Shown here: positions 1-54,363 of the stretch, piece after piece
Layout: each line of letters begins with the position of its first letter
How positions within the stretch are numbered: the stretch's first letter is position 1
Source of the DNA: Spirochaetota bacterium
Lineage (GTDB): Bacteria > Spirochaetota > UBA4802 > UBA5550
Reading direction: 5' to 3'
DNA: 54,363 nt
Assembly: GCA_050298055.1 (NCBI GenBank)
Contig: JBNKTL010000032.1
Span: forward strand, 1-54,363
The notes under the pieces: generated by a model
Databases searched by the model: none
Seen by the model: only the letters and a program-made list of their open reading frames with translations
Told to the model about the DNA's origin: nothing
Translations under genes and position numbers: made by a program

Positions 1-86
1 ACGGCCCTTCTTTTTACCGGTCCGGTAAAGTGATTGACCGCGCCTGTGATAACAGGTACCATTAACGAAAAAAAGGAACATACCGT

Positions 87-1409
87 ATGTCATTCAGGGA
101 GAGATTCATTAACTTCATCAAAATCGCGTCGGGGAAGAAAGAATTATCGGAAATCTACTCGGAACGGACAGAAGGAGACCGGGAAACCGAAGAGACATCT
201 GAGACCGTCGGGGAAGCTCCTCACGATAAAATCCGGAAGGCAAAGGAAAAACTTAAAAATTTCCGCAAACCTGAAAACGGAGAAAAGGATGAAGACGCCC
301 ATAAGGAGGATGAACCCTCACAGCTGGGTGAAAAGATAGAAGACATAAAGGAGATGTTCGACCACGTCATCAGGCCGGAGGAGAGAAACTGGAAAAACTA
401 CCTGTCACCCTCTTTCTGGATGAAAAAATCCGACATCTACTCCAGGATACGGGAGAAAGAGAGGGATGACATGGATATCTACAATCTCCTCTCCCGGGGG
501 GCCATCCCTTCCGTAGAGTACTATGTTCTCACTGTTCTCTCCTGCGTCATTTCCACCATCGGCCTTATCCTGGGGGCAACCGCCGTGATTATCGGCGCCA
601 TGATTGTTGCTCCCCTCATGACACCGATCCTGGCTTTTTCCCTGGGTGTCATCTGGGGGGATATTGCCCTGATCAGGACGTCGGTCCAGTCGATTCTCAA
701 GGGTGTCTTCTGGGGGGTCGTCATATCGGCGGCCATCGCTTATCTTATCCCCCTCCCCACTCTTTCCCAGGAGATCATATCCAGGACCCACCCTTCACTC
801 TTTGACGTCCTTGTTGCCCTGGCCTCGGGAATTGTGGGGGCCTACGGGTACGCCAACAAGAGGATAAGCAATACCCTCATCGGGATCGCGATCGCCGTGG
901 CCCTCATGCCGCCCCTGTGCACCATCGGTATCGGTATCGGCATAAAAAGCTACGACGTGGTCTCCGGGGCCACGCTGCTCTTCTTCATTAACCTGATATC
1001 AATTAGTCTTGCCGGGGCAATTGTTTTCTGGACCATGAAGATACACCCCGTACTGGCGGACCAGGACCTGGTGGCAAAGAGGGCCATCTGGCAGATACTC
1101 ATATCACTGGCGATTCTTACGGGGATATCCGCCCCTGTGGGAGTATTCATGTACAGTGAATACATGGTCACCCAGGCAGAGAGGGACATAAGGGAAAAGA
1201 TCAGGGACGCATTTGCAGACCATTCAATATTCAGGATCAGCAGGTTAAAGCGGGAGGAGGAGAGTTCAATTGATGTTATTCTCACGGGAGTGAACCCTCC
1301 CGATCCCAAACAGTCCGCGGCACTGAAAAAGGAGCTTTTAAAAATCCACCCGGAGATAAAGGAGATCAGGATCAGTTTTATTAAAAGCGTCCCCGTGGGA
1401 AATGAGTAA
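87..1409 (+). CDS. DUF389/TIGR00341-family membrane protein with a charged N-terminal extension
   Basis: Motifs AVIIGAMIVAPLMTPI, DVLVALASG and GIAIAVALMPPL; multiple TM segments. Confidence 0.88.
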   Translation: MSFRERFINFIKIASGKKELSEIYSERTEGDRETEETSETVGEAPHDKIRKAKEKLKNFRKPENGEKDEDAHKEDEPSQLGEKIEDIKEMFDHVIRPEERNWKNYLSPSFWMKKSDIYSRIREKERDDMDIYNLLSRGAIPSVEYYVLTVLSCVISTIGLILGATAVIIGAMIVAPLMTPILAFSLGVIWGDIALIRTSVQSILKGVFWGVVISAAIAYLIPLPTLSQEIISRTHPSLFDVLVALASGIVGAYGYANKRISNTLIGIAIAVALMPPLCTIGIGIGIKSYDVVSGATLLFFINLISISLAGAIVFWTMKIHPVLADQDLVAKRAIWQILISLAILTGISAPVGVFMYSEYMVTQAERDIREKIRDAFADHSIFRISRLKREEESSIDVILTGVNPPDPKQSAALKKELLKIHPEIKEIRISFIKSVPVGNE

Positions 1410-1413
1410 CCGA

Positions 1414-2892
1414 CTACTTTTTGTAATTGTTCTTTATATAGTTGTCCATGAAAGCGTCCGGGTCCTTTACTGCCTCTTCTGTGACCGTGAAGCTTTCAAG
1501 TTTCAGAAGCCGTATCCCGTGAAAGTAGTCGTGGAACCTGCTGTCACATAGTTCTTTGATACCCACTCCCTCCTTCTCGGCCATTTCGGCAAGCCTTTCC
1601 ACCGCCTTCTTCTCAAAATCGAGAAAGATGCCATGCTCAATGAGGAATTCCTTCTGGTATCTTTCGATACTGTCCTTAACAACAATCTCTTTTAACACGG
1701 CCCCGGGATTTTCTATCAGTTTGCCGTCAACCTTCAGCTCTTTCACAGCAGTAGAGGGGAGTTTTTTCTCAAAGGAGATAAGGAGCTTTTCAAAAACACT
1801 CAAGAGGCCCCGGGCGCCGGTCTTCTCCCTGTGTGCCCTTTCGGCCAGGGTCCTGAGCGCGTCATCGCTGAACTCAAGGTTAATCCCGTAGGCCTTGAAG
1901 TCCATTTTCTTTCCCAGCACAACGGTACTGTACCGGTTTTTCAGTATCTTAAAGAGCCCCTCGACATCCAGGCTGTTGAGCACCACGTAGACGGGAAGCC
2001 GTCCCACAAACTCCGATTCAAAACCGAATTCGATCAGGTCCTCGGTCCTCACCTGTTTGAGCACATCCTGTTTATCATTCCCCGTGGCTCTCTCCTTATT
2101 AAAGCCAATGGCCTGCCTGTTCATTCTCCTGTTGATGATCTTATCAAGTTCATTAAAGGCCCCGGAAACAATGAAGAGAATATTCTTGGTGTTGATCTTC
2201 CTTCTGGAGACCTTACCTGTTTTCTGCGCCTCCATGGCCGCTTCAACCTGTGACGCCAGGTCGTGAGGCGTCTTGAGGTCTACCTCCGCCTCTTCCATGA
2301 GCTTCAGAAGGTTCCGCTGGACCCCTGTCCGGGAGACATCGGGCCCGTGCATGCTGCCGGAGGAAGCGATCTTATCGATCTCGTCAATGTATATGATCCC
2401 GTATTCAGCCCGGGTGATATCTCCGTCCGATTCATGAACAAGTTCACGGACAAGGTCCTCAACGTCTCCCCCCACATACCCGGTTTCACTGAACTTTGTG
2501 GCATCGGCCTTCACAAAGGGCACCCCGATCTTTTTGGCGATCAGTTTAATAATATATGTTTTCCCCACACCTGTGGGGCCAATGAGGAGGATATTGCTTT
2601 TTATGTTGCCCACAAGACGTTCCTCTTCGGTGAGTTCTTTTTCAAGGTTCATCCTGTTGAAATGCGTGCAGACCTTGGTGGCAATGACTTCCACGGTCTC
2701 TTTCTGGTCCACAACAAAGCGGTTGAGGTATTCTTCAAGCTCCTCAGGTTTAATATCAAAGTTAAATTCACCTTTCCTGGACTTACTGCTCGGTTTTTCT
2801 CCCACGGACTCCGGGTTCTGTTCCAGTTCCTCCGCTTCAAGTTTCAGGAGTTCATCCAGGTTTTTTTCCGGATCAAAATTTGGTTTTGTCAT
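1414..2892 (-). CDS. ClpX-like AAA+ ATPase (no N-terminal Zn-binding domain)
   Basis: Walker A GPTGVGKT, ADATKFSETGYVGGDVE, Walker B IYIDEIDK, IGF loop (QAIGF), sensor TGARGL. Confidence 0.9.
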   Translation of the reverse strand: MTKPNFDPEKNLDELLKLEAEELEQNPESVGEKPSSKSRKGEFNFDIKPEELEEYLNRFVVDQKETVEVIATKVCTHFNRMNLEKELTEEERLVGNIKSNILLIGPTGVGKTYIIKLIAKKIGVPFVKADATKFSETGYVGGDVEDLVRELVHESDGDITRAEYGIIYIDEIDKIASSGSMHGPDVSRTGVQRNLLKLMEEAEVDLKTPHDLASQVEAAMEAQKTGKVSRRKINTKNILFIVSGAFNELDKIINRRMNRQAIGFNKERATGNDKQDVLKQVRTEDLIEFGFESEFVGRLPVYVVLNSLDVEGLFKILKNRYSTVVLGKKMDFKAYGINLEFSDDALRTLAERAHREKTGARGLLSVFEKLLISFEKKLPSTAVKELKVDGKLIENPGAVLKEIVVKDSIERYQKEFLIEHGIFLDFEKKAVERLAEMAEKEGVGIKELCDSRFHDYFHGIRLLKLESFTVTEEAVKDPDAFMDNYIKNNYKK

Positions 2893-3060
2893 CTAAAATA
2901 TCCCTTTTTTGCTATTAGTCTACAAGTCTTGGGAAATATCCCCTTATAATTGTTACGCATTTATTATGGTTCCCATTACGAGGTATCAATATCAGGATAC
3001 CTCTCTTCTTTTAAACTCTTTGACCATCCATAATATAATCAAAAGATGATTTTAATACCA

Positions 3061-3125
3061 GTAATAAACAGTATCTCAATTTATTAAATAATATGTATTT
3101 TTTAACCGGAGAGCTGAGTAGCTAC
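3061..3125. repeat. Short degenerate copy of the MITE-like family (ends only)
   Basis: Starts gtaataaacag and ends agctgagtagctac, resembling the GTAACTACTCAGCT...AGCTGAGTAGTTAC ends of the copy at 51844-51983. Confidence 0.45.
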
Positions 3126-3157
3126 TCATTTTTTTTTAAAAAATTAAAAAAAAATGC

Positions 3158-3186
3158 TTGAAATATACTATACATTTATTTACTAT
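3158..3186 (+). promoter_or_regulatory. Putative sigma70 promoter
   Basis: TTGAAA-N17-TACTAT upstream of the small Zn-ribbon ORF. Confidence 0.45.
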
Positions 3187-3198
3187 ACACCTGTAGAT

Positions 3199-3336
3199 AT
3201 GAAAATGATAGTTAAAAATCAAAATATAAGAAAAAAGCAGAGTAACCAGTGCCCCGATTGCGGCAATACGATGATACCCGATTCCGGATGTTTTTACTGC
3301 AGAATGTGCGGTTTTTCTTACTGCTCACTCTCCTGA
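3199..3336 (+). CDS. Small zinc-ribbon protein resembling the C-terminal ribbon of class II ribonucleotide reductases
   Basis: CPDCG...GCFYCRMCGFSYC; start codon uncertain (3199 or 3205). Confidence 0.6.
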   Translation: MKMIVKNQNIRKKQSNQCPDCGNTMIPDSGCFYCRMCGFSYCSLS

Positions 3337-3374
3337 AGATCCCGGGAAAAAATATCGCTCAAGGAGACTCTTTT

Positions 3375-3620
3375 ATGAACCAGGCTGTATGTTTAAATCA
3401 GGAAAATATCATTGGAGTAGTGCTAAATGGTAAACAGAAAAAACAGTTTAATAATTATGAGGCTGCCGGAGAAAAAAGTCGAGATGCAGATTCACTTAAC
3501 AGAGGAGAAATATATCAGGATCATAAGACCTCTGAAGGCGCAGTCAACTCAATCCTCAGGACATTCAGGGGCAGAATTGTCGAAGAATCCTTTGATGAGT
3601 CATATCCATTAACAGCCTGA
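3375..3620 (+). CDS. Hypothetical protein
   Basis: AAGGAG RBS at 3361 before ATG 3375; followed by a strong hairpin. Confidence 0.6.
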   Translation: MNQAVCLNQENIIGVVLNGKQKKQFNNYEAAGEKSRDADSLNRGEIYQDHKTSEGAVNSILRTFRGRIVEESFDESYPLTA

Positions 3621-3637
3621 ACAGGAAATTACAATTC

Positions 3638-3669
3638 CCGCAGGCGGGGTCACGTGACCCCGCCTGCGG
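3638..3669. repeat. Perfect 32-bp palindrome (REP-like or terminator)
   Basis: ccgcaggcggggtcac|gtgaccccgcctgcgg. Confidence 0.8.
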
Positions 3670-3810
3670 AAAATAATTTTATCAAAATGCTAATGGTACA
3701 TTAAACAGCAAATTTAGGGAAAGAGCAATCCCCGTATTTTACTACCAAAACCCTAATACCCTACTACCCTGCCATACATATTGCTCTTTTCCTTGAATTG
3801 TAAATAAATA

Positions 3811-3864
3811 AGGGGCCGTCATTGTAGAGACGTTGCATGCAACATCTCTACAATGGCGGCCCCC
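3811..3864 (-). terminator. tRNA-Leu terminator hairpin with an embedded GTAG-type REP
   Basis: ggggccgtcattGTAGAGACGTTGCATGCAACATCTCTACaatggcggcccc, followed on the minus strand by a T-rich tract. Confidence 0.7.
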
Positions 3865-3870
3865 TGTATC

Positions 3871-3954
3871 TGCCGAAGGAGGGACTCGAACCCTCACAGG
3901 GTTGCCCCCGGCGGATTTTGAATCCGCTGCGTCTACCAGTTCCGCCACTTCGGC
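3871..3954 (-). tRNA. tRNA-Leu(CAA)
   Basis: GCCGAAGTGGCGGAACTGGTAGACGCAGCGGATT-CAA-AATCCGC...GTTCGAGTCCCTCCTTCGGCA; long variable arm; CCA not encoded. Confidence 0.97.
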
Positions 3955-4106
3955 TTATTTATTTAACATAACCAACGCTGAAACAAAAAACAATTAAAAA
4001 GACAGGGGCAACCGGGGCATGAGACAGTAACGGAGATAACCTGATAAGTCACAGGATACATTTATATTATGCATCTATTTTAATTATTATCGTGTGAGAA
4101 TTGTCT

Positions 4107-4523
4107 CTACTCAGGTTGAGGGATATCTTCTACCTCAATATATTTGCCCTTTGCCCTGGCAACAACCTTACCCATTTCATTTTCAATTTCAGCCCTGTTC
4201 TCAATTATCCGTTTGCTCTTTTTAACATACCATCCCCTGATATGGAGATTCTCATTAATAAAAGCAGGCTGGAGGTACCTGATTGTCAGTTCGCTTGTAA
4301 GCGCCATTGTTTCAAGGTATTTGTTTACCGTTATCATTGTTTCATCAAGAATAGCTGCAATGATCCCGGCATGAATGAGATTTGGAGGGCCTTCCAGTTT
4401 TTCATGGGCGGTAAATTCACCGTATGCAATCTTTGTTTCATCATCGAAGTCGAGGTCAAGCTGTAAACCGTATTCGTTTTCCTTGCCGCAACCGAAACAT
4501 ATTTTATCTTCAAATTCGATCAT
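4107..4523 (-). CDS. PaaI-family hotdog-fold thioesterase
   Basis: CFGCGKENEYGL, HAGIIAAILDE, LTIRYLQP; start moved to the ATG at 4523. Confidence 0.88.
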   Translation of the reverse strand: MIEFEDKICFGCGKENEYGLQLDLDFDDETKIAYGEFTAHEKLEGPPNLIHAGIIAAILDETMITVNKYLETMALTSELTIRYLQPAFINENLHIRGWYVKKSKRIIENRAEIENEMGKVVARAKGKYIEVEDIPQPE

Positions 4524-4588
4524 AAAACGTTTTTTAATTATAAATATCTCAGCTGTCAAGTACTTTTAGTCTTCACCTCCATCATATA

Positions 4589-4888
4589 CTAACTGTTATT
4601 TCTGTTTTTTATCCTGTCAATGATCAGGTCAACCTCATCCTGGTCCAGCCATTCATCGGCAAAATCTATCTCACTGTCCGTTACCATCAGGAACATTTCC
4701 AGGGCCATGATAATATCTTCTTTTGTCAGGATACCCTGGGTTACGAGTATTTCACCAATGAGCCTTTCAGGATTGTCCTTCTGCATTTCAAGAGCATCAT
4801 TAAGCTGTTCTTCGGTTATAATACTGTTTTTAACGAGAAACTCGCCTACTTTCATCTGCATGTCACCATTACCTTTTACCGAACTCAT
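4589..4888 (-). CDS. Stand-alone MshEN-like (putative c-di-GMP-binding) protein
   Basis: Tandem motifs KVGEFLVKNSIITEEQLNDALEMQ and LIGEILVTQGILTKEDI; GGAG upstream of ATG 4888. Confidence 0.7.
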   Translation of the reverse strand: MSSVKGNGDMQMKVGEFLVKNSIITEEQLNDALEMQKDNPERLIGEILVTQGILTKEDIIMALEMFLMVTDSEIDFADEWLDQDEVDLIIDRIKNRNNS

Positions 4889-5006
4889 TCTTTCCTCCAA
4901 CACACGCTGAATTGAGTTTTATACAGTTTTTTAAAATGTCAAGTTTAAAATGATTTGACGGCATGTCTAAAATAAAAAATATTAACATTATTCTATATAA
5001 TTTAAT

Positions 5007-5063
5007 GTCATAACTCAGCTATTTATAAACACGTTATATTTATCCATAGCGCTGAACAGTTTC
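5007..5063. repeat. Internally deleted mini-copy of the MITE-like family
   Basis: taactcagctat...tatccatagcgctgaacagtttc; both ends present, central hairpin absent. Confidence 0.55.
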
Positions 5064-5138
5064 AATTGAGTCATTAATTTATTGCCATATGAGAAGAGAG
5101 TTTATACCCTATTAGTAGAGATTCAAAAAGAAAAATAA

Positions 5139-5276
5139 TAATTACTCAGCTATGTATAAGAATAATCATATTTATTAAAAAAGATAACTGATATATCCCC
5201 GCCGCCGCAGGCGGCGGGGATATATTGCTGATATTTTAGTAAATAAATTGATTATAGTCATATAGCTGAATAGTAA
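5139..5276 (+). mobile_element. MITE-like repeat, full copy
   Basis: Terminal inverted repeats taattactcagctat/atagctgaatagtaa; central hairpin atatccccgccgcc-gca-ggcggcggggatat. Confidence 0.75.
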
Positions 5277-5310
5277 TGAAAAACATTGTTTTTTTGGATG
5301 ATGTAAGGAA

Positions 5311-5955
5311 GTGATTAAGAGAACTTACAGAGGGAAAAGACGAATAACAAGGATTTGTATTATTTTCACAGGAGTTCTTATATTCTCTTTGAGCGCACTT
5401 ATACTCAAAGCAAAAAAGAAGCCTGCATATGTGGGAGTAAAAGTCTGCAGGCAGTGTCACAATGAATCAAAGACACTGAACCAGTACAGAATCTGGCTGG
5501 GGTCCCCTCACGCGGGAGCTGTGAAAATACTCACAACATCCGAAGCATTAAAAATCGCCCAAAAGGTATCGGTAACAAAACCCTCGGAAAGCCTCGAATG
5601 CCTCAGGTGCCATACAACCGGCGGCGGAAGGAACAGCATTACAAAGGATGAGGGGGTGGGATGTGAATCCTGCCATGGTCCGGGAAGTTTATATTATGAG
5701 ATAAGCATGCATGTTGATTTCCAGTACAGGTTTAACGGGTACCTCAAGGCAAAGAGAAACGGGATGTATCCCATACTTAAATATGAAGAAAACCTGAAAA
5801 AAAGAGAAAAACTCTGCCTCTACTGCCATAAAAAAGAAAGACCCTGCTGGCCCACAACACGTTCTGAAATAAAGAGACAGACACTTTCAATCCAGAATAT
5901 CGATAAACTGCAAAAGGGCGATGTTAACTTCTACCACTCGCTTCGCAATTACTGA
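5311..5955 (+). CDS. Tetraheme c-type cytochrome (c554-like) with an N-terminal membrane anchor
   Basis: Four CxxCH motifs (CRQCH, CLRCH, CESCH, CLYCH), GVGCESCHGPGS. Confidence 0.9.
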   Translation: MIKRTYRGKRRITRICIIFTGVLIFSLSALILKAKKKPAYVGVKVCRQCHNESKTLNQYRIWLGSPHAGAVKILTTSEALKIAQKVSVTKPSESLECLRCHTTGGGRNSITKDEGVGCESCHGPGSLYYEISMHVDFQYRFNGYLKAKRNGMYPILKYEENLKKREKLCLYCHKKERPCWPTTRSEIKRQTLSIQNIDKLQKGDVNFYHSLRNY

Positions 5956-6926
5956 ACTCCTTCCTCCGGATTTACTTTAAGCCACTTCAGGCTTTCCGAG
6001 AGAATCATTATTCTTTTCAGTTCCTCCAGCTTATTATAAATCCCCGAGATCCTGTTTTCTGATAAAATGTTTTCCGTTTCAAAGATCTCCTCCCCGGAAA
6101 GATTATATATCTGCATCAGACTGCTGCTGTTGTAACATATGTTTTTTTCCAGGTCAACAAACCCGTTGAGTGCATTAACCACGGGAATGACCCTTTTTCT
6201 ATAGAGAATGTCCAGGAGAAACCCGTAGAGTTCTTCCGCGGAGAGGATCACTTTTGTTATCCTGTTAAGACCGGACCTCAGCTCATGAACAAACAGTCCC
6301 ACGTTCATATCCTTGAAGGTTATCACCGGGATCTTCTTTATCTGCCGGTCAATATATGATGACCTGATAAGTTTACCCAGGTCAAGGTTTTCTGTTCCCA
6401 GGTTGATAAGAATCATCTGCAGGCGCGCATCATCCAGGACCTCAAAGAGCGGATCGATACCGGGCAAAAAGAGAGGTTCAACATCAAACCGGTCCAGAAG
6501 CCGTCTCAGAAAGATTTTCACTGATGGGTTATCATTGACAACAGCTATTTTTTTCCTTTTCGGCCGGTTATTGCCGCTGATGTTTTCAATAAAGGACGCG
6601 ATCCTGTCCGGATCAGGGGAGGTAAATAAATCGGAAATTCCGGAATTGAAGAGAAAACTCTTTGTCTTCTCTGTGGGATTTTTACAGATAAAGAGGGGAT
6701 AGATATCACTGTGCAATGAAGCCAGGGTTTCCTGAAAAGATTCCGGTATCTTTTCACTCCATTCGGCAATAAGGTACCTGCTCTCACCTTTGTTTCCCCG
6801 GTTTTCCATTATATCAACATCATCTGAAACCAGGGGATAACTCAAAGTAGTGGGAGCAAACCCTCTTTCAGTCAAAAGGTTTTCAAGAATTGTGTTGCTG
6901 CCTGTGGAGAGAAAGATTTTTTTCAT
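5949..6926 (-). CDS. Hypothetical protein with degenerate receiver-like domains
   Basis: KIAVVNDNPS...MILINLG...IPVITF resembles a REC fold lacking the phosphoacceptor Asp. Confidence 0.6.
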   Translation of the reverse strand: MKKIFLSTGSNTILENLLTERGFAPTTLSYPLVSDDVDIMENRGNKGESRYLIAEWSEKIPESFQETLASLHSDIYPLFICKNPTEKTKSFLFNSGISDLFTSPDPDRIASFIENISGNNRPKRKKIAVVNDNPSVKIFLRRLLDRFDVEPLFLPGIDPLFEVLDDARLQMILINLGTENLDLGKLIRSSYIDRQIKKIPVITFKDMNVGLFVHELRSGLNRITKVILSAEELYGFLLDILYRKRVIPVVNALNGFVDLEKNICYNSSSLMQIYNLSGEEIFETENILSENRISGIYNKLEELKRIMILSESLKWLKVNPEEGVQ

Positions 6927-7127
6927 GATTAAGTAGATTATGTCTCATAAATATTTATTTCTTTTGATTCGTCAATGACTTTATTTTGTATTGGTATCCC
7001 CGTGACATCTATTTAATTATTGACTTATCCGGGTAACCGGACTACTATTCTGTTTACTCAAACGGTCAATGATGCCATGTGAAAATATGCTCATCAATGA
7101 GACCGGTAAAATTCCTGGAGGAGAATA

Positions 7128-7862
7128 ATGTCTGAATCATCATTTGATTTTCAAAAGTTCTTTGCAGATTCCCTGCAGATACTTATCAATCCCGCAGAAC
7201 ATTTTTCAAAGTTAAATAAAAGCGGCGGCCTGGGTGACCCGATTATCCGCGCTGTTCTTTACGGGATTATGGCGGGAATAATCAACTTCCTCTGGGGCTT
7301 TCTGAAACTTGCTCCCACAGGAAACTGGTTCGGCGGGATGGTCGGGAGCGGCATTGGTATTATGGCCCTTGTTTTTACCCTTATGGGATCTGTTATTCTC
7401 CTTTTTATCGGGGGAATTGTTGTTCTTATACTCTCGGCAATCTGCGGAGGCTCATCAGATTTTGAAGCAAGCACCAGGGTAGCGGCATCTGTTATGGTCG
7501 TTATGCCTCTCAGCGCCCTGATTGGAATAGCCTCGGGGTTTTCCTTTTATATCGGTTCTCTTATTTCTCTCTTAATAGCGCTCTATGGCATTTTTCTCAT
7601 GCACATGGGTATTATCCATGCGCTTAACGGCAAAAAGGCTGCCGCAAGGATTGCCGCCATTGTCCTCTCGGCATTCCCGGTTTTATTTATCCTGGGAACA
7701 CTGATGTGTGTGGAACGGGTGAAAAATATGTCGAAGGATACGAAAAAGTTCATGGAAAACCTTCCGGAATCCAACAGGGAGATGAAGGAGAAGTTCGACA
7801 GGCTCAAGAAGATGATGGAGGAAGCGAAAAAACAGAAAAAAGACCCTCAAGAAACAAAATGA
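7128..7862 (+). CDS. Yip1-domain membrane protein
   Basis: ILINPAEHFS...GG, five TM segments, GGxxDFEASTRVAA; RBS GGAGGAG. Confidence 0.8.
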   Translation: MSESSFDFQKFFADSLQILINPAEHFSKLNKSGGLGDPIIRAVLYGIMAGIINFLWGFLKLAPTGNWFGGMVGSGIGIMALVFTLMGSVILLFIGGIVVLILSAICGGSSDFEASTRVAASVMVVMPLSALIGIASGFSFYIGSLISLLIALYGIFLMHMGIIHALNGKKAAARIAAIVLSAFPVLFILGTLMCVERVKNMSKDTKKFMENLPESNREMKEKFDRLKKMMEEAKKQKKDPQETK

Positions 7863-7901
7863 AAAATTACGCAGGGCGAAGGGTGCCGCACAATATGAAG
7901 A

Positions 7902-8663
7902 TCACGGAGCAATCCCAAGAAAGTCTGCAAGTCCGTTAATTACGGTAAGGGGGTGGATGGGACAGCCGGGAATAAACAGGTCTATCCCATGCCTGCTTAT
8001 AAATTCCCTGTTACAGGCCGGAGAATCCCGGAAAACTCCCCCGTCTATGGCGCAGCTTCCCGCAAGTATCACGACCTTTGGCCCCGGAACGGACCGGAAG
8101 GCATCCTCAAGAGCTGATGACATGTTTTCCGAAACCGGGCCGGTAACCAGGAGGCCGTCCGCGTGCCTGGGTGATGCCACAAATTCAATACCGAATCTTC
8201 CCATATCGAAGTTGACATTCCCGCAGGCATTAAGTTCCCACTCGCAGCCGTTGCATCCCCCGGCGGAGACCTGCCTGAGCTTCAGGGACCTTCCGAACAA
8301 TCGCCTGATCTCTTTCCTGCAGAAGACAGCATCCTCATAAAACTTTTCCGCGCTTATACCGGCACCAACCCGCATTTTATCTCTTTTATCAACCGCGATC
8401 TTATAATTCTGAGTAAATTCTATGGCGCCGCCGGGACATAACCGCTGGCAGTCGCCGCAAAAGATACATTTCCCCATATCAAGGGTTAATGGTTTCCGGT
8501 TAATGGCCTTTACGGGGCAGACATCACTGCATATTCCGCAGTTGCTGCATTTCTCTTCAGAGAGACGCGGGAATCCCCGGAACGGGGGTTTTATTTCGGC
8601 ATTTCGTAAATCGGGTATTGCCTGGCAGCCGAGATTTATCCTGATATTCAGCAGTTTTTTCAT
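7902..8663 (-). CDS. ehrS: Ehr small subunit: 2[4Fe-4S] ferredoxin fused to a NuoB/HyfI-like domain
   Basis: CSNCGICSDVCP, CIFCGDCQRLCP, GGCNGCE, ASPRHAD, GSCA, IPGCP. Confidence 0.88.
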   Translation of the reverse strand: MKKLLNIRINLGCQAIPDLRNAEIKPPFRGFPRLSEEKCSNCGICSDVCPVKAINRKPLTLDMGKCIFCGDCQRLCPGGAIEFTQNYKIAVDKRDKMRVGAGISAEKFYEDAVFCRKEIRRLFGRSLKLRQVSAGGCNGCEWELNACGNVNFDMGRFGIEFVASPRHADGLLVTGPVSENMSSALEDAFRSVPGPKVVILAGSCAIDGGVFRDSPACNREFISRHGIDLFIPGCPIHPLTVINGLADFLGIAP

Positions 8664-8673
8664 TCACCGGCTC

Positions 8674-10164
8674 CTAGAGGTCATGTCCGCAGTATGAGAG
8701 ATTAAAACTTTTATTGCACAGAGGGAAATCTGATATTCCGTTGCCGCGGACCGCCTGGGCAAGCCCGAACCAGTTGTTGAAAGAGGGATCTTTTATCTTG
8801 TACCTTTTTATCTCCCCTTTCTTTCCGGTTATTGCCGCATGAACAACTTCTCCCCGCCAGCCTTCGGTCATGGAGACGATAAACTGCTCCGGTCCTGTTT
8901 TTCCCGGAGGGAGAAGCACAGGCTGTTTTTCCTTCAGTACGTCCAGCTGCTCGATGATAAACTGCAGTGACTGTTTGATCTCAACGTAACGCATATACGC
9001 ACGGGCAAAAACATCACCCGAATCCATTGTGACCTTGTGCACCGGGTAATTCCGGAATATCCCGTAGGGATGGTCGCTCCGGATATCAAGCGCCAGCCCT
9101 GAAGCGCGGGCGGAAAGCCCGACCATGCCGATTTTCTCCGCGGTTTCCCCGGAAACTTTCCCGGTGTTTTCAAATCTTGAAAGGACACTGGGGGACTCAA
9201 ACATCCTCTCACTCATCCTTTCCACATCGTCTCCGGCCTTTTCCAGTATTTTCACAATCTCCCCGGACAGGTCCTCGTCGATGTCAAATGCCACACCCCC
9301 GGGCCTTATCAATCCCCTTCCGAACCTGCTCCCGCAGATCATCAGCAGGGAATTGATAACCACTGTCCGTATTGCCCCGTATACGGAATTTCCGATTAAA
9401 TACGCCACATCCCCGGCCAGGGCGCCCAGATCACCCAGGTGAATTGCCGTCCTTTCCATCTCAAGGGCGATTCCCCGGATAGACTCAGCTCTGCCGGTAA
9501 TTTTCACTGCCCCCAGTCCTTCAACTGCCCGGGCAAAGGTGCCCGCATGGGCAATAACGGAATCACCGGCAATTGATTCGGCAAGATGAACGGGGTATTT
9601 CAACCTGTTGTTGACCATTAAAGATTCCACTCCCCGGTGCTGGTACCCGAGCTGTATTTCAAGATGATAAACATTTTCACCATGGCACATGAACCTGAAA
9701 TGTCCCGGTTCGATGACCCCCGCATGGATGGGCCCCACAGCCACTTCATGGACCTCTTCCCCGGCCATGGTGAAGAAAGGAAATGAGCTCATGCCGCTCT
9801 CACTGTTAAAGCGGTCATGTCCGAAGCGGACACCTCTTATCCAGGGATGCCCTTCCGGCTTTATTCCAAATTCCTCATACAGTTCATTTTCGAAGTTCCA
9901 GAGTTTCGGGCAGAGGGGGGTGAGTGACGGATACGAAGAGCAGCCGGTCATATCCGAAGACGCAATGCTCAGAGTGGAATCTTCATCGCTGGCAAGAACA
10001 GCGTAAAGAACAAGTGATTTCCCGGACCTGGAACCGAAAAACCCCACCGGCCGTAAACCGTCATTGATTGCTTCGATGAGACCGGACCGGAATTTTTTAA
10101 ATTCATAAACCGGTATGCTCTTTGTCTTGACCGGCAGATTATTTCTGGTTATTTTCCACTTCAT
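8674..10164 (-). CDS. ehrL: Ehr large subunit (NuoCD/HyfG-like, no NiFe ligands)
   Basis: GPIHAGVIEPGHFRF, YQHRGVE, EGWRG, KDPSF; AESIAGDS and FNLSYCGHDL replace the two CxxC motifs. Confidence 0.88.
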   Translation of the reverse strand: MKWKITRNNLPVKTKSIPVYEFKKFRSGLIEAINDGLRPVGFFGSRSGKSLVLYAVLASDEDSTLSIASSDMTGCSSYPSLTPLCPKLWNFENELYEEFGIKPEGHPWIRGVRFGHDRFNSESGMSSFPFFTMAGEEVHEVAVGPIHAGVIEPGHFRFMCHGENVYHLEIQLGYQHRGVESLMVNNRLKYPVHLAESIAGDSVIAHAGTFARAVEGLGAVKITGRAESIRGIALEMERTAIHLGDLGALAGDVAYLIGNSVYGAIRTVVINSLLMICGSRFGRGLIRPGGVAFDIDEDLSGEIVKILEKAGDDVERMSERMFESPSVLSRFENTGKVSGETAEKIGMVGLSARASGLALDIRSDHPYGIFRNYPVHKVTMDSGDVFARAYMRYVEIKQSLQFIIEQLDVLKEKQPVLLPPGKTGPEQFIVSMTEGWRGEVVHAAITGKKGEIKRYKIKDPSFNNWFGLAQAVRGNGISDFPLCNKSFNLSYCGHDL

Positions 10165-10175
10165 CCTGAAACCCG

Positions 10176-11585
10176 TTACCGTAAAACTGAAGCCGCTGAT
10201 TCAATGATAAGCCTCGCTGCCTCCGGCAGATAAACACCGCCCGCAACGAGCAGCAGAAGAAAAACGAATTGGGGGAAAAAAGACAAGTAACCTGTCTTCC
10301 GGATAGTCCCAGCCGCGGAATCCGCTCCGAAACACATTCTGAAAATGTTTTTTGCCATTCCGGCCATTATGACGGTGAGAAGCAGGAAAAAAACCGCGGC
10401 AAGCACGTAATGATTTTCCCCCAGCATGGCCTTCACGATATAAAATTCACTGATAAATATGGGTGACGGGGGAATCCCGGAAATCGCGGCAAAGGAGAAT
10501 ATCCAGAGCCATCCCGTTTTATTGTCCCCCCTTAAAAGCCCCCTGACACCCGTGATCTCCCGTGTTTCATACCTCTGCAGTATGTTGCCGCTTGTGAGAA
10601 AAAATGAAGCCTTGGCAAGGGAATGGGACACAAGGTGGAGCATTGCGGCAAAAATCCCTCCCCCTCCCAGACCGATACCGATGGCGATGATTCCCATATT
10701 TTCGATGGATGAGTATGCCAGCATCCGTTTATAGTTTTTCACGATCCCCATATAAACAGCCGTGACGAAAAGGGAGATGAACCCGAACGCAAGAAGCAGG
10801 ACCTTCACGTACCATCCCAGGCCGGCCAGGTCCATGATCTTTACCACACGGAGAATACCGAGAAATGCCGCGTTGAGGAGCGTTCCGGAAAGCAGGGCTG
10901 AAACGGGTGACGGCGATTCGGAATGAGCATCGGGAAGCCACGAATGGACCGGCGCCAGTCCGACCTTTGTACCGAACCCCACAAGGATAAAAGGAAACGC
11001 GAACTTCAGCCAGAACGGGTCAATATTTTTTGCCCGGTCCCCCAGCCTGTCAAAAAAGAGAGACCCGTTGTCGCCAAGCCCCATTGAGAAAAAGATAATA
11101 CCCATAAACGCAACCGCTATTCCCACGGAGCAGATAAAAAGATATTTCCAGGCGGCTTCAACGGCGGTATCCGACCGGTGATAGTAAATCAGGTATGCGC
11201 TGGCAAGGGTGGTCGCCTCTATGAAAACCCAGAGTAACGCCAGATGAGCGGAGAGGATGACCCCCGACATGGCCGCAATAAAAAGCAGAAGGTTCACGGT
11301 ATACATCGACTGCCTGAAATCGGTTTCTTCATCATGGGCCATATAATCAATATGATAGATTGAAATGCCCAGGAAAAGGACCGCCATGATCAGGAGAAAC
11401 AGGATGTTGATCCCGTCTATCCTGAAATAGGGAGTAAAGGGAACAGGATTAAAATACAATGCCAGGGACGCAGCAAAAAAGACAATCGCATAGAACAGCT
11501 GTAATACCCTGTTTACGGTCCTGTTTTTCAGGACGATGATTATCAGGCTGAGAACAGCGGGAAGAAATAAAATTATTTTTATCAT
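10176..11585 (-). CDS. ehrD: HyfF-like proton-translocating antiporter-like subunit
   Basis: WVFIEATTL, EAAWKY, GFGTKVGLAPVHSWLPDAHSE, KRMLAYSSIENMG. Confidence 0.88.
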   Translation of the reverse strand: MIKIILFLPAVLSLIIIVLKNRTVNRVLQLFYAIVFFAASLALYFNPVPFTPYFRIDGINILFLLIMAVLFLGISIYHIDYMAHDEETDFRQSMYTVNLLLFIAAMSGVILSAHLALLWVFIEATTLASAYLIYYHRSDTAVEAAWKYLFICSVGIAVAFMGIIFFSMGLGDNGSLFFDRLGDRAKNIDPFWLKFAFPFILVGFGTKVGLAPVHSWLPDAHSESPSPVSALLSGTLLNAAFLGILRVVKIMDLAGLGWYVKVLLLAFGFISLFVTAVYMGIVKNYKRMLAYSSIENMGIIAIGIGLGGGGIFAAMLHLVSHSLAKASFFLTSGNILQRYETREITGVRGLLRGDNKTGWLWIFSFAAISGIPPSPIFISEFYIVKAMLGENHYVLAAVFFLLLTVIMAGMAKNIFRMCFGADSAAGTIRKTGYLSFFPQFVFLLLLVAGGVYLPEAARLIIESAASVLR

Positions 11586-11591
11586 GACCGG

Positions 11592-12227
11592 TTAATCCTT
11601 TAATTTTGTCAGGCTGCTGATATTTACTCCCGAAAAGGTGTCCTGGATTTTGTTCACGAAAAGCCCCAGAAGATAAATCCCCATAAAGATATCAAGAAGG
11701 ACGCCCAGGGAGACGATAAACGGCATCTCTTTCGCCAGGGACAGTGTCAGGAGGAATATCCCGTTCTCAATGATGATATATCCCATAACATGTGTTATAA
11801 TCTTTTTCCTGGTCATGATCACCACGAACCCTGTCACAACGGTGGATATTGATATCCCGAAGTAAAGGGGTTTTACGGGCCCTTTTATCCCCACAGTGAT
11901 ATACGTTACATAGAAACCCAGTGCAAAAATCATGCTTGTCATAAAAAGTGAAAAATAAAAGGGAATGTTCGGCTCGATCTCCCTGAAAATATTGTTCTTC
12001 CTTACCACCTTAAAGAGAATAACCGGGATGAGCGCCCCCTTTACAACGAGGGTCTCAAAGAGGATGAACAGCATGTTCCCAATATGGACGTTCCCGAAGT
12101 CCAGCAGGACAAGAATAAACAGGATGATCCCCTGGGCGGCAAGGGATTTGATAAATGCCTCAACCCGGCTTGTTACGCCGATATAGAGCATTGTCAGCCC
12201 GAAGAGTATCAGCAGAAAAGGTATCAT
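11592..12227 (-). CDS. ehrC: HyfE-like membrane subunit
   Basis: Hydrophobic; GYIIIENGIFL, LGVLLD; position in operon. Confidence 0.85.
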   Translation of the reverse strand: MIPFLLILFGLTMLYIGVTSRVEAFIKSLAAQGIILFILVLLDFGNVHIGNMLFILFETLVVKGALIPVILFKVVRKNNIFREIEPNIPFYFSLFMTSMIFALGFYVTYITVGIKGPVKPLYFGISISTVVTGFVVIMTRKKIITHVMGYIIIENGIFLLTLSLAKEMPFIVSLGVLLDIFMGIYLLGLFVNKIQDTFSGVNISSLTKLKD

Positions 12228-13147
12228 TTAAGGCCCCCGGCGATGAACAGGACGGCAATTGCCAGAAGAACAATGGAGAGGGAACTCATAAAGAGAATAA
12301 ACTGGGGAACATGCGTCATTCGAAGCCGCGCCATTATTGATTCAACTGTGCCGATAAGAACGGCTACAAAGAAGTAGATACCGGCATAAAAAATTATCTC
12401 CAGCCAGAGAGGCTCTCCGGCCGGTATGATGACGGCAGCGGCAAGCGCCGTAATAAGGACCATTTTCAGCGCGGACGCGTAATTTATCAGCGCAAGGTCC
12501 GGGCCCGAATTGTCAAGGACCATGACCTCGTGGGTCATTGTCAGCTCAAGATGGGTCCCGGGATCATCAACCGGGACACGGCACCCCTCGGCAATGAGCA
12601 TGACCAGAAGAGATATTGCCGCGAAAATCGCGGTCAGGATATGGAGTTCACGGCCGGGACCGCTGAAGATAAAAAGCGCGGAAAATGAAGAGGCCCTGTT
12701 GATAAACGCGAAGGAACCGAGTATAATAAAAAAAGCGGGTTCAACAAGAACGGAAAATGTCGCCTCCCTGCCCGCGCCCATCCCCTCAAAACTTGATCCC
12801 GTATCCAGCGCCCCGGTGATCATAAAAAATTTCCCCAGGGCAAGGATATAGGCAAAAAAAACAAAATCCCCGTTAAAAGATAAAAACTGCTGTTTCCCAA
12901 TAAGCGGAGTTACAAGGGCCGCCAGCAGGACGGAAGAGACCGTTACCGAAGGCGCAATATGAAAAATACCGGAGACCGCGGTACTGATGACTTCTCCCTT
13001 GCCCAGCAGTTTGATAAAATCCCTGTACGGCTGCAGAAGAGACGGCCCCCGGCGCCCGCTCCATAATGATTTTACCCTGTTGATAAGGCCTGTAAAGAGA
13101 AAAGGAAGCAGTAAAATAAGCACGGCATTAATAACATTTTCAATCAT
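12224..13147 (-). CDS. ehrB: HyfC/NuoH-like membrane subunit
   Basis: GRRGPSLLQPYRD, DTGSSFEGMGAGRE, RVPVDDPGTHLELTMTHE; start reset to ATG 13147. Confidence 0.88.
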   Translation of the reverse strand: MIENVINAVLILLLPFLFTGLINRVKSLWSGRRGPSLLQPYRDFIKLLGKGEVISTAVSGIFHIAPSVTVSSVLLAALVTPLIGKQQFLSFNGDFVFFAYILALGKFFMITGALDTGSSFEGMGAGREATFSVLVEPAFFIILGSFAFINRASSFSALFIFSGPGRELHILTAIFAAISLLVMLIAEGCRVPVDDPGTHLELTMTHEVMVLDNSGPDLALINYASALKMVLITALAAAVIIPAGEPLWLEIIFYAGIYFFVAVLIGTVESIMARLRMTHVPQFILFMSSLSIVLLAIAVLFIAGGLK

Positions 13148-13149
13148 GA

Positions 13150-15129
13150 TTAAACACCGATGATCCATACAAGTATAATGAGAAGGGAAACAAGCCCGTA
13201 GAGAATATACTGCTGGGTATTCCCGCTCTGTATCCATGAAAAACGGCCCAATATTTTTCTCACCAGTTCTATCCCCGGAATAATGACCAGTGATTCAAAT
13301 TTATCTTCAATGCTGCTTTCATATTTCGCCTCCTCCGGGAACAGACCTTCCGGTGGAGCACTCTTCTCGCTGAAACGGAAAAAGACCCTGTTGAGGCTGA
13401 TAAAATGTCCGGAGAAGGAGGATGCCGTATACTGCATCCGTGAATTCCCCGAAGAATATCCGCAGTCCCATGTTTTAAAGGTTTCGACTGTTCTTCTTCT
13501 GAGAAGCAAAGTCCTCAATAGAAAAATAAGCCCCGTCAGCCCCGCAAACAACCAGATCATTATCGTTATATTTCCCATAGTTTCCTTAAACGGTGAGGAA
13601 ACCGCCTGGCTGCCGGAAAAATTTACTGCCCCGGTGATCTTTTCGAAAACCTGAAAAACCTGCCCCGGCAGAATTCCGATTCCAATGATCGGAACAGAGA
13701 GCAGGACCATTACCAGCCGCATGACCCGGGGGACCTCCCGTGCGGTTTCCGGGTAATCGGTCCGGGGATGACCGAGAAACATAATCCCGAAAACCCGGGA
13801 AAAGCAGAAAAGCCCGAGAGCGCCAATGAGCGCAAACCCGGAAAAGGAGAGGATAAATACCACAACAAGGGGTATACTCCCACTCTGCATTCCGGAAACC
13901 AGCCCCAGGTAGATAATAAATTCACTGACAAAGCCGTTAAAAGGGGGCAGCCCGGCTATGGCAATAGAGCCGATGAGAAAAAAAACCGCCGAGTACTTCA
14001 TTTTTTTTATAATACCGCCCATCCTGTTTATATTCAGGGTGTGTGTTTCCCGGTACACGCCCCCTGCGGCGAAGAAAAGCAGGGTTTTAAAGAGCGAGTG
14101 GTTCAGGACGTGCAGGAGGGCGCCGGCATATCCCAGAACCACAAGGGCCCCGTTATCATACGCACTGCCGAGAAGACCGATCCCTATCCCCGCCCCAATA
14201 ATACCGATGTTTTCCACACTGCTGTAGGCAAGAAGTTTTTTGACATTGTGCTGGGTAATCGCGTAGGCAACACCCAGGACTCCCGTTACAATTGAGACTC
14301 CCAGGACCGTATAACCCATAAACAGAGTTTTCTCCGGAATAAACGTTATCATCCTGAGGATACCGTAAATACCTGTTTTTATCATAACACCGGACATGAG
14401 ACCGGAGATATGACCGGGCGCGGCGGGATGGGCCCTGGGAAGCCAGGTATGAAAGGGAATGAATCCCGCCTTGGTACCGAACCCGGCAAAAAAAAGGAAA
14501 AAGACAACAGTGGAGAGTTCCCTGTTGTTCTCCAGGACCGTTTTATAAGAGGAAAAATCCAGACTTCCCGAACCGTTGAAAAGAATGATAAAGGCGCAGA
14601 TCAAAAAGAGGGCCCCCATGTGCATGGATACCAGGTAGTTTATTCCGGCCTTTACCACGTCCTCTTTTTCATTCTCAAAGACAACAAGGAAAAAAGATGA
14701 TAACGACATGATCTCCCACACAACGAGAAACGCCAGGGAATTCTGGACAACGGGGACCAGGAGCATGGACGCAACAAGCAGGGAGAGGAAAAAGAAATGG
14801 GATGAAACCGTCCGTTTCCGGCCGTAATAGGGCTTCATATAACCGGAGGCATAAAGAGACCCGAGAAAGCTCATGGCCGATATGACGGAAATAAAAAACG
14901 CGGAAAGGCCGTCAATGACCATATGGATCCCCCAAAAAGGGGCCTGGAGGACAAACCCCGCGATAAGAGGTTCATTGTTCCGGATAATCAGATAAGAAAG
15001 ACGGAGTACAATAACAGCCGATATGCCGGTAGATAAAGAAACAGAGTAAGCTTTATATTTTTCAGGCAGAAAAAGAGAGAGGAGCCCCCCGGATAAAACA
15101 ATGATAACACCCAGAAGGTAGCTGTCCAT
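13150..15129 (-). CDS. ehrA: HyfB-like antiporter-like subunit
   Basis: WEIMSLSS, GTKAGFIPFHTWLPRAHPAAP, KLLAYSSVENIG, GLPPFNGFVSE, TWDCGY. Confidence 0.9.
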   Translation of the reverse strand: MDSYLLGVIIVLSGGLLSLFLPEKYKAYSVSLSTGISAVIVLRLSYLIIRNNEPLIAGFVLQAPFWGIHMVIDGLSAFFISVISAMSFLGSLYASGYMKPYYGRKRTVSSHFFFLSLLVASMLLVPVVQNSLAFLVVWEIMSLSSFFLVVFENEKEDVVKAGINYLVSMHMGALFLICAFIILFNGSGSLDFSSYKTVLENNRELSTVVFFLFFAGFGTKAGFIPFHTWLPRAHPAAPGHISGLMSGVMIKTGIYGILRMITFIPEKTLFMGYTVLGVSIVTGVLGVAYAITQHNVKKLLAYSSVENIGIIGAGIGIGLLGSAYDNGALVVLGYAGALLHVLNHSLFKTLLFFAAGGVYRETHTLNINRMGGIIKKMKYSAVFFLIGSIAIAGLPPFNGFVSEFIIYLGLVSGMQSGSIPLVVVFILSFSGFALIGALGLFCFSRVFGIMFLGHPRTDYPETAREVPRVMRLVMVLLSVPIIGIGILPGQVFQVFEKITGAVNFSGSQAVSSPFKETMGNITIMIWLFAGLTGLIFLLRTLLLRRRTVETFKTWDCGYSSGNSRMQYTASSFSGHFISLNRVFFRFSEKSAPPEGLFPEEAKYESSIEDKFESLVIIPGIELVRKILGRFSWIQSGNTQQYILYGLVSLLIILVWIIGV

Positions 15130-15806
15130 TATTGGCTCTTTTCCCAGCTTTTTTCAATCTTCTCAATACAATGGGATATCTTTTCGAAACCTTCCCTCTT
15201 TTCCAGCGCGGATACCAGGTCACTGTTTCGGCAGATAAACGTCAGTTTTGAAAGTATTTCAAGGTGCCTTCTCGGGCTTGATGAAATGATGAGGAAAAGA
15301 GTACGGACCGGTATCCTGTCAAGGGCCATAAAATCCACCGGGTGTTCAAGAAGACAGAGCGAGATGAGCTCTTCATCCGGGTCTGCCAGGACAGGGTTCC
15401 GGGAATGGGGAAGGGCGATCCCTCCCCCCACCGCGGTTGTCATCATGTTTTCCCTTTCGATAAATGACGAGATAATTTCTTTTTTATTTACACCGTGAAG
15501 CCCGGGCAGCAGCGAAACCGAATTTTTTATGACTTCATGGGGGTCTTTTCCCCTTACAGTGTAGCGTATCCCGCCCCTTTCAATCAGCCGGGATATCCTG
15601 ACCGGTTTCTCCGTCAATTTAAGTTCGAGTATCTTTTCAGAGACCTGAATATCGTTCTTTAAGACCCATTCATGGATCTCTCCCCGGTTGAAATAGCACT
15701 GGTTTTTCACCCGGTAAAAGGGAATTTTTTTTTCACTGATCAGGCGTCTGACTGTTTTTTCCGGCAAGCCCAGAAGCTGAACAATATCATTGATATTCAG
15801 ATCCAC
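15129..15806 (-). CDS. Excisionase-type HTH fused to a PTS EIIA(Ntr/Fru)-like domain
   Basis: N-terminal LGLPEKTVRRLISEKKIP...FNRGEIHEW; RE..TTAVGGGIALPH with the conserved phospho-His. Confidence 0.88.
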   Translation of the reverse strand: MDLNINDIVQLLGLPEKTVRRLISEKKIPFYRVKNQCYFNRGEIHEWVLKNDIQVSEKILELKLTEKPVRISRLIERGGIRYTVRGKDPHEVIKNSVSLLPGLHGVNKKEIISSFIERENMMTTAVGGGIALPHSRNPVLADPDEELISLCLLEHPVDFMALDRIPVRTLFLIISSSPRRHLEILSKLTFICRNSDLVSALEKREGFEKISHCIEKIEKSWEKSQ

Positions 15807-15958
15807 AACTACAACCTATGGAGAAATTAAGCTACATTGTGATATTCACAACTGTATGGCAGTACAGTAATTTTAACCTGTTTTTTTATGCAAGATATTT
15901 TTATGGGAGGGTATTAAATGTTTATTGAAAAACTTCGTACTCTTTGCTTCAGGGCGGT

Positions 15959-16948
15959 TCAAAAATTCGCCCACTCCTCCGGCCGGGAGAGGAGGTAGCA
16001 CATAAGGTACTCTTCAATTGTCTTCTTGGGACCGTCAATACAACTCCGGTTCCTGAAAAACGCGTTTGTCTTCCTCTGGACAAAATACCTGTAAAAATCC
16101 CGGGGATCATCGCTGAGGTAATCGGGATATACCGGTTTCTTTCCGATGATTTTTTCAATTTCAAATCCGTTAAATGATATTTTCTCATGCTCATCCATAT
16201 AGCTGTTCACTATCTTCATCTCTTCATAACTCAATCCCAGAAGAAACTCTCTCAGGGAATCGATCTCGTCCTGTTCAAGTTCATCCCTCTGAAGAAAATC
16301 AAGCCATGCCGAATCACACCTGTCCGAGAGCCTGAAAAACTCGGTAATCCCTATCATGGTCCCGTACGCGGGGACCATCTTTTCCCTGGTCCTCCATATG
16401 TTGCTGAGGATCGGAACAAATTCCCTCACACCCTGGTACACCCTGTATTCCCAGATATTTGCCAGAAGAAATGCCGCGCTGTTCCTTATGTGAGCTGAGA
16501 TACTTTTGTCCGATACAATTGACATGAAGACCTCTTCTTCCATAATATTGAAGATGATCTTCTCAGCCAGTTCCAGAAGGAGATCATTTTTTCCCGCAAG
16601 GCTCTGAACTTCCCGGGTCAGGTAAATAAGCATATAGAAAAAATTAATTTTGGCAATGGAAAAACTTCTTCCCAGTATGGCCTTGGTGGGGATATTAAAA
16701 ATCATATCCGCCCTGTCTTTAAGGGTAAGATTATTTACCAGGGTATCAACCGATCGTGAGATACCTCCAAGGCTCTGCTCTTTCAGAATTGACGGGTATG
16801 ATGATATTGTGACGGTAAGTTCCCTGAGCGCAGTTTCATTCCTGATGATTTCAGCAATCTCCTTTTCCCTGCTGCCGATAGAGAGACCTGCCTTGATATA
16901 TTCAACGGCCTCCTTCTCCTCTTCTGAAAATACAATAATTTCTTTCAT
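15959..16948 (-). CDS. Hypothetical protein
   Basis: 329-aa ORF with no recognised motif. Confidence 0.75.
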   Translation of the reverse strand: MKEIIVFSEEEKEAVEYIKAGLSIGSREKEIAEIIRNETALRELTVTISSYPSILKEQSLGGISRSVDTLVNNLTLKDRADMIFNIPTKAILGRSFSIAKINFFYMLIYLTREVQSLAGKNDLLLELAEKIIFNIMEEEVFMSIVSDKSISAHIRNSAAFLLANIWEYRVYQGVREFVPILSNIWRTREKMVPAYGTMIGITEFFRLSDRCDSAWLDFLQRDELEQDEIDSLREFLLGLSYEEMKIVNSYMDEHEKISFNGFEIEKIIGKKPVYPDYLSDDPRDFYRYFVQRKTNAFFRNRSCIDGPKKTIEEYLMCYLLSRPEEWANF

Positions 16949-16953
16949 GGAAT

Positions 16954-17076
16954 TATGTTTTAATACTATTTGTTATATTATAGTAACTGCTAAGTCCCCG
17001 CTGCCCGGGACGGCGGGAATATATTCCTGGTATTTTATTAAATATCGATATTTTAGTCATACAGCTGAGTCATTAC
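16954..17076 (+). mobile_element. MITE-like repeat, degenerate copy
   Basis: gtccccgctgcc-cgg-gacggcgggaatatatt...tattttattaaat...agtcatacagctgagtcattac aligns to the 5139 copy. Confidence 0.65.
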
Positions 17077-17241
17077 ATATTATATATCGTAATTTTTTTC
17101 CAGAACAAATACTTATTACTTTTATTTTAAAATTTATTTTTAAGAGGTATTCATAAAAAAAACAGGACAAATGCCGATCATAATAAATAATAGCCCGTAA
17201 TTCTCTCGTCAATTCAACAAACCAGAGTGATACAAACGCAC

Positions 17242-18264
17242 ATGAAAAAAACATTTCTTATCCTCATATTTGCTCTTTCTTATTTACAGCCTGTCATACC
17301 TGCGGATGAAAGTCCCGGGGCAGTACGGAATAAAAACCGGTTTCAGAAGGTCCACCTGCCGACCGGTTTTAAACTTGAAGCCGCGGCCCAAAAAAAATTT
17401 ACCGGTACATTTGTGAACATCACCCTCTCCGCCCGAAAATTCTCACAGGGGAACGCGGTTTATGTGGAGATTATTCCTCATGAGAAAGAAAACCATGAAC
17501 TTGAAGTTAAAAGTTTCTCCTTTGACGGTAAAAATGTCCCCCTCACGGGAAAGAAATGGGGATACCGGGGTTTCTTTGGACTGTCCCCCCGGGGAAAAAC
17601 AGGAAAAAGAAAGATCGTTCTTAAGTACAGGTATAATAAAAAGCCCATGACTTTTCTCCGCAGTATTGATATCAAAAAAACATTTTTCCCGGTTTATAAA
17701 AGGCCCCTTGACCTCGGGAAATATTCCGACGTGAGAAAAAGAACTCCCGAAGAGATAAAGCATATTAAGAAATCCAAAGTAAAGAAAAAAGCCGCGTTCA
17801 GTCACAGGGGAAAGGACCTCGTAACCGGCATTTTCTCTCATCCCCGGGACATGCACTATATAACCTCGCCCTTCTGGTCAAAACGGGTCTACATGAGGTA
17901 TAAAAAGAGAAAAGGGAAAAAGATCAGGCTCAAGAGTACTTCGAGTATTCACCGGGGCCTTGACCTGAGGGGGGAAACAGGCACACCGGTCTATTCCATT
18001 GCTGACGGGGAGGTTGTACTGGCCGATAATCTCTACTTTGAAGGGAACATGGTTATTATTGATCACGGCAACGGGATCTTTACCTATTTTATGCATATGA
18101 GCAATCTTGCTGTAAAAAAGAGTGACATGGCAAAGGCAGGTTCCCTCATAGGGCATGTGGGATCCACGGGAAGCTCCACGGCGGCACATCTCCATGTTTC
18201 CCTCGTTATCAGGGGAGTACAGATCGATCCGCTCAGTCTGCTTCCGCTGCCGGTGAGGGACTGA
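17242..18264 (+). CDS. M23-family metallopeptidase with a signal peptide
   Basis: HRGLD, GNMVIIDHG, GSTGSSTAAHLH. Confidence 0.9.
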   Translation: MKKTFLILIFALSYLQPVIPADESPGAVRNKNRFQKVHLPTGFKLEAAAQKKFTGTFVNITLSARKFSQGNAVYVEIIPHEKENHELEVKSFSFDGKNVPLTGKKWGYRGFFGLSPRGKTGKRKIVLKYRYNKKPMTFLRSIDIKKTFFPVYKRPLDLGKYSDVRKRTPEEIKHIKKSKVKKKAAFSHRGKDLVTGIFSHPRDMHYITSPFWSKRVYMRYKKRKGKKIRLKSTSSIHRGLDLRGETGTPVYSIADGEVVLADNLYFEGNMVIIDHGNGIFTYFMHMSNLAVKKSDMAKAGSLIGHVGSTGSSTAAHLHVSLVIRGVQIDPLSLLPLPVRD

Positions 18265-18364
18265 CGGGAACAACAATTTTCACCGCAACAGGAAGAAAAT
18301 TCCATTGACAGAATTTCCGGAAAAGATATACATTATGATGAAAATCACAACCCTGGAGTAAAAC

Positions 18365-18871
18365 ATGGCTAAAAGTACGAAAAATGCCGTTCTCATATGT
18401 TCTATCCTGACACTTATTGCGGTTGCCGCTTCAATTCTCGGAATAACAAAAAGCATACCCCTCGCAATTGTCATCGGGATGATTCCCGTTGCCGCTTATG
18501 AAGTCTACCGCACAGAGGGAATTACAACAAAGATATCTTCCGTGGGGATTTTTCTCATACTTGTAGTTGAAATAATAATTATTGCACGGGGGATGAAGCT
18601 GGACAGCATAGAGGTCTTAAGTTCATTGAAAAAATCATTTCCCTTCATCGAACTGAGCATGATCGCCCCGGTGGTCACGGCGTTCCTCTCCTTTACTCTT
18701 TTCAGGAGAACATACGGGATCTATACAAGGTGGCTTGCCGTTGTCATTCTTGCAACATCCCTTGCGCTCCTCTACTCGGTTAATCCTTCTTTGGTGGAGA
18801 AGGTCAAGAAGAGTGACGTACAGGAAGTCATTAAGGATAAGATCAAAGATGAGGTCAGGCGGAGATACTGA
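18365..18871 (+). CDS. Hypothetical membrane protein
   Basis: Several TM segments; GGAG RBS; TTGACA promoter-like box at 18305. Confidence 0.75.
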   Translation: MAKSTKNAVLICSILTLIAVAASILGITKSIPLAIVIGMIPVAAYEVYRTEGITTKISSVGIFLILVVEIIIIARGMKLDSIEVLSSLKKSFPFIELSMIAPVVTAFLSFTLFRRTYGIYTRWLAVVILATSLALLYSVNPSLVEKVKKSDVQEVIKDKIKDEVRRRY

Positions 18872-19040
18872 TCCTTAAGCTTTCCACTGGTTTTTTATCC
18901 TCTTCTTCAGTTTTTCCCATGAGCCGGTTACCCGTGTGTAAATGATTTTCTGTTGACAGAATATCCTCCCAATGGAACCAATAAGAGACTTTTAAAACCG
19001 GCCCTCCAGCCTTAATAAACAAAACAGCGAGGCAATTAAT

Positions 19041-19937
19041 ATGACAAAAAACAATACCTTTAAGCCCGAACTCTGGGAAACCGTCAAAGAATTTGACTTT
19101 GAAGATATAACTTACCACCGGGCAAATGACCAGGGGACCGTGCGTGTGGCCTTTAACCGCCCGGACTGTCTGAATGCCTTCCGTCCAAAGACAGTTGATG
19201 AGCTTTACATTGCCCTGGACCATGCGCGCCAGTGGTCTGATGTGGGATGCGTCCTTTTGACCGGAAACGGCCCGTCAAAAAAAGGCCAGTGGTCTTTTTC
19301 TTCGGGAGGAGACCAGCGCATTCGCGGTGAAGACGGATACAAGTATGAGGGAGAGGAAAGCGGGAAAGCGGACCGTGCCCGTATGGGACGGCTCCATATC
19401 CTGGAAGTGCAGCGGTTGATCCGTTTCATGCCCAAGGTGGTCATCGCTGTTGTTCCCGGCTGGGCCGTGGGCGGCGGGCACAGCCTGCACGTAGTGTGCG
19501 ATCTCACCCTTGCGTCCGAAGAACATGCGGTTTTTAAACAGACAGACCCTGACGTGGCGTCATTTGATTCGGGATACGGGTCCGCCTACCTGGCACGGAT
19601 GATCGGGCAAAAGCGGGCCCGTGAAATATTCTTCTGCGGTTTCAACTACAGCGCCCGGGAAGCATATGAGATGGGCATGGTCAACAAAGCGGTCCCGCAT
19701 GACGAACTTGAGGATGAAGCACTGCGGTGGGCCCGTGAGATAAACAGTAAATCCCCTACCGCGGTCCGCATGTTAAAATACGGGTTCAACCTGCCCGATG
19801 ACGGCCTTGTGGGACAGCAGCTTTTTGCAGGGGAGGCAACACGCCTGGCTTACGGAACGGAAGAAGCAAAGGAGGGCCGGGACGCTTTTCTTGAGAAGAG
19901 GGAAAAGGATTTCAGCCGTTTCCCCTGGCACTATTAA
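19041..19937 (+). CDS. menB: 1,4-dihydroxy-2-naphthoyl-CoA synthase
   Basis: NAFRPKTVDEL, SGGDQRIRG, GWAVGGGHSLHVVCDL, FKQTD..VASFD.GYG, EAKEGRDAFLEKR. Confidence 0.95.
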   Translation: MTKNNTFKPELWETVKEFDFEDITYHRANDQGTVRVAFNRPDCLNAFRPKTVDELYIALDHARQWSDVGCVLLTGNGPSKKGQWSFSSGGDQRIRGEDGYKYEGEESGKADRARMGRLHILEVQRLIRFMPKVVIAVVPGWAVGGGHSLHVVCDLTLASEEHAVFKQTDPDVASFDSGYGSAYLARMIGQKRAREIFFCGFNYSAREAYEMGMVNKAVPHDELEDEALRWAREINSKSPTAVRMLKYGFNLPDDGLVGQQLFAGEATRLAYGTEEAKEGRDAFLEKREKDFSRFPWHY

Positions 19938-19943
19938 ATTAAT

Positions 19944-19982
19944 AAAAAAAGGGGACATCCTTTCGGATACCCCCCCTTTTTT
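19944..19982. terminator. Bidirectional intrinsic terminator between menB and flaB
   Basis: A7-ggggacatcc-tttc-ggatacccccc-T tract between convergent genes. Confidence 0.75.
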
Positions 19983-20011
19983 CAGAATGATATTGCGATG
20001 TTGGCTCAGAC

Positions 20012-20860
20012 CTACTGCAGCAACTGCAATACGGTTTGAGACTTCGTATTTGCCTGCGCCAGCATTGAGGTAGCTGCCTGGGTCAGGATCTGGTACCTTA
20101 CAAATGATGACATCTGCTCCGCCATATCCGTGTCCCTTATCCTTGATTCCGATGCCTGAACATTCTCATAGGCATTCATGAGACCCTTGGCCGCGTGCTC
20201 AAGCCTGTTGTAATATGCACCGAGGTCCGCCCTCTGTTTCGAAACGATCCTTAAGGCTTCATCGGCAAGCCCGATAACAGCATTTGCTTTGCCCGGTGTT
20301 GAAATAGAGATAAATGTCAGTACAGTGGGATTTCTTAATCCCAGTGCGGCTGTGGTCATTGTCTCCACAAAAACCCTTTCTCTCTGGTGCATGTTAGGGC
20401 CCATATGAAACCACATTGATGACGTGGGATGGAGCCGCGCGAACGCACCCGTGAGAAGTTTCATTTTGTTGAATTCGGCCTGTGAAGAAATACGATCCAC
20501 CTCATCCACAAGTTCCGAGACCTCAACCTGGATGAGCTGCCTGTCTTCAGCGGTATAAATACCGTTAGCTGACTGCACTGCCAGGACCCTTATTCTTTGC
20601 AGTATTTCATGGACCTCGTTAAGATATCCTTCTGCCGTCTGAATCATTGACATTCCATCTTCAGTGTTTCTTTCAGCCTGCCTGAGGCCCTGAATCTGTG
20701 AACGCATTTTTTCGGAGACGGCAAGTCCTGAAGCATCATCACCAGCCTTGTTTATTCTCATACCAGATGAGAGTTTCTCAACATCCTTTGTGATGCTCCA
20801 GTCATGAAATTTCAACGTTCTGTGGGAAAAAATTGCAGCGATGTTGTGATTTATTATCAT
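20012..20860 (-). CDS. flaB: Flagellar filament core protein (spirochaetal FlaB type)
   Basis: [52 protein letters not shown]; 282 aa; AAGGAGG RBS. Confidence 0.96.
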
Positions 20861-20885
20861 GACTTTCCTCCTTGAAATTTTACGA

Positions 20886-20901
20886 CTATCATCCTTGATA
20901 G
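20886..20901 (-). promoter_or_regulatory. Putative CsrA-binding hairpin in the flaB leader
   Basis: CTATCA-AGGA-TGATAG with GGA in the loop, plus a second GGA site in the Shine-Dalgarno. Confidence 0.7.
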
Positions 20902-21133
20902 CTTACGAATGCTCAATTTTTCATTTAAAATTTCGTCATATAAATAATTTAGCGTGATGCCGAATATAGTCGTTTATAATCATATATATCTATTTAAATA
21001 CGTTTATAATAAAATAATTTCCTGTTTTTATTAAATTGGTTTTTTTTAAATTCTTTAATTTTTTTTGGATATTTATTCTTGAAATAATTACCACACTTTC
21101 TGAACCTAACAACTTGTTCAGGAGATTTATACA

Positions 21134-23677
21134 ATGACAAGCTTTTATGGAAAGAGGGGCAAATTTACCCGGCCGGGATACAAAGGGAATTTTCTCTTTG
21201 AAAAACTTATACCCGGAATAACCGGCAGTATCGGCAGACTGATTGATTTTGTTATCAGGAACCGGAGGCTGACGAAAATCACGGTCATAGGAATTGCTAC
21301 AGGCATAACTATTGCTTTTATATTTATCCTTATAAATGATTTTAAGAATGTCAAGTCCCTGGCCCATTTCAAGCCGAATGTTACGACTAAAATATATGAT
21401 AAAAACAACATCCTGGTATCCGAGCTCTTCAGGCAGAAGCGGGAAGTTGTTGAATTCGAAAAGATCCCCAAAAACCTTACCCATGCCTTCATAGCCATGG
21501 AAGACAATGAGTTTTACGAACACTATGGAATAAATATTAAAGGGATTGTACGGGCCTTCTTCATCAATATTTTCTCGGGAAGGATACGGCAGGGGGGAAG
21601 CACGATAACCCAGCAGCTGGCAAAAGTCCTCCTGACTTCAAGGAAGAGGAATATCTACAGAAAGATAAAAGAAGCATTTATCGCATTAATGATGGAGTTC
21701 TCATACTCCAAAGACGAGATTATCACCCTCTATCTCAACCAGATATTTCTGGGACACGGCGCCTACGGGGTAGAATCGGCGTCACGGCTCTACTTTAACA
21801 AGCATGTCTGGGAATTGAGCCTGGCGGAAGCAGCTCTCATTGCCACCCTCCCCAGCTCACCAAACCGCCTGTCGCCTATCAGGCACCCCAATGCCTCCAT
21901 GCAGAGGCATAAGATAGCCCTTGCAAAAATGGTTGAGATGGGTTTTATCAGTGTTGAGGAAGCGGAGAAGAGCTACCTTGAATTCTGGCCCCAATACCTT
22001 GTCCATATAAGTGAAATCGCCCCCACGCTCAATACCTGGAGCTCACGGGTTAACAGGGCGCCATGGTTTACCGAGTTCATAAGAAGGAAGCTGATAAAAA
22101 AATACGGAGAGGAGACCGTTTATGATAAAGGCCTCCTTGTCTATACAACACTTGACGTAAAGAAACAGGAAGCCGGCCGTAAAATTCTGGGACCCGCATT
22201 GATGAAACAATCAGGAATATCATCGGAACTCTCCTATAAAAACGAAGACTATATCAATGACACCTATACGGACACTATCACCCTTGTGTCTGACCTCTTT
22301 GACCTGAAGGGATTCAGAAGAAAGGGCTCCCGGAGAAATGAAAAGGTAAACAGCTTTATAAGAACATCCTTAATAGAAGAACTTGAAGGGCTTAACCTCC
22401 TTACCGGGATCGATACTGTTGATAAACTGATTGATGATTACAAAAAAACATATATAACGGACAGGGAGCTGCAGAAGGTGGAGGGATGCATCATTTCCAT
22501 CAACCATAAGAACGGGTACATTGAAGCCCTTATAGGGGGAAGTGAGTTTTCAAGCATCAACCAGCTCAACAGGGTCATTCAGATGAGAAGACAGCCCGGT
22601 TCGGCAATTAAACCGCTGCTCTACACTTCCGCCATAGAAAGCAAAAAGTTCACGGCTTCAACCGCTGTGCTCGATTCACCGGTCATCTACCTGGACAACG
22701 AAGGGGGCGACTGGCTCCCCGAGAATTACGAGGGAAGCTACTACGGGCTGCTGAGGCTGCGCAAGGCCCTGGCGCTGTCTATTAACGTCATATCCATCAG
22801 GGTCGCTGACCAGCTCGGCATAGATTATATCATGAAATACTACGGCAGGCTTCTCAAGTTCAATAAGGATGAAATCAATAAGCGAATCCCGCGAAACTTT
22901 TCCATTGCCCTGGGGTCCCTTGAAGTGAGCCCCTTTGAACTTACCCGGGCATACTCGATTATTGCCAACGGCGGCAGGGACGTTATTCCCTTTTCAATAC
23001 GATATGTTAAGGACAGGGACGGAAAGATACTGGAAAACCGGGAAAAAGAGGTTGAGAAGATATTGAGTGAAAAAAGGAAAAAGGGCACCCTTCAGATCAT
23101 TAATCCCGATACCGCGCAGGTCATGATAAACATGCTGAAAGCCGTTGTATCAGGGGGCACCGGCGGTGCGGCGCGTCCGGGAAGGGAAGCGGCAGGCAAG
23201 ACAGGCACCACCAATAACTTTAAGGATGCCTGGTTTGTGGGGTTTGTTCCGCAATTGACCACGGGGATATGGGTCGGTTATGACCGGATGGGGCTTTCCC
23301 TGGGGATTGGCCAGTCCGGCGGGGCCATAACCGCTCCCATCTGGGGCGATTATATGAGGCTTGCTCTCAAACACGAGCCTGTTCTTTCTTTTCCCACATA
23401 TGCTTCTCTCACATACACTGAAGTATGCAGCAGGTCGGGCCTTCTCCCTTCCCCTGACTGCAAGAACCTGATCAAAGAAGGTTTTATCCCCGGGACAGTC
23501 CCCGAGAAGGAATGCGAATTATGCGCCAATATCAAGATTGACATGCGGACCACAAAAAAAGGGCCCCGGGAAAATATCTCAAAAAAACAGAAATCTCTTA
23601 TCTATAAAAACATCAAAAAATCAACAACAGATTCTATTCTGAATAATATTGAAGATGACCTCTTGAAGGAAGAGTAA
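21134..23677 (+). CDS. Class A penicillin-binding protein (PBP1A-like)
   Basis: AMED..FYEHYG, QGGSTITQQLAK, RKIKEA, RQPGSAIKP (SxxK), SIN, AGKTGTTN. Confidence 0.95.
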   Translation: MTSFYGKRGKFTRPGYKGNFLFEKLIPGITGSIGRLIDFVIRNRRLTKITVIGIATGITIAFIFILINDFKNVKSLAHFKPNVTTKIYDKNNILVSELFRQKREVVEFEKIPKNLTHAFIAMEDNEFYEHYGINIKGIVRAFFINIFSGRIRQGGSTITQQLAKVLLTSRKRNIYRKIKEAFIALMMEFSYSKDEIITLYLNQIFLGHGAYGVESASRLYFNKHVWELSLAEAALIATLPSSPNRLSPIRHPNASMQRHKIALAKMVEMGFISVEEAEKSYLEFWPQYLVHISEIAPTLNTWSSRVNRAPWFTEFIRRKLIKKYGEETVYDKGLLVYTTLDVKKQEAGRKILGPALMKQSGISSELSYKNEDYINDTYTDTITLVSDLFDLKGFRRKGSRRNEKVNSFIRTSLIEELEGLNLLTGIDTVDKLIDDYKKTYITDRELQKVEGCIISINHKNGYIEALIGGSEFSSINQLNRVIQMRRQPGSAIKPLLYTSAIESKKFTASTAVLDSPVIYLDNEGGDWLPENYEGSYYGLLRLRKALALSINVISIRVADQLGIDYIMKYYGRLLKFNKDEINKRIPRNFSIALGSLEVSPFELTRAYSIIANGGRDVIPFSIRYVKDRDGKILENREKEVEKILSEKRKKGTLQIINPDTAQVMINMLKAVVSGGTGGAARPGREAAGKTGTTNNFKDAWFVGFVPQLTTGIWVGYDRMGLSLGIGQSGGAITAPIWGDYMRLALKHEPVLSFPTYASLTYTEVCSRSGLLPSPDCKNLIKEGFIPGTVPEKECELCANIKIDMRTTKKGPRENISKKQKSLIYKNIKKSTTDSILNNIEDDLLKEE

Positions 23678-23810
23678 CTACACAGCTCTATGGATAAAAC
23701 AAACCTGTTTACTAAAATATAAACAATATGTCCCCGCCGCCGACCGCGGCGGGGACATATCAGTTCTCTTTTTTTAATAAAATGATTCTTATACATCACT
23801 CTATAGTTAC
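23674..23810 (-). mobile_element. MITE-like repeat, full copy in reverse orientation; its TAA is the PBP1A stop codon
   Basis: gtaactacacagct...atatgtccccgccgccgaccgcggcggggacatat...ctatagttac. Confidence 0.75.
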
Positions 23811-23827
23811 ATTAGAAGGAGGACCTC

Positions 23828-24391
23828 ATGAATATCGACAAATTTATCATTAACCAAAAAGATTCGGCGCTCCTTGTCATTGATATACAGGAGAGGCTTT
23901 TTGCCGCCATGAAAGAGAAGGAACAGAAAAACATTCTCAAAAACACCGGTATTCTCATTGAAACCGCAAATGTCCATGATATTCCAATAGTCGTATCGGA
24001 ACAGTACAGAAAAGGTCTCGGGCCCACCGTGGAAGAACTTGCGGGAAAGATAAAAGATGCCGAATTCCTTGAAAAAATCCACTTTGACTGCATGAAGGAA
24101 GAGGCCCTCAACAAAACACTCTCCGGAATGGGAAAAAACACAATTATCATTACCGGGATGGAGACCCATGTCTGCGTATTCCAGACTGCTCTGACCCTGC
24201 TGAAGGAAGGCATGAATGTGTTCATCGCAAGCGACGGGGTGTGTTCACGAAGAAAGCATGACTGGGAGACAGCATTAAATGCCCTCTCCGCGGCAGGTGC
24301 TGTGATCTACCCTACGGAGACAATATCCTTTATGATACTGGAAAAGGCCGGGACCGGCGAGTTCAAGAAACTGGCGCCTCTTTTTAAATGA
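23828..24391 (+). CDS. Isochorismatase-family hydrolase
   Basis: LLVIDIQERL, SEQYRKGLGPTV, GMETHVCVFQT; AAGGAGG RBS. Confidence 0.92.
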   Translation: MNIDKFIINQKDSALLVIDIQERLFAAMKEKEQKNILKNTGILIETANVHDIPIVVSEQYRKGLGPTVEELAGKIKDAEFLEKIHFDCMKEEALNKTLSGMGKNTIIITGMETHVCVFQTALTLLKEGMNVFIASDGVCSRRKHDWETALNALSAAGAVIYPTETISFMILEKAGTGEFKKLAPLFK

Positions 24392-24394
24392 AGA

Positions 24395-24467
24395 CCCCCC
24401 TAACCCCCTAAGGGGGCATAAGAGGATTTTTGCTTAATATCTTTCGCCCCCTTTGAGGGATGGGGGG
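24395..24467. repeat. REP-like repeat (CCCCCTAACCCCC...GGGGG type)
   Basis: cccccctaaccccctaagggggc...gccccctttgagggatgggggg; second copy at 54241. Confidence 0.65.
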
Positions 24468-24525
24468 AAAATTACTAATTGACAAAAAGTATATTGTCAG
24501 GATATCTAACTATAGTTACTGTGTC

Positions 24526-25554
24526 ATGAATAATAAGATTAAAGCTGTCGAGACTCGAGAAGAAAGACCTGTCAATGAGAAGAAAAGGACCGTACCCCTG
24601 GCGCTGATTTTCATACTGACCTTTACTCTCCTGGAACTGCTCAGAGTAAAAGTCCCCTTAAAGCTCATTCTCTTAGAGAGATTTTTCCCTGGGCAGGGAA
24701 TTTTTGAGACGCTCCTCCTCTCCCTCTACGCGGTCTGGATCGGGAAGAAGATGCTGGATCCGGCCACAGCTCCGCGGTTCAGGGGATATATCTGGATGTT
24801 CTTTTCTTTCATTTTTTTTCTGCAGCTCATTCTGGGCCTGGCAGGATTTGAGAAGATGCTCATGACCGGAAAACTGCACCTTCCCGTCCCGGTGCTGATC
24901 ATATCAGGCCCTCTCTACAGGGGAGGCAGCTTCTTTATGCCGGCACTCTTTCTCACAACGGTGCTCCTCGCAGGGCCGGCCTGGTGCAGTCATCTCTGCT
25001 ATATAGGTGCCTGGGACCACAGGCTGAGCAGGCTGAAAAAAGGGAGGCCCGCGCAGAACCCTCCCTGGGCAGGGAAGGTCAGAGCAGGATTACTCCTTCT
25101 GGCACTGGCAGTCCCTCTTCTTCTTAATGTCCTCCAGGTACCCGTTTTAACAGCCGTGTTTTCCGGGGCGGCTTTCGGCATTACCGGGGTGCTCATTATG
25201 GCCATCATCTCATCACGGCGCGGGACCATGGTCCACTGTACCGTCTACTGTCCCATGGGGCTTGCGGCGGATATTCTCGGAAAGATATCGCCCTGGAGGA
25301 TAACCATCAGCGACAGCTGCACCGGGTGCGGGAAGTGTACGGCTGTTTGCCGTTACAATGCCCTGAACGGGGAACACCTTGAGAACAGGAAACCGGGACT
25401 CTCCTGCACCCTCTGCGGGGACTGCATTCCTCAATGCAGTGAGGGCCATATAAGCTACAGCTTTCCGGGGATCTCACCGGAGAAAGCCCGCGCGGCGTTT
25501 ATTGTCCTCATGGTGGTACTTCACACACTTTTCCTCGGTGTTGCGCGGATATAG
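24526..25554 (+). CDS. Membrane 4Fe-4S-binding (polyferredoxin-like) protein
   Basis: WCSHLCYIG, CTVYCPMG, CTGCGKCTAVC, CTLCGDCIPQC; TM helices. Confidence 0.88.
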   Translation: MNNKIKAVETREERPVNEKKRTVPLALIFILTFTLLELLRVKVPLKLILLERFFPGQGIFETLLLSLYAVWIGKKMLDPATAPRFRGYIWMFFSFIFFLQLILGLAGFEKMLMTGKLHLPVPVLIISGPLYRGGSFFMPALFLTTVLLAGPAWCSHLCYIGAWDHRLSRLKKGRPAQNPPWAGKVRAGLLLLALAVPLLLNVLQVPVLTAVFSGAAFGITGVLIMAIISSRRGTMVHCTVYCPMGLAADILGKISPWRITISDSCTGCGKCTAVCRYNALNGEHLENRKPGLSCTLCGDCIPQCSEGHISYSFPGISPEKARAAFIVLMVVLHTLFLGVARI

Positions 25555-25560
25555 GGCCCG

Positions 25561-27783
25561 TCAACCGGTATTTGATGACAGTGAGTTGTTTAAATGATAA
25601 ACACCGCCAGACACGGGTAATAACAGGGAATGAGTTTCTTCAGGCTGATTTTCTAAAGACCGGTTTTTCAGTTTAAAAGTCAGGACAATGGCCTTGAGCT
25701 GCTGGGCCTGGCTGGACAGCTCTTCCGCTATGGATGCGGATTCCTCGGCATTGGCCATATTGGACTGTGTCACCTGCTCAATTTGACTAAAACCGCTCTT
25801 GACCCGGTCCAGGCCCCGGGTTTGTTCCCTGCTTGCCAGGGCGATTTCTTCTACCAGATCGGTCATTTTTAAGGAGCTGTCAGTGATCTCCTTCAACTGC
25901 CTGGCTGTTGCTTCTACAAGGAGACTGCCCTGAGTGATATTTTTTATGGCCTCTTCCACCATTTCGGTGGTTTCCCTGACACTTAAAGCGCTCCGGCTGG
26001 CCAGATCACGGACCTCTCCGGCCACTACCGCAAAACCCTCTCCGTATTTTCCCGCGCGGGCGGCCTCAACATTGGCATTAAGGGCAAGAAGGTTTGTCTG
26101 GCGGGCTATATCATCTATCACTTTAACAATCCGCTTTATTTCATCCGCGCTCCTGTTGATTCCCTCCATAGCAATAACAATATCCTCCATTTGTTTGTTG
26201 CCGTTTTCCGCGTTCTCCATGGCCTGCCTGGCAAGTCCGCTTGCCTCTATAGCATTATCCGCATTCTGTCTGGCCTGGCCGGATATCTCAGTAACTGATG
26301 AAGTAATCACCTCAAGCGACGAGACCTGTCTTGCTGCACCCTGTGACAGCTCCTGACTGGCCTGCGCAAGCTGGTAAGAACCTGAAGCCACTTGCTCAAC
26401 AGAAACATTTACCTGGGCTATTTTGTCATTTAATGAAACAACCATTTTGTCCAATAATTGTCCAAGATTGTCTTTTTCAGAAGAAAGTGAGACCTCAACA
26501 CATAAATCACCATCCGCGATCTGTTCCAGAATTTGCGATTTTTCTTTCAGGGAAATGAGCATCTCTTTAAATGAATGTATCATGACGGCTGCTTCATCTT
26601 TTGAATTTAACTCTCCCGTTTCTACCTCAAGATTTCCCCGGGAGATTTCAATGGACATTTGAGTGGCTTTGGCAATAGGAGAAATAACAAATCCTATACT
26701 GAAAACAAGTAACGTTATAATAATTCCGATAAATAAAACAACTCCCAGTAAAAGGCCGTATTCAAGTGATCTTGTTATTTTTTTCGTCTGCAGGAGGGCC
26801 GCTTCGATTTTCTTCTGATTTTGCGAAATGTCGCGCATGGCAACAATGACACCAATTGGTTTACCGGAATAATCTTTAACCGGGAAAGAAGCCAGATAAT
26901 AATTTTTTATCTCCTCCATGACCAGGTTTTTATTTCCTTTCAGCAATAAATTTTCCGTAATGACAACGGAAGAGATATTGCTCTCCAGGTCACTCACACG
27001 GACAAATTTATTATAGACCACGGGATACCTGTTTTCATTTTGCAGGGATTTTGCTATTGGAAGGTATTCCCTATTCATATAAACCACGAAGTAAAGGTCC
27101 TTATCCGTTTTGCTCAATTTTATGAGATCATTAAACGTAAAAAGGACTTCCACCGAACCATAATGTTTCTTATTATCCTTAACAGGGGCAAGTCCTCTTA
27201 TGACAAAACCGCCCCTTCCGATCTCTATGCCTGTAACCGGCTTTTTCGTTTTATTAACATCACGGACTGTATTTCGAAAACCTGATATATCATCTGAAAT
27301 ATCAACTTTTTTCCCGTTGACCTTTGTTTGCCATCCCTTTCTCCAGAGACGGGCAAGGCTTCTTGCATTTGGCAGATGAAAATGTAATTTTAATTTCCCG
27401 GCGCCCGTATTATCACTATATCCCTGCAGGGTCCTTGCAAAATGGGCCCTGAGCATTTCCCTTGCCTTTTGCGTAAAAGGATCATGTAGATTAAAGAAAT
27501 CACCTCTATGAGCAACTTTAAATGCCTGGATGACAGCTTCTGTTTTTGAAAAAAGTGAGCAGATCTCAAGGGCCTTGCTGCCCGTACTTTCAATGTCTTT
27601 ATATATTTTTTTGGAAAGAGTTTCCATCTGGTCCTGCAGGGTTTCCGTATATAATGCTTTTTTGTTTTCATATTCCTTTTTAAGAACAGACTCCATTACA
27701 CTTGATACCGATAGATATACAATGATACCCGCGATTAATAAGGCCCCTGTCACCGGCAGTAGAATTTTACGCTTGATGCTCAT
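25561..27783 (-). CDS. Methyl-accepting chemotaxis protein with a periplasmic Cache-type sensor
   Basis: Two TM segments, [38 protein letters not shown]. Confidence 0.95.
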
Positions 27784-28161
27784 TTTTTTCCTCCGTATCC
27801 GGAAAAATTAATTTTCAAAATAATCAGTTCTTTCTTCCATCAGCTGTACAACAGTACCCTGTCTCTCCATACCGGGGATGCCCGGTTAACAGATTTTTCA
27901 AAATCACAAATATTATGGTCCGGGAAGCATGAAAGTCAATAAGGCAATAGTTTTAAAAAGAGACAATCACAACAGTAGTTATATGATATTTCCTAGTCTC
28001 TTTCTCTTAGTCCTTTCGGCTGTTATTATTAATATTTCCTTTTCAGGGAGAACGGGCTCAGCATGAGTAATTCAACTGTGTAATTTTAACTAATCATGAT
28101 TGGTTAACTGCTGGAATACCCAACGAACAAGAGAATTTTATGAGTGCAAAATCACGCGTGC

Positions 28162-29931
28162 TCAGCACGAGGAGAGGTCAACCGGTAAAAGGATCCACTT
28201 TCCCCTCTCATTATATGAATGGACCTTCAGTTTTATCATTGACCCTGTGGAAAAGCGGATTTTATTATCATCTGATTCGAGGAAGACAGAGTTCCCGGTA
28301 TAAACGAATTTCACCTTATAATGCCGCTCAAGTTCTTCAACATAGACTTTGATTTCAACCGGGACCTCATGCAGTCTTACATAGAGGCGTGACTGTTTGA
28401 TTCCGAGAATAGTGCCAGTATACACAGTTCTTTTTTCAGAAGCTTTGCTTATCTCCCCGTTAAAAACCTGGTCAACGACGAGCTTCCTCACTGACTTGTC
28501 CAGGTTTTTCTGCATATCCTTTGACCTGTTTCCCGATTTAATCACAGACTCCCTGGCACGTTCATCCTCCTCATGGCTGAATTCCTCTTTAATAAAGCCC
28601 AGTTTTTCCATGAGTTCCTTGTGGATAAATATCCCGATGATCTCCCTCATGGGAGATGAAAACCTGCTGTAGAGTTCAACTCCAAGGGCGTAGTGCCCCG
28701 ATTCATTCTCATCAAAAAAAGACCTTTCGTTGGAGATAAGGATCTGCCGCTCTATGGCATTACAGACGTCCCTGTTATTGCCGTAAGAGGAAATCCTTTC
28801 AATGTAATCTGCCAGGCTCTCTCTGCCCTTTTCCCAGAGCCAGGCCTCCCTCTCCAGCCCATGCTCATCCACAATGTCTTTGATTAAAGTTTTCAACCTG
28901 AGCAGACTCTCCTCTGTGGGAGCGCCGTGGACCCTGAAAATCGACTGAACACCGGGGTCCCCTGCTATGAGTTTCGCCCCCTCCATATTACAGAGAAGCG
29001 ACATCTGTTCATTGTACCTGCTGCAGTCATTTCTGGACTCTATTGTAAAGGTAAACGCGCGGTCATTTTCACTGAAACCGATGTTTTCATCAAACCTGTG
29101 GAACCGGACCACGTCCCTTTCAACTGCTTTACGGATAAGCTTACTCCCTATCTCCTTCAGGAGATCCAGTGAGCTGCTAAATTCCCTGCCGTAAAGGCTG
29201 CTGCTTTCACCTTTGTCATAATACTCCTGGACACCGCTGTATGTGAGCTTCGCCCTGCTCCGCATTCTTCCCCGCCGGACCCTGGCTCCAATGACCTCAC
29301 CCTCACTGCCAAGATCCATGATGAAAACAACTCCCCTCCTCTCTTCCCGGGGATTGAGGGAGATAATACCCTGGGAAAGTTCTTTCGGAAGCATGGGGAC
29401 AGAAAGACCGGGAAGATAATAGCTTGAGCCCCTTTTCAGCGCCTCTCTGAAAAGGGCCATTCCCGGCTTAATATAATATGAGGCATCTGCAAGCGCGTAG
29501 AATATTTGATAGATATTATTCTCTTTTTTTATATAAAGGGCCTGGTCCAGGTCACGGGAGCCCTCATTGTCAATGGTGACAAAGGGGAGGTCCCTAAAAT
29601 CTGTGAGCTTCTCGTCATCAATACCCGGGTCCTCAAGGATAGTCTCGACTTCCCGGTAGCATTCCCGGGGAAATGACGGATTGATCTTCTCTTTTTCGAG
29701 GATAGCATAAATTTTGCTCAGAGCAGTATCCGGTTCCGCCAGAAGTTCTCTGCAAAGATATTCACCTGAAGGCTCCCCCTCAACCCTCACAAGTGATCCC
29801 GGATTATATGTGCAATTTTTCAGGGCAACAGGTTCACTGACCGGTTCACCGGGGAAAAGCGGTTCGGCGGATATTTTGCTTCCGATGAGTTTTATCCTGG
29901 CAATGAATTCGTTGTATTTCTTAACAGTCAT
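28162..29931 (-). CDS. RNB-domain exoribonuclease (RNase R/II family)
   Basis: FVTIDNEGSRDLDQAL, GHYALG..YSRFSSPMR; C-terminal S1-like region. Confidence 0.9.
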   Translation of the reverse strand: MTVKKYNEFIARIKLIGSKISAEPLFPGEPVSEPVALKNCTYNPGSLVRVEGEPSGEYLCRELLAEPDTALSKIYAILEKEKINPSFPRECYREVETILEDPGIDDEKLTDFRDLPFVTIDNEGSRDLDQALYIKKENNIYQIFYALADASYYIKPGMALFREALKRGSSYYLPGLSVPMLPKELSQGIISLNPREERRGVVFIMDLGSEGEVIGARVRRGRMRSRAKLTYSGVQEYYDKGESSSLYGREFSSSLDLLKEIGSKLIRKAVERDVVRFHRFDENIGFSENDRAFTFTIESRNDCSRYNEQMSLLCNMEGAKLIAGDPGVQSIFRVHGAPTEESLLRLKTLIKDIVDEHGLEREAWLWEKGRESLADYIERISSYGNNRDVCNAIERQILISNERSFFDENESGHYALGVELYSRFSSPMREIIGIFIHKELMEKLGFIKEEFSHEEDERARESVIKSGNRSKDMQKNLDKSVRKLVVDQVFNGEISKASEKRTVYTGTILGIKQSRLYVRLHEVPVEIKVYVEELERHYKVKFVYTGNSVFLESDDNKIRFSTGSMIKLKVHSYNERGKWILLPVDLSSC

Positions 29932-30103
29932 TTCTATTTTTGTTCATAGTTATCCGGGAACCGAAAGATTGCAACCGGAAAATATCCCACCCGGAAAGTC
30001 AGAGTAAAAAAGAAAAGAACTTAATCAGATGAAACCGGCAGATTTCTTCTTAGTTTGATTATTCACTTTTTCTGTTTCGTTTCTTTTCCAAAATAATTAA
30101 TTC

Positions 30104-30132
30104 TTGACAAACTAGACTTATTTTAGTATCAT
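30104..30132 (+). promoter_or_regulatory. sigma70 promoter of the toxin-antitoxin operon
   Basis: TTGACA-N17-TATCAT; imperfect direct repeats agacttattttag/agactactttag overlap or follow it (candidate operator). Confidence 0.7.
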
Positions 30133-30162
30133 ATAAAGACTACTTTAGAAAAAGGTATTATT

Positions 30163-30453
30163 ATGAATATAAAAGAAGACATTAGACCCATTTCATTCAT
30201 AAAATCTCATGCTGCTGAAATACTTAATCAAGTCAATGAAACTCATAGACCAATCTATGTAACTCAAAATGGAGAGGCTCGGGCAGTTCTTGTTGACACG
30301 GAAAGTTTTCAAGATATGAAAAATGCAATAGCTATGCTAAAATTAATTTCTATTGGCGAAAAAGATATAGCAAATAAAAAATATAAATCTCAAGAAGAAG
30401 TATTCAATGATTTAAATAAAAAATTACTAAAAAAGAAAAAAGAGAATGGCTAA
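30163..30453 (+). CDS. Phd/YefM-family antitoxin
   Basis: DIRPISFIKSHAAEIL...PIYVTQNGEARAVL. Confidence 0.92.
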   Translation: MNIKEDIRPISFIKSHAAEILNQVNETHRPIYVTQNGEARAVLVDTESFQDMKNAIAMLKLISIGEKDIANKKYKSQEEVFNDLNKKLLKKKKENG

Positions 30454-30784
30454 AAACTATGTTGTCAACTGGTCAAACAATGCCATATTTGATCTTAATG
30501 AAATAATTGACTATATAGCTGAAAATAAAAGTATTGATATGGCTTTGGAAAAATCAAATGAAATCCAACAAAATGCGAATAAACTTTATAAATTACCAGA
30601 TAGATACAGACATGTTCCTGAATTACAAAAACATAATATTTTAACATATAGAGAAATCATTGTCACTCCATGGAGAATAATTTATAAAATCGATGAAAAT
30701 ATTGTATGGGTAGAAACTGTGATTGATGGAAGGCGAAATATCGAAGATATTTTACTGAAAAAACTCTTATCTAATAAATTATAA
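30446..30784 (+). CDS. RelE/ParE-family toxin
   Basis: YVVNWS.NA.FDL.EI, VPEL, YREIIVTPWRIIYKI, VIDGRR; overlaps the antitoxin. Confidence 0.9.
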   Translation: MAKNYVVNWSNNAIFDLNEIIDYIAENKSIDMALEKSNEIQQNANKLYKLPDRYRHVPELQKHNILTYREIIVTPWRIIYKIDENIVWVETVIDGRRNIEDILLKKLLSNKL

Positions 30785-30822
30785 TAAATTAAACCTTCAT
30801 AAATTATTTAGAGAATATTCTG

Positions 30823-32428
30823 TTACAGTGTTCCTATTTTTTCCACAACAGTCGCCTCGTAGGGCTCCAGGGTCATTCTGAAATCCGTCAGATGGCTGTT
30901 AACGGAACGATGAGTGGAGAGGAGTACCTTCCACTGGCCCCTGTTGTGTGAATGAATATATTTTTCCCTTGCAGTAAAATTCAGCGCCACAAAGATCTCC
31001 TGATCTTCATGCACCCGGTAGTAGCCAATGACGCCCCTGTGTCCTTTGATGGTCCTTACCCACTTTCCCCGGTGAAGCGCCGGCTTCTCTTTCCTGGTCC
31101 TGATAAGTTTTTTCACAAGGTTCAGGAGTGAGTAATTGTCATCTTTCTGCGTTTCAATGTTTATAGTTTGATAATCGGAACATACGGGAAGCCATGATTT
31201 CCCGGTGGTGAAACCGGCATTGGGATGGGGGGACCATTGCATGGGAGTCCTCGCCGGGTCACGTCCCTGGTAGAAGGGCCAGAAACGTTTTCCCGCGGGG
31301 TCGATAATATCATCCTTCTTTATCTTGTTGTTCTGCATCCCCAGCTCTTCCCCGTAGTAGAGAAAAGGGGTCCCCCTGAGGGTCATGAGAAGGGTCATGG
31401 CCACCATTGCGCGCTTCGTACCGTCCTTTCGTCGGTTGAATCTCCCCCTGCTCCTGGGCTGGTCATGGTTGGAGAGGACATGGCAGGCCCAGCCATCCCG
31501 GAATTGTTTTCATCCATCTCCTTATTGTCTTATAGAAAGACCTTGCATTCCACATCCTGTACATGAGCGAGAAGTCAAAGGCCAGGTGAAGTTCATCTGT
31601 CCCGTTCCCGAGAAAATCCGCGGACATTCCCGGCGACGGGGGAAGGTTAAAGACCTCTCCCACTGCCATTTTCTCGTCATATGAATCGAGTATTTCCCTG
31701 AACTCCCTCATGAGTTCATGGACCCCGGGCCGGTTACGGCCATACTTGTGGTTCCGGAATATCCCGGATATGATCCTCCTGGGGTTGTTCCTGAAATATT
31801 TGTCCTTGATCAGAAAGTTGACCACATCCAGCCTGAACCCGTCCACACCCAGATCCAGCCAGTAACGGACCATCCTGAACATCTCCTTCTTCATATCCCT
31901 ATTCTCCCAGTTGAGGTCCGGCTGTTCTTCAAGGAAAGAGTGGAGATAATATTCCCCCGTAATCCCGTCAAACTTCCATGCAGTCCCGCTGAAAGCGGAT
32001 TCCCAGTTGTTTGGCGGCTTCTTTTCATTGCCAGGGCGCCAGATATACCAGTCCCTTTTCGGGTTATCAACGGATGAGCGTGATTCCATGAACCAGGGAT
32101 GCAGGTGTGAGGTGTGGTTGAGGACCAGGTCCATGATTATCCTGATTCCCCTTTTGTGCGATTCTCTGACCAGCTTTTTAAAATCATCCAGGGTCCCGAA
32201 AACAGGATCTATGTTGTAGTAATCGCTGATGTCGTAACCGAAATCATACATGGGGGAGATATTTACGGGAGATATCCAGATACCGTCGATACCCAGCTCC
32301 TCAAGGTAATCCAGCTTTTCAATGATACCGGGGATATCTCCCACACCATCCCCGTTGGAGTCGTAAAAGCTCCTGGGATAGATCTGGTAAATAACCCCAT
32401 GCTTCCACCAGGTCCATTTCTCTTCCAT
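30823..32428 (-). pseudogene. GH13 alpha-glucosidase split by a frameshift near 31497
   Basis: YQIYPRSF, DLVLNH, DGFRLD in the 5' frame; GWACHVLSNHDQPR and LRGTPFLYYGEELG continue in another frame. Confidence 0.85.
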
Positions 32429-32440
32429 TGATGTTTCCCG

Positions 32441-32566
32441 TCAGATCTCCGGAGGAAGGTCAATCTCTTTCATCATCTTTTCAATGATGGCATCGGCATT
32501 GTATTCCCGGGCGCACTCAAGGGCACGCTCTTTGAACTTCTTTTGCCTGTCCCTGCTCTTGAGATA
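32441..32566 (-). pseudogene. Orphan 3' gene fragment, possibly a glycosyltransferase C-terminus
   Basis: YLKSRDRQKKFKERALECAREYNADAIIEKMMKEIDLPPEI* ends just before the GH13 start; no 5' part. Confidence 0.45.
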
Positions 32567-32569
32567 AGA

Positions 32570-32948
32570 CATCAACACCCTTATAACCTTCACCGTTCAT
32601 GTAAGCGCCGGTGATTGATACCATTTTCATGATATCGGCTTTTACACTGATACCGAGATCCGCGGAAGTATCGATTGAAGTACCGAGAAGGTTCTTTGAC
32701 TTGTCGATAAAATTGTTGTAGATCCACCGGTAATCGGAAACCTTGTCAGCAAGTCCGATGACGGGGGTCCCTATAAGACCGAACTGAGTGGTGAGCGTTG
32801 CGGCCCCTAAATCGTTCTTCGCCTGAAGGTAAGCATTTTTCAGGAAAAAACCATAATAGGGTGTTTCCGTCTCCACATCGTCACCGTTTGAGTCTGTGCC
32901 TTCACTTTTAAGCTGAATCGCATCAGCAGTGATCTTAAAACTAAAGGG
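32570..32948 (-). pseudogene. Internal fragment of a putative outer-membrane beta-barrel/porin gene
   Basis: Frame FSFKITAD...FFLKNAYLQ...QFGLIGTP...DLGIS...MNGEGYK; no signal peptide; upstream stop at 32967-32969; 3' end runs into unrelated sequence. Confidence 0.55.
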
Positions 32949-33232
32949 ATATTCATAGCTGAGTTGTTAGTTTTTCATAAGAAATAACTATGCATGAATG
33001 TGTAGGTAACCGGGATGAAAAACATATGAGCAAATTGTGAAATTATTATAAATTTGGTTAAACAGGTAAAGACCTCGCTGGTTTCCGGAACACTCCATTT
33101 TTTATTATAATAAAAATTTTTATCTTGATGAAAATTGCGTAGAAACTATCATCAGGAAATAACCTGACCGGTGGACCCGGCACTCTTATATCCCACAAGC
33201 CGGACACAATAAAAAATGAATGGAAAAATTAC

Positions 33233-34147
33233 ATGGAAACCTGGCTCAAAGACCCCTTTTTTTTCGGCGAAGAAATTTTAAACACCCTGCATATCTTCGC
33301 GGGAACCTGGCTCGACACTTTCATGGCCACAGTAACGAAACTGGGCAGCCAGATGTTCTATGTGATCATTCTGCCCATAGCCTACTGGACCGGGGATAAA
33401 AAGACCACCCTGAAAATCGGCGCCGTCTTTCTTATCTCCGCAGTCTTTAATGATTTTTTCAAAGAGCTCTACAACAACCCCCGTCCCGACCCCGCCGGTC
33501 TCTTAGACGGGATCAAGGAGCTGAACCGCACTTATATCCCCCGCAACAGCCCCGGGTTTCCCAGCGGTCATACCCAGGGAGCCGTTACCTTCTGGGGATC
33601 TGCCTTTGCTTATATCAAGTGGAAGCCTTTACGTGTTCTCGCGGTCCTCCTGATCCTCCTTATCCCTTATTCTCGGATGTACCTGGGTGTCCACTACCTG
33701 GGTGATGTCATTGGCGGTTTCCTCATAGGGGGGATTCTTCTTGCCCTGCTCATCCCCCTCAACGGGCTGGCGGAAAGGAGATGGCAGGACATTCCCGGCA
33801 TGATTATTATCTTCACCATGACCGTATTGCCCCTTCTCCTGCTCTTTATTCTGCCGGGGAAGACACTCTCCCAGCCGCTGGCAGTCCTTTCATCAATGGT
33901 CTGCGGGGCATATATTGCCCATGACCGGATCGTGTTTTCACCGAAGAGCGGACCTGCTGCCGCGGCGGTCAAGGTCATCCTGGGACTGGCGGTAATCATG
34001 GTTCTTAAGGCCGGTCTGAAACCCCTGCTTCCCGCGAACACAGTGGGAGGGTACTTCAGGTACTGGCTCATCGGCTTTTGGGTCACCTTCGGGGCCCCCC
34101 TTCTTTTCAGCCGCTTTGCCTTTCTCCGGGGGGAAGGATCTCAGTGA
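33233..34147 (+). CDS. PAP2-family membrane phosphatase
   Basis: K..YNNPRP, FPSGH, SRMYLGVHYLGDV. Confidence 0.92.
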   Translation: METWLKDPFFFGEEILNTLHIFAGTWLDTFMATVTKLGSQMFYVIILPIAYWTGDKKTTLKIGAVFLISAVFNDFFKELYNNPRPDPAGLLDGIKELNRTYIPRNSPGFPSGHTQGAVTFWGSAFAYIKWKPLRVLAVLLILLIPYSRMYLGVHYLGDVIGGFLIGGILLALLIPLNGLAERRWQDIPGMIIIFTMTVLPLLLLFILPGKTLSQPLAVLSSMVCGAYIAHDRIVFSPKSGPAAAAVKVILGLAVIMVLKAGLKPLLPANTVGGYFRYWLIGFWVTFGAPLLFSRFAFLRGEGSQ

Positions 34148-34268
34148 GATTTAACTCTCCCTTGCTGAACATTGCGGCCTTCACCGGGCATGATTGAAAA
34201 TCCGGGATGGGACCGGATGCATGGTTTTGATAAAAATTTCGTACTCTTTGGGTTTTATCGGAGTTTTT

Positions 34269-34715
34269 TCAGGTTTTTTTGTTTTGTGTTTCCATCATTG
34301 TGATAAATACGAGAATACTGCCTACTATTTCAGAAATATAAACATAACCTCTTGTATAGTTATCTATATTTTTTGCACTATTTCCTGAATTACTTAAATC
34401 ATTTACTAATTCATCAAGATAATTAATAATGGCAAAAGCAACAAACCAAGAAACGGAAAACTTAAAATGTCTCCTCAAATCAAGGACCTTCTCATAGAAT
34501 ACAGGCTCAAGGTTGATATGTTCAATTTTCCAGACTCTCTCCGGACCGCCATCCTGGTACTTCACTGTTTTACCGGGTTGAGGAACAAAGCTGTTTTTCT
34601 TAATGATCCGTGATATTAAGAGTTTGATCAGTTCATCCTTTGTCAGATCAACTTCAGCCATGGCTTCTCTCAGCTTTAAGATCAGTAATGTGTCTGCATT
34701 AATAGTCGTTCTCAT
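34269..34715 (-). CDS. DUF1564-like spirochaetal protein
   Basis: KTVKYQ...W...DLRRHFKFSVSWFVAFAI pattern; start uncertain. Confidence 0.55.
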   Translation of the reverse strand: MRTTINADTLLILKLREAMAEVDLTKDELIKLLISRIIKKNSFVPQPGKTVKYQDGGPERVWKIEHINLEPVFYEKVLDLRRHFKFSVSWFVAFAIINYLDELVNDLSNSGNSAKNIDNYTRGYVYISEIVGSILVFITMMETQNKKT

Positions 34716-35242
34716 ATTATCCATCCTCTCATTGTAAAATGCGGGAATAGAGTTATTCTTCCCAAACATTAATACGATTGAGGAGTAGGATTAATTAAAA
34801 CTTTTTACAAAAAAAAATTCATGTTATAATTTCCTAGAATTTTATTCATACCTTCTACCTCCTGGCATAAAAGCATTTACACATTTGCCCGGAGGCTACT
34901 CTGTCCCCTGAAATTCCAAATTCCAATTTCTCATAACAGATATGACAGGAATAAATTTTTTAAAGGAAATCCGTGAACGGGGAGTAGCGGAACAGTGAAG
35001 ATTCAATGGTTTCGCAATGGAAAGACTGGAGATGGCAGGTTAAAATTCTATTAAAGAAAATGACCGCATGAAGCTGTCCCCTTTCTCACGTTCCTGAATG
35101 CATTGATAAATTCTCCGGGGGAATAGACCGCCAGGAGAATTAATATTGTTGGAATAAATGTCAATATAATAGATGGGGCGTCAAAAAACACAAGACATGA
35201 GCCCCGGGGAGTTCCGGTTTTTTTTATTTTTCAGGCAGCCGG

Positions 35243-36733
35243 TTACTCGGAAATTTCCGCATCACCGAGTATCTGGTCAATAAACTCGGATCTGATCTGG
35301 AGCAGGTAACTCAAAACATAGAGAACATCAACTTCATCCTGATCAATGTTTCCATCAGCATAGGTGATGACCGACAGGTCCCTCAGGATATTCAATTTCT
35401 GTATGGGTGAGAGCAGAAGGTTCAGCTTTGCCGAGAGTTCCTCCAACTCCTCCTGAATAGCATCACGGTCATTCCCCTTTTCCTGTACTGTTTTCAGGCA
35501 TTCCGCGAACAACTCCGGGGAGATGAGCGTGCTCAACGCCTGGAGTTCGGAATCAAGGATCTGGCCGTCAGCCAGGGTGATCATGTATCCCGCCATAAAC
35601 ATGAAATGCTGGATAAGGCTGCCTGTTTCCGATTCTTCGGAAAGGTAATTGGGTTCCATCAGGGAAAGAATGTTCTTTATTTTGTTTTCCATCTCCTCTT
35701 CCGTCAGGTCTCCCCCCGGCCTGTTCAGGAGACTGTAATAGGTTTCGCTGTTATTGAAAAGCTCCAGGGCCTTAATACGGAGAGGACTGAAGGGATGACT
35801 GGTATACCAGTCCTCCGGATCAAGATCGGAGCTGGAGAGAATGTCTTCGAGGTCCACAAACTGCTTCAGGTATTCGGGCATTTGAAAATCCAGGGAATCG
35901 GAGGTTACCCCGGAAGACAGTTTAAAGAATGTTCTGGCGGCTGCGTCATAGCTCTGGCAGCATAACAGCCCGATACGGTCCGCACTGACCTCCGAGTTTC
36001 TGTTCCACGCGAAGAGTTTCATGGCATGCAGAGGCGACAGTTCATCACCGCCCGCTTCCATGATGTGGTTGGCAGGGTAGCTGAAATGATCAAACAGGAC
36101 ATGGCCGATTTCATGACCGATAACAAAAGTCAGCTCATCTTCCCTGAATTTTTCCAGAATACTTGAAGTCAAAATGATATATAAACGGCCGGGATCAGGG
36201 GGATAGCAGGACGCGTTGAAGAGATCGCTTTGATAGACATAAAATTCGATGGAAGCCTTCAAACCGAGAATTTCTTTACATTTGTCCCCGATCCTGTACA
36301 AGGCGGGAGCCAGTACCGGGGTCAATCGAAGACTGGTTTTAAGCAGGTGTTTTCGAGATTGAAAAACCGGGTTGTTCTCTTTAATTATCCGCAGGGAATT
36401 TTGTATGCCCGGGTCCTGCCTGAACTCAATAACATAATCACGGTCACCGTCATAGACTGTTTTATCCAGATCAAGGGTGCATTGCTCCCGGTTATAGACA
36501 GACCCGGCCTGCAGATCCGAACCCTTCAGGAGAGCAAGATGTTTCCGGTAATTGCCGTCCAGGTCTTTGATAGCTGTCTGCATATTTTCAGTAAGCTGCC
36601 GGACCGTGTCAAACCGGCCCTGTTGCTGAGCGGCAGAAATTTTGCCGGTAAATTCATCCTTAACTGCGGACACTTTTTCATTATATTCATTCAGCAGTTC
36701 ATCCGGTGTATTCGAAACAAACCTGGTATTCAT
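35243..36733 (-). CDS. M48-family zinc metallopeptidase with a C-terminal TerB-like domain
   Basis: NA, FVIGHEIGH (HExxH), EVSADR.G, SHP...RI; ADGQILDSE and ADGNIDQDE TerB-type repeats; RBS upstream of ATG 36733. Confidence 0.85.
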   Translation of the reverse strand: MNTRFVSNTPDELLNEYNEKVSAVKDEFTGKISAAQQQGRFDTVRQLTENMQTAIKDLDGNYRKHLALLKGSDLQAGSVYNREQCTLDLDKTVYDGDRDYVIEFRQDPGIQNSLRIIKENNPVFQSRKHLLKTSLRLTPVLAPALYRIGDKCKEILGLKASIEFYVYQSDLFNASCYPPDPGRLYIILTSSILEKFREDELTFVIGHEIGHVLFDHFSYPANHIMEAGGDELSPLHAMKLFAWNRNSEVSADRIGLLCCQSYDAAARTFFKLSSGVTSDSLDFQMPEYLKQFVDLEDILSSSDLDPEDWYTSHPFSPLRIKALELFNNSETYYSLLNRPGGDLTEEEMENKIKNILSLMEPNYLSEESETGSLIQHFMFMAGYMITLADGQILDSELQALSTLISPELFAECLKTVQEKGNDRDAIQEELEELSAKLNLLLSPIQKLNILRDLSVITYADGNIDQDEVDVLYVLSYLLQIRSEFIDQILGDAEISE

Positions 36734-36998
36734 ATGAACAGACACTCCCCTGGTAAATAAAACAGCCTGGAAAACCATCAAAAGAGGTTTTTCAAGGCAA
36801 CATAGTTAGATAAAAAAAATACAGTAAAGAGTTCCTGTCAATAAATAACCGGGTGCTCTGACCCCCGCAGCTCCCTAACGGCATCTCTACCGGTATGAAC
36901 GGCACTTTTTTCACGGAATTCAGATTAAACCGGTAAAATCCGGATCACAATCCCGAAAATACTTGCAAAAATTGTATCTCTTCACCCTTTTTAGTAAT

Positions 36999-37952
36999 AT
37001 GAGAATAGACAGGCTCCTCTCCATAACCGTTATGCTTCTCAACAGGGACCGCATCCCCGCACGGGAACTGGCGAAGAAGTTCGAGGTCTCGATAAGGACC
37101 ATCTACAGGGACATAGACGCCATTAACCTGGCGGGAATACCGGTGATATCCTACCCCGGTAACAACGGGGGGTTCGGGATCATGGAGAACTACCGTATGG
37201 ACCGCCAGGTCCTCTCCCTTCCGGATATCCTTGCCGTTCTCACCGCCCTCAAGGGGATAAACGCCGCCCTGGAGAACAGGGAGCTGGACAACGCCATTAA
37301 CAAGATCTCCAGTATTGTCCCCCGGGGGAAAACCACCGGGACCGGGAACTTCGGGGAACAGCTGGTTATCGATATCCTCCCCTGGGGAACGGGAAAAAAG
37401 GAGAAGGAAAAGCTGCAGGTAGTCAACAGGGCCGTTTCCAACTGTAATTTTCTGGATTTTGAATATATGAACACCCGGGGTGAAAAAAACCACCGCACGG
37501 TTGAGCCCATGACGCTTATCTTCAAGGGACACGCCTGGTATCTCTTTGCCTGGTGCTGCCTCAGAAGAGATTACCGGCTTTTCAAGGTCTCCCGGATGAG
37601 AAAACCGGTCCCCCTGGAGCGGGAATTTATCAGGCGAAGCGGCGGTTATGAGGAGTTCTTTTCTTCAGGAGAACAACAGGTAAAAACGGTCCACCTGGTC
37701 CTGAAGTTCTTCCCCGGCGCCGCCCCCCGGGTTGAAGAGTACTTTGAGCCGGAACAGATCACACGGCTTTCCGGGGGAGAATTGCTGGTAAATGTCACCT
37801 TTCCCGACAACCAGTGGATCACCTCCTTTCTCCTCAGCTTCGGCGAACAGGTTGAAGTCCTGGAGCCGGTCCCTCTCAGGAAAAAAATCGCGGAAAAGGC
37901 AAAAAAAATATCCGTCCTCTACAAACATGACACAGGGTTGTCACAGGAATAG
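36999..37952 (+). CDS. YafY-family HTH-WYL-WCX transcriptional regulator
   Basis: ELAKKFEVSIRTIYRDI, RTVEP, AWYL.AWC..R.DYRLFKVSRM, FGEQVEVLEP. Confidence 0.95.
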   Translation: MRIDRLLSITVMLLNRDRIPARELAKKFEVSIRTIYRDIDAINLAGIPVISYPGNNGGFGIMENYRMDRQVLSLPDILAVLTALKGINAALENRELDNAINKISSIVPRGKTTGTGNFGEQLVIDILPWGTGKKEKEKLQVVNRAVSNCNFLDFEYMNTRGEKNHRTVEPMTLIFKGHAWYLFAWCCLRRDYRLFKVSRMRKPVPLEREFIRRSGGYEEFFSSGEQQVKTVHLVLKFFPGAAPRVEEYFEPEQITRLSGGELLVNVTFPDNQWITSFLLSFGEQVEVLEPVPLRKKIAEKAKKISVLYKHDTGLSQE

Positions 37953-37960
37953 TTTATAAT
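37928..37960 (+). promoter_or_regulatory. Putative WYL-regulator site with a -10 box
   Basis: TGACA-N6-TGTCA (37928-37943) followed by TATAAT (37955-37960). Confidence 0.65.
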
Positions 37961-37993
37961 AAAGGCAAATACATTCAATAGAGGAGAAACACC

Positions 37994-38127
37994 ATGAACA
38001 AAAATTTTTGCCTCTCCCGCGGGATTCCCATTACGGGAGAAGAGGGAAAGGATTACCGGGGTGACTACTGCGCCCACTGCACCCAGACCATTACATGTCA
38101 GCCATGCCCGCCTGGGCGGATGAATAA
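37994..38127 (+). pseudogene. Internally deleted zinc-ribbon (Zn_ribbon_2-like) gene
   Basis: GAGGAG RBS; MNKNFCLSRGIP...DYCAHCT, then a frame switch to HYMSAMPAWADE*. Confidence 0.6.
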
Positions 38128-38150
38128 ACCTCAGTGAGAGGAGATAAATA

Positions 38151-38501
38151 ATGAGAGAAATTACAGCAGATAAAAACATGGTAGCTTACTGTGGTCTCTA
38201 TTGTGGCGCTTGTAAAAGATACTTAAGTGAAAAATGTCCCGGCTGCAGGGAGAACGAGAAAGCCAGCTGGTGCAAAGTCCGCAGCTGTAACATTGAAAAC
38301 GGTTACAACAACTGTTCGGAATGCCAAAAGTATACCGATGTCAATGAATGCGGGTACTTCAATAACTTCATCTCCCGGATCTTTTCCTTCATTTTCCGGT
38401 CCGACCGGAAGCGGTGCGTTGAGTATATCGGGAAGAACGGTCCCGAAACATTCGCCCGGCTCATGGCGGAGGAGGGGAGGCAGAGTTTTAAGAGAGGGTA
38501 A
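38151..38501 (+). CDS. DUF3795-domain Cys-rich protein
   Basis: AYCGLYCGAC...CPGC...CKVRSC....NNCSEC; GAGGAG RBS. Confidence 0.88.
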   Translation: MREITADKNMVAYCGLYCGACKRYLSEKCPGCRENEKASWCKVRSCNIENGYNNCSECQKYTDVNECGYFNNFISRIFSFIFRSDRKRCVEYIGKNGPETFARLMAEEGRQSFKRG

Positions 38502-38759
38502 ATACCCGGAACAGTTCCCCCCCTGCGGGGGGACTGCACTTCATTCTCAGGCATGAAAAAGGCAATAAACATTTTATCTCCGGGACGATAAACAAAATCA
38601 ACCACAGCCCCGTAACAATTATTGTAACACAAAATTAATAAAAAGTACTTACACAGAATAAAAGATTCATCATAATGACCCAAGCCGGGTATAACCTGAA
38701 TATTATTAAACATATAACCGGCTGAAAACAATCCATCCATGAACAAACAGGAGTTATCT

Positions 38760-39275
38760 ATGAAAACTTATACGCGCTTAACACTCCTCCTGGTACCGGT
38801 ACTGTTATTTTCCTGCTCGGGAAGGACAAAACTGGTAAAGGAATTAAACCGGAAAACCCCCGTACACTTCGACGGGAATTATCAACCGGAAAAGAACAAA
38901 CAGGGCGGTTACGATTACTTTTTTTATCTTGATAAAGGGGACAGGATACCTTTTAAGGTTACCCTGGATACGGCGTACCTTGACTTATCTGAAAAACAGG
39001 TCCATCTCGTTTTAAAAAAAAGACTCTATTTTTTTATGAGGACTCCGGTTAAAATAAGCGAAATGGGGAAATCAAAGATGAGTGATAAAGAGAAGGCGCA
39101 ATTGTTTAAAAAAATAATCATCTACATCAGCCCCGATGGGAAACAATGGGTCACATTTCGAGAACACAGGTCCCTGAAAAAGATTTTTGGAATAAAAGGG
39201 GGGGCCATATCCGTGGGTATGGGAACGTCAAAAGAGTCAGGAATTAATGGCACTCTGAGTATATTGATGAAATAA
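38760..39275 (+). CDS. Hypothetical lipoprotein
   Basis: MKTYTRLTLLLVPVLLFSC lipobox; CAGGAG RBS. Confidence 0.75.
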   Translation: MKTYTRLTLLLVPVLLFSCSGRTKLVKELNRKTPVHFDGNYQPEKNKQGGYDYFFYLDKGDRIPFKVTLDTAYLDLSEKQVHLVLKKRLYFFMRTPVKISEMGKSKMSDKEKAQLFKKIIIYISPDGKQWVTFREHRSLKKIFGIKGGAISVGMGTSKESGINGTLSILMK

Positions 39276-39287
39276 AGAAAAAACTAT

Positions 39288-39374
39288 CGGAGGAGGTGGG
39301 ATTCGAACCCACGGTGAGCATACGCCCACAACAGATTTCGAGTCTGTCTCCTTCGACCACTCGGACACCCCTCC
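39288..39374 (-). tRNA. tRNA-Ser(CGA)
   Basis: GGAGGGGTGTCCGAGTGGTCGAAGGAGACAGACT-CGA-AATCTGT...GTTCGAATCCCACCTCCTCCG; long variable arm. Confidence 0.97.
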
Positions 39375-39384
39375 ATGAGATCAA

Positions 39385-40503
39385 CTACTCATCAACAACG
39401 ATGAACTCGACCCTCCTGTTTTTCGCCCTTCCCGCTTTGGTCTTGTTGTTGGCGATGGGACGACTCTCGCCGTAACCCACAACCTGGAGCTGCTCCGTCT
39501 GGATGCCCTTGCTGTAGAAGTAGTTCTTTATTGCTTCGGCCCGTTTCAGGGAGAGGGCCTGGTTATCGGAATCATTTCCCCTGTCATCAGTATGACCTTC
39601 TATCCTTATGACAACATCCCTCTCAAGGAGAACCTTGTAGATCTTATCAAGTTCCGGGTATGAAGACTTAAGGATATCGGAACTCCCCACCTTGAAGTTG
39701 ATCTTATCGCTTATCAGGAGCACCTCTTCGGAATGGATAGAATTGAGTATTGACCGGAGTTTTAAGAGTTCCTCCTCGGTGAGTTCTTCGGTATCTCCCG
39801 GAGCATTGCCCTGGTCCACCACCACCCTGTTCTGGTTGGCAAGAAGAACGCTTTTGCCGCTGATATCGGGATTCTTCACCTCAGTGATCCCCGAAAGCGA
39901 ATAGACCGATGTTGAAACCATTTTTTCCGGCTCTTTTACAACATCTTCTTCCTTTTCCCCGGATGGCTTTTTATTTTTCTTTTTATTTTTCTTCTGCCCT
40001 TTCTTTTTGTTCTTCTTATCGGCTTCCGCTTCTTCTATCTTCTCCATGACACTGAAGCCGAGCTCTGTTCCCCTCACAGACGCCACAACAGTAGGTGTGG
40101 TTACCCTTATGTTATGATTTTTATAGATCTTTTCGAACTTCCCGTACAGGGACCCCTTCTTCACATTCAGGAGCATGTTTTTGATTGTCAGGCTGTCCAG
40201 CTTGACCAGGCTGTCAGAGGTCAACCTGATTGCCATGGCAGAAGTAAACCGTATGTCAATCAGGGAATCCTTTCCTGTCCTGATCTCATCTCCCATGCTT
40301 AACTTTTCACCCACGATGGCGATCTTCCACTTGTCATTGCCATCTTCCCTGTAGTGGACTTTCCCCGTGACAAAGGTGATCTTTGGATCTTCATGGACAA
40401 GCACGGGAAGCCTCACCATCATCCTGTCAGTCAGGAGCATATATCCGGCAATCCCGGCAAGGGGAATTATGACAAGAAGGAACAATTTAACCGAGTTTTT
40501 CAT
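39385..40503 (-). CDS. FecR-domain plus OmpA-like peptidoglycan-binding protein
   Basis: GDEIRTG, TPTVVASVRGT; IEGHTD, NQALSLKRA, GYGESRP, RAKNRRVEF. Confidence 0.9.
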   Translation of the reverse strand: MKNSVKLFLLVIIPLAGIAGYMLLTDRMMVRLPVLVHEDPKITFVTGKVHYREDGNDKWKIAIVGEKLSMGDEIRTGKDSLIDIRFTSAMAIRLTSDSLVKLDSLTIKNMLLNVKKGSLYGKFEKIYKNHNIRVTTPTVVASVRGTELGFSVMEKIEEAEADKKNKKKGQKKNKKKNKKPSGEKEEDVVKEPEKMVSTSVYSLSGITEVKNPDISGKSVLLANQNRVVVDQGNAPGDTEELTEEELLKLRSILNSIHSEEVLLISDKINFKVGSSDILKSSYPELDKIYKVLLERDVVIRIEGHTDDRGNDSDNQALSLKRAEAIKNYFYSKGIQTEQLQVVGYGESRPIANNKTKAGRAKNRRVEFIVVDE

Positions 40504-40589
40504 AGTATTCACCTGGAGTATTTTCTCTGATTTGAACTCCAACTATCCAATAAAGGTTTTTTAAAATCAAGTCATTTTCATCACATGTT

Positions 40590-40705
40590 GAATTATTTAG
40601 TAACTGATAGAAAAATATTTACATTATTAAAAACTTAACAAGTATGTCCCCGCCGCCTTCGGCGGCGGGGACATACATATTGCTGCTATTTTATTAATAT
40701 AAGAC
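40590..40705 (+). mobile_element. MITE-like repeat, degenerate copy
   Basis: tatgtccccgccgcc-ttc-ggcggcggggacata followed by tattgctgctattttatta; ends eroded. Confidence 0.65.
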
Positions 40706-40719
40706 CGGACCATCCGTTA

Positions 40720-41370
40720 TCAGAGAAGAAGGTCCCTCAAATCCCGGACGCTTCCCGCGGTATAGTCGGGACCGGCATCCCTTATCTCGGCCGCCGTCCC
40801 GTATCCGTATGTTACGGCAATTGAATCAATACCGTTGTCCCGTGCGCCCTCAATATCAAACTTCCTGTCGCCAACCATAACGGTTTCTCCCCGGCCCTGT
40901 TCGTGATAATCCTCAAGGACGTGCCGGATAAGCTCGGCCTTGTTGGACAGGGACCCGTCCAGGTTACTCCCGGTCCTTTTCACAAAGAACTTTTTTATCC
41001 CGAGGTTCCCGGTAATTATCTCCATGTAAAGAGCTGCCTTTGTTGTGGCTATCATCATCTGCTTTTCATTGTTCCTGAGATCTCTGAGAAGTTCTTCAAT
41101 CCCCTCATAGAGGTCTGTTTCATGGACCCCCTTCTCTCCATAGTATTCCCTGAAGTAATCCACGGCCTTTAAAGTATCCTGCTCATCCATGGAAAAAAAT
41201 TCCGTGAAAACGGATTTCAATGGCGGTCCAATGAACTTCACCGACTCCTTTTCATCTCCAAGGGAGAGACCGAATTTCCCAAGAGAATACCTGTAGGAGT
41301 TAAACACCCCCCTTCGAGAGTCAACAAGGGTCCCGTCAAAATCAAAGATGATGGTTGAGTACTTTTTCAT
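40720..41370 (-). CDS. HAD-family hydrolase (phosphoglycolate phosphatase-like)
   Basis: IFDFDGTLVDS, IGPPL, ATTK, MVGDRKFDI, VTYGYG. Confidence 0.92.
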   Translation of the reverse strand: MKKYSTIIFDFDGTLVDSRRGVFNSYRYSLGKFGLSLGDEKESVKFIGPPLKSVFTEFFSMDEQDTLKAVDYFREYYGEKGVHETDLYEGIEELLRDLRNNEKQMMIATTKAALYMEIITGNLGIKKFFVKRTGSNLDGSLSNKAELIRHVLEDYHEQGRGETVMVGDRKFDIEGARDNGIDSIAVTYGYGTAAEIRDAGPDYTAGSVRDLRDLLL

Positions 41371-41765
41371 GGCCTAAACATCTATTGGATTTATATGATC
41401 AACATGAAATTAATAATATCTATCCATATGATCCTATTCTTCTCTTAAAAGTATTTCAGGTTCAGTTTTATCCGGATCAGGTTTACAAATGAACATTGAT
41501 TCAAGTTCGCGCATTGTCAATAATCAAAAATTTGAATTTATGTTTTTTAACAAAGCCCCATATTGTGATTTTGTTCATCAGATAGTGAAATTATGATACA
41601 GGCAATCCAACCTGGCATGATGTCCCGGAATACGGAATGCCGAAAGAAGATTTATAAAAAATGCAAGCAGGTCGAAGAGGTTTTTCTTCGGTAGTCTGGA
41701 AAGACTGTGGTCAGGCGGTGTAAAGTGTCATTAAAATATTAATTGAATACCGCAAGGAAAATCCG

Positions 41766-43097
41766 CTATTTAAGGACCTCAAGAAATGCAGGATTAGTTC
41801 CGACTGTAACAGTTGCAATGACCGTATCGGTCAGACCACTAATAACAGAAACTGACTGCGAACCCCAGTTAGCAACATAAATTGTATTGCTTACAGGATT
41901 TACAGCAACACCAACCGGGTTTGTCCCTACAGGAATCGTTGTGCTCACGCTGTCCGTGGACCCGTCAATCACTGAAACCGTGCCGCTTCCATAATTAGCC
42001 ACATATATTTTATTGGTCTCAGGATTTACACTGATACCATAAGGATTACTCCCCACGACAATACTTGTACTGAAAGCGTCAGTGGAACCGTCAACCACGG
42101 AAACAAAACCGGTCGTTCCATAATCTGAAACAACATAGATCTTGTTTGTATTGGAATTCGCGCAGATATCGCGGGCCTCACTCCAGGAACCACCGGACAC
42201 ATAACCGAGAAGCGCGTCAGTTAGACCATTGAAAACCGCAGGATAGTCCCATTTAGAAACATATATTTTATTTGTACCTGTGTTTACGCAAACCCCGAAG
42301 GTATAACTGCCACTCATTGTATCAATATCGCTTACAGAATTATCATCTCCATTTATTAAAGTAACAGTGAGTTCCTCGGTTCCCTGTGATATATATATTT
42401 TGTTTGTATTCGGATTAACATCAACGATAAACAGGGGATTAGAACCGGAATTGTTATAATAGTTTGATAATGTGTTGGTGACCGTATTTGTCGCAGTATC
42501 TATTACAGAAATCGTACCGGCAATATCGTTTGAAACATAGGCAAAACCTGTAATATTATTTATACCTATACCTCCCGGGCCGTCCCCTACGGTAATAGTC
42601 GTGTCAACAGTATTCGTGCCTCCGTCGATAACAGTGACCTGGTCATCTGCATAGTTGGTGACATATATCTTCCCCCTGTTATAAGGCTCCATTGTAATGG
42701 AAAGATCAACACCTTCACCGGAATTAAGATCTATTGGTCCCGAAGTTCCCCTGTAAAGGGAATTCTCTCCGGAAAATCCATCTACTGTAAAAATTCTGCC
42801 CGGTCCTGCCGGTACATTGAGAGTTATACTCGTAATATCTGAAGGATAATTTTTTTCAATTATCGTCATGCCTGAACCGGCAACAGAGAGTGCTATGGAT
42901 GTTACCTCTGAAGGCACCTGCGCAAAGGCCTCTGTAGAAAAAAACCGGAGTAATCTATCAATAAACAAAAGTTCTTGTGAAAGAGAAACTGATTTCGGAG
43001 CAATGCTTATTGTCACTTCTGTAAAATTATTTTCAGGAGAACATTTGAAAATAAAGAGACAGAAAGTGAGAATAATAATTATCTTTTTACCCTTCAT
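41766..43097 (-). CDS. YVTN/YncE-type beta-propeller lipoprotein
   Basis: Lipobox-like IFKC; repeated KIYVTN/YVAN...VSVID...TI.VG..P units. Confidence 0.88.
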   Translation of the reverse strand: MKGKKIIIILTFCLFIFKCSPENNFTEVTISIAPKSVSLSQELLFIDRLLRFFSTEAFAQVPSEVTSIALSVAGSGMTIIEKNYPSDITSITLNVPAGPGRIFTVDGFSGENSLYRGTSGPIDLNSGEGVDLSITMEPYNRGKIYVTNYADDQVTVIDGGTNTVDTTITVGDGPGGIGINNITGFAYVSNDIAGTISVIDTATNTVTNTLSNYYNNSGSNPLFIVDVNPNTNKIYISQGTEELTVTLINGDDNSVSDIDTMSGSYTFGVCVNTGTNKIYVSKWDYPAVFNGLTDALLGYVSGGSWSEARDICANSNTNKIYVVSDYGTTGFVSVVDGSTDAFSTSIVVGSNPYGISVNPETNKIYVANYGSGTVSVIDGSTDSVSTTIPVGTNPVGVAVNPVSNTIYVANWGSQSVSVISGLTDTVIATVTVGTNPAFLEVLK

Positions 43098-43334
43098 AAT
43101 TATATCCTTTTTTATGATTTAAATGATAAGATGCTGCGAAAAAAAGGCTTCTTGTGAAATCGGATTAACAATTAATAAAAGTATCTATTCAAAAAGTCAA
43201 ATATAATAAAGTTTTTGATGGATTTAAAATAAAAGAAAAAAATCAATATTGGGACATAGTTCATATATCTTATTGTTGACAGGGTTGGATATTCCACTCC
43301 TCATGGAGCAGGTCGTTATTTCTGGTTTATTTCT

Positions 43335-43736
43335 ATGAAAAGCATATTCACTGGTATTATATTAATCATTACGGTCATCATTGCGGCATTTATCATAAAA
43401 ATCCGGAACCGGCCTTTCCTGGTCTACTCGGCAAGCGATAACAGGGAGCCCTATTACTACATAAGAAAGCACCTGGGACGAATATCCGCAGAGGAAGCGG
43501 TAAAACGGGCCGGGCCCTACCTGGAGAAAAGCCTGTTATTAAGGCGCGGGGAGAGTCATTATCCGGCCCTGAATACAAACTATGTTGTATATAAAGACGG
43601 CTGGTACTATGTCTTCAGGGACAATTATCCCTGGAAAGCCCCTGTAGTGGAAGTCCCGGGGACCTTTGAAAAATTTTCGGTAAAGGTCAATGCTGAAACG
43701 GGAAAAACCATTCCCCCGGAAGATCCCGCGGAGTGA
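43335..43736 (+). CDS. Hypothetical protein with an N-terminal anchor
   Basis: Hydrophobic N-terminus; stop overlaps the next start. Confidence 0.7.
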   Translation: MKSIFTGIILIITVIIAAFIIKIRNRPFLVYSASDNREPYYYIRKHLGRISAEEAVKRAGPYLEKSLLLRRGESHYPALNTNYVVYKDGWYYVFRDNYPWKAPVVEVPGTFEKFSVKVNAETGKTIPPEDPAE

Positions 43737-45460
43737 CTCCTGCGAAGAGACCCATGTTCATACCCACAACAGCTGAAGAAGTCAGGGAGAGAAACTGGGA
43801 CGCCCTGGACATTGTCCTTGTTACGGGGGACACCTATATTGACAGCTATTATATTGGCGCCGCGGTCATCGGGCAGCTCCTGATCAGCAGGGGGTATAGG
43901 GTGGGGATCATCGCCCAGCCCGATATTACCGGCAGCAGTGATATCACCCGCCTGGGGGAACCTCTCCTCTTCTGGGGCATTACATCCGGTTCCGTTGATT
44001 CACTGGTATCAAACTATACGTCAACGGGCAAAAGAAGAAAGCGGGATGACTTTACTCCCGGCGGCGGGAACACCAGAAGGCCGGACAGGGCCCTGATAGC
44101 ATACGCCAACCTCATCCGGAGGTACTTTAAGAACACCGTGCCCCTGGTCCTGGGCGGACTTGAAGCAAGCCTCCGGAGGATATCACACTACGACTGCTGG
44201 TCCGGCTCTGTCCGGAGGTCGGTGCTCTTTGACGCCAAGGCCGATATCCTTGTCTACGGAATGGGGGAGTCACAGGTCCTGGAATTATCGGAAACATTAA
44301 AGAAGCACGAGAAAGACTATCACGAACACCTGCAAAAGATCAGGGGGATATGCTACATATCCAAAACCGTGAGAGATGATTATATCCCCCTCCCCTCCTA
44401 TGAAGAGACGGCATCTCACAGGGACCTTTTTGCGGAAATGTTTACACTCTTCACCCGGAACTGCGACCCCTTTTCCGCCTCCGGGCTCATACAGGGGCAT
44501 GGAGAGAGGTTCCTGGCGCAGAACCCCCCGACTTTTCCTCTCAGGCAGGATGAACTGGACACGGTCTACACCCTTCCCTATGAGAGGAGGGTCCACCCCT
44601 TTTATGAGAAGATGGGAAAGGTCAGGGCCATGGACACCATCCGGTTCTCCATAACAACACACAGGGGGTGCGTGGGCCAGTGCGGATTCTGCAGCATCAC
44701 CCTCCACCAGGGGAGGAGAATTGTTTCACGAAGCGAGGAGTCAATTATTAGCGAAGCGGAGGGACTGGTAAAACATCCCGATTTCAAAGGGATCATATCC
44801 GACCTGGGAGGGCCCACCGCCAACATGTACGGCGTTGAATGCGGCATAAACAGGGAGAGTGAATACTGCCCTTCCCGAAGCTGCATGGTCCCCTCTGTTT
44901 GCGGGAACCTGAAGCTCAACCACAGGGGCCAGTTAAAGCTCCTGGAGAAGCTGAGAAAGACCAGGGGGATCAGGAAGGTCTTTGTCTCATCGGGGATCAG
45001 GCACGATCTTGTTCTTGCTGACGGCAAAGAGGGAACGAGATACCTGGAAGAAGTGATGAAACACCACATCTCCGGCCAGATGAAGATCGCGCCGGAACAC
45101 ACGGAAGGAGCCGTGGTCAGTCTCATGGGAAAGTGCGGCCGGGACGTCCTTGATGAATTTATCGATCTCTTTAACGGCATAAAAAAGAGGACCGGGAAAA
45201 AGATCTTCCTTACCTACTACTTCATGGCGGCCCATCCCGGATGCGGGGAGGATGAGATGAAAAGACTGAAAAGGTATACGCAGAAGAAGCTGAATATGGT
45301 CCCGCGGCAGGTCCAGATCTTTACACCCACACCCTCCACCCTCTCAACACTTATCTACTCCACAGGGACCGATCCCACCTCCGGGAAGAAGGTGTTTGTT
45401 GAAAGGGATACAAAGAAAAAGGTCCGCCAAAAGGAGATCATCACGGGGAAAAGGAATTAA
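43733..45460 (+). CDS. ygiQ: YgiQ/UPF0313-family radical SAM protein
   Basis: VTGDTYID, LGGLEASLRR, HRGCVGQCGFCSI (CxxxCxxC), DLGGPTANMY, KIAPEH, AAHPG. Confidence 0.92.
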   Translation: MTPAKRPMFIPTTAEEVRERNWDALDIVLVTGDTYIDSYYIGAAVIGQLLISRGYRVGIIAQPDITGSSDITRLGEPLLFWGITSGSVDSLVSNYTSTGKRRKRDDFTPGGGNTRRPDRALIAYANLIRRYFKNTVPLVLGGLEASLRRISHYDCWSGSVRRSVLFDAKADILVYGMGESQVLELSETLKKHEKDYHEHLQKIRGICYISKTVRDDYIPLPSYEETASHRDLFAEMFTLFTRNCDPFSASGLIQGHGERFLAQNPPTFPLRQDELDTVYTLPYERRVHPFYEKMGKVRAMDTIRFSITTHRGCVGQCGFCSITLHQGRRIVSRSEESIISEAEGLVKHPDFKGIISDLGGPTANMYGVECGINRESEYCPSRSCMVPSVCGNLKLNHRGQLKLLEKLRKTRGIRKVFVSSGIRHDLVLADGKEGTRYLEEVMKHHISGQMKIAPEHTEGAVVSLMGKCGRDVLDEFIDLFNGIKKRTGKKIFLTYYFMAAHPGCGEDEMKRLKRYTQKKLNMVPRQVQIFTPTPSTLSTLIYSTGTDPTSGKKVFVERDTKKKVRQKEIITGKRN

Positions 45461-45483
45461 TTATTTCATATAATCTTTTTAAG

Positions 45484-45501
45484 ATTTGCCACAGAGGCAC
45501 A
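45484..45501 (+). repeat. Left arm of the REP-like element interrupted by the IS110
   Basis: atttgccacagaggcaCA joins CAgagaag at 47052; inverted partner ctctgtgtctctgtggcaaat at 47205-47225. Confidence 0.75.
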
Positions 45502-45619
45502 CCCATTAAAGGGCGAGTCAATAGAAAAAACACCCCTCTGGCAAAAAATATTTTTTTTGTTGCTTAAAGTTAAGAACTAATGCTTCTTCCGTTGCATTGC
45601 GCCTTTGACTTCATTATTT

Positions 45620-45915
45620 CGGTTGCAGTCAGACTTAAATGATCTGCTCCATACACCCATCCGGATCAAGACTGAATGCTTAAAAAAGTCTTTAATGTCA
45701 TCCGTCCCTGGTTTTAAAAACCCCAGAAAACCGTCAGTTCCATGCTATGTCCAATTGATAAAGAACAGAAATCACGGTTTTTAACCAGCCTCTTTACGGT
45801 TCATAGCATAGGCAAATCAGAATGAAACAAAAGTTGCGATCTTTTAAAATGCAACAGTATCCAATCAGAGAAAATAGATTTTAACCAGTGCCTCACCACG
45901 GTTTACTGTTGCAGA
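45620..45915 (-). ncRNA. Putative bridge/seek RNA with target-binding and donor-binding loops
   Basis: Stem TGCAACAGTA/TACTGTTGCA encloses GAGGCAC and TTCTCTG (both target flanks); ATGGGTG matches the element end; boundaries approximate. Confidence 0.8.
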
Positions 45916-45922
45916 TAAAATA

Positions 45923-46939
45923 TTAAGAAAAGAGCTTCTTCTTATCAAATGATACTCCATCCCTCATAATATAATAAGCTGCTCTTGCTAATTTGTTACT
46001 CAACGCTTTTAAAGCGACAATTCTATTTGTCTTTCTCATTTTACGTTGATAAAATTCCTTTGCCTCGGGACAATAACGTATAGCATAATTTGCAGCTTCA
46101 ATAAAGGCCCATCCTAAATATTTATTACCATTTTTCCTATTGTTCTCACCTTTCTTTTTATTATTACTTGTTTTCACACTCTGAACACATCTGCAATATG
46201 AAGAATAATTCTTTACTGTAGCAAACCTGAGAATGTCTCCAGTTTCAAGAATTATTGTTGTCCCGAGAATATTCCCAATACCCGGAATAGTCAATAGCTG
46301 TTTGTATTTCTCCCGGACTTTGCATTGTTTAAGAACTTCTTTTTCAATTTCCATAGCTACTTTATCCAGGGAATGAATCATTGCAAGGTTGCTATGCGCC
46401 ATCAGGTTCAAATTATGATCTGTAAACATTAAATCAATATCACTTGCTGTAAGCTTTATAACATCATTTCCGGAGATATTAATGCCAAGATTTCGTGTAA
46501 TCATACTTTCAAGACTTAATATTTGCGCTGTGCGCTGTTTCACAAAAAGAATCCTCCTGCGAAGTAAATCCCTTAGTGACCTTTGCTCTTTTGGATATAT
46601 ATATCCTTTTGGTAATATGTTCAAACGTTCCATGTTTGCCAGCCAGGATGAGTCACTTTTATCGTCAGTTTGTTTTAAACCGTTATATTGTTGTATAGCT
46701 GATGGATTTGCCAAATGAATTTTAAACCCATCTTCTTGCAATCCATCTACAAGCCAGTACCAGTTATAAGTTGATTCAACAACTATAGCTTCCAGATCTT
46801 CTTTATAGGGTTGTAATGTACTGAGAATTAACTGTAAATTATTGTTAATTCGTTTGCTGAAAATCCTTCTGTCTTTTTCATCAATTATTGCTAAAAAAAT
46901 ATTACTTGAATGTAAATCAATACCTCCGTAAAGTTTCAC
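45923..46939 (-). CDS. IS110-family DEDD transposase (bridge recombinase)
   Basis: GIDLH, VVEST, KQTDDKSD, TIPGIG, SYC...TSN, KNGNKYL..AFIEAA, KLARA; GTG start with GAGGAGG. Confidence 0.95.
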   Translation of the reverse strand: MKLYGGIDLHSSNIFLAIIDEKDRRIFSKRINNNLQLILSTLQPYKEDLEAIVVESTYNWYWLVDGLQEDGFKIHLANPSAIQQYNGLKQTDDKSDSSWLANMERLNILPKGYIYPKEQRSLRDLLRRRILFVKQRTAQILSLESMITRNLGINISGNDVIKLTASDIDLMFTDHNLNLMAHSNLAMIHSLDKVAMEIEKEVLKQCKVREKYKQLLTIPGIGNILGTTIILETGDILRFATVKNYSSYCRCVQSVKTSNNKKKGENNRKNGNKYLGWAFIEAANYAIRYCPEAKEFYQRKMRKTNRIVALKALSNKLARAAYYIMRDGVSFDKKKLFS

Positions 46940-47191
46940 TGAGCACCTCCTCGTGTTTAAATTTTGGCACTTGTATAGTTTACTCTATACTGTGGACCTG
47001 CAAAATTTATCGCAGGGGGTGCTCATTAAGTAAAGCCCTTTAGATGATTATCAGAGAAGAAGAATGATAAAGGGTCAAAAGATTGTCCCGGATTTACACG
47101 AATGATAATAGATTATTCATTTTTATTAATGAATATCCGTAGCTGGATGGATTCAAACGTAATAATACGAAATCACAAAAAAACATTGCTA

Positions 47192-47225
47192 CACTCTCTG
47201 TGAACTCTGTGTCTCTGTGGCAAAT
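47192..47225 (-). repeat. Right arm of the CACAGAG-type REP-like element
   Basis: cactctctgtgaactctgtgtctctgtggcaaat, inverted relative to the reconstructed atttgccacagaggcacagag. Confidence 0.75.
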
Positions 47226-47369
47226 TTATTAATTTTATGAATAAGTACTAAATTTTTATATTTTTTTAAAAAAAATTTTTATAAAACCGCTTCCCCGATC
47301 GTATTAATATTAAACACCAAATCTAAAAAATCATAGCGCTGTGATTGTAATGTAAAAAAGGAGTTAAAA

Positions 47370-47732
47370 ATGGGCAACTTAGATAATGTAACAATTGAGG
47401 GTTTTGCAACGCATGCCCCGTCTCTGAGAAAAACTAAAACAGGAAAGGATGTATGTAATTTTTCACTTGCTATCAATCACTATTCGAAGGCTGACTCGAA
47501 ACCTCAGGTCTCATATATCGATGTTGAGACATGGGAAAAACTTGCCGGAGTCTGTTCAGACAACATAACAAAGGGAAAAAGAGTTATGGTCATTGGTGCT
47601 TTAAGGCAGGACAGGTGGGAGGGCCAGGATGGTAAAACTCAATCAAAGATCAAGATTGTCGGAAGAGAAATCAGGTTTCTCGAATCGCTCAAGTCAAACA
47701 ACGAGAACGAGAAGCATGCGGAAGCGGTTTAG
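47370..47732 (+). CDS. ssb: Single-stranded DNA-binding protein (short form)
   Basis: NFSLAIN, IDVETWEKLA, KGKRVMVIGALRQDRWE..DG; AAGGAG RBS. Confidence 0.9.
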   Translation: MGNLDNVTIEGFATHAPSLRKTKTGKDVCNFSLAINHYSKADSKPQVSYIDVETWEKLAGVCSDNITKGKRVMVIGALRQDRWEGQDGKTQSKIKIVGREIRFLESLKSNNENEKHAEAV

Positions 47733-47769
47733 GAAAATTGTTCTTTATAAAAGGTATTGAGGACCTTAT

Positions 47770-47806
47770 GGCAGTCCCCTGCAAAACAGGGGCTGCCTGT
47801 TTTTTT
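47770..47806 (+). terminator. Intrinsic terminator after ssb
   Basis: ggcagtcccctg-caaaa-caggggctgcc then tg and a T tract. Confidence 0.75.
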
Positions 47807-47852
47807 AACTATTCAATTTATGCGTTATATATTTTTTTATTGATATTAATAT

Positions 47853-47932
47853 TGTCATTCCCGCGGAAACGGGAATCTTTGCTTGTAAAAATGCGGATAC
47901 CGTCTCTTCGTTGCACTTCGGCCGGTATAACA
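47853..47932. repeat. dRS3-like REP pair (GTCATTCCCGCG..CGGGAATC)
   Basis: tgtcattcccgcggaaacgggaatc ... gataccg...cggtataaca. Confidence 0.6.
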
Positions 47933-47983
47933 GAAAAAGCCGGGTTGATCCCGGCCCTTTCATCATAATAAGCAGTAATAAAA

Positions 47984-48217
47984 TTACTTCTTCTTTTTCT
48001 TAGCAGGCTTTTTCTTAGCTGCTTTCTTCTTTGCAGCAGCTTTACTTGCTGCAGCTTTCTTCTTTGCGTCTTCAGCTTTTTTCTTGGCAGCAGGAATAGC
48101 CTTGGTAATAGTAGCAAGAGCTGATTTTTCTTTCTTCAGTTCAGACTCAAGCTTTTTTATCTTGGCCTTTTTCCTTTTCTCATCTGCCTGGAGTTGCTTA
48201 AGAGATTTGGTTGCCAT
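47984..48217 (-). CDS. Small Lys/Ala-rich basic protein (histone H1-like)
   Basis: AKKKAAASKAAAKKKAAKKKPAKKKKK tail; purine-rich RBS; hairpin at 47934-47960 downstream. Confidence 0.8.
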   Translation of the reverse strand: MATKSLKQLQADEKRKKAKIKKLESELKKEKSALATITKAIPAAKKKAEDAKKKAAASKAAAKKKAAKKKPAKKKKK

Positions 48218-48479
48218 ACCTTCCCCCTCTATTAAATCTTGTTTCCTTTATATCGGACGGAAACATTATGAAACTTTAACTTAATAGAAATAATTATGTT
48301 TATGCTTCATTATTTGTAATGAGACATAATATACCAATTTTGTCAACAAAAATATATTTTTTTTACTAATTTTTAATCTCCTGTTATACTATCCGATTTT
48401 ATACTACTTCGTGTTATGTGTATATAAATCCTCAGTAAATGATTTGGACCATTCCCATAAAGGGCCATTAATTTTTATT

Positions 48480-49556
48480 TTATTTCTTTACCGTGTATTT
48501 TTCAATCCTTGTCCGCAGTGATCCGGATTCAACGGCTTCCATGAACTCTTCACCGAGAAGCCTGTTGAATTCAACGACCTTTTTCCAGTAAGCAATCCGT
48601 TCATTATCTCTCCCCCTGAAAAGAAAAAAATCATTCCTGTCAGGAATTTTTCCTAACGGGAGTTTTGCCATAAAGCTCTCTGAGGGACAGACAATAAGAA
48701 CATTCTCCATGTTTGATTCCGATCCCTTTCGCCATCCTATACTCTTATCAAACCAGCCCGGGATAATACCCGGTATAAAGTGAGGATAGAGAACAAGCCC
48801 TTCATCACTGAACGGGAGATCGAGGTGATAGTCAACAACGCCTCCATCACGATAAACACCTCCAGGAGCTCCTTCCGGATTGTTTACACCTTTCATTACA
48901 AGGGGAATAGAGGCTGTTGCAATGAGAGAGTCTACGAGGTTTTCTGCAGTGAGATTTACGGTCAAAGCCCCTCCGCGTGAAGCCTTCAGGGGAGGATTCT
49001 TCCTCGGGTCATGAAAGAGTGTTCTTTTAAACAGTATACTGTTAAACTTCCTGTTGAGAAGGTTAAAAATGAAACCGGCACCAAGCCCCGGCATCAGCAG
49101 CGCCCTCTTTTCGGAAGATACCGGCCAGCGGCATCTGACCGTAATAATATTCATTCTGTATATGTTGTGATTGAGAATCGATTTAACACCCTTTTCACCC
49201 AGGAACTTTTTAAGGATATCAAGGCTCTGCCTGGTGACATCTTCCGCTCCGTGCCCCTTCTTATACCTCTGGTAAATATAATTCTCCTCAAAGAGGTCAA
49301 ATGCATTTCCCGGGTTTTCATGTGCCAGCGCGGCGAACCTCCAGCAGCCGATGGATGAGCCTATTGTACTCAGATTCTTCTTTCTCCCCCGGAAAAAACT
49401 CTCCGCAAGGACCCTGTCCATACCGCTCAGAATAAGCCACTTTGGACCTCCAGCCGCACCTGCAAGCACGGAGACACTCTCCTGTTTCAGTCCTTCCCCT
49501 TTTATTCTCTCATACGCCCGCTTTCCGGCGATAAATCTCAGGTTATTTTCCTTCAT
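48480..49556 (-). CDS. Patatin-like phospholipase family protein
   Basis: GAAGGPKW, GSSIG (GxSxG), ASIP, YRDGG. Confidence 0.88.
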   Translation of the reverse strand: MKENNLRFIAGKRAYERIKGEGLKQESVSVLAGAAGGPKWLILSGMDRVLAESFFRGRKKNLSTIGSSIGCWRFAALAHENPGNAFDLFEENYIYQRYKKGHGAEDVTRQSLDILKKFLGEKGVKSILNHNIYRMNIITVRCRWPVSSEKRALLMPGLGAGFIFNLLNRKFNSILFKRTLFHDPRKNPPLKASRGGALTVNLTAENLVDSLIATASIPLVMKGVNNPEGAPGGVYRDGGVVDYHLDLPFSDEGLVLYPHFIPGIIPGWFDKSIGWRKGSESNMENVLIVCPSESFMAKLPLGKIPDRNDFFLFRGRDNERIAYWKKVVEFNRLLGEEFMEAVESGSLRTRIEKYTVKK

Positions 49557-49565
49557 TAAATCCTC

Positions 49566-50885
49566 TTATTCAACAGAATAGAATGACTCGCTGAACTCAG
49601 GCTTTTCAGCATAGCGGGCCATAAAGAAACCCCATGCTTTTTCAATGTTGTTCAAAATATCCGGGTTCACATCAATACCGGCACCCTGCAGCGCGCCAAT
49701 GACCTCAGTGACCCTGGGCGGACAGCCCCTGACCTTGATAAGTTCAACCGCATCCTGATAGTCTTTGTTCTCATTGACCATACACTGTCCCATGAGAATT
49801 GTCTTTTTCCCGGGTTCCGGTTTCATGCTCTTCCCCGTGAGGACCTCAACATTGTCCCACGGTTCTCCCTTCCATGCCAGCGCTATTGCCGTGATTACGG
49901 CCCCTGTAATCCCCGAACAATATGTGCACATGGTGTTATCATATTTCCGGTAGGAAAGCCCCCTGACACCCATCTTTTCCATTTTAACAGGAAGCGTCCC
50001 ATCCTCATTATAGGGAAAGTCGTAGCGGTGCAGCGAAGCAACATTATCTATCTCTTCCCCCCTGATATCAATATCTGAAAGATCGGACGGCCTTCCCGCA
50101 TCCTCCAGGGCATATTTCAGATAATGAACATCATCAGCTGCATACCCCAGCAGGCGCGCACCAATAAGGTCGCCGGAAATAAGATCGGGTGATGCTATCA
50201 ATAAATCACTCCTTCTGGCCCTGCCGTCAAATGTGGGCCCCCATTCCAGGGAGTAGATCCCATCAATGATATTTATGACCGGGGGAAAGCTTTTATAGAT
50301 TCTCGATATAAACCTGTTCAGGTCCAGCTCCGGGTTAGTGCTGTGACATGTCTTCCGGGAATTTATATCCAGGACCCCCTTGAGGTTTTTAAGCCCGAGG
50401 CTCACAACTGTCTGCGCATGAGTTTTGAGAACCGGGAGATCGATAACAAAATCCGATTCCAGTATGTCCCGGTTTACCTTAAGCTTTACATTCTCACTTA
50501 TATCTATGGATGTGAAGGGCCGGGAAAAGATGTCCATACATTTGACACCATACTTTTCAACCAGCCGGTTGTAACCGAGACTTTCAAATGCATGACTGAA
50601 GGTATCGGTATCATTGGGCTTCATGGTTATAATCCCTTCGCCGATCGTTATATCTGTCACACCGTGTTCCTTTAAAAGAAGTACAGTATCTTCCATAACC
50701 CGTGATGTTGTAATGACACCCCACTTGGGAAAAACTGTCTCCCTGGTCCAGACCACAATATTCGGCTTGATAAAAACCTTTGAACCCGGTTTTATCTTTT
50801 CAAATGCTCCCGATAATTCGACCACATCTTTCAGGGAGCTGTATCTCTCCCGGTAACGGACTATTCCCGCTCTGAAATCAGCCAT
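49566..50885 (-). CDS. DUF362-domain protein
   Basis: VFIKPN, IGEG, LPVLKTH, SLGLKNLKG, IDGI; C-terminal CTYC/GCPP. Confidence 0.88.
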   Translation of the reverse strand: MADFRAGIVRYRERYSSLKDVVELSGAFEKIKPGSKVFIKPNIVVWTRETVFPKWGVITTSRVMEDTVLLLKEHGVTDITIGEGIITMKPNDTDTFSHAFESLGYNRLVEKYGVKCMDIFSRPFTSIDISENVKLKVNRDILESDFVIDLPVLKTHAQTVVSLGLKNLKGVLDINSRKTCHSTNPELDLNRFISRIYKSFPPVINIIDGIYSLEWGPTFDGRARRSDLLIASPDLISGDLIGARLLGYAADDVHYLKYALEDAGRPSDLSDIDIRGEEIDNVASLHRYDFPYNEDGTLPVKMEKMGVRGLSYRKYDNTMCTYCSGITGAVITAIALAWKGEPWDNVEVLTGKSMKPEPGKKTILMGQCMVNENKDYQDAVELIKVRGCPPRVTEVIGALQGAGIDVNPDILNNIEKAWGFFMARYAEKPEFSESFYSVE

Positions 50886-50919
50886 ATGATCCTCCAGTTA
50901 TTTTCCCGACATCTCACTA

Positions 50920-51696
50920 CTACACAATATCATCAAGCAAAGAAAGATCATCCGTTATGAATCCATCTGCCCCTGAAAGTCTCAACGCCGCTGCCTCTTT
51001 CCTGCTGCTGACCCCCTTCATATAGACACGGATGCCCCTCTCCGCCGTACTGCTTATGAGTCCCTGGTTGCCGATATGTGAGGTTCCGATAAATTCCGGC
51101 GTAATAATCGCGTCACCGGGAAATTTTTTTCTGAAAGCCAGAATCCCTGTTCTAAAGAGGGCATAGTACCCTACAACTTCATTGATTGAGAATGAAGTTG
51201 CCGCATCGGGAAGTCGTTTTCTTACTATCTTAATAATTTTACTGTTATTCGATGAAACCAGTATCCTCCCCGAATTACCGTTCCTTGCCAGGAGGTCACA
51301 GAATACCGTTGCCGGCGCACTGTTTTCCCCCATAAGTACAATATTGAATTTTTTCCCGGGAAAGTGTTCAAAGAGTTCTTCAAGAGTAAAGAACCTGTAT
51401 CCCTTCCCCCTGTAGGGAAATCCGCTCTCCTCATTCAGCATATATGCCGCATCGAGATCTCTGAGTTCATCTGCCGACAGACGGGAAACCATAAGATCAT
51501 CACCGGTATACCCGGAGAGATTTGCTTCGGGAATTGATACCAGCTTGAGGTCGGAAGAAAGCCTGAAATAGAGAGTAACAACATGGGCGCCCTGCCGGAA
51601 AGCCTCTCCGATGGAATCAAGGGAATTTTCAGGCATTCCTTTTATTTTACCCAGTTCAGAAAACTTAAGGGGATTGTCATTAAAGAAGTTTTTCAT
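50920..51696 (-). CDS. Glycerophosphodiester phosphodiesterase-like protein, probably catalytically inactive
   Basis: PENS, L..LDA, GADGFITD retained; HRG, ExD and HD motifs substituted. Confidence 0.75.
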   Translation of the reverse strand: MKNFFNDNPLKFSELGKIKGMPENSLDSIGEAFRQGAHVVTLYFRLSSDLKLVSIPEANLSGYTGDDLMVSRLSADELRDLDAAYMLNEESGFPYRGKGYRFFTLEELFEHFPGKKFNIVLMGENSAPATVFCDLLARNGNSGRILVSSNNSKIIKIVRKRLPDAATSFSINEVVGYYALFRTGILAFRKKFPGDAIITPEFIGTSHIGNQGLISSTAERGIRVYMKGVSSRKEAAALRLSGADGFITDDLSLLDDIV

Positions 51697-51843
51697 AATT
51701 TATTTTTAATTCAAAAAAAATTTTTATTGATTATAGCCAAACCCTGTGTATAATGAACAGGAGTCAGGCTAATACCCGGTGATATTTTTGACAAGAAAAA
51801 GCTTTTCTTATTAAATTATTCACCGGAAAATATTTAACAAAAC

Positions 51844-51983
51844 GTAACTAGTCAGATATATGGATAAAATAAATTTGTTTACTAAAACTATCAACAATAT
51901 GTCCCCGACGCCTTGGGCGGCGGAGACATATCAGTTATTTTTTTTGTTAACACATCAACTTTTATACATAGCTGAGTAGTTAC
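51844..51983 (-). mobile_element. MITE-like repeat, full copy in reverse orientation
   Basis: gtaactagtcagatat...atatgtccccgacgccttgggcggcggagacatat...atagctgagtagttac. Confidence 0.78.
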
Positions 51984-52030
51984 AGTAATACAACTATATA
52001 ATAAACATATAATTATTCAAGGTAATTATC

Positions 52031-52579
52031 ATGGCAAAAGCACAATCCCTCATAAAAGCCTATAAGAATGAAGAGATACCTCCCAATGGCGGATTCATCG
52101 TATCCGGTTTTTTTGACCCGGGGTCGACCTACGCGATTTATGAAGTAACGGCATACCGCAATGTCAAAGACATTTACCAGGTCCCTGAAGGGATTGTCTT
52201 TAAAACAGATGGAAACAGGACACACATGCTGGTGGAACCTCCCGGATATCATAAAAAATATGTGGAGCCGGTATCGCGTGAGGACACTAAATCCATACCC
52301 TACAGGTTTGGAGATCTCGAAATTATAAAAACAAAAAAAGTTGAGAGAATTATGATCCCCGGTGAACCGCTGATGCTTTACTCCTCATTTACTATTTTAA
52401 ACACTGAGGGAGGTTCGTTCTCTTTTGTCTTTGAACCAACCAAGGACGTATACGGGGCGCTAAAAAAGTTTATTGAAGACAGTCTCTATAATGATTGCAA
52501 CCTCTCTAAATCGGATTCAACACAGGGATCAACAAAAATACTGGAAACAATAAAAAAGTTTACAATTTGGGGGACATAA
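52031..52579 (+). CDS. Hypothetical protein
   Basis: 182-aa ORF, AAGG RBS, same strand as the corC/recO genes. Confidence 0.75.
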   Translation: MAKAQSLIKAYKNEEIPPNGGFIVSGFFDPGSTYAIYEVTAYRNVKDIYQVPEGIVFKTDGNRTHMLVEPPGYHKKYVEPVSREDTKSIPYRFGDLEIIKTKKVERIMIPGEPLMLYSSFTILNTEGGSFSFVFEPTKDVYGALKKFIEDSLYNDCNLSKSDSTQGSTKILETIKKFTIWGT

Positions 52580-52640
52580 ATATAATTTGCGTAAAATCTG
52601 TGTGCATCATTAATTTATTGAGGTAAATAAATATCCAGAA

Positions 52641-53474
52641 ATGACATCTGACAATTCCGAGTCGAACATGCGCAGCGGGTATTTTACTAAAATTGTGTAC
52701 CTGCTGAAAAAACAATTCAAAAAAGAGACAAAGGACAACGATTATTCTCAGGCATACGAGAATCTTGATTCTCCCAGCCGTGATATGATTAAGGGTATCT
52801 TCGAGCTATCTGATCTCAACGCCCGGGATATCATGATTCCCCGGGTTGATATCATTACCGTTGATTCTAAAACCGACCTGAAATCCCTGGTTACCATAGT
52901 CAATAACGCGGGACACTCACGCCTCCCGGTATACGGGGAAACTATCGATAATATTATCGGTATCCTCTACGCCAAGGACCTTATCAAGCTTATCGTTGAC
53001 AACAGGAAGAAGTTCCAGCTGATAAAAATACTTCATGAGCCTTTTTTTGTACCGGAAACCATGCCGCTCAAAGAGCTCCTCTATGAATTCAAAAAGAGGA
53101 AGCTGCATCTTGCCGTAGTAGTTGATGAATACGGGGGAATTAGCGGCATTGTAACACTTGAGGATATTCTTGAAGAGATTGTAGGTGAGATCAGGGACGA
53201 GTTCGATACCGATGAACTTCCCGAGCTGAAAAAGATCGGGAAAAACCTGTACGAACTTGACTCAAGAATGACAATATCAGACTTCAACCAGCAGCTGGAG
53301 ATGGATATCCCCACAGATGATTTTGATACCATCGGAGGATTTGTATTCGACCTGTTCGGCAAGGTTCCCGCGAAGGATGAAACTGTTGACTATAAGGAGA
53401 AGGATATTAAATTCAAGATAAAGAAAATAAAGGGAACTGTCATTAGCCGCCTTGAAGTAAAGCTTCCCAGGTAA
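52641..53474 (+). CDS. CBS-pair/CorC (HlyC) family protein
   Basis: DIMIPRVD, GHSRLPVY, FVPET, VVDEYGG..GIVTLEDILEEIVGEIRDE, DTIGGF. Confidence 0.92.
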   Translation: MTSDNSESNMRSGYFTKIVYLLKKQFKKETKDNDYSQAYENLDSPSRDMIKGIFELSDLNARDIMIPRVDIITVDSKTDLKSLVTIVNNAGHSRLPVYGETIDNIIGILYAKDLIKLIVDNRKKFQLIKILHEPFFVPETMPLKELLYEFKKRKLHLAVVVDEYGGISGIVTLEDILEEIVGEIRDEFDTDELPELKKIGKNLYELDSRMTISDFNQQLEMDIPTDDFDTIGGFVFDLFGKVPAKDETVDYKEKDIKFKIKKIKGTVISRLEVKLPR

Positions 53475-53486
53475 TAATCCGTTTCC

Positions 53487-54236
53487 ATGGATATCAGGAA
53501 AACAGCGGGGATCGTCCTCTCTTCCCGGATCATAGGGGAAGCTGATGTTCTTGCTACGATAATCACCGAAGATTCCGGAAAGAGGAAATTCTCTTTCAAG
53601 GGGCTCAAGAAGAGCAGGAAGAGGCCCAGGTCTGCGGGCGAACCGGGGACCCTGCTTAGCCTCGTCTACTATCACCACCCGAACAGGGAAATCTCAACTG
53701 TTAATGAATTTACCATTGAATACCAACCGGTGAGAATAAGAGAGGAGATGAACAGGATATTCACGCTTTACTTCCTCCTTGAAGTCACTGAGAAGACAAT
53801 AGGATTTCATGATGACTCGGGAAATATTTTTAAACTGCTGAAATCGGGGGTCAGGGCGCTGGATGATACGGTGAGTCTCACAAACCTCTCGGTTTTTTAT
53901 CTCCTTCACCTTTTCAGGTTCCTCGGTATTATTCCCGATTTTTTGACCTGCAGGTCATGCGGAGACGAGACCTTCACAAAATTTATCCTCGAGGTTTCAG
54001 ACCTGAGCCCTGTATGCTGCAACTGCTATTGCGGCAGTCTGGATTTCCTCGGTGTTGATACAAGAAATTTTATCAATACTTCCCTGACCACAAAATATTC
54101 TGATATTGTTCACAGCCGTTTTGACGAGAAAGAGATATCAAAGCTTCTTTTTAACCTGGTACTCTTTGTGGAGAACTACTACCATATTGTTCTCAAGTCA
54201 AAGGAGTTTTTGAATATGAAGGGTCCATCCGCATGA
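53487..54236 (+). CDS. recO: DNA repair protein RecO
   Basis: GIVL....GEAD, KG..KSRKR, Zn finger CRSCG...CCNC, LKSKEFL. Confidence 0.9.
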   Translation: MDIRKTAGIVLSSRIIGEADVLATIITEDSGKRKFSFKGLKKSRKRPRSAGEPGTLLSLVYYHHPNREISTVNEFTIEYQPVRIREEMNRIFTLYFLLEVTEKTIGFHDDSGNIFKLLKSGVRALDDTVSLTNLSVFYLLHLFRFLGIIPDFLTCRSCGDETFTKFILEVSDLSPVCCNCYCGSLDFLGVDTRNFINTSLTTKYSDIVHSRFDEKEISKLLFNLVLFVENYYHIVLKSKEFLNMKGPSA

Positions 54237-54240
54237 TCAG

Positions 54241-54306
54241 CCCCTTAACCCCCAGAGGGGCACAAGAGATTGTTCGGATGAGAATTTTACGCCCCCTCTG
54301 GGGTTG
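54241..54306. repeat. REP-like repeat (second copy of the 24395 family)
   Basis: ccccttaacccccagaggggcacaagag...cgccccctctggggttg. Confidence 0.6.
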
Positions 54307-54363
54307 TCTGTCGATTAATTGACAGTTAAGGGGAATTATGATGATTTGGTATATCATTACTAA

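What the first reader, a model, noticed from the sequence alone, without database searches (positions are those of the whole stretch)
45699..45913. IS110 bridge RNA appears to carry a tandem array of 2-3 target-binding modules with different guides
Seen: on the minus (transposase) strand, the 3' non-coding end repeats one scaffold. M1 (45850-45913) is stem-AACCG tggtgaggca CTGG ttaaaat CTA ttttctc TG attgga-stem. M2 (45742-45809) has its own stem ATGCTATG/CATAGCAT around AACCG taaagagg CTGG ttaaaaa CCG tgatttc TG [ttctttatca] attgga. M3 (45699-45739) is degenerate, with no clear outer stem: AACTG acggtttt CTGG ggtttttaaaa CCA gggacgga TG. The scaffold motifs are conserved while the guide positions differ. 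Known: the best-characterised bridge RNAs (e.g. IS621) use one target loop plus one donor loop. Inference: this element has a CRISPR-array-like set of target guides. M1 specifies the current site (TTCTC-TG-TGCCTC). By the same rule M2 would specify about ATTTC-TG-CCTCT (register ambiguous because of the 10-nt insert) and M3 about ACGGA-TG-AAAACC, which resembles CACGGATGAACAC-type intergenic repeats. The array could broaden the target range or record past targets.
Basis: partly seen in the sequence, partly recalled or inferred. Interest (0 to 1): 0.92.

Follow-up and report, generated by a model that had tools for sequence, protein, structure and literature searches.

The report
Three-loop guide RNA of an insertion sequence
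The repeated motifs are the conserved loops of a single guide RNA of a jumping gene: one reads the insertion site, one reads the element's own ends, and a third loop, which seems to follow the same insertion site, has no assigned role; it is not a stack of alternative targets.

Summary
The three motif copies are real and clustered far beyond chance. They lie in the 3' non-coding region of a 1552-bp IS1111-group element (window 47051-45500, minus strand; ISGsu4-like DEDD transposase).

M1 is the target-binding loop. Its two guides match the flanks of both copies in this genome, which sit in a dispersed host repeat.

M3 is not a target module. Its "guide" is nearly invariant in relatives and pairs with the element's own left end, with compensatory changes in five lineages. 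Its partner, GAUGGGUG at 45661-45654, equals the right end. Together they form the donor-binding multiloop, closed by a long-range helix with strong covariation.

M2 is present in essentially all ~130 relatives with enough sequence (46-65% protein identity), as a branch of that multiloop. It is a diverged copy of the target loop. Its guide positions vary as much as M1's and follow the same target, mainly the base next to the core and the core itself. They do not point to a different site.

So this is a fixed three-loop bridge/seek RNA, not a CRISPR-like array. The sites predicted for M2 and M3 are not repeated or occupied here.

True tandem duplicates of the target loop exist in 11 of 160 relatives, but not in this window.

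The parts
45500..47051 (-). The whole IS1111-group insertion sequence (1552 bp, counting one copy of the TG core at the 3' end)
   Evidence: The second genomic copy (C70:1-196, 98% identical) becomes similar exactly at the left end. The left-end and right-end motifs are conserved in relatives.
47035..47051 (-). Left end ATAATCATC plus the subterminal inverted repeat TAAAGGGC (47042-47035)
   Evidence: Read directly. The repeat pairs with GCCCTTTA at 45514-45507. The two repeats covary in relatives, for example TAAAGGTC/GACCTTTA and TAGCCGGC/GCCGGCTA.
45923..46939 (-). DEDD transposase gene, 338 aa
   Evidence: PF01548 (E 4e-14) and PF02371 (E 4e-16). NF033542 'IS110 family RNA-guided transposase', 175 bits against a cut-off of 140. 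Plasmid homologues are annotated as ISGsu4 family.
45847..45916 (-). M1, the target-binding loop. Outer stem; 5' guide GAGGCAC (45894-45888), complementary to the top strand right of the core; 3' guide UUUUCUC+UG (45874-45866), same sense as the left flank plus core
   Evidence: Flanks in the window are TTCTC-TG / TGCCTC, and the C70 copy has GTCTC-TG. Model R1 scores it 54.9 bits. All 11 pairs of the outer stem show changes on both sides.
45812..45820 (-). 5' strand (CUGAUUUGC) of the long-range helix P2 that closes the donor-binding multiloop
   Evidence: Pairs with 45647-45639. Seven of 9 pairs show changes on both sides and 89.7% of cells are paired.
45740..45811 (-). M2, an accessory loop resembling the target-binding loop. 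Own stem CUAUGCUAUG/CAUAGCAUGG; 5' guide-like UAAAGAGGC (45796-45788); inner hairpin UGGUU/AACCG; 3' guide-like GUGAUUUC+UG (45775-45766); linker 45765-45756; AUUGGAC
   Evidence: Aligned in the 62 loci of the first set carrying the M3 anchor (3 of them unreliably) and in 53 metagenome loci. Nine of 11 stem pairs show changes on both sides. R1 scores it 13.4 bits.
45726..45739 (-).
   Evidence: The segment is nearly invariant in relatives. Left-end variants are compensated in L028, L031, L034, L078 and L040/L041, and not in L011, L016 and L051.
45709..45725 (-). M3 hairpin (UGGGGUUUUUAAAACCA), the counterpart of the inner hairpin of the target loop
   Evidence: Five of 5 pairs show changes on both sides and 97.4% of cells are paired.
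45668..45708 (-). Variable hairpin P5 (GGGAC...GUCUU).
   Evidence: Helix 10: three of 5 pairs show changes on both sides and 97.5% of cells are paired.
45648..45667 (-). Single-stranded GAUCCG, the left-donor guide GAUGGG+UG (45661-45654), then UAUGG. This is the 3' half of the donor-binding loop.
   Evidence: It is identical to the right end ...AATGGG+TG. Entropy is 0.23 bit. GGG changes to GGA in both guide and right end in L021 and L075.
45639..45647 (-). 3' strand (GCAGAUCAU) of helix P2
   Evidence: The window carries the compensated pair UUUGC/GCAGA where most relatives have UUCGC/GCGGA.
45500..45521 (-). Right end: TTGACT (45521-45516), subterminal repeat GCCCTTTA (45514-45507), then terminal ATGGG plus core TG
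   Evidence: Read directly. TTGAC is kept at the same distance from the end in 41 of the 42 right ends listed. Its role as the -35 box of a junction promoter is inferred from Siddiquee 2024 and was not tested.
45457..45499 (-). Right flank: the 3' part of the dispersed host repeat that is the target (TGCCTCTGTGGCAAATCTTAAAAAG...)
   Evidence: Other copies of the repeat at C4, C7 and C70. The 12-mer TCTCTGTGCCTC occurs 15 times in the genome.

Best explanation
The region 45916-45639 (minus strand) encodes one structured RNA of about 280 nt, the bridge/seek RNA of an ISGsu4-like, IS1111-group insertion sequence. It has three related internal loops with fixed roles. M1 is the target-binding loop: its 5' guide pairs with the top strand right of the TG core, and its 3' guide has the sense of the left flank plus core. 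A long-range helix then closes a multiloop that forms the donor-binding domain. M2 is a branch of this multiloop. It is an old, diverged duplicate of the target loop, and its guide positions still follow the same insertion site as M1, chiefly the base next to the core, the core itself and the first bases to the right. The M1, M3 and GAUGGGUG assignments are shown by sequence matches and covariation. It is inferred that M2 pairs with DNA carrying the left flank plus core, either the target or the element's left junction. In that reading it helps excision or direct strand transfer rather than specifying a second target. The set is not a CRISPR-like array.
For: Element and family. Architecture shared by relatives at 46-65% protein identity. 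Structure: 92.0% of cells are paired, against 31-40% when partners are slid, and 40 of 51 pairs show changes on both sides. M1 against flanks: 341 of 498 matches, against 200.7 in shuffles (0 of 5000 shuffles reach it). M3 and the downstream guide: entropies 0.75 and 0.23 bit, identity to the ends, and compensations in L028, L031, L034, L078 and L040/41, and in L021 and L075. M2: guide entropies 1.22 and 1.42, the same as M1's 1.20 and 1.42. M2's 3' guide against the left flank: 316 of 528 matches, against 238.3 (0 of 5000); position -1 matches at 0.80 against 0.41 expected. The signal survives shuffling within clades: 164 of 288 against 137.7 (0 of 5000). In L122 the core is AG at the junction, in M1 and in M2. 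L015 and L151 have new right flanks that M2 follows. Within an element, M1 and M2 resemble each other only in the two guide segments, not in the loop between them or in the stems. This genome holds 15 M1-type sites and 0-1 sites of the kinds predicted for M2 and M3. [quoted passage not shown]
Against: M2's 5' guide does not follow the right flank overall: 346 of 584 matches against 334.7 (339 of 5000 shuffles reach it). It fails to follow retargeted flanks in L042, L061 and L123/L127. In the window M2's GAGGC matches the flank GCCTC only 1-2 nt out of register. Shuffle tests do not fully remove relatedness. The pairing between the M3 guide and the left end is only 6-7 bp with one fixed mismatch, and it is uncompensated in L011, L016 and L051. 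No RNA data exist for this organism, so transcription, processing and RNA ends are unknown. Only two copies of the element can be seen in the assembly.
Confidence: 0.72

Rival explanations
1. One reading: M1, M2 and M3 are interchangeable target modules that specify three different sites, widening target range or recording earlier targets.
For: The scaffold is shared. M2's guide positions are variable. Relatives with two M1 modules in tandem show that such duplication is tolerated.
Against: The order and number of modules are fixed across relatives. M3 is conserved and complements the element's own left end. M2's guides follow the same target as M1. Own insertion sites fit M1 better in 27 of 37 loci. 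The predicted M2 and M3 sites occur 0-1 times in the genome and none is occupied.
Confidence: 0.05
2. M2 is only a structural or protein-binding branch of the donor multiloop and never pairs with DNA. Its likeness to M1 comes from common descent and occasional copying from M1.
For: M2's 5' guide shows no significant match to right flanks. M2 does not follow the target in L042, L061 and L123/127. The linker after the core would disturb the geometry seen in M1. Duplication of modules is frequent in this region. Siddiquee 2024 reports that the short RNA alone sufficed for ISEc11 transposition (section read).
Against: Similarity within an element is confined to the two guide segments. The loop between them and the stems show none (own -1.94 against cross -1.76, 3956 of 5000 shuffles reach it), which a continuous copying tract would not give. 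Similarity to M1 and to the flank stops at position -6, where M1's own match to the flank stops. The otherwise invariant UG (40 of 40 in A1) becomes AG exactly where the core is AG.
Confidence: 0.22
3. The classical two-loop reading: M1 is the target loop and M2 is the donor loop, while M3 and the downstream GAUGGGUG are unrelated structure.
For: M2 follows M1 as the donor loop follows the target loop in IS621. M1 plus M2 span 172 nt, like the 148-172 nt 'long seekRNA' listed in Table 1 of the 2026 review (passage). In the main sequence group, and in the window, M2's 5' segment loosely resembles the left subterminal repeat TAAAGGG.
Against: M2's guide positions are as variable as M1's, while the element ends are conserved. 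They do not change with the subterminal repeat in the groups with TAGCCGGC or TAGCCAGC. They match flanks, not ends. GAUGGGUG equals the right end and covaries with it, and the M3 guide covaries with the left end.
Confidence: 0.04

Closest known systems
IS1111-group seekRNA / bridge RNA (ISEc11, ISPa11, ISKpn4; Siddiquee et al. 2024, PMC11187229; Durrant et al. 2024, PMC11208160)
   Same: A DEDD transposase of about 340 aa. A long non-coding region downstream of the gene. Subterminal inverted repeats. A target loop directly after the stop codon, with the top-strand match 5' of the bottom-strand match. Donor-binding nucleotides in a multiloop. A repeat-type target. M1 plus M2 have the length of the reported 'long seekRNA'.
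   Different: The transposase belongs to another clade: the best annotated homologues are 'ISGsu4 family', and none of the studied elements was compared directly. The texts I could read assign no function to the part of the long RNA beyond the target loop and do not mention a second loop resembling the target loop. Their figures and supplements, which I could not see, may show it.
IS621 bridge RNA (IS110 group; Durrant 2024; Hiraizumi 2024 and 2026)
   Same: Two kinds of internal loop, each with a guide for either strand around a dinucleotide core. Target and donor loops share a fold, which is why M1, M2 and M3 look alike.
   Different: In IS621 the RNA lies upstream of the gene, the guide order is reversed, the donor loop is a simple internal loop, and there are two loops, not three.
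Truncated target-loop RNA working together with full bridge RNA in CazIS110-1 'direct transfer' (Sun et al. 2025 preprint, 10.1101/2025.10.25.684509; abstract and section 8 read)
   Same: A pathway in which two target-type loops act together, one on the old left junction and one on the new target. This is the kind of role M2 could have.
   Different: There the two loops sit on separate RNA molecules of an IS110-group element. Here they would sit on one RNA. No experiment links M2 to this pathway.
CRISPR and TIGR guide arrays
   Same: A repeated scaffold with variable segments.
   Different: Those arrays have many units, unit numbers that vary between relatives, and unrelated spacers. Here there are three non-equivalent loops in a fixed order, one of which reads the element itself.

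Membership tests
IS110 family (DEDD RNA-guided transposase) | N-terminal DEDD/RuvC-like domain plus the C-terminal PF02371 domain | tested here: met
   PF01548 at residues 6-148 and PF02371 at 213-298. NF033542 scores 175.4 bits against a cut-off of 140.
IS1111 group | Subterminal inverted repeats of 7-17 bp | tested here: met
   TAAAGGGC (47042-47035) pairs with GCCCTTTA (45514-45507), 8 bp. The repeat pairs covary in relatives. The range 7-17 bp comes from a passage of Durrant 2024.
IS1111 group | The longer non-coding region lies downstream of the transposase gene, and the transposase has 330-350 aa | tested here: met
   423 nt downstream against about 112 nt upstream of the gene; the transposase has 338 aa. 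The criterion comes from Siddiquee 2024, section 6.
Bridge/seek RNA | A target loop with two short segments matching both strands of the target around the insertion point, the top-strand match lying 5' | tested here: met
   GAGGCAC is complementary to G|TGCCTC, and UUUUCUC-UG is the same as the flank TTCTC-TG. Across the family M1 matches flanks at 341 of 498 and 335 of 480 positions, with 0 of 5000 shuffles reaching either value.
Bridge/seek RNA | A donor loop with guides matching both ends of the element around the same core | tested here: met
   GAUGGG-UG equals the right end ATGGG-TG. GGUUUUC pairs with G|ATAATC at 6 of 7 positions, counting one G-T pair.
Bridge/seek RNA | The RNA is transcribed, processed and bound by the transposase | not testable with these tools
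   No RNA run is listed for this sequence, and Rfam 15 has no matching family.
Junction promoter of circular IS intermediates | A -35 box in the right end and a -10 box in the left end at promoter spacing once the ends are joined | not tested
   TTGACT lies 15-16 nt from the end, and (G)ATAAT starts the left end, read. The joined sequence was not scanned.
Guide array (CRISPR-like) | Equivalent units, a unit number that varies among relatives, and spacers that specify unrelated targets | tested here: not met
   The three-loop order is fixed. The loops are not equivalent: the M1 model gives M2 13.4 bits and does not find M3. M2 follows M1's target, and M3 reads the donor.

The most novel reading that the evidence does not exclude
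ISGsu4-like IS1111 elements use a bridge RNA with three programmable loops. M2, nested beside the donor guides, reads the left flank plus core of the element's current or future site. This places a second target-type loop on the same RNA as the donor guides, so that the old junction and the new target, or the two junctions, can be brought together. That would explain both the unexplained 'long seekRNA' and the reported need for correct donor flanks. Natural tandem duplicates of M1 in about 7% of relatives would then be real multiplexed targeting: L040 and L041 are identical copies at two sites, each fitting a different target loop.
Probability: 0.3. Interest if true: 0.75.

Novelty: new variant of a known kind. 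Interest (0 to 1): 0.5.

Why it matters
Bridge and seek recombinases are being developed as programmable tools for inserting DNA, and work so far rests on a two-loop model taken from IS621. If this large IS1111 clade needs a third loop that follows the target, then reprogramming would have to change M2 together with M1. [quoted passage not shown] For this window the practical result is more modest: the striking motif repeat is the normal anatomy of one guide RNA, not a new kind of guide array.

Tried and rejected
1. M2 as donor loop, or as reader of the subterminal repeat. In the main sequence group, and in the window, M2's 5' segment resembles TAAAGGG. It does not change in the groups whose repeat is TAGCCGGC or TAGCCAGC, so I rejected this.

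2. The M2 linker as a mimic of the left or right end, or as a mask for the M3 guide. There are scattered resemblances (L010, L014, and the group with left end ATAATCATCTAG), but elements with different repeats share one linker (L018 and L030). I did not pursue it.

3. The pairing ACC/GGU between the start of M3 and ACUGGU. No covariation was seen by eye. RNAalifold prefers a local CCG/UGG pairing, which has no change on both sides either.

4. Rfam 15 over 45300-47400 gave only a chance mir-880 hit far below its threshold.

5. Single-sequence folding of the non-coding region is no better than shuffles (z -1.04).

6. No RNA holder is listed among the public runs.

7. Contigs of four DNA runs. 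Joints at 45501/47205 have sides of only 18-24 nt within the host repeat, so they are not usable as empty sites. Loose ends at 47057 repeat the C70 flank. Loose ends at 45500 in X3 and X4 come from relatives with ACCCC flanks.

8. A distant relative at 31% identity (L086, a Vibrio plasmid) has a non-coding region I could not align by eye, so how far the three-loop plan extends within IS1111 stays open. ISEc11, ISPa11 and ISKpn4 were not fetched.

9. Earlier notes of this scan held nothing on this place or sequence.

10. Literature searches for 'IS1111' with 'bridge RNA', for 'seekRNA', for 'ISGsu4' and for 'IS1111' with 'donor-binding loop' found no text on a third loop.

Full report
**The element.** On the minus strand, an ORF at 46939-45923 encodes a 338-aa protein with the two IS110-family domains (PF01548 and PF02371; NF033542 at 175 bits). 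A search of the window's own genome found a second, partial copy at the end of contig C70. It is 98% identical and its similarity starts at window 47057. Comparing the two left junctions gives ...TTCTTCTC-TG|ATAATCATCTAAAGGGC and ...GTGTCTC-TG|ATAATCATC.... The right end reads ...TTGACTCGCCCTTTAATGGG-TG|TGCCTCTGTGGCAAATC.

The element therefore spans 47051-45500. It has 8-bp subterminal inverted repeats, TAAAGGGC and GCCCTTTA. Its 3' non-coding region is 423 nt long, against about 112 nt upstream of the gene. These are the hallmarks of the IS1111 group as given in Siddiquee 2024 (section 6) and Durrant 2024 (passage). The target is a dispersed host repeat...CTCTGTGTCTCTG|TGCCTCTGTGGCAAATCTTAAAAA. 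Intact copies were fetched as L003-L005, and the 12-mer TCTCTGTGCCTC occurs 15 times in the genome.

**The observation.** Three of them lie within 165 nt here.

**Relatives.** Two scans with the transposase each returned the best 80 loci: the genome collection (575 of 605 stretches confirmed) and metagenomes (567 of 600). Protein identity to the query is 46-65%; nothing closer was found.

Printing the DNA after the stop codons showed the same order of conserved blocks everywhere:
- M1;
- M2, with its own signature GCCYAUGCCGUGAGCC...AAUUGGACACGGCAUGG;
- M3, ACCGA-N-GAUUUUCUGGGG;
- a block I call MID, CCUUGAUCC-N-GAUGGGUGACUGGUGCG;
- the right end, TTGAC...CCTTTAATGGGTG.

With fuzzy anchors, M3 was found in 61 of 80 genome-collection loci and MID in 69 of 80. 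The misses include contig ends (L009, L020, L053, L062) and interrupted or deleted copies such as L024 and L032.

In the metagenome set I left out 4 loci whose gene match runs to the end of the locus (L132, L134, L135, L147). Of the other 76, 65 have at least 320 nt downstream; M3 was found in 52 of these and MID in 60. Five lacked both anchors. By eye, L095, L123 and L127 carry diverged versions, L096 ends inside M2, and L154 is interrupted.

**Structure.** I aligned the window with 39 relatives of standard spacing (A1). These came from 43 such loci; L017, L019, L033 and L081 were dropped as copies of L014, L018, L030 and L080. RNAalifold and a count on a structure I named agree. In one search, 92.0% of cells are paired, against 31-40% when partners are slid by 1-3 columns. 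Forty of 51 pairs show a change on both sides.

The helices are:
- the M1 outer stem (11 of 11 pairs with changes on both sides);
- a long-range helix P2, joining CUGAUUCGC just before M2 to GCGGAUCAG just after MID (7 of 9 pairs; window 45820-45812 with 45647-45639);
- the M2 stem (9 of 11 pairs);
- the M3 hairpin (5 of 5 pairs);
- a variable hairpin P5.

M1 therefore stands alone. M2, M3, P5 and the single-stranded MID form one multiloop. This fits the published remark that in many IS1111 elements the donor-binding nucleotides lie 'in a multi-loop structure' (Durrant 2024, passage).

**M1 is the target-binding loop.** In the window, GAGGCAC complements G|TGCCTC, and UUUUCUC-UG repeats the left flank plus core. 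The order, with the top-strand match 5', is the one reported for IS1111 seekRNAs (Siddiquee 2024, section 9). Across 135 loci, M1's 3' guide matches its own left flank at 341 of 498 positions, against 200.7 in shuffles. Its 5' guide matches the right flank at 335 of 480, against 282.0. No shuffle in 5000 reaches either value. Most relatives sit in sites of the form AAGAYY-TG|ACCCC; the window's element has been retargeted.

**M3 and MID are the donor-binding loop.**
- *Conservation.* Guide positions of M1 have entropies of 1.20 and 1.42 bit. The M3 loop has 0.75 and MID has 0.23.
- *Right end.* MID's GAUGGG-UG is the right end (A)ATGGG-TG. In the two lineages where the right end reads GGA (L021, L075), MID reads GGA too.
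- *Left end.* The M3 loop, GAUUUUC (GGUUUUC in the window), pairs with G|ATAATC. Left-end variants are compensated in L028 and L031 (T5 to C, with A to G in the RNA), L034 (T5 to A, with A to U), L078 (T5 to G, with A to U, a wobble pair) and L040/L041 (A4 to T, with U to A).
- *Exceptions.* L011, L016 and L051 are not compensated and L060 only in part. Eight loci whose right junction has the core CG keep UG in MID, which a U-G pair allows.
- *Layout.* ACCGA-guide-C-UGGGG...CCAGGGG...guide-UG-ACUGG mirrors M1's AACCG-guide-Y-UGG...CCA-guide-UG-AUUGG. 'gggacgga TG' is the 5' strand of P5, not a guide.

**M2.** M2 could be aligned in all 62 loci of the first set that carry the M3 anchor; the alignment was unreliable in L064, L076 and L078, which I dropped. 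It was also aligned in 53 metagenome loci.

The M1-only covariance model R1 was built from 39 sequences, with L071 left out because its M1 was misaligned. R1 hits the window's M2 full-length at 13.4 bits (E 0.003 in 451 bases). It hits M2 of relatives only marginally (E 0.18-0.9). M2 is thus a diverged paralogue of the target loop.

Evidence that M2's guide positions follow the target:
- *Variability.* Their entropies are 1.22 and 1.42 bit, equal to M1's.
- *Left flank.* M2's 3' guide matches the element's own left flank at 316 of 528 positions, against 238.3 (0 of 5000 shuffles). The effect is strongest at position -1: 0.80 observed against 0.41 expected.
- *Within clades.* The signal survives shuffling within clades defined by left-end type: 164 of 288 against 137.7 (0 of 5000).
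- *Right flank.* M2's 5' guide matches right flanks only at 346 of 584, against 334.7 (339 of 5000 shuffles reach it). It does follow M1's 5' guide at positions +1 and +2.

Individual lineages help:
- In L122 the core is AG at the junction, in M1 and in M2, whereas M2's UG is invariant in 40 of 40 rows of A1.
- In L015 and L151 the right flanks are new (GCGTGC, CCACGT). M2 reads GCACGC and a segment whose complement is CCACAT.
- L088 and L106 share a derived +1 base between M1 and M2.
- Against this, M2 does not follow the new targets in L042, L061 or L123/L127.
- In the window, M2's GAGGC fits the flank GCCTC only 1-2 nt out of register.

Within an element, M1 and M2 resemble each other only in the two guide segments (own against cross score 1.89 against -0.45, and 1.86 against 0.70; 0 of 5000 shuffles each). 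The hairpin loop between the guides shows no such resemblance (3956 of 5000), nor do the stems (2964 of 5000). That speaks against simple copying of a tract from M1.

Own insertion sites fit M1 better than M2 in 27 of 37 loci, M2 better in 6, with 4 ties. M2 is therefore not the main determinant of the site.

ATTTC-TG-CCTCT occurs once in the genome and ATTTC-TG-GCCTCT never. ACGGA-TG-AAAACC never occurs. Shorter versions are scattered in ordinary sequence. Both detectable copies of the element sit in M1-type sites.

**What M2 may do (inference).** Because it follows the left flank and the core, M2 most likely pairs with DNA that carries them. That DNA could be the target or the element's own left junction.

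Three published points make an accessory role plausible:
- For IS1111 elements a 148-172-nt 'long seekRNA' of unknown role co-purifies with the transposase. Movement needs the donor to be flanked by the correct target (Siddiquee 2024, sections 8 and 14; lengths from Table 1 of the 2026 review). M1 plus M2 span 172 nt here.
- In IS621, excision substrates bind across both loops in an inefficient geometry (Hiraizumi 2026, abstract).
- In CazIS110-1 a second, truncated target-loop RNA cooperates with the bridge RNA in direct strand transfer (Sun 2025 preprint, section 8).

None of these papers, in the parts I could read, describes a second loop resembling the target loop. Figures and supplements were not available and may bear on this.

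**Tandem target loops in relatives.** R1 finds two strong M1 modules in tandem in L007, L008, L010, L011, L012, L040 and L041, and in L090, L093, L096 and L097. That is 11 of 160 loci, some of them copies or close kin of one another; none has three. L040 and L041 are identical 1921-bp copies in one genome. L040's left flank AAGGTT fits the first module (GAGGTT). L041's AAGACC fits the second (AAGATC). In L010 the second module matches the flank at 9 of 9 positions.

**Verdict.** The region is the normal, conserved three-loop guide RNA of an IS1111-group element: a target loop, an accessory loop that follows the same target, and the 5' half of the donor multiloop. The accessory loop is the part worth an experiment.

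Noticed in passing
L007, L008, L010, L011, L012, L040, L041, L090, L093, L096, L097 (first 400 nt after the transposase stop): Eleven of 160 relatives carry two full target-binding modules in tandem with different guides, ahead of the usual M2, M3 and MID blocks. Further loci (L044, L049, L063, L092, L129, L133, L140, L141) have a degenerate first module followed by an intact one.
   Followed up: partly
L040:1147-3068 and L041:1147-3068: Two identical 1921-bp copies in one genome sit at different sites. One left flank (AAGGTT-TG) fits the first tandem target loop and the other (AAGACC-TG) fits the second. With only two sites this is no more than suggestive.
   Followed up: partly
window 45457-45499 and 47205-47235; G000 contigs C4, C6, C7, C10, C11, C13, C14, C37, C50, C61, C70, C71, C73: A dispersed host repeat, CCCTCTGTGTCTCTGTGCCTCTGTGGCAAATCTTAAAAA, made of TG(T/C)CTC units. 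It often occurs in inverted pairs (one inverted copy lies about 150 nt upstream of the element) and serves as the insertion target.
   Followed up: partly
L037, L053, L057 (about 60 nt upstream of the left end): The family's usual target AAGAYY-TG|ACCCC lies at the 3' edge of long perfect palindromes, GGGGTCAG...CTGACCCC, in several unrelated genomes. These are probably REP-like elements or the ends of another mobile element.
   Followed up: no
L122:2225-2380: A relative whose core dinucleotide is AG instead of TG at the left junction, in M1 and in M2. The contig ends before the donor guide.
   Followed up: partly
L127, L095, L036, L060 (right ends): The last 15-20 nt of the right end are duplicated in tandem (for example TCCTCTAAATGGGTG twice). 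The subterminal CCC(T)TT of the right end resembles the usual ACCCC right flank, so these may be traces of insertion next to a lone end.
   Followed up: no
window 45920-45948 (minus strand): A promoter-like site, TTGATA-17-TAATAT, lies at the end of the transposase gene. It would start transcription at the foot of M1. It scores 9 of 12 in an AT-rich stretch where 16 sites were found against 6.6 expected, so the evidence is weak.
   Followed up: no
window 45533-45545 and 45485-45497: Inside the right end, TTTGCCAGAGGGG is complementary (85%) to the flanking host-repeat sequence CCTCTGTGGCAAA, 35 nt away. The meaning is unknown.
   Followed up: no
L032:2511-2780: A deletion derivative: M1 is fused to the region after M3, so M2 and M3 are lost, but the right end is intact.
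   Followed up: no
window 45498-46402, in contigs of runs X1 and X2: A variant copy about 95-97% identical is present in the same samples. Among the differences listed (74 more were not shown), those in the RNA region fall in the M1-M2 spacer, the M2 stem (a change that keeps a wobble pair), the M2 distal guide and scaffold positions, the M3 hairpin loop and P5. None falls in the M1 guides.
   Followed up: no
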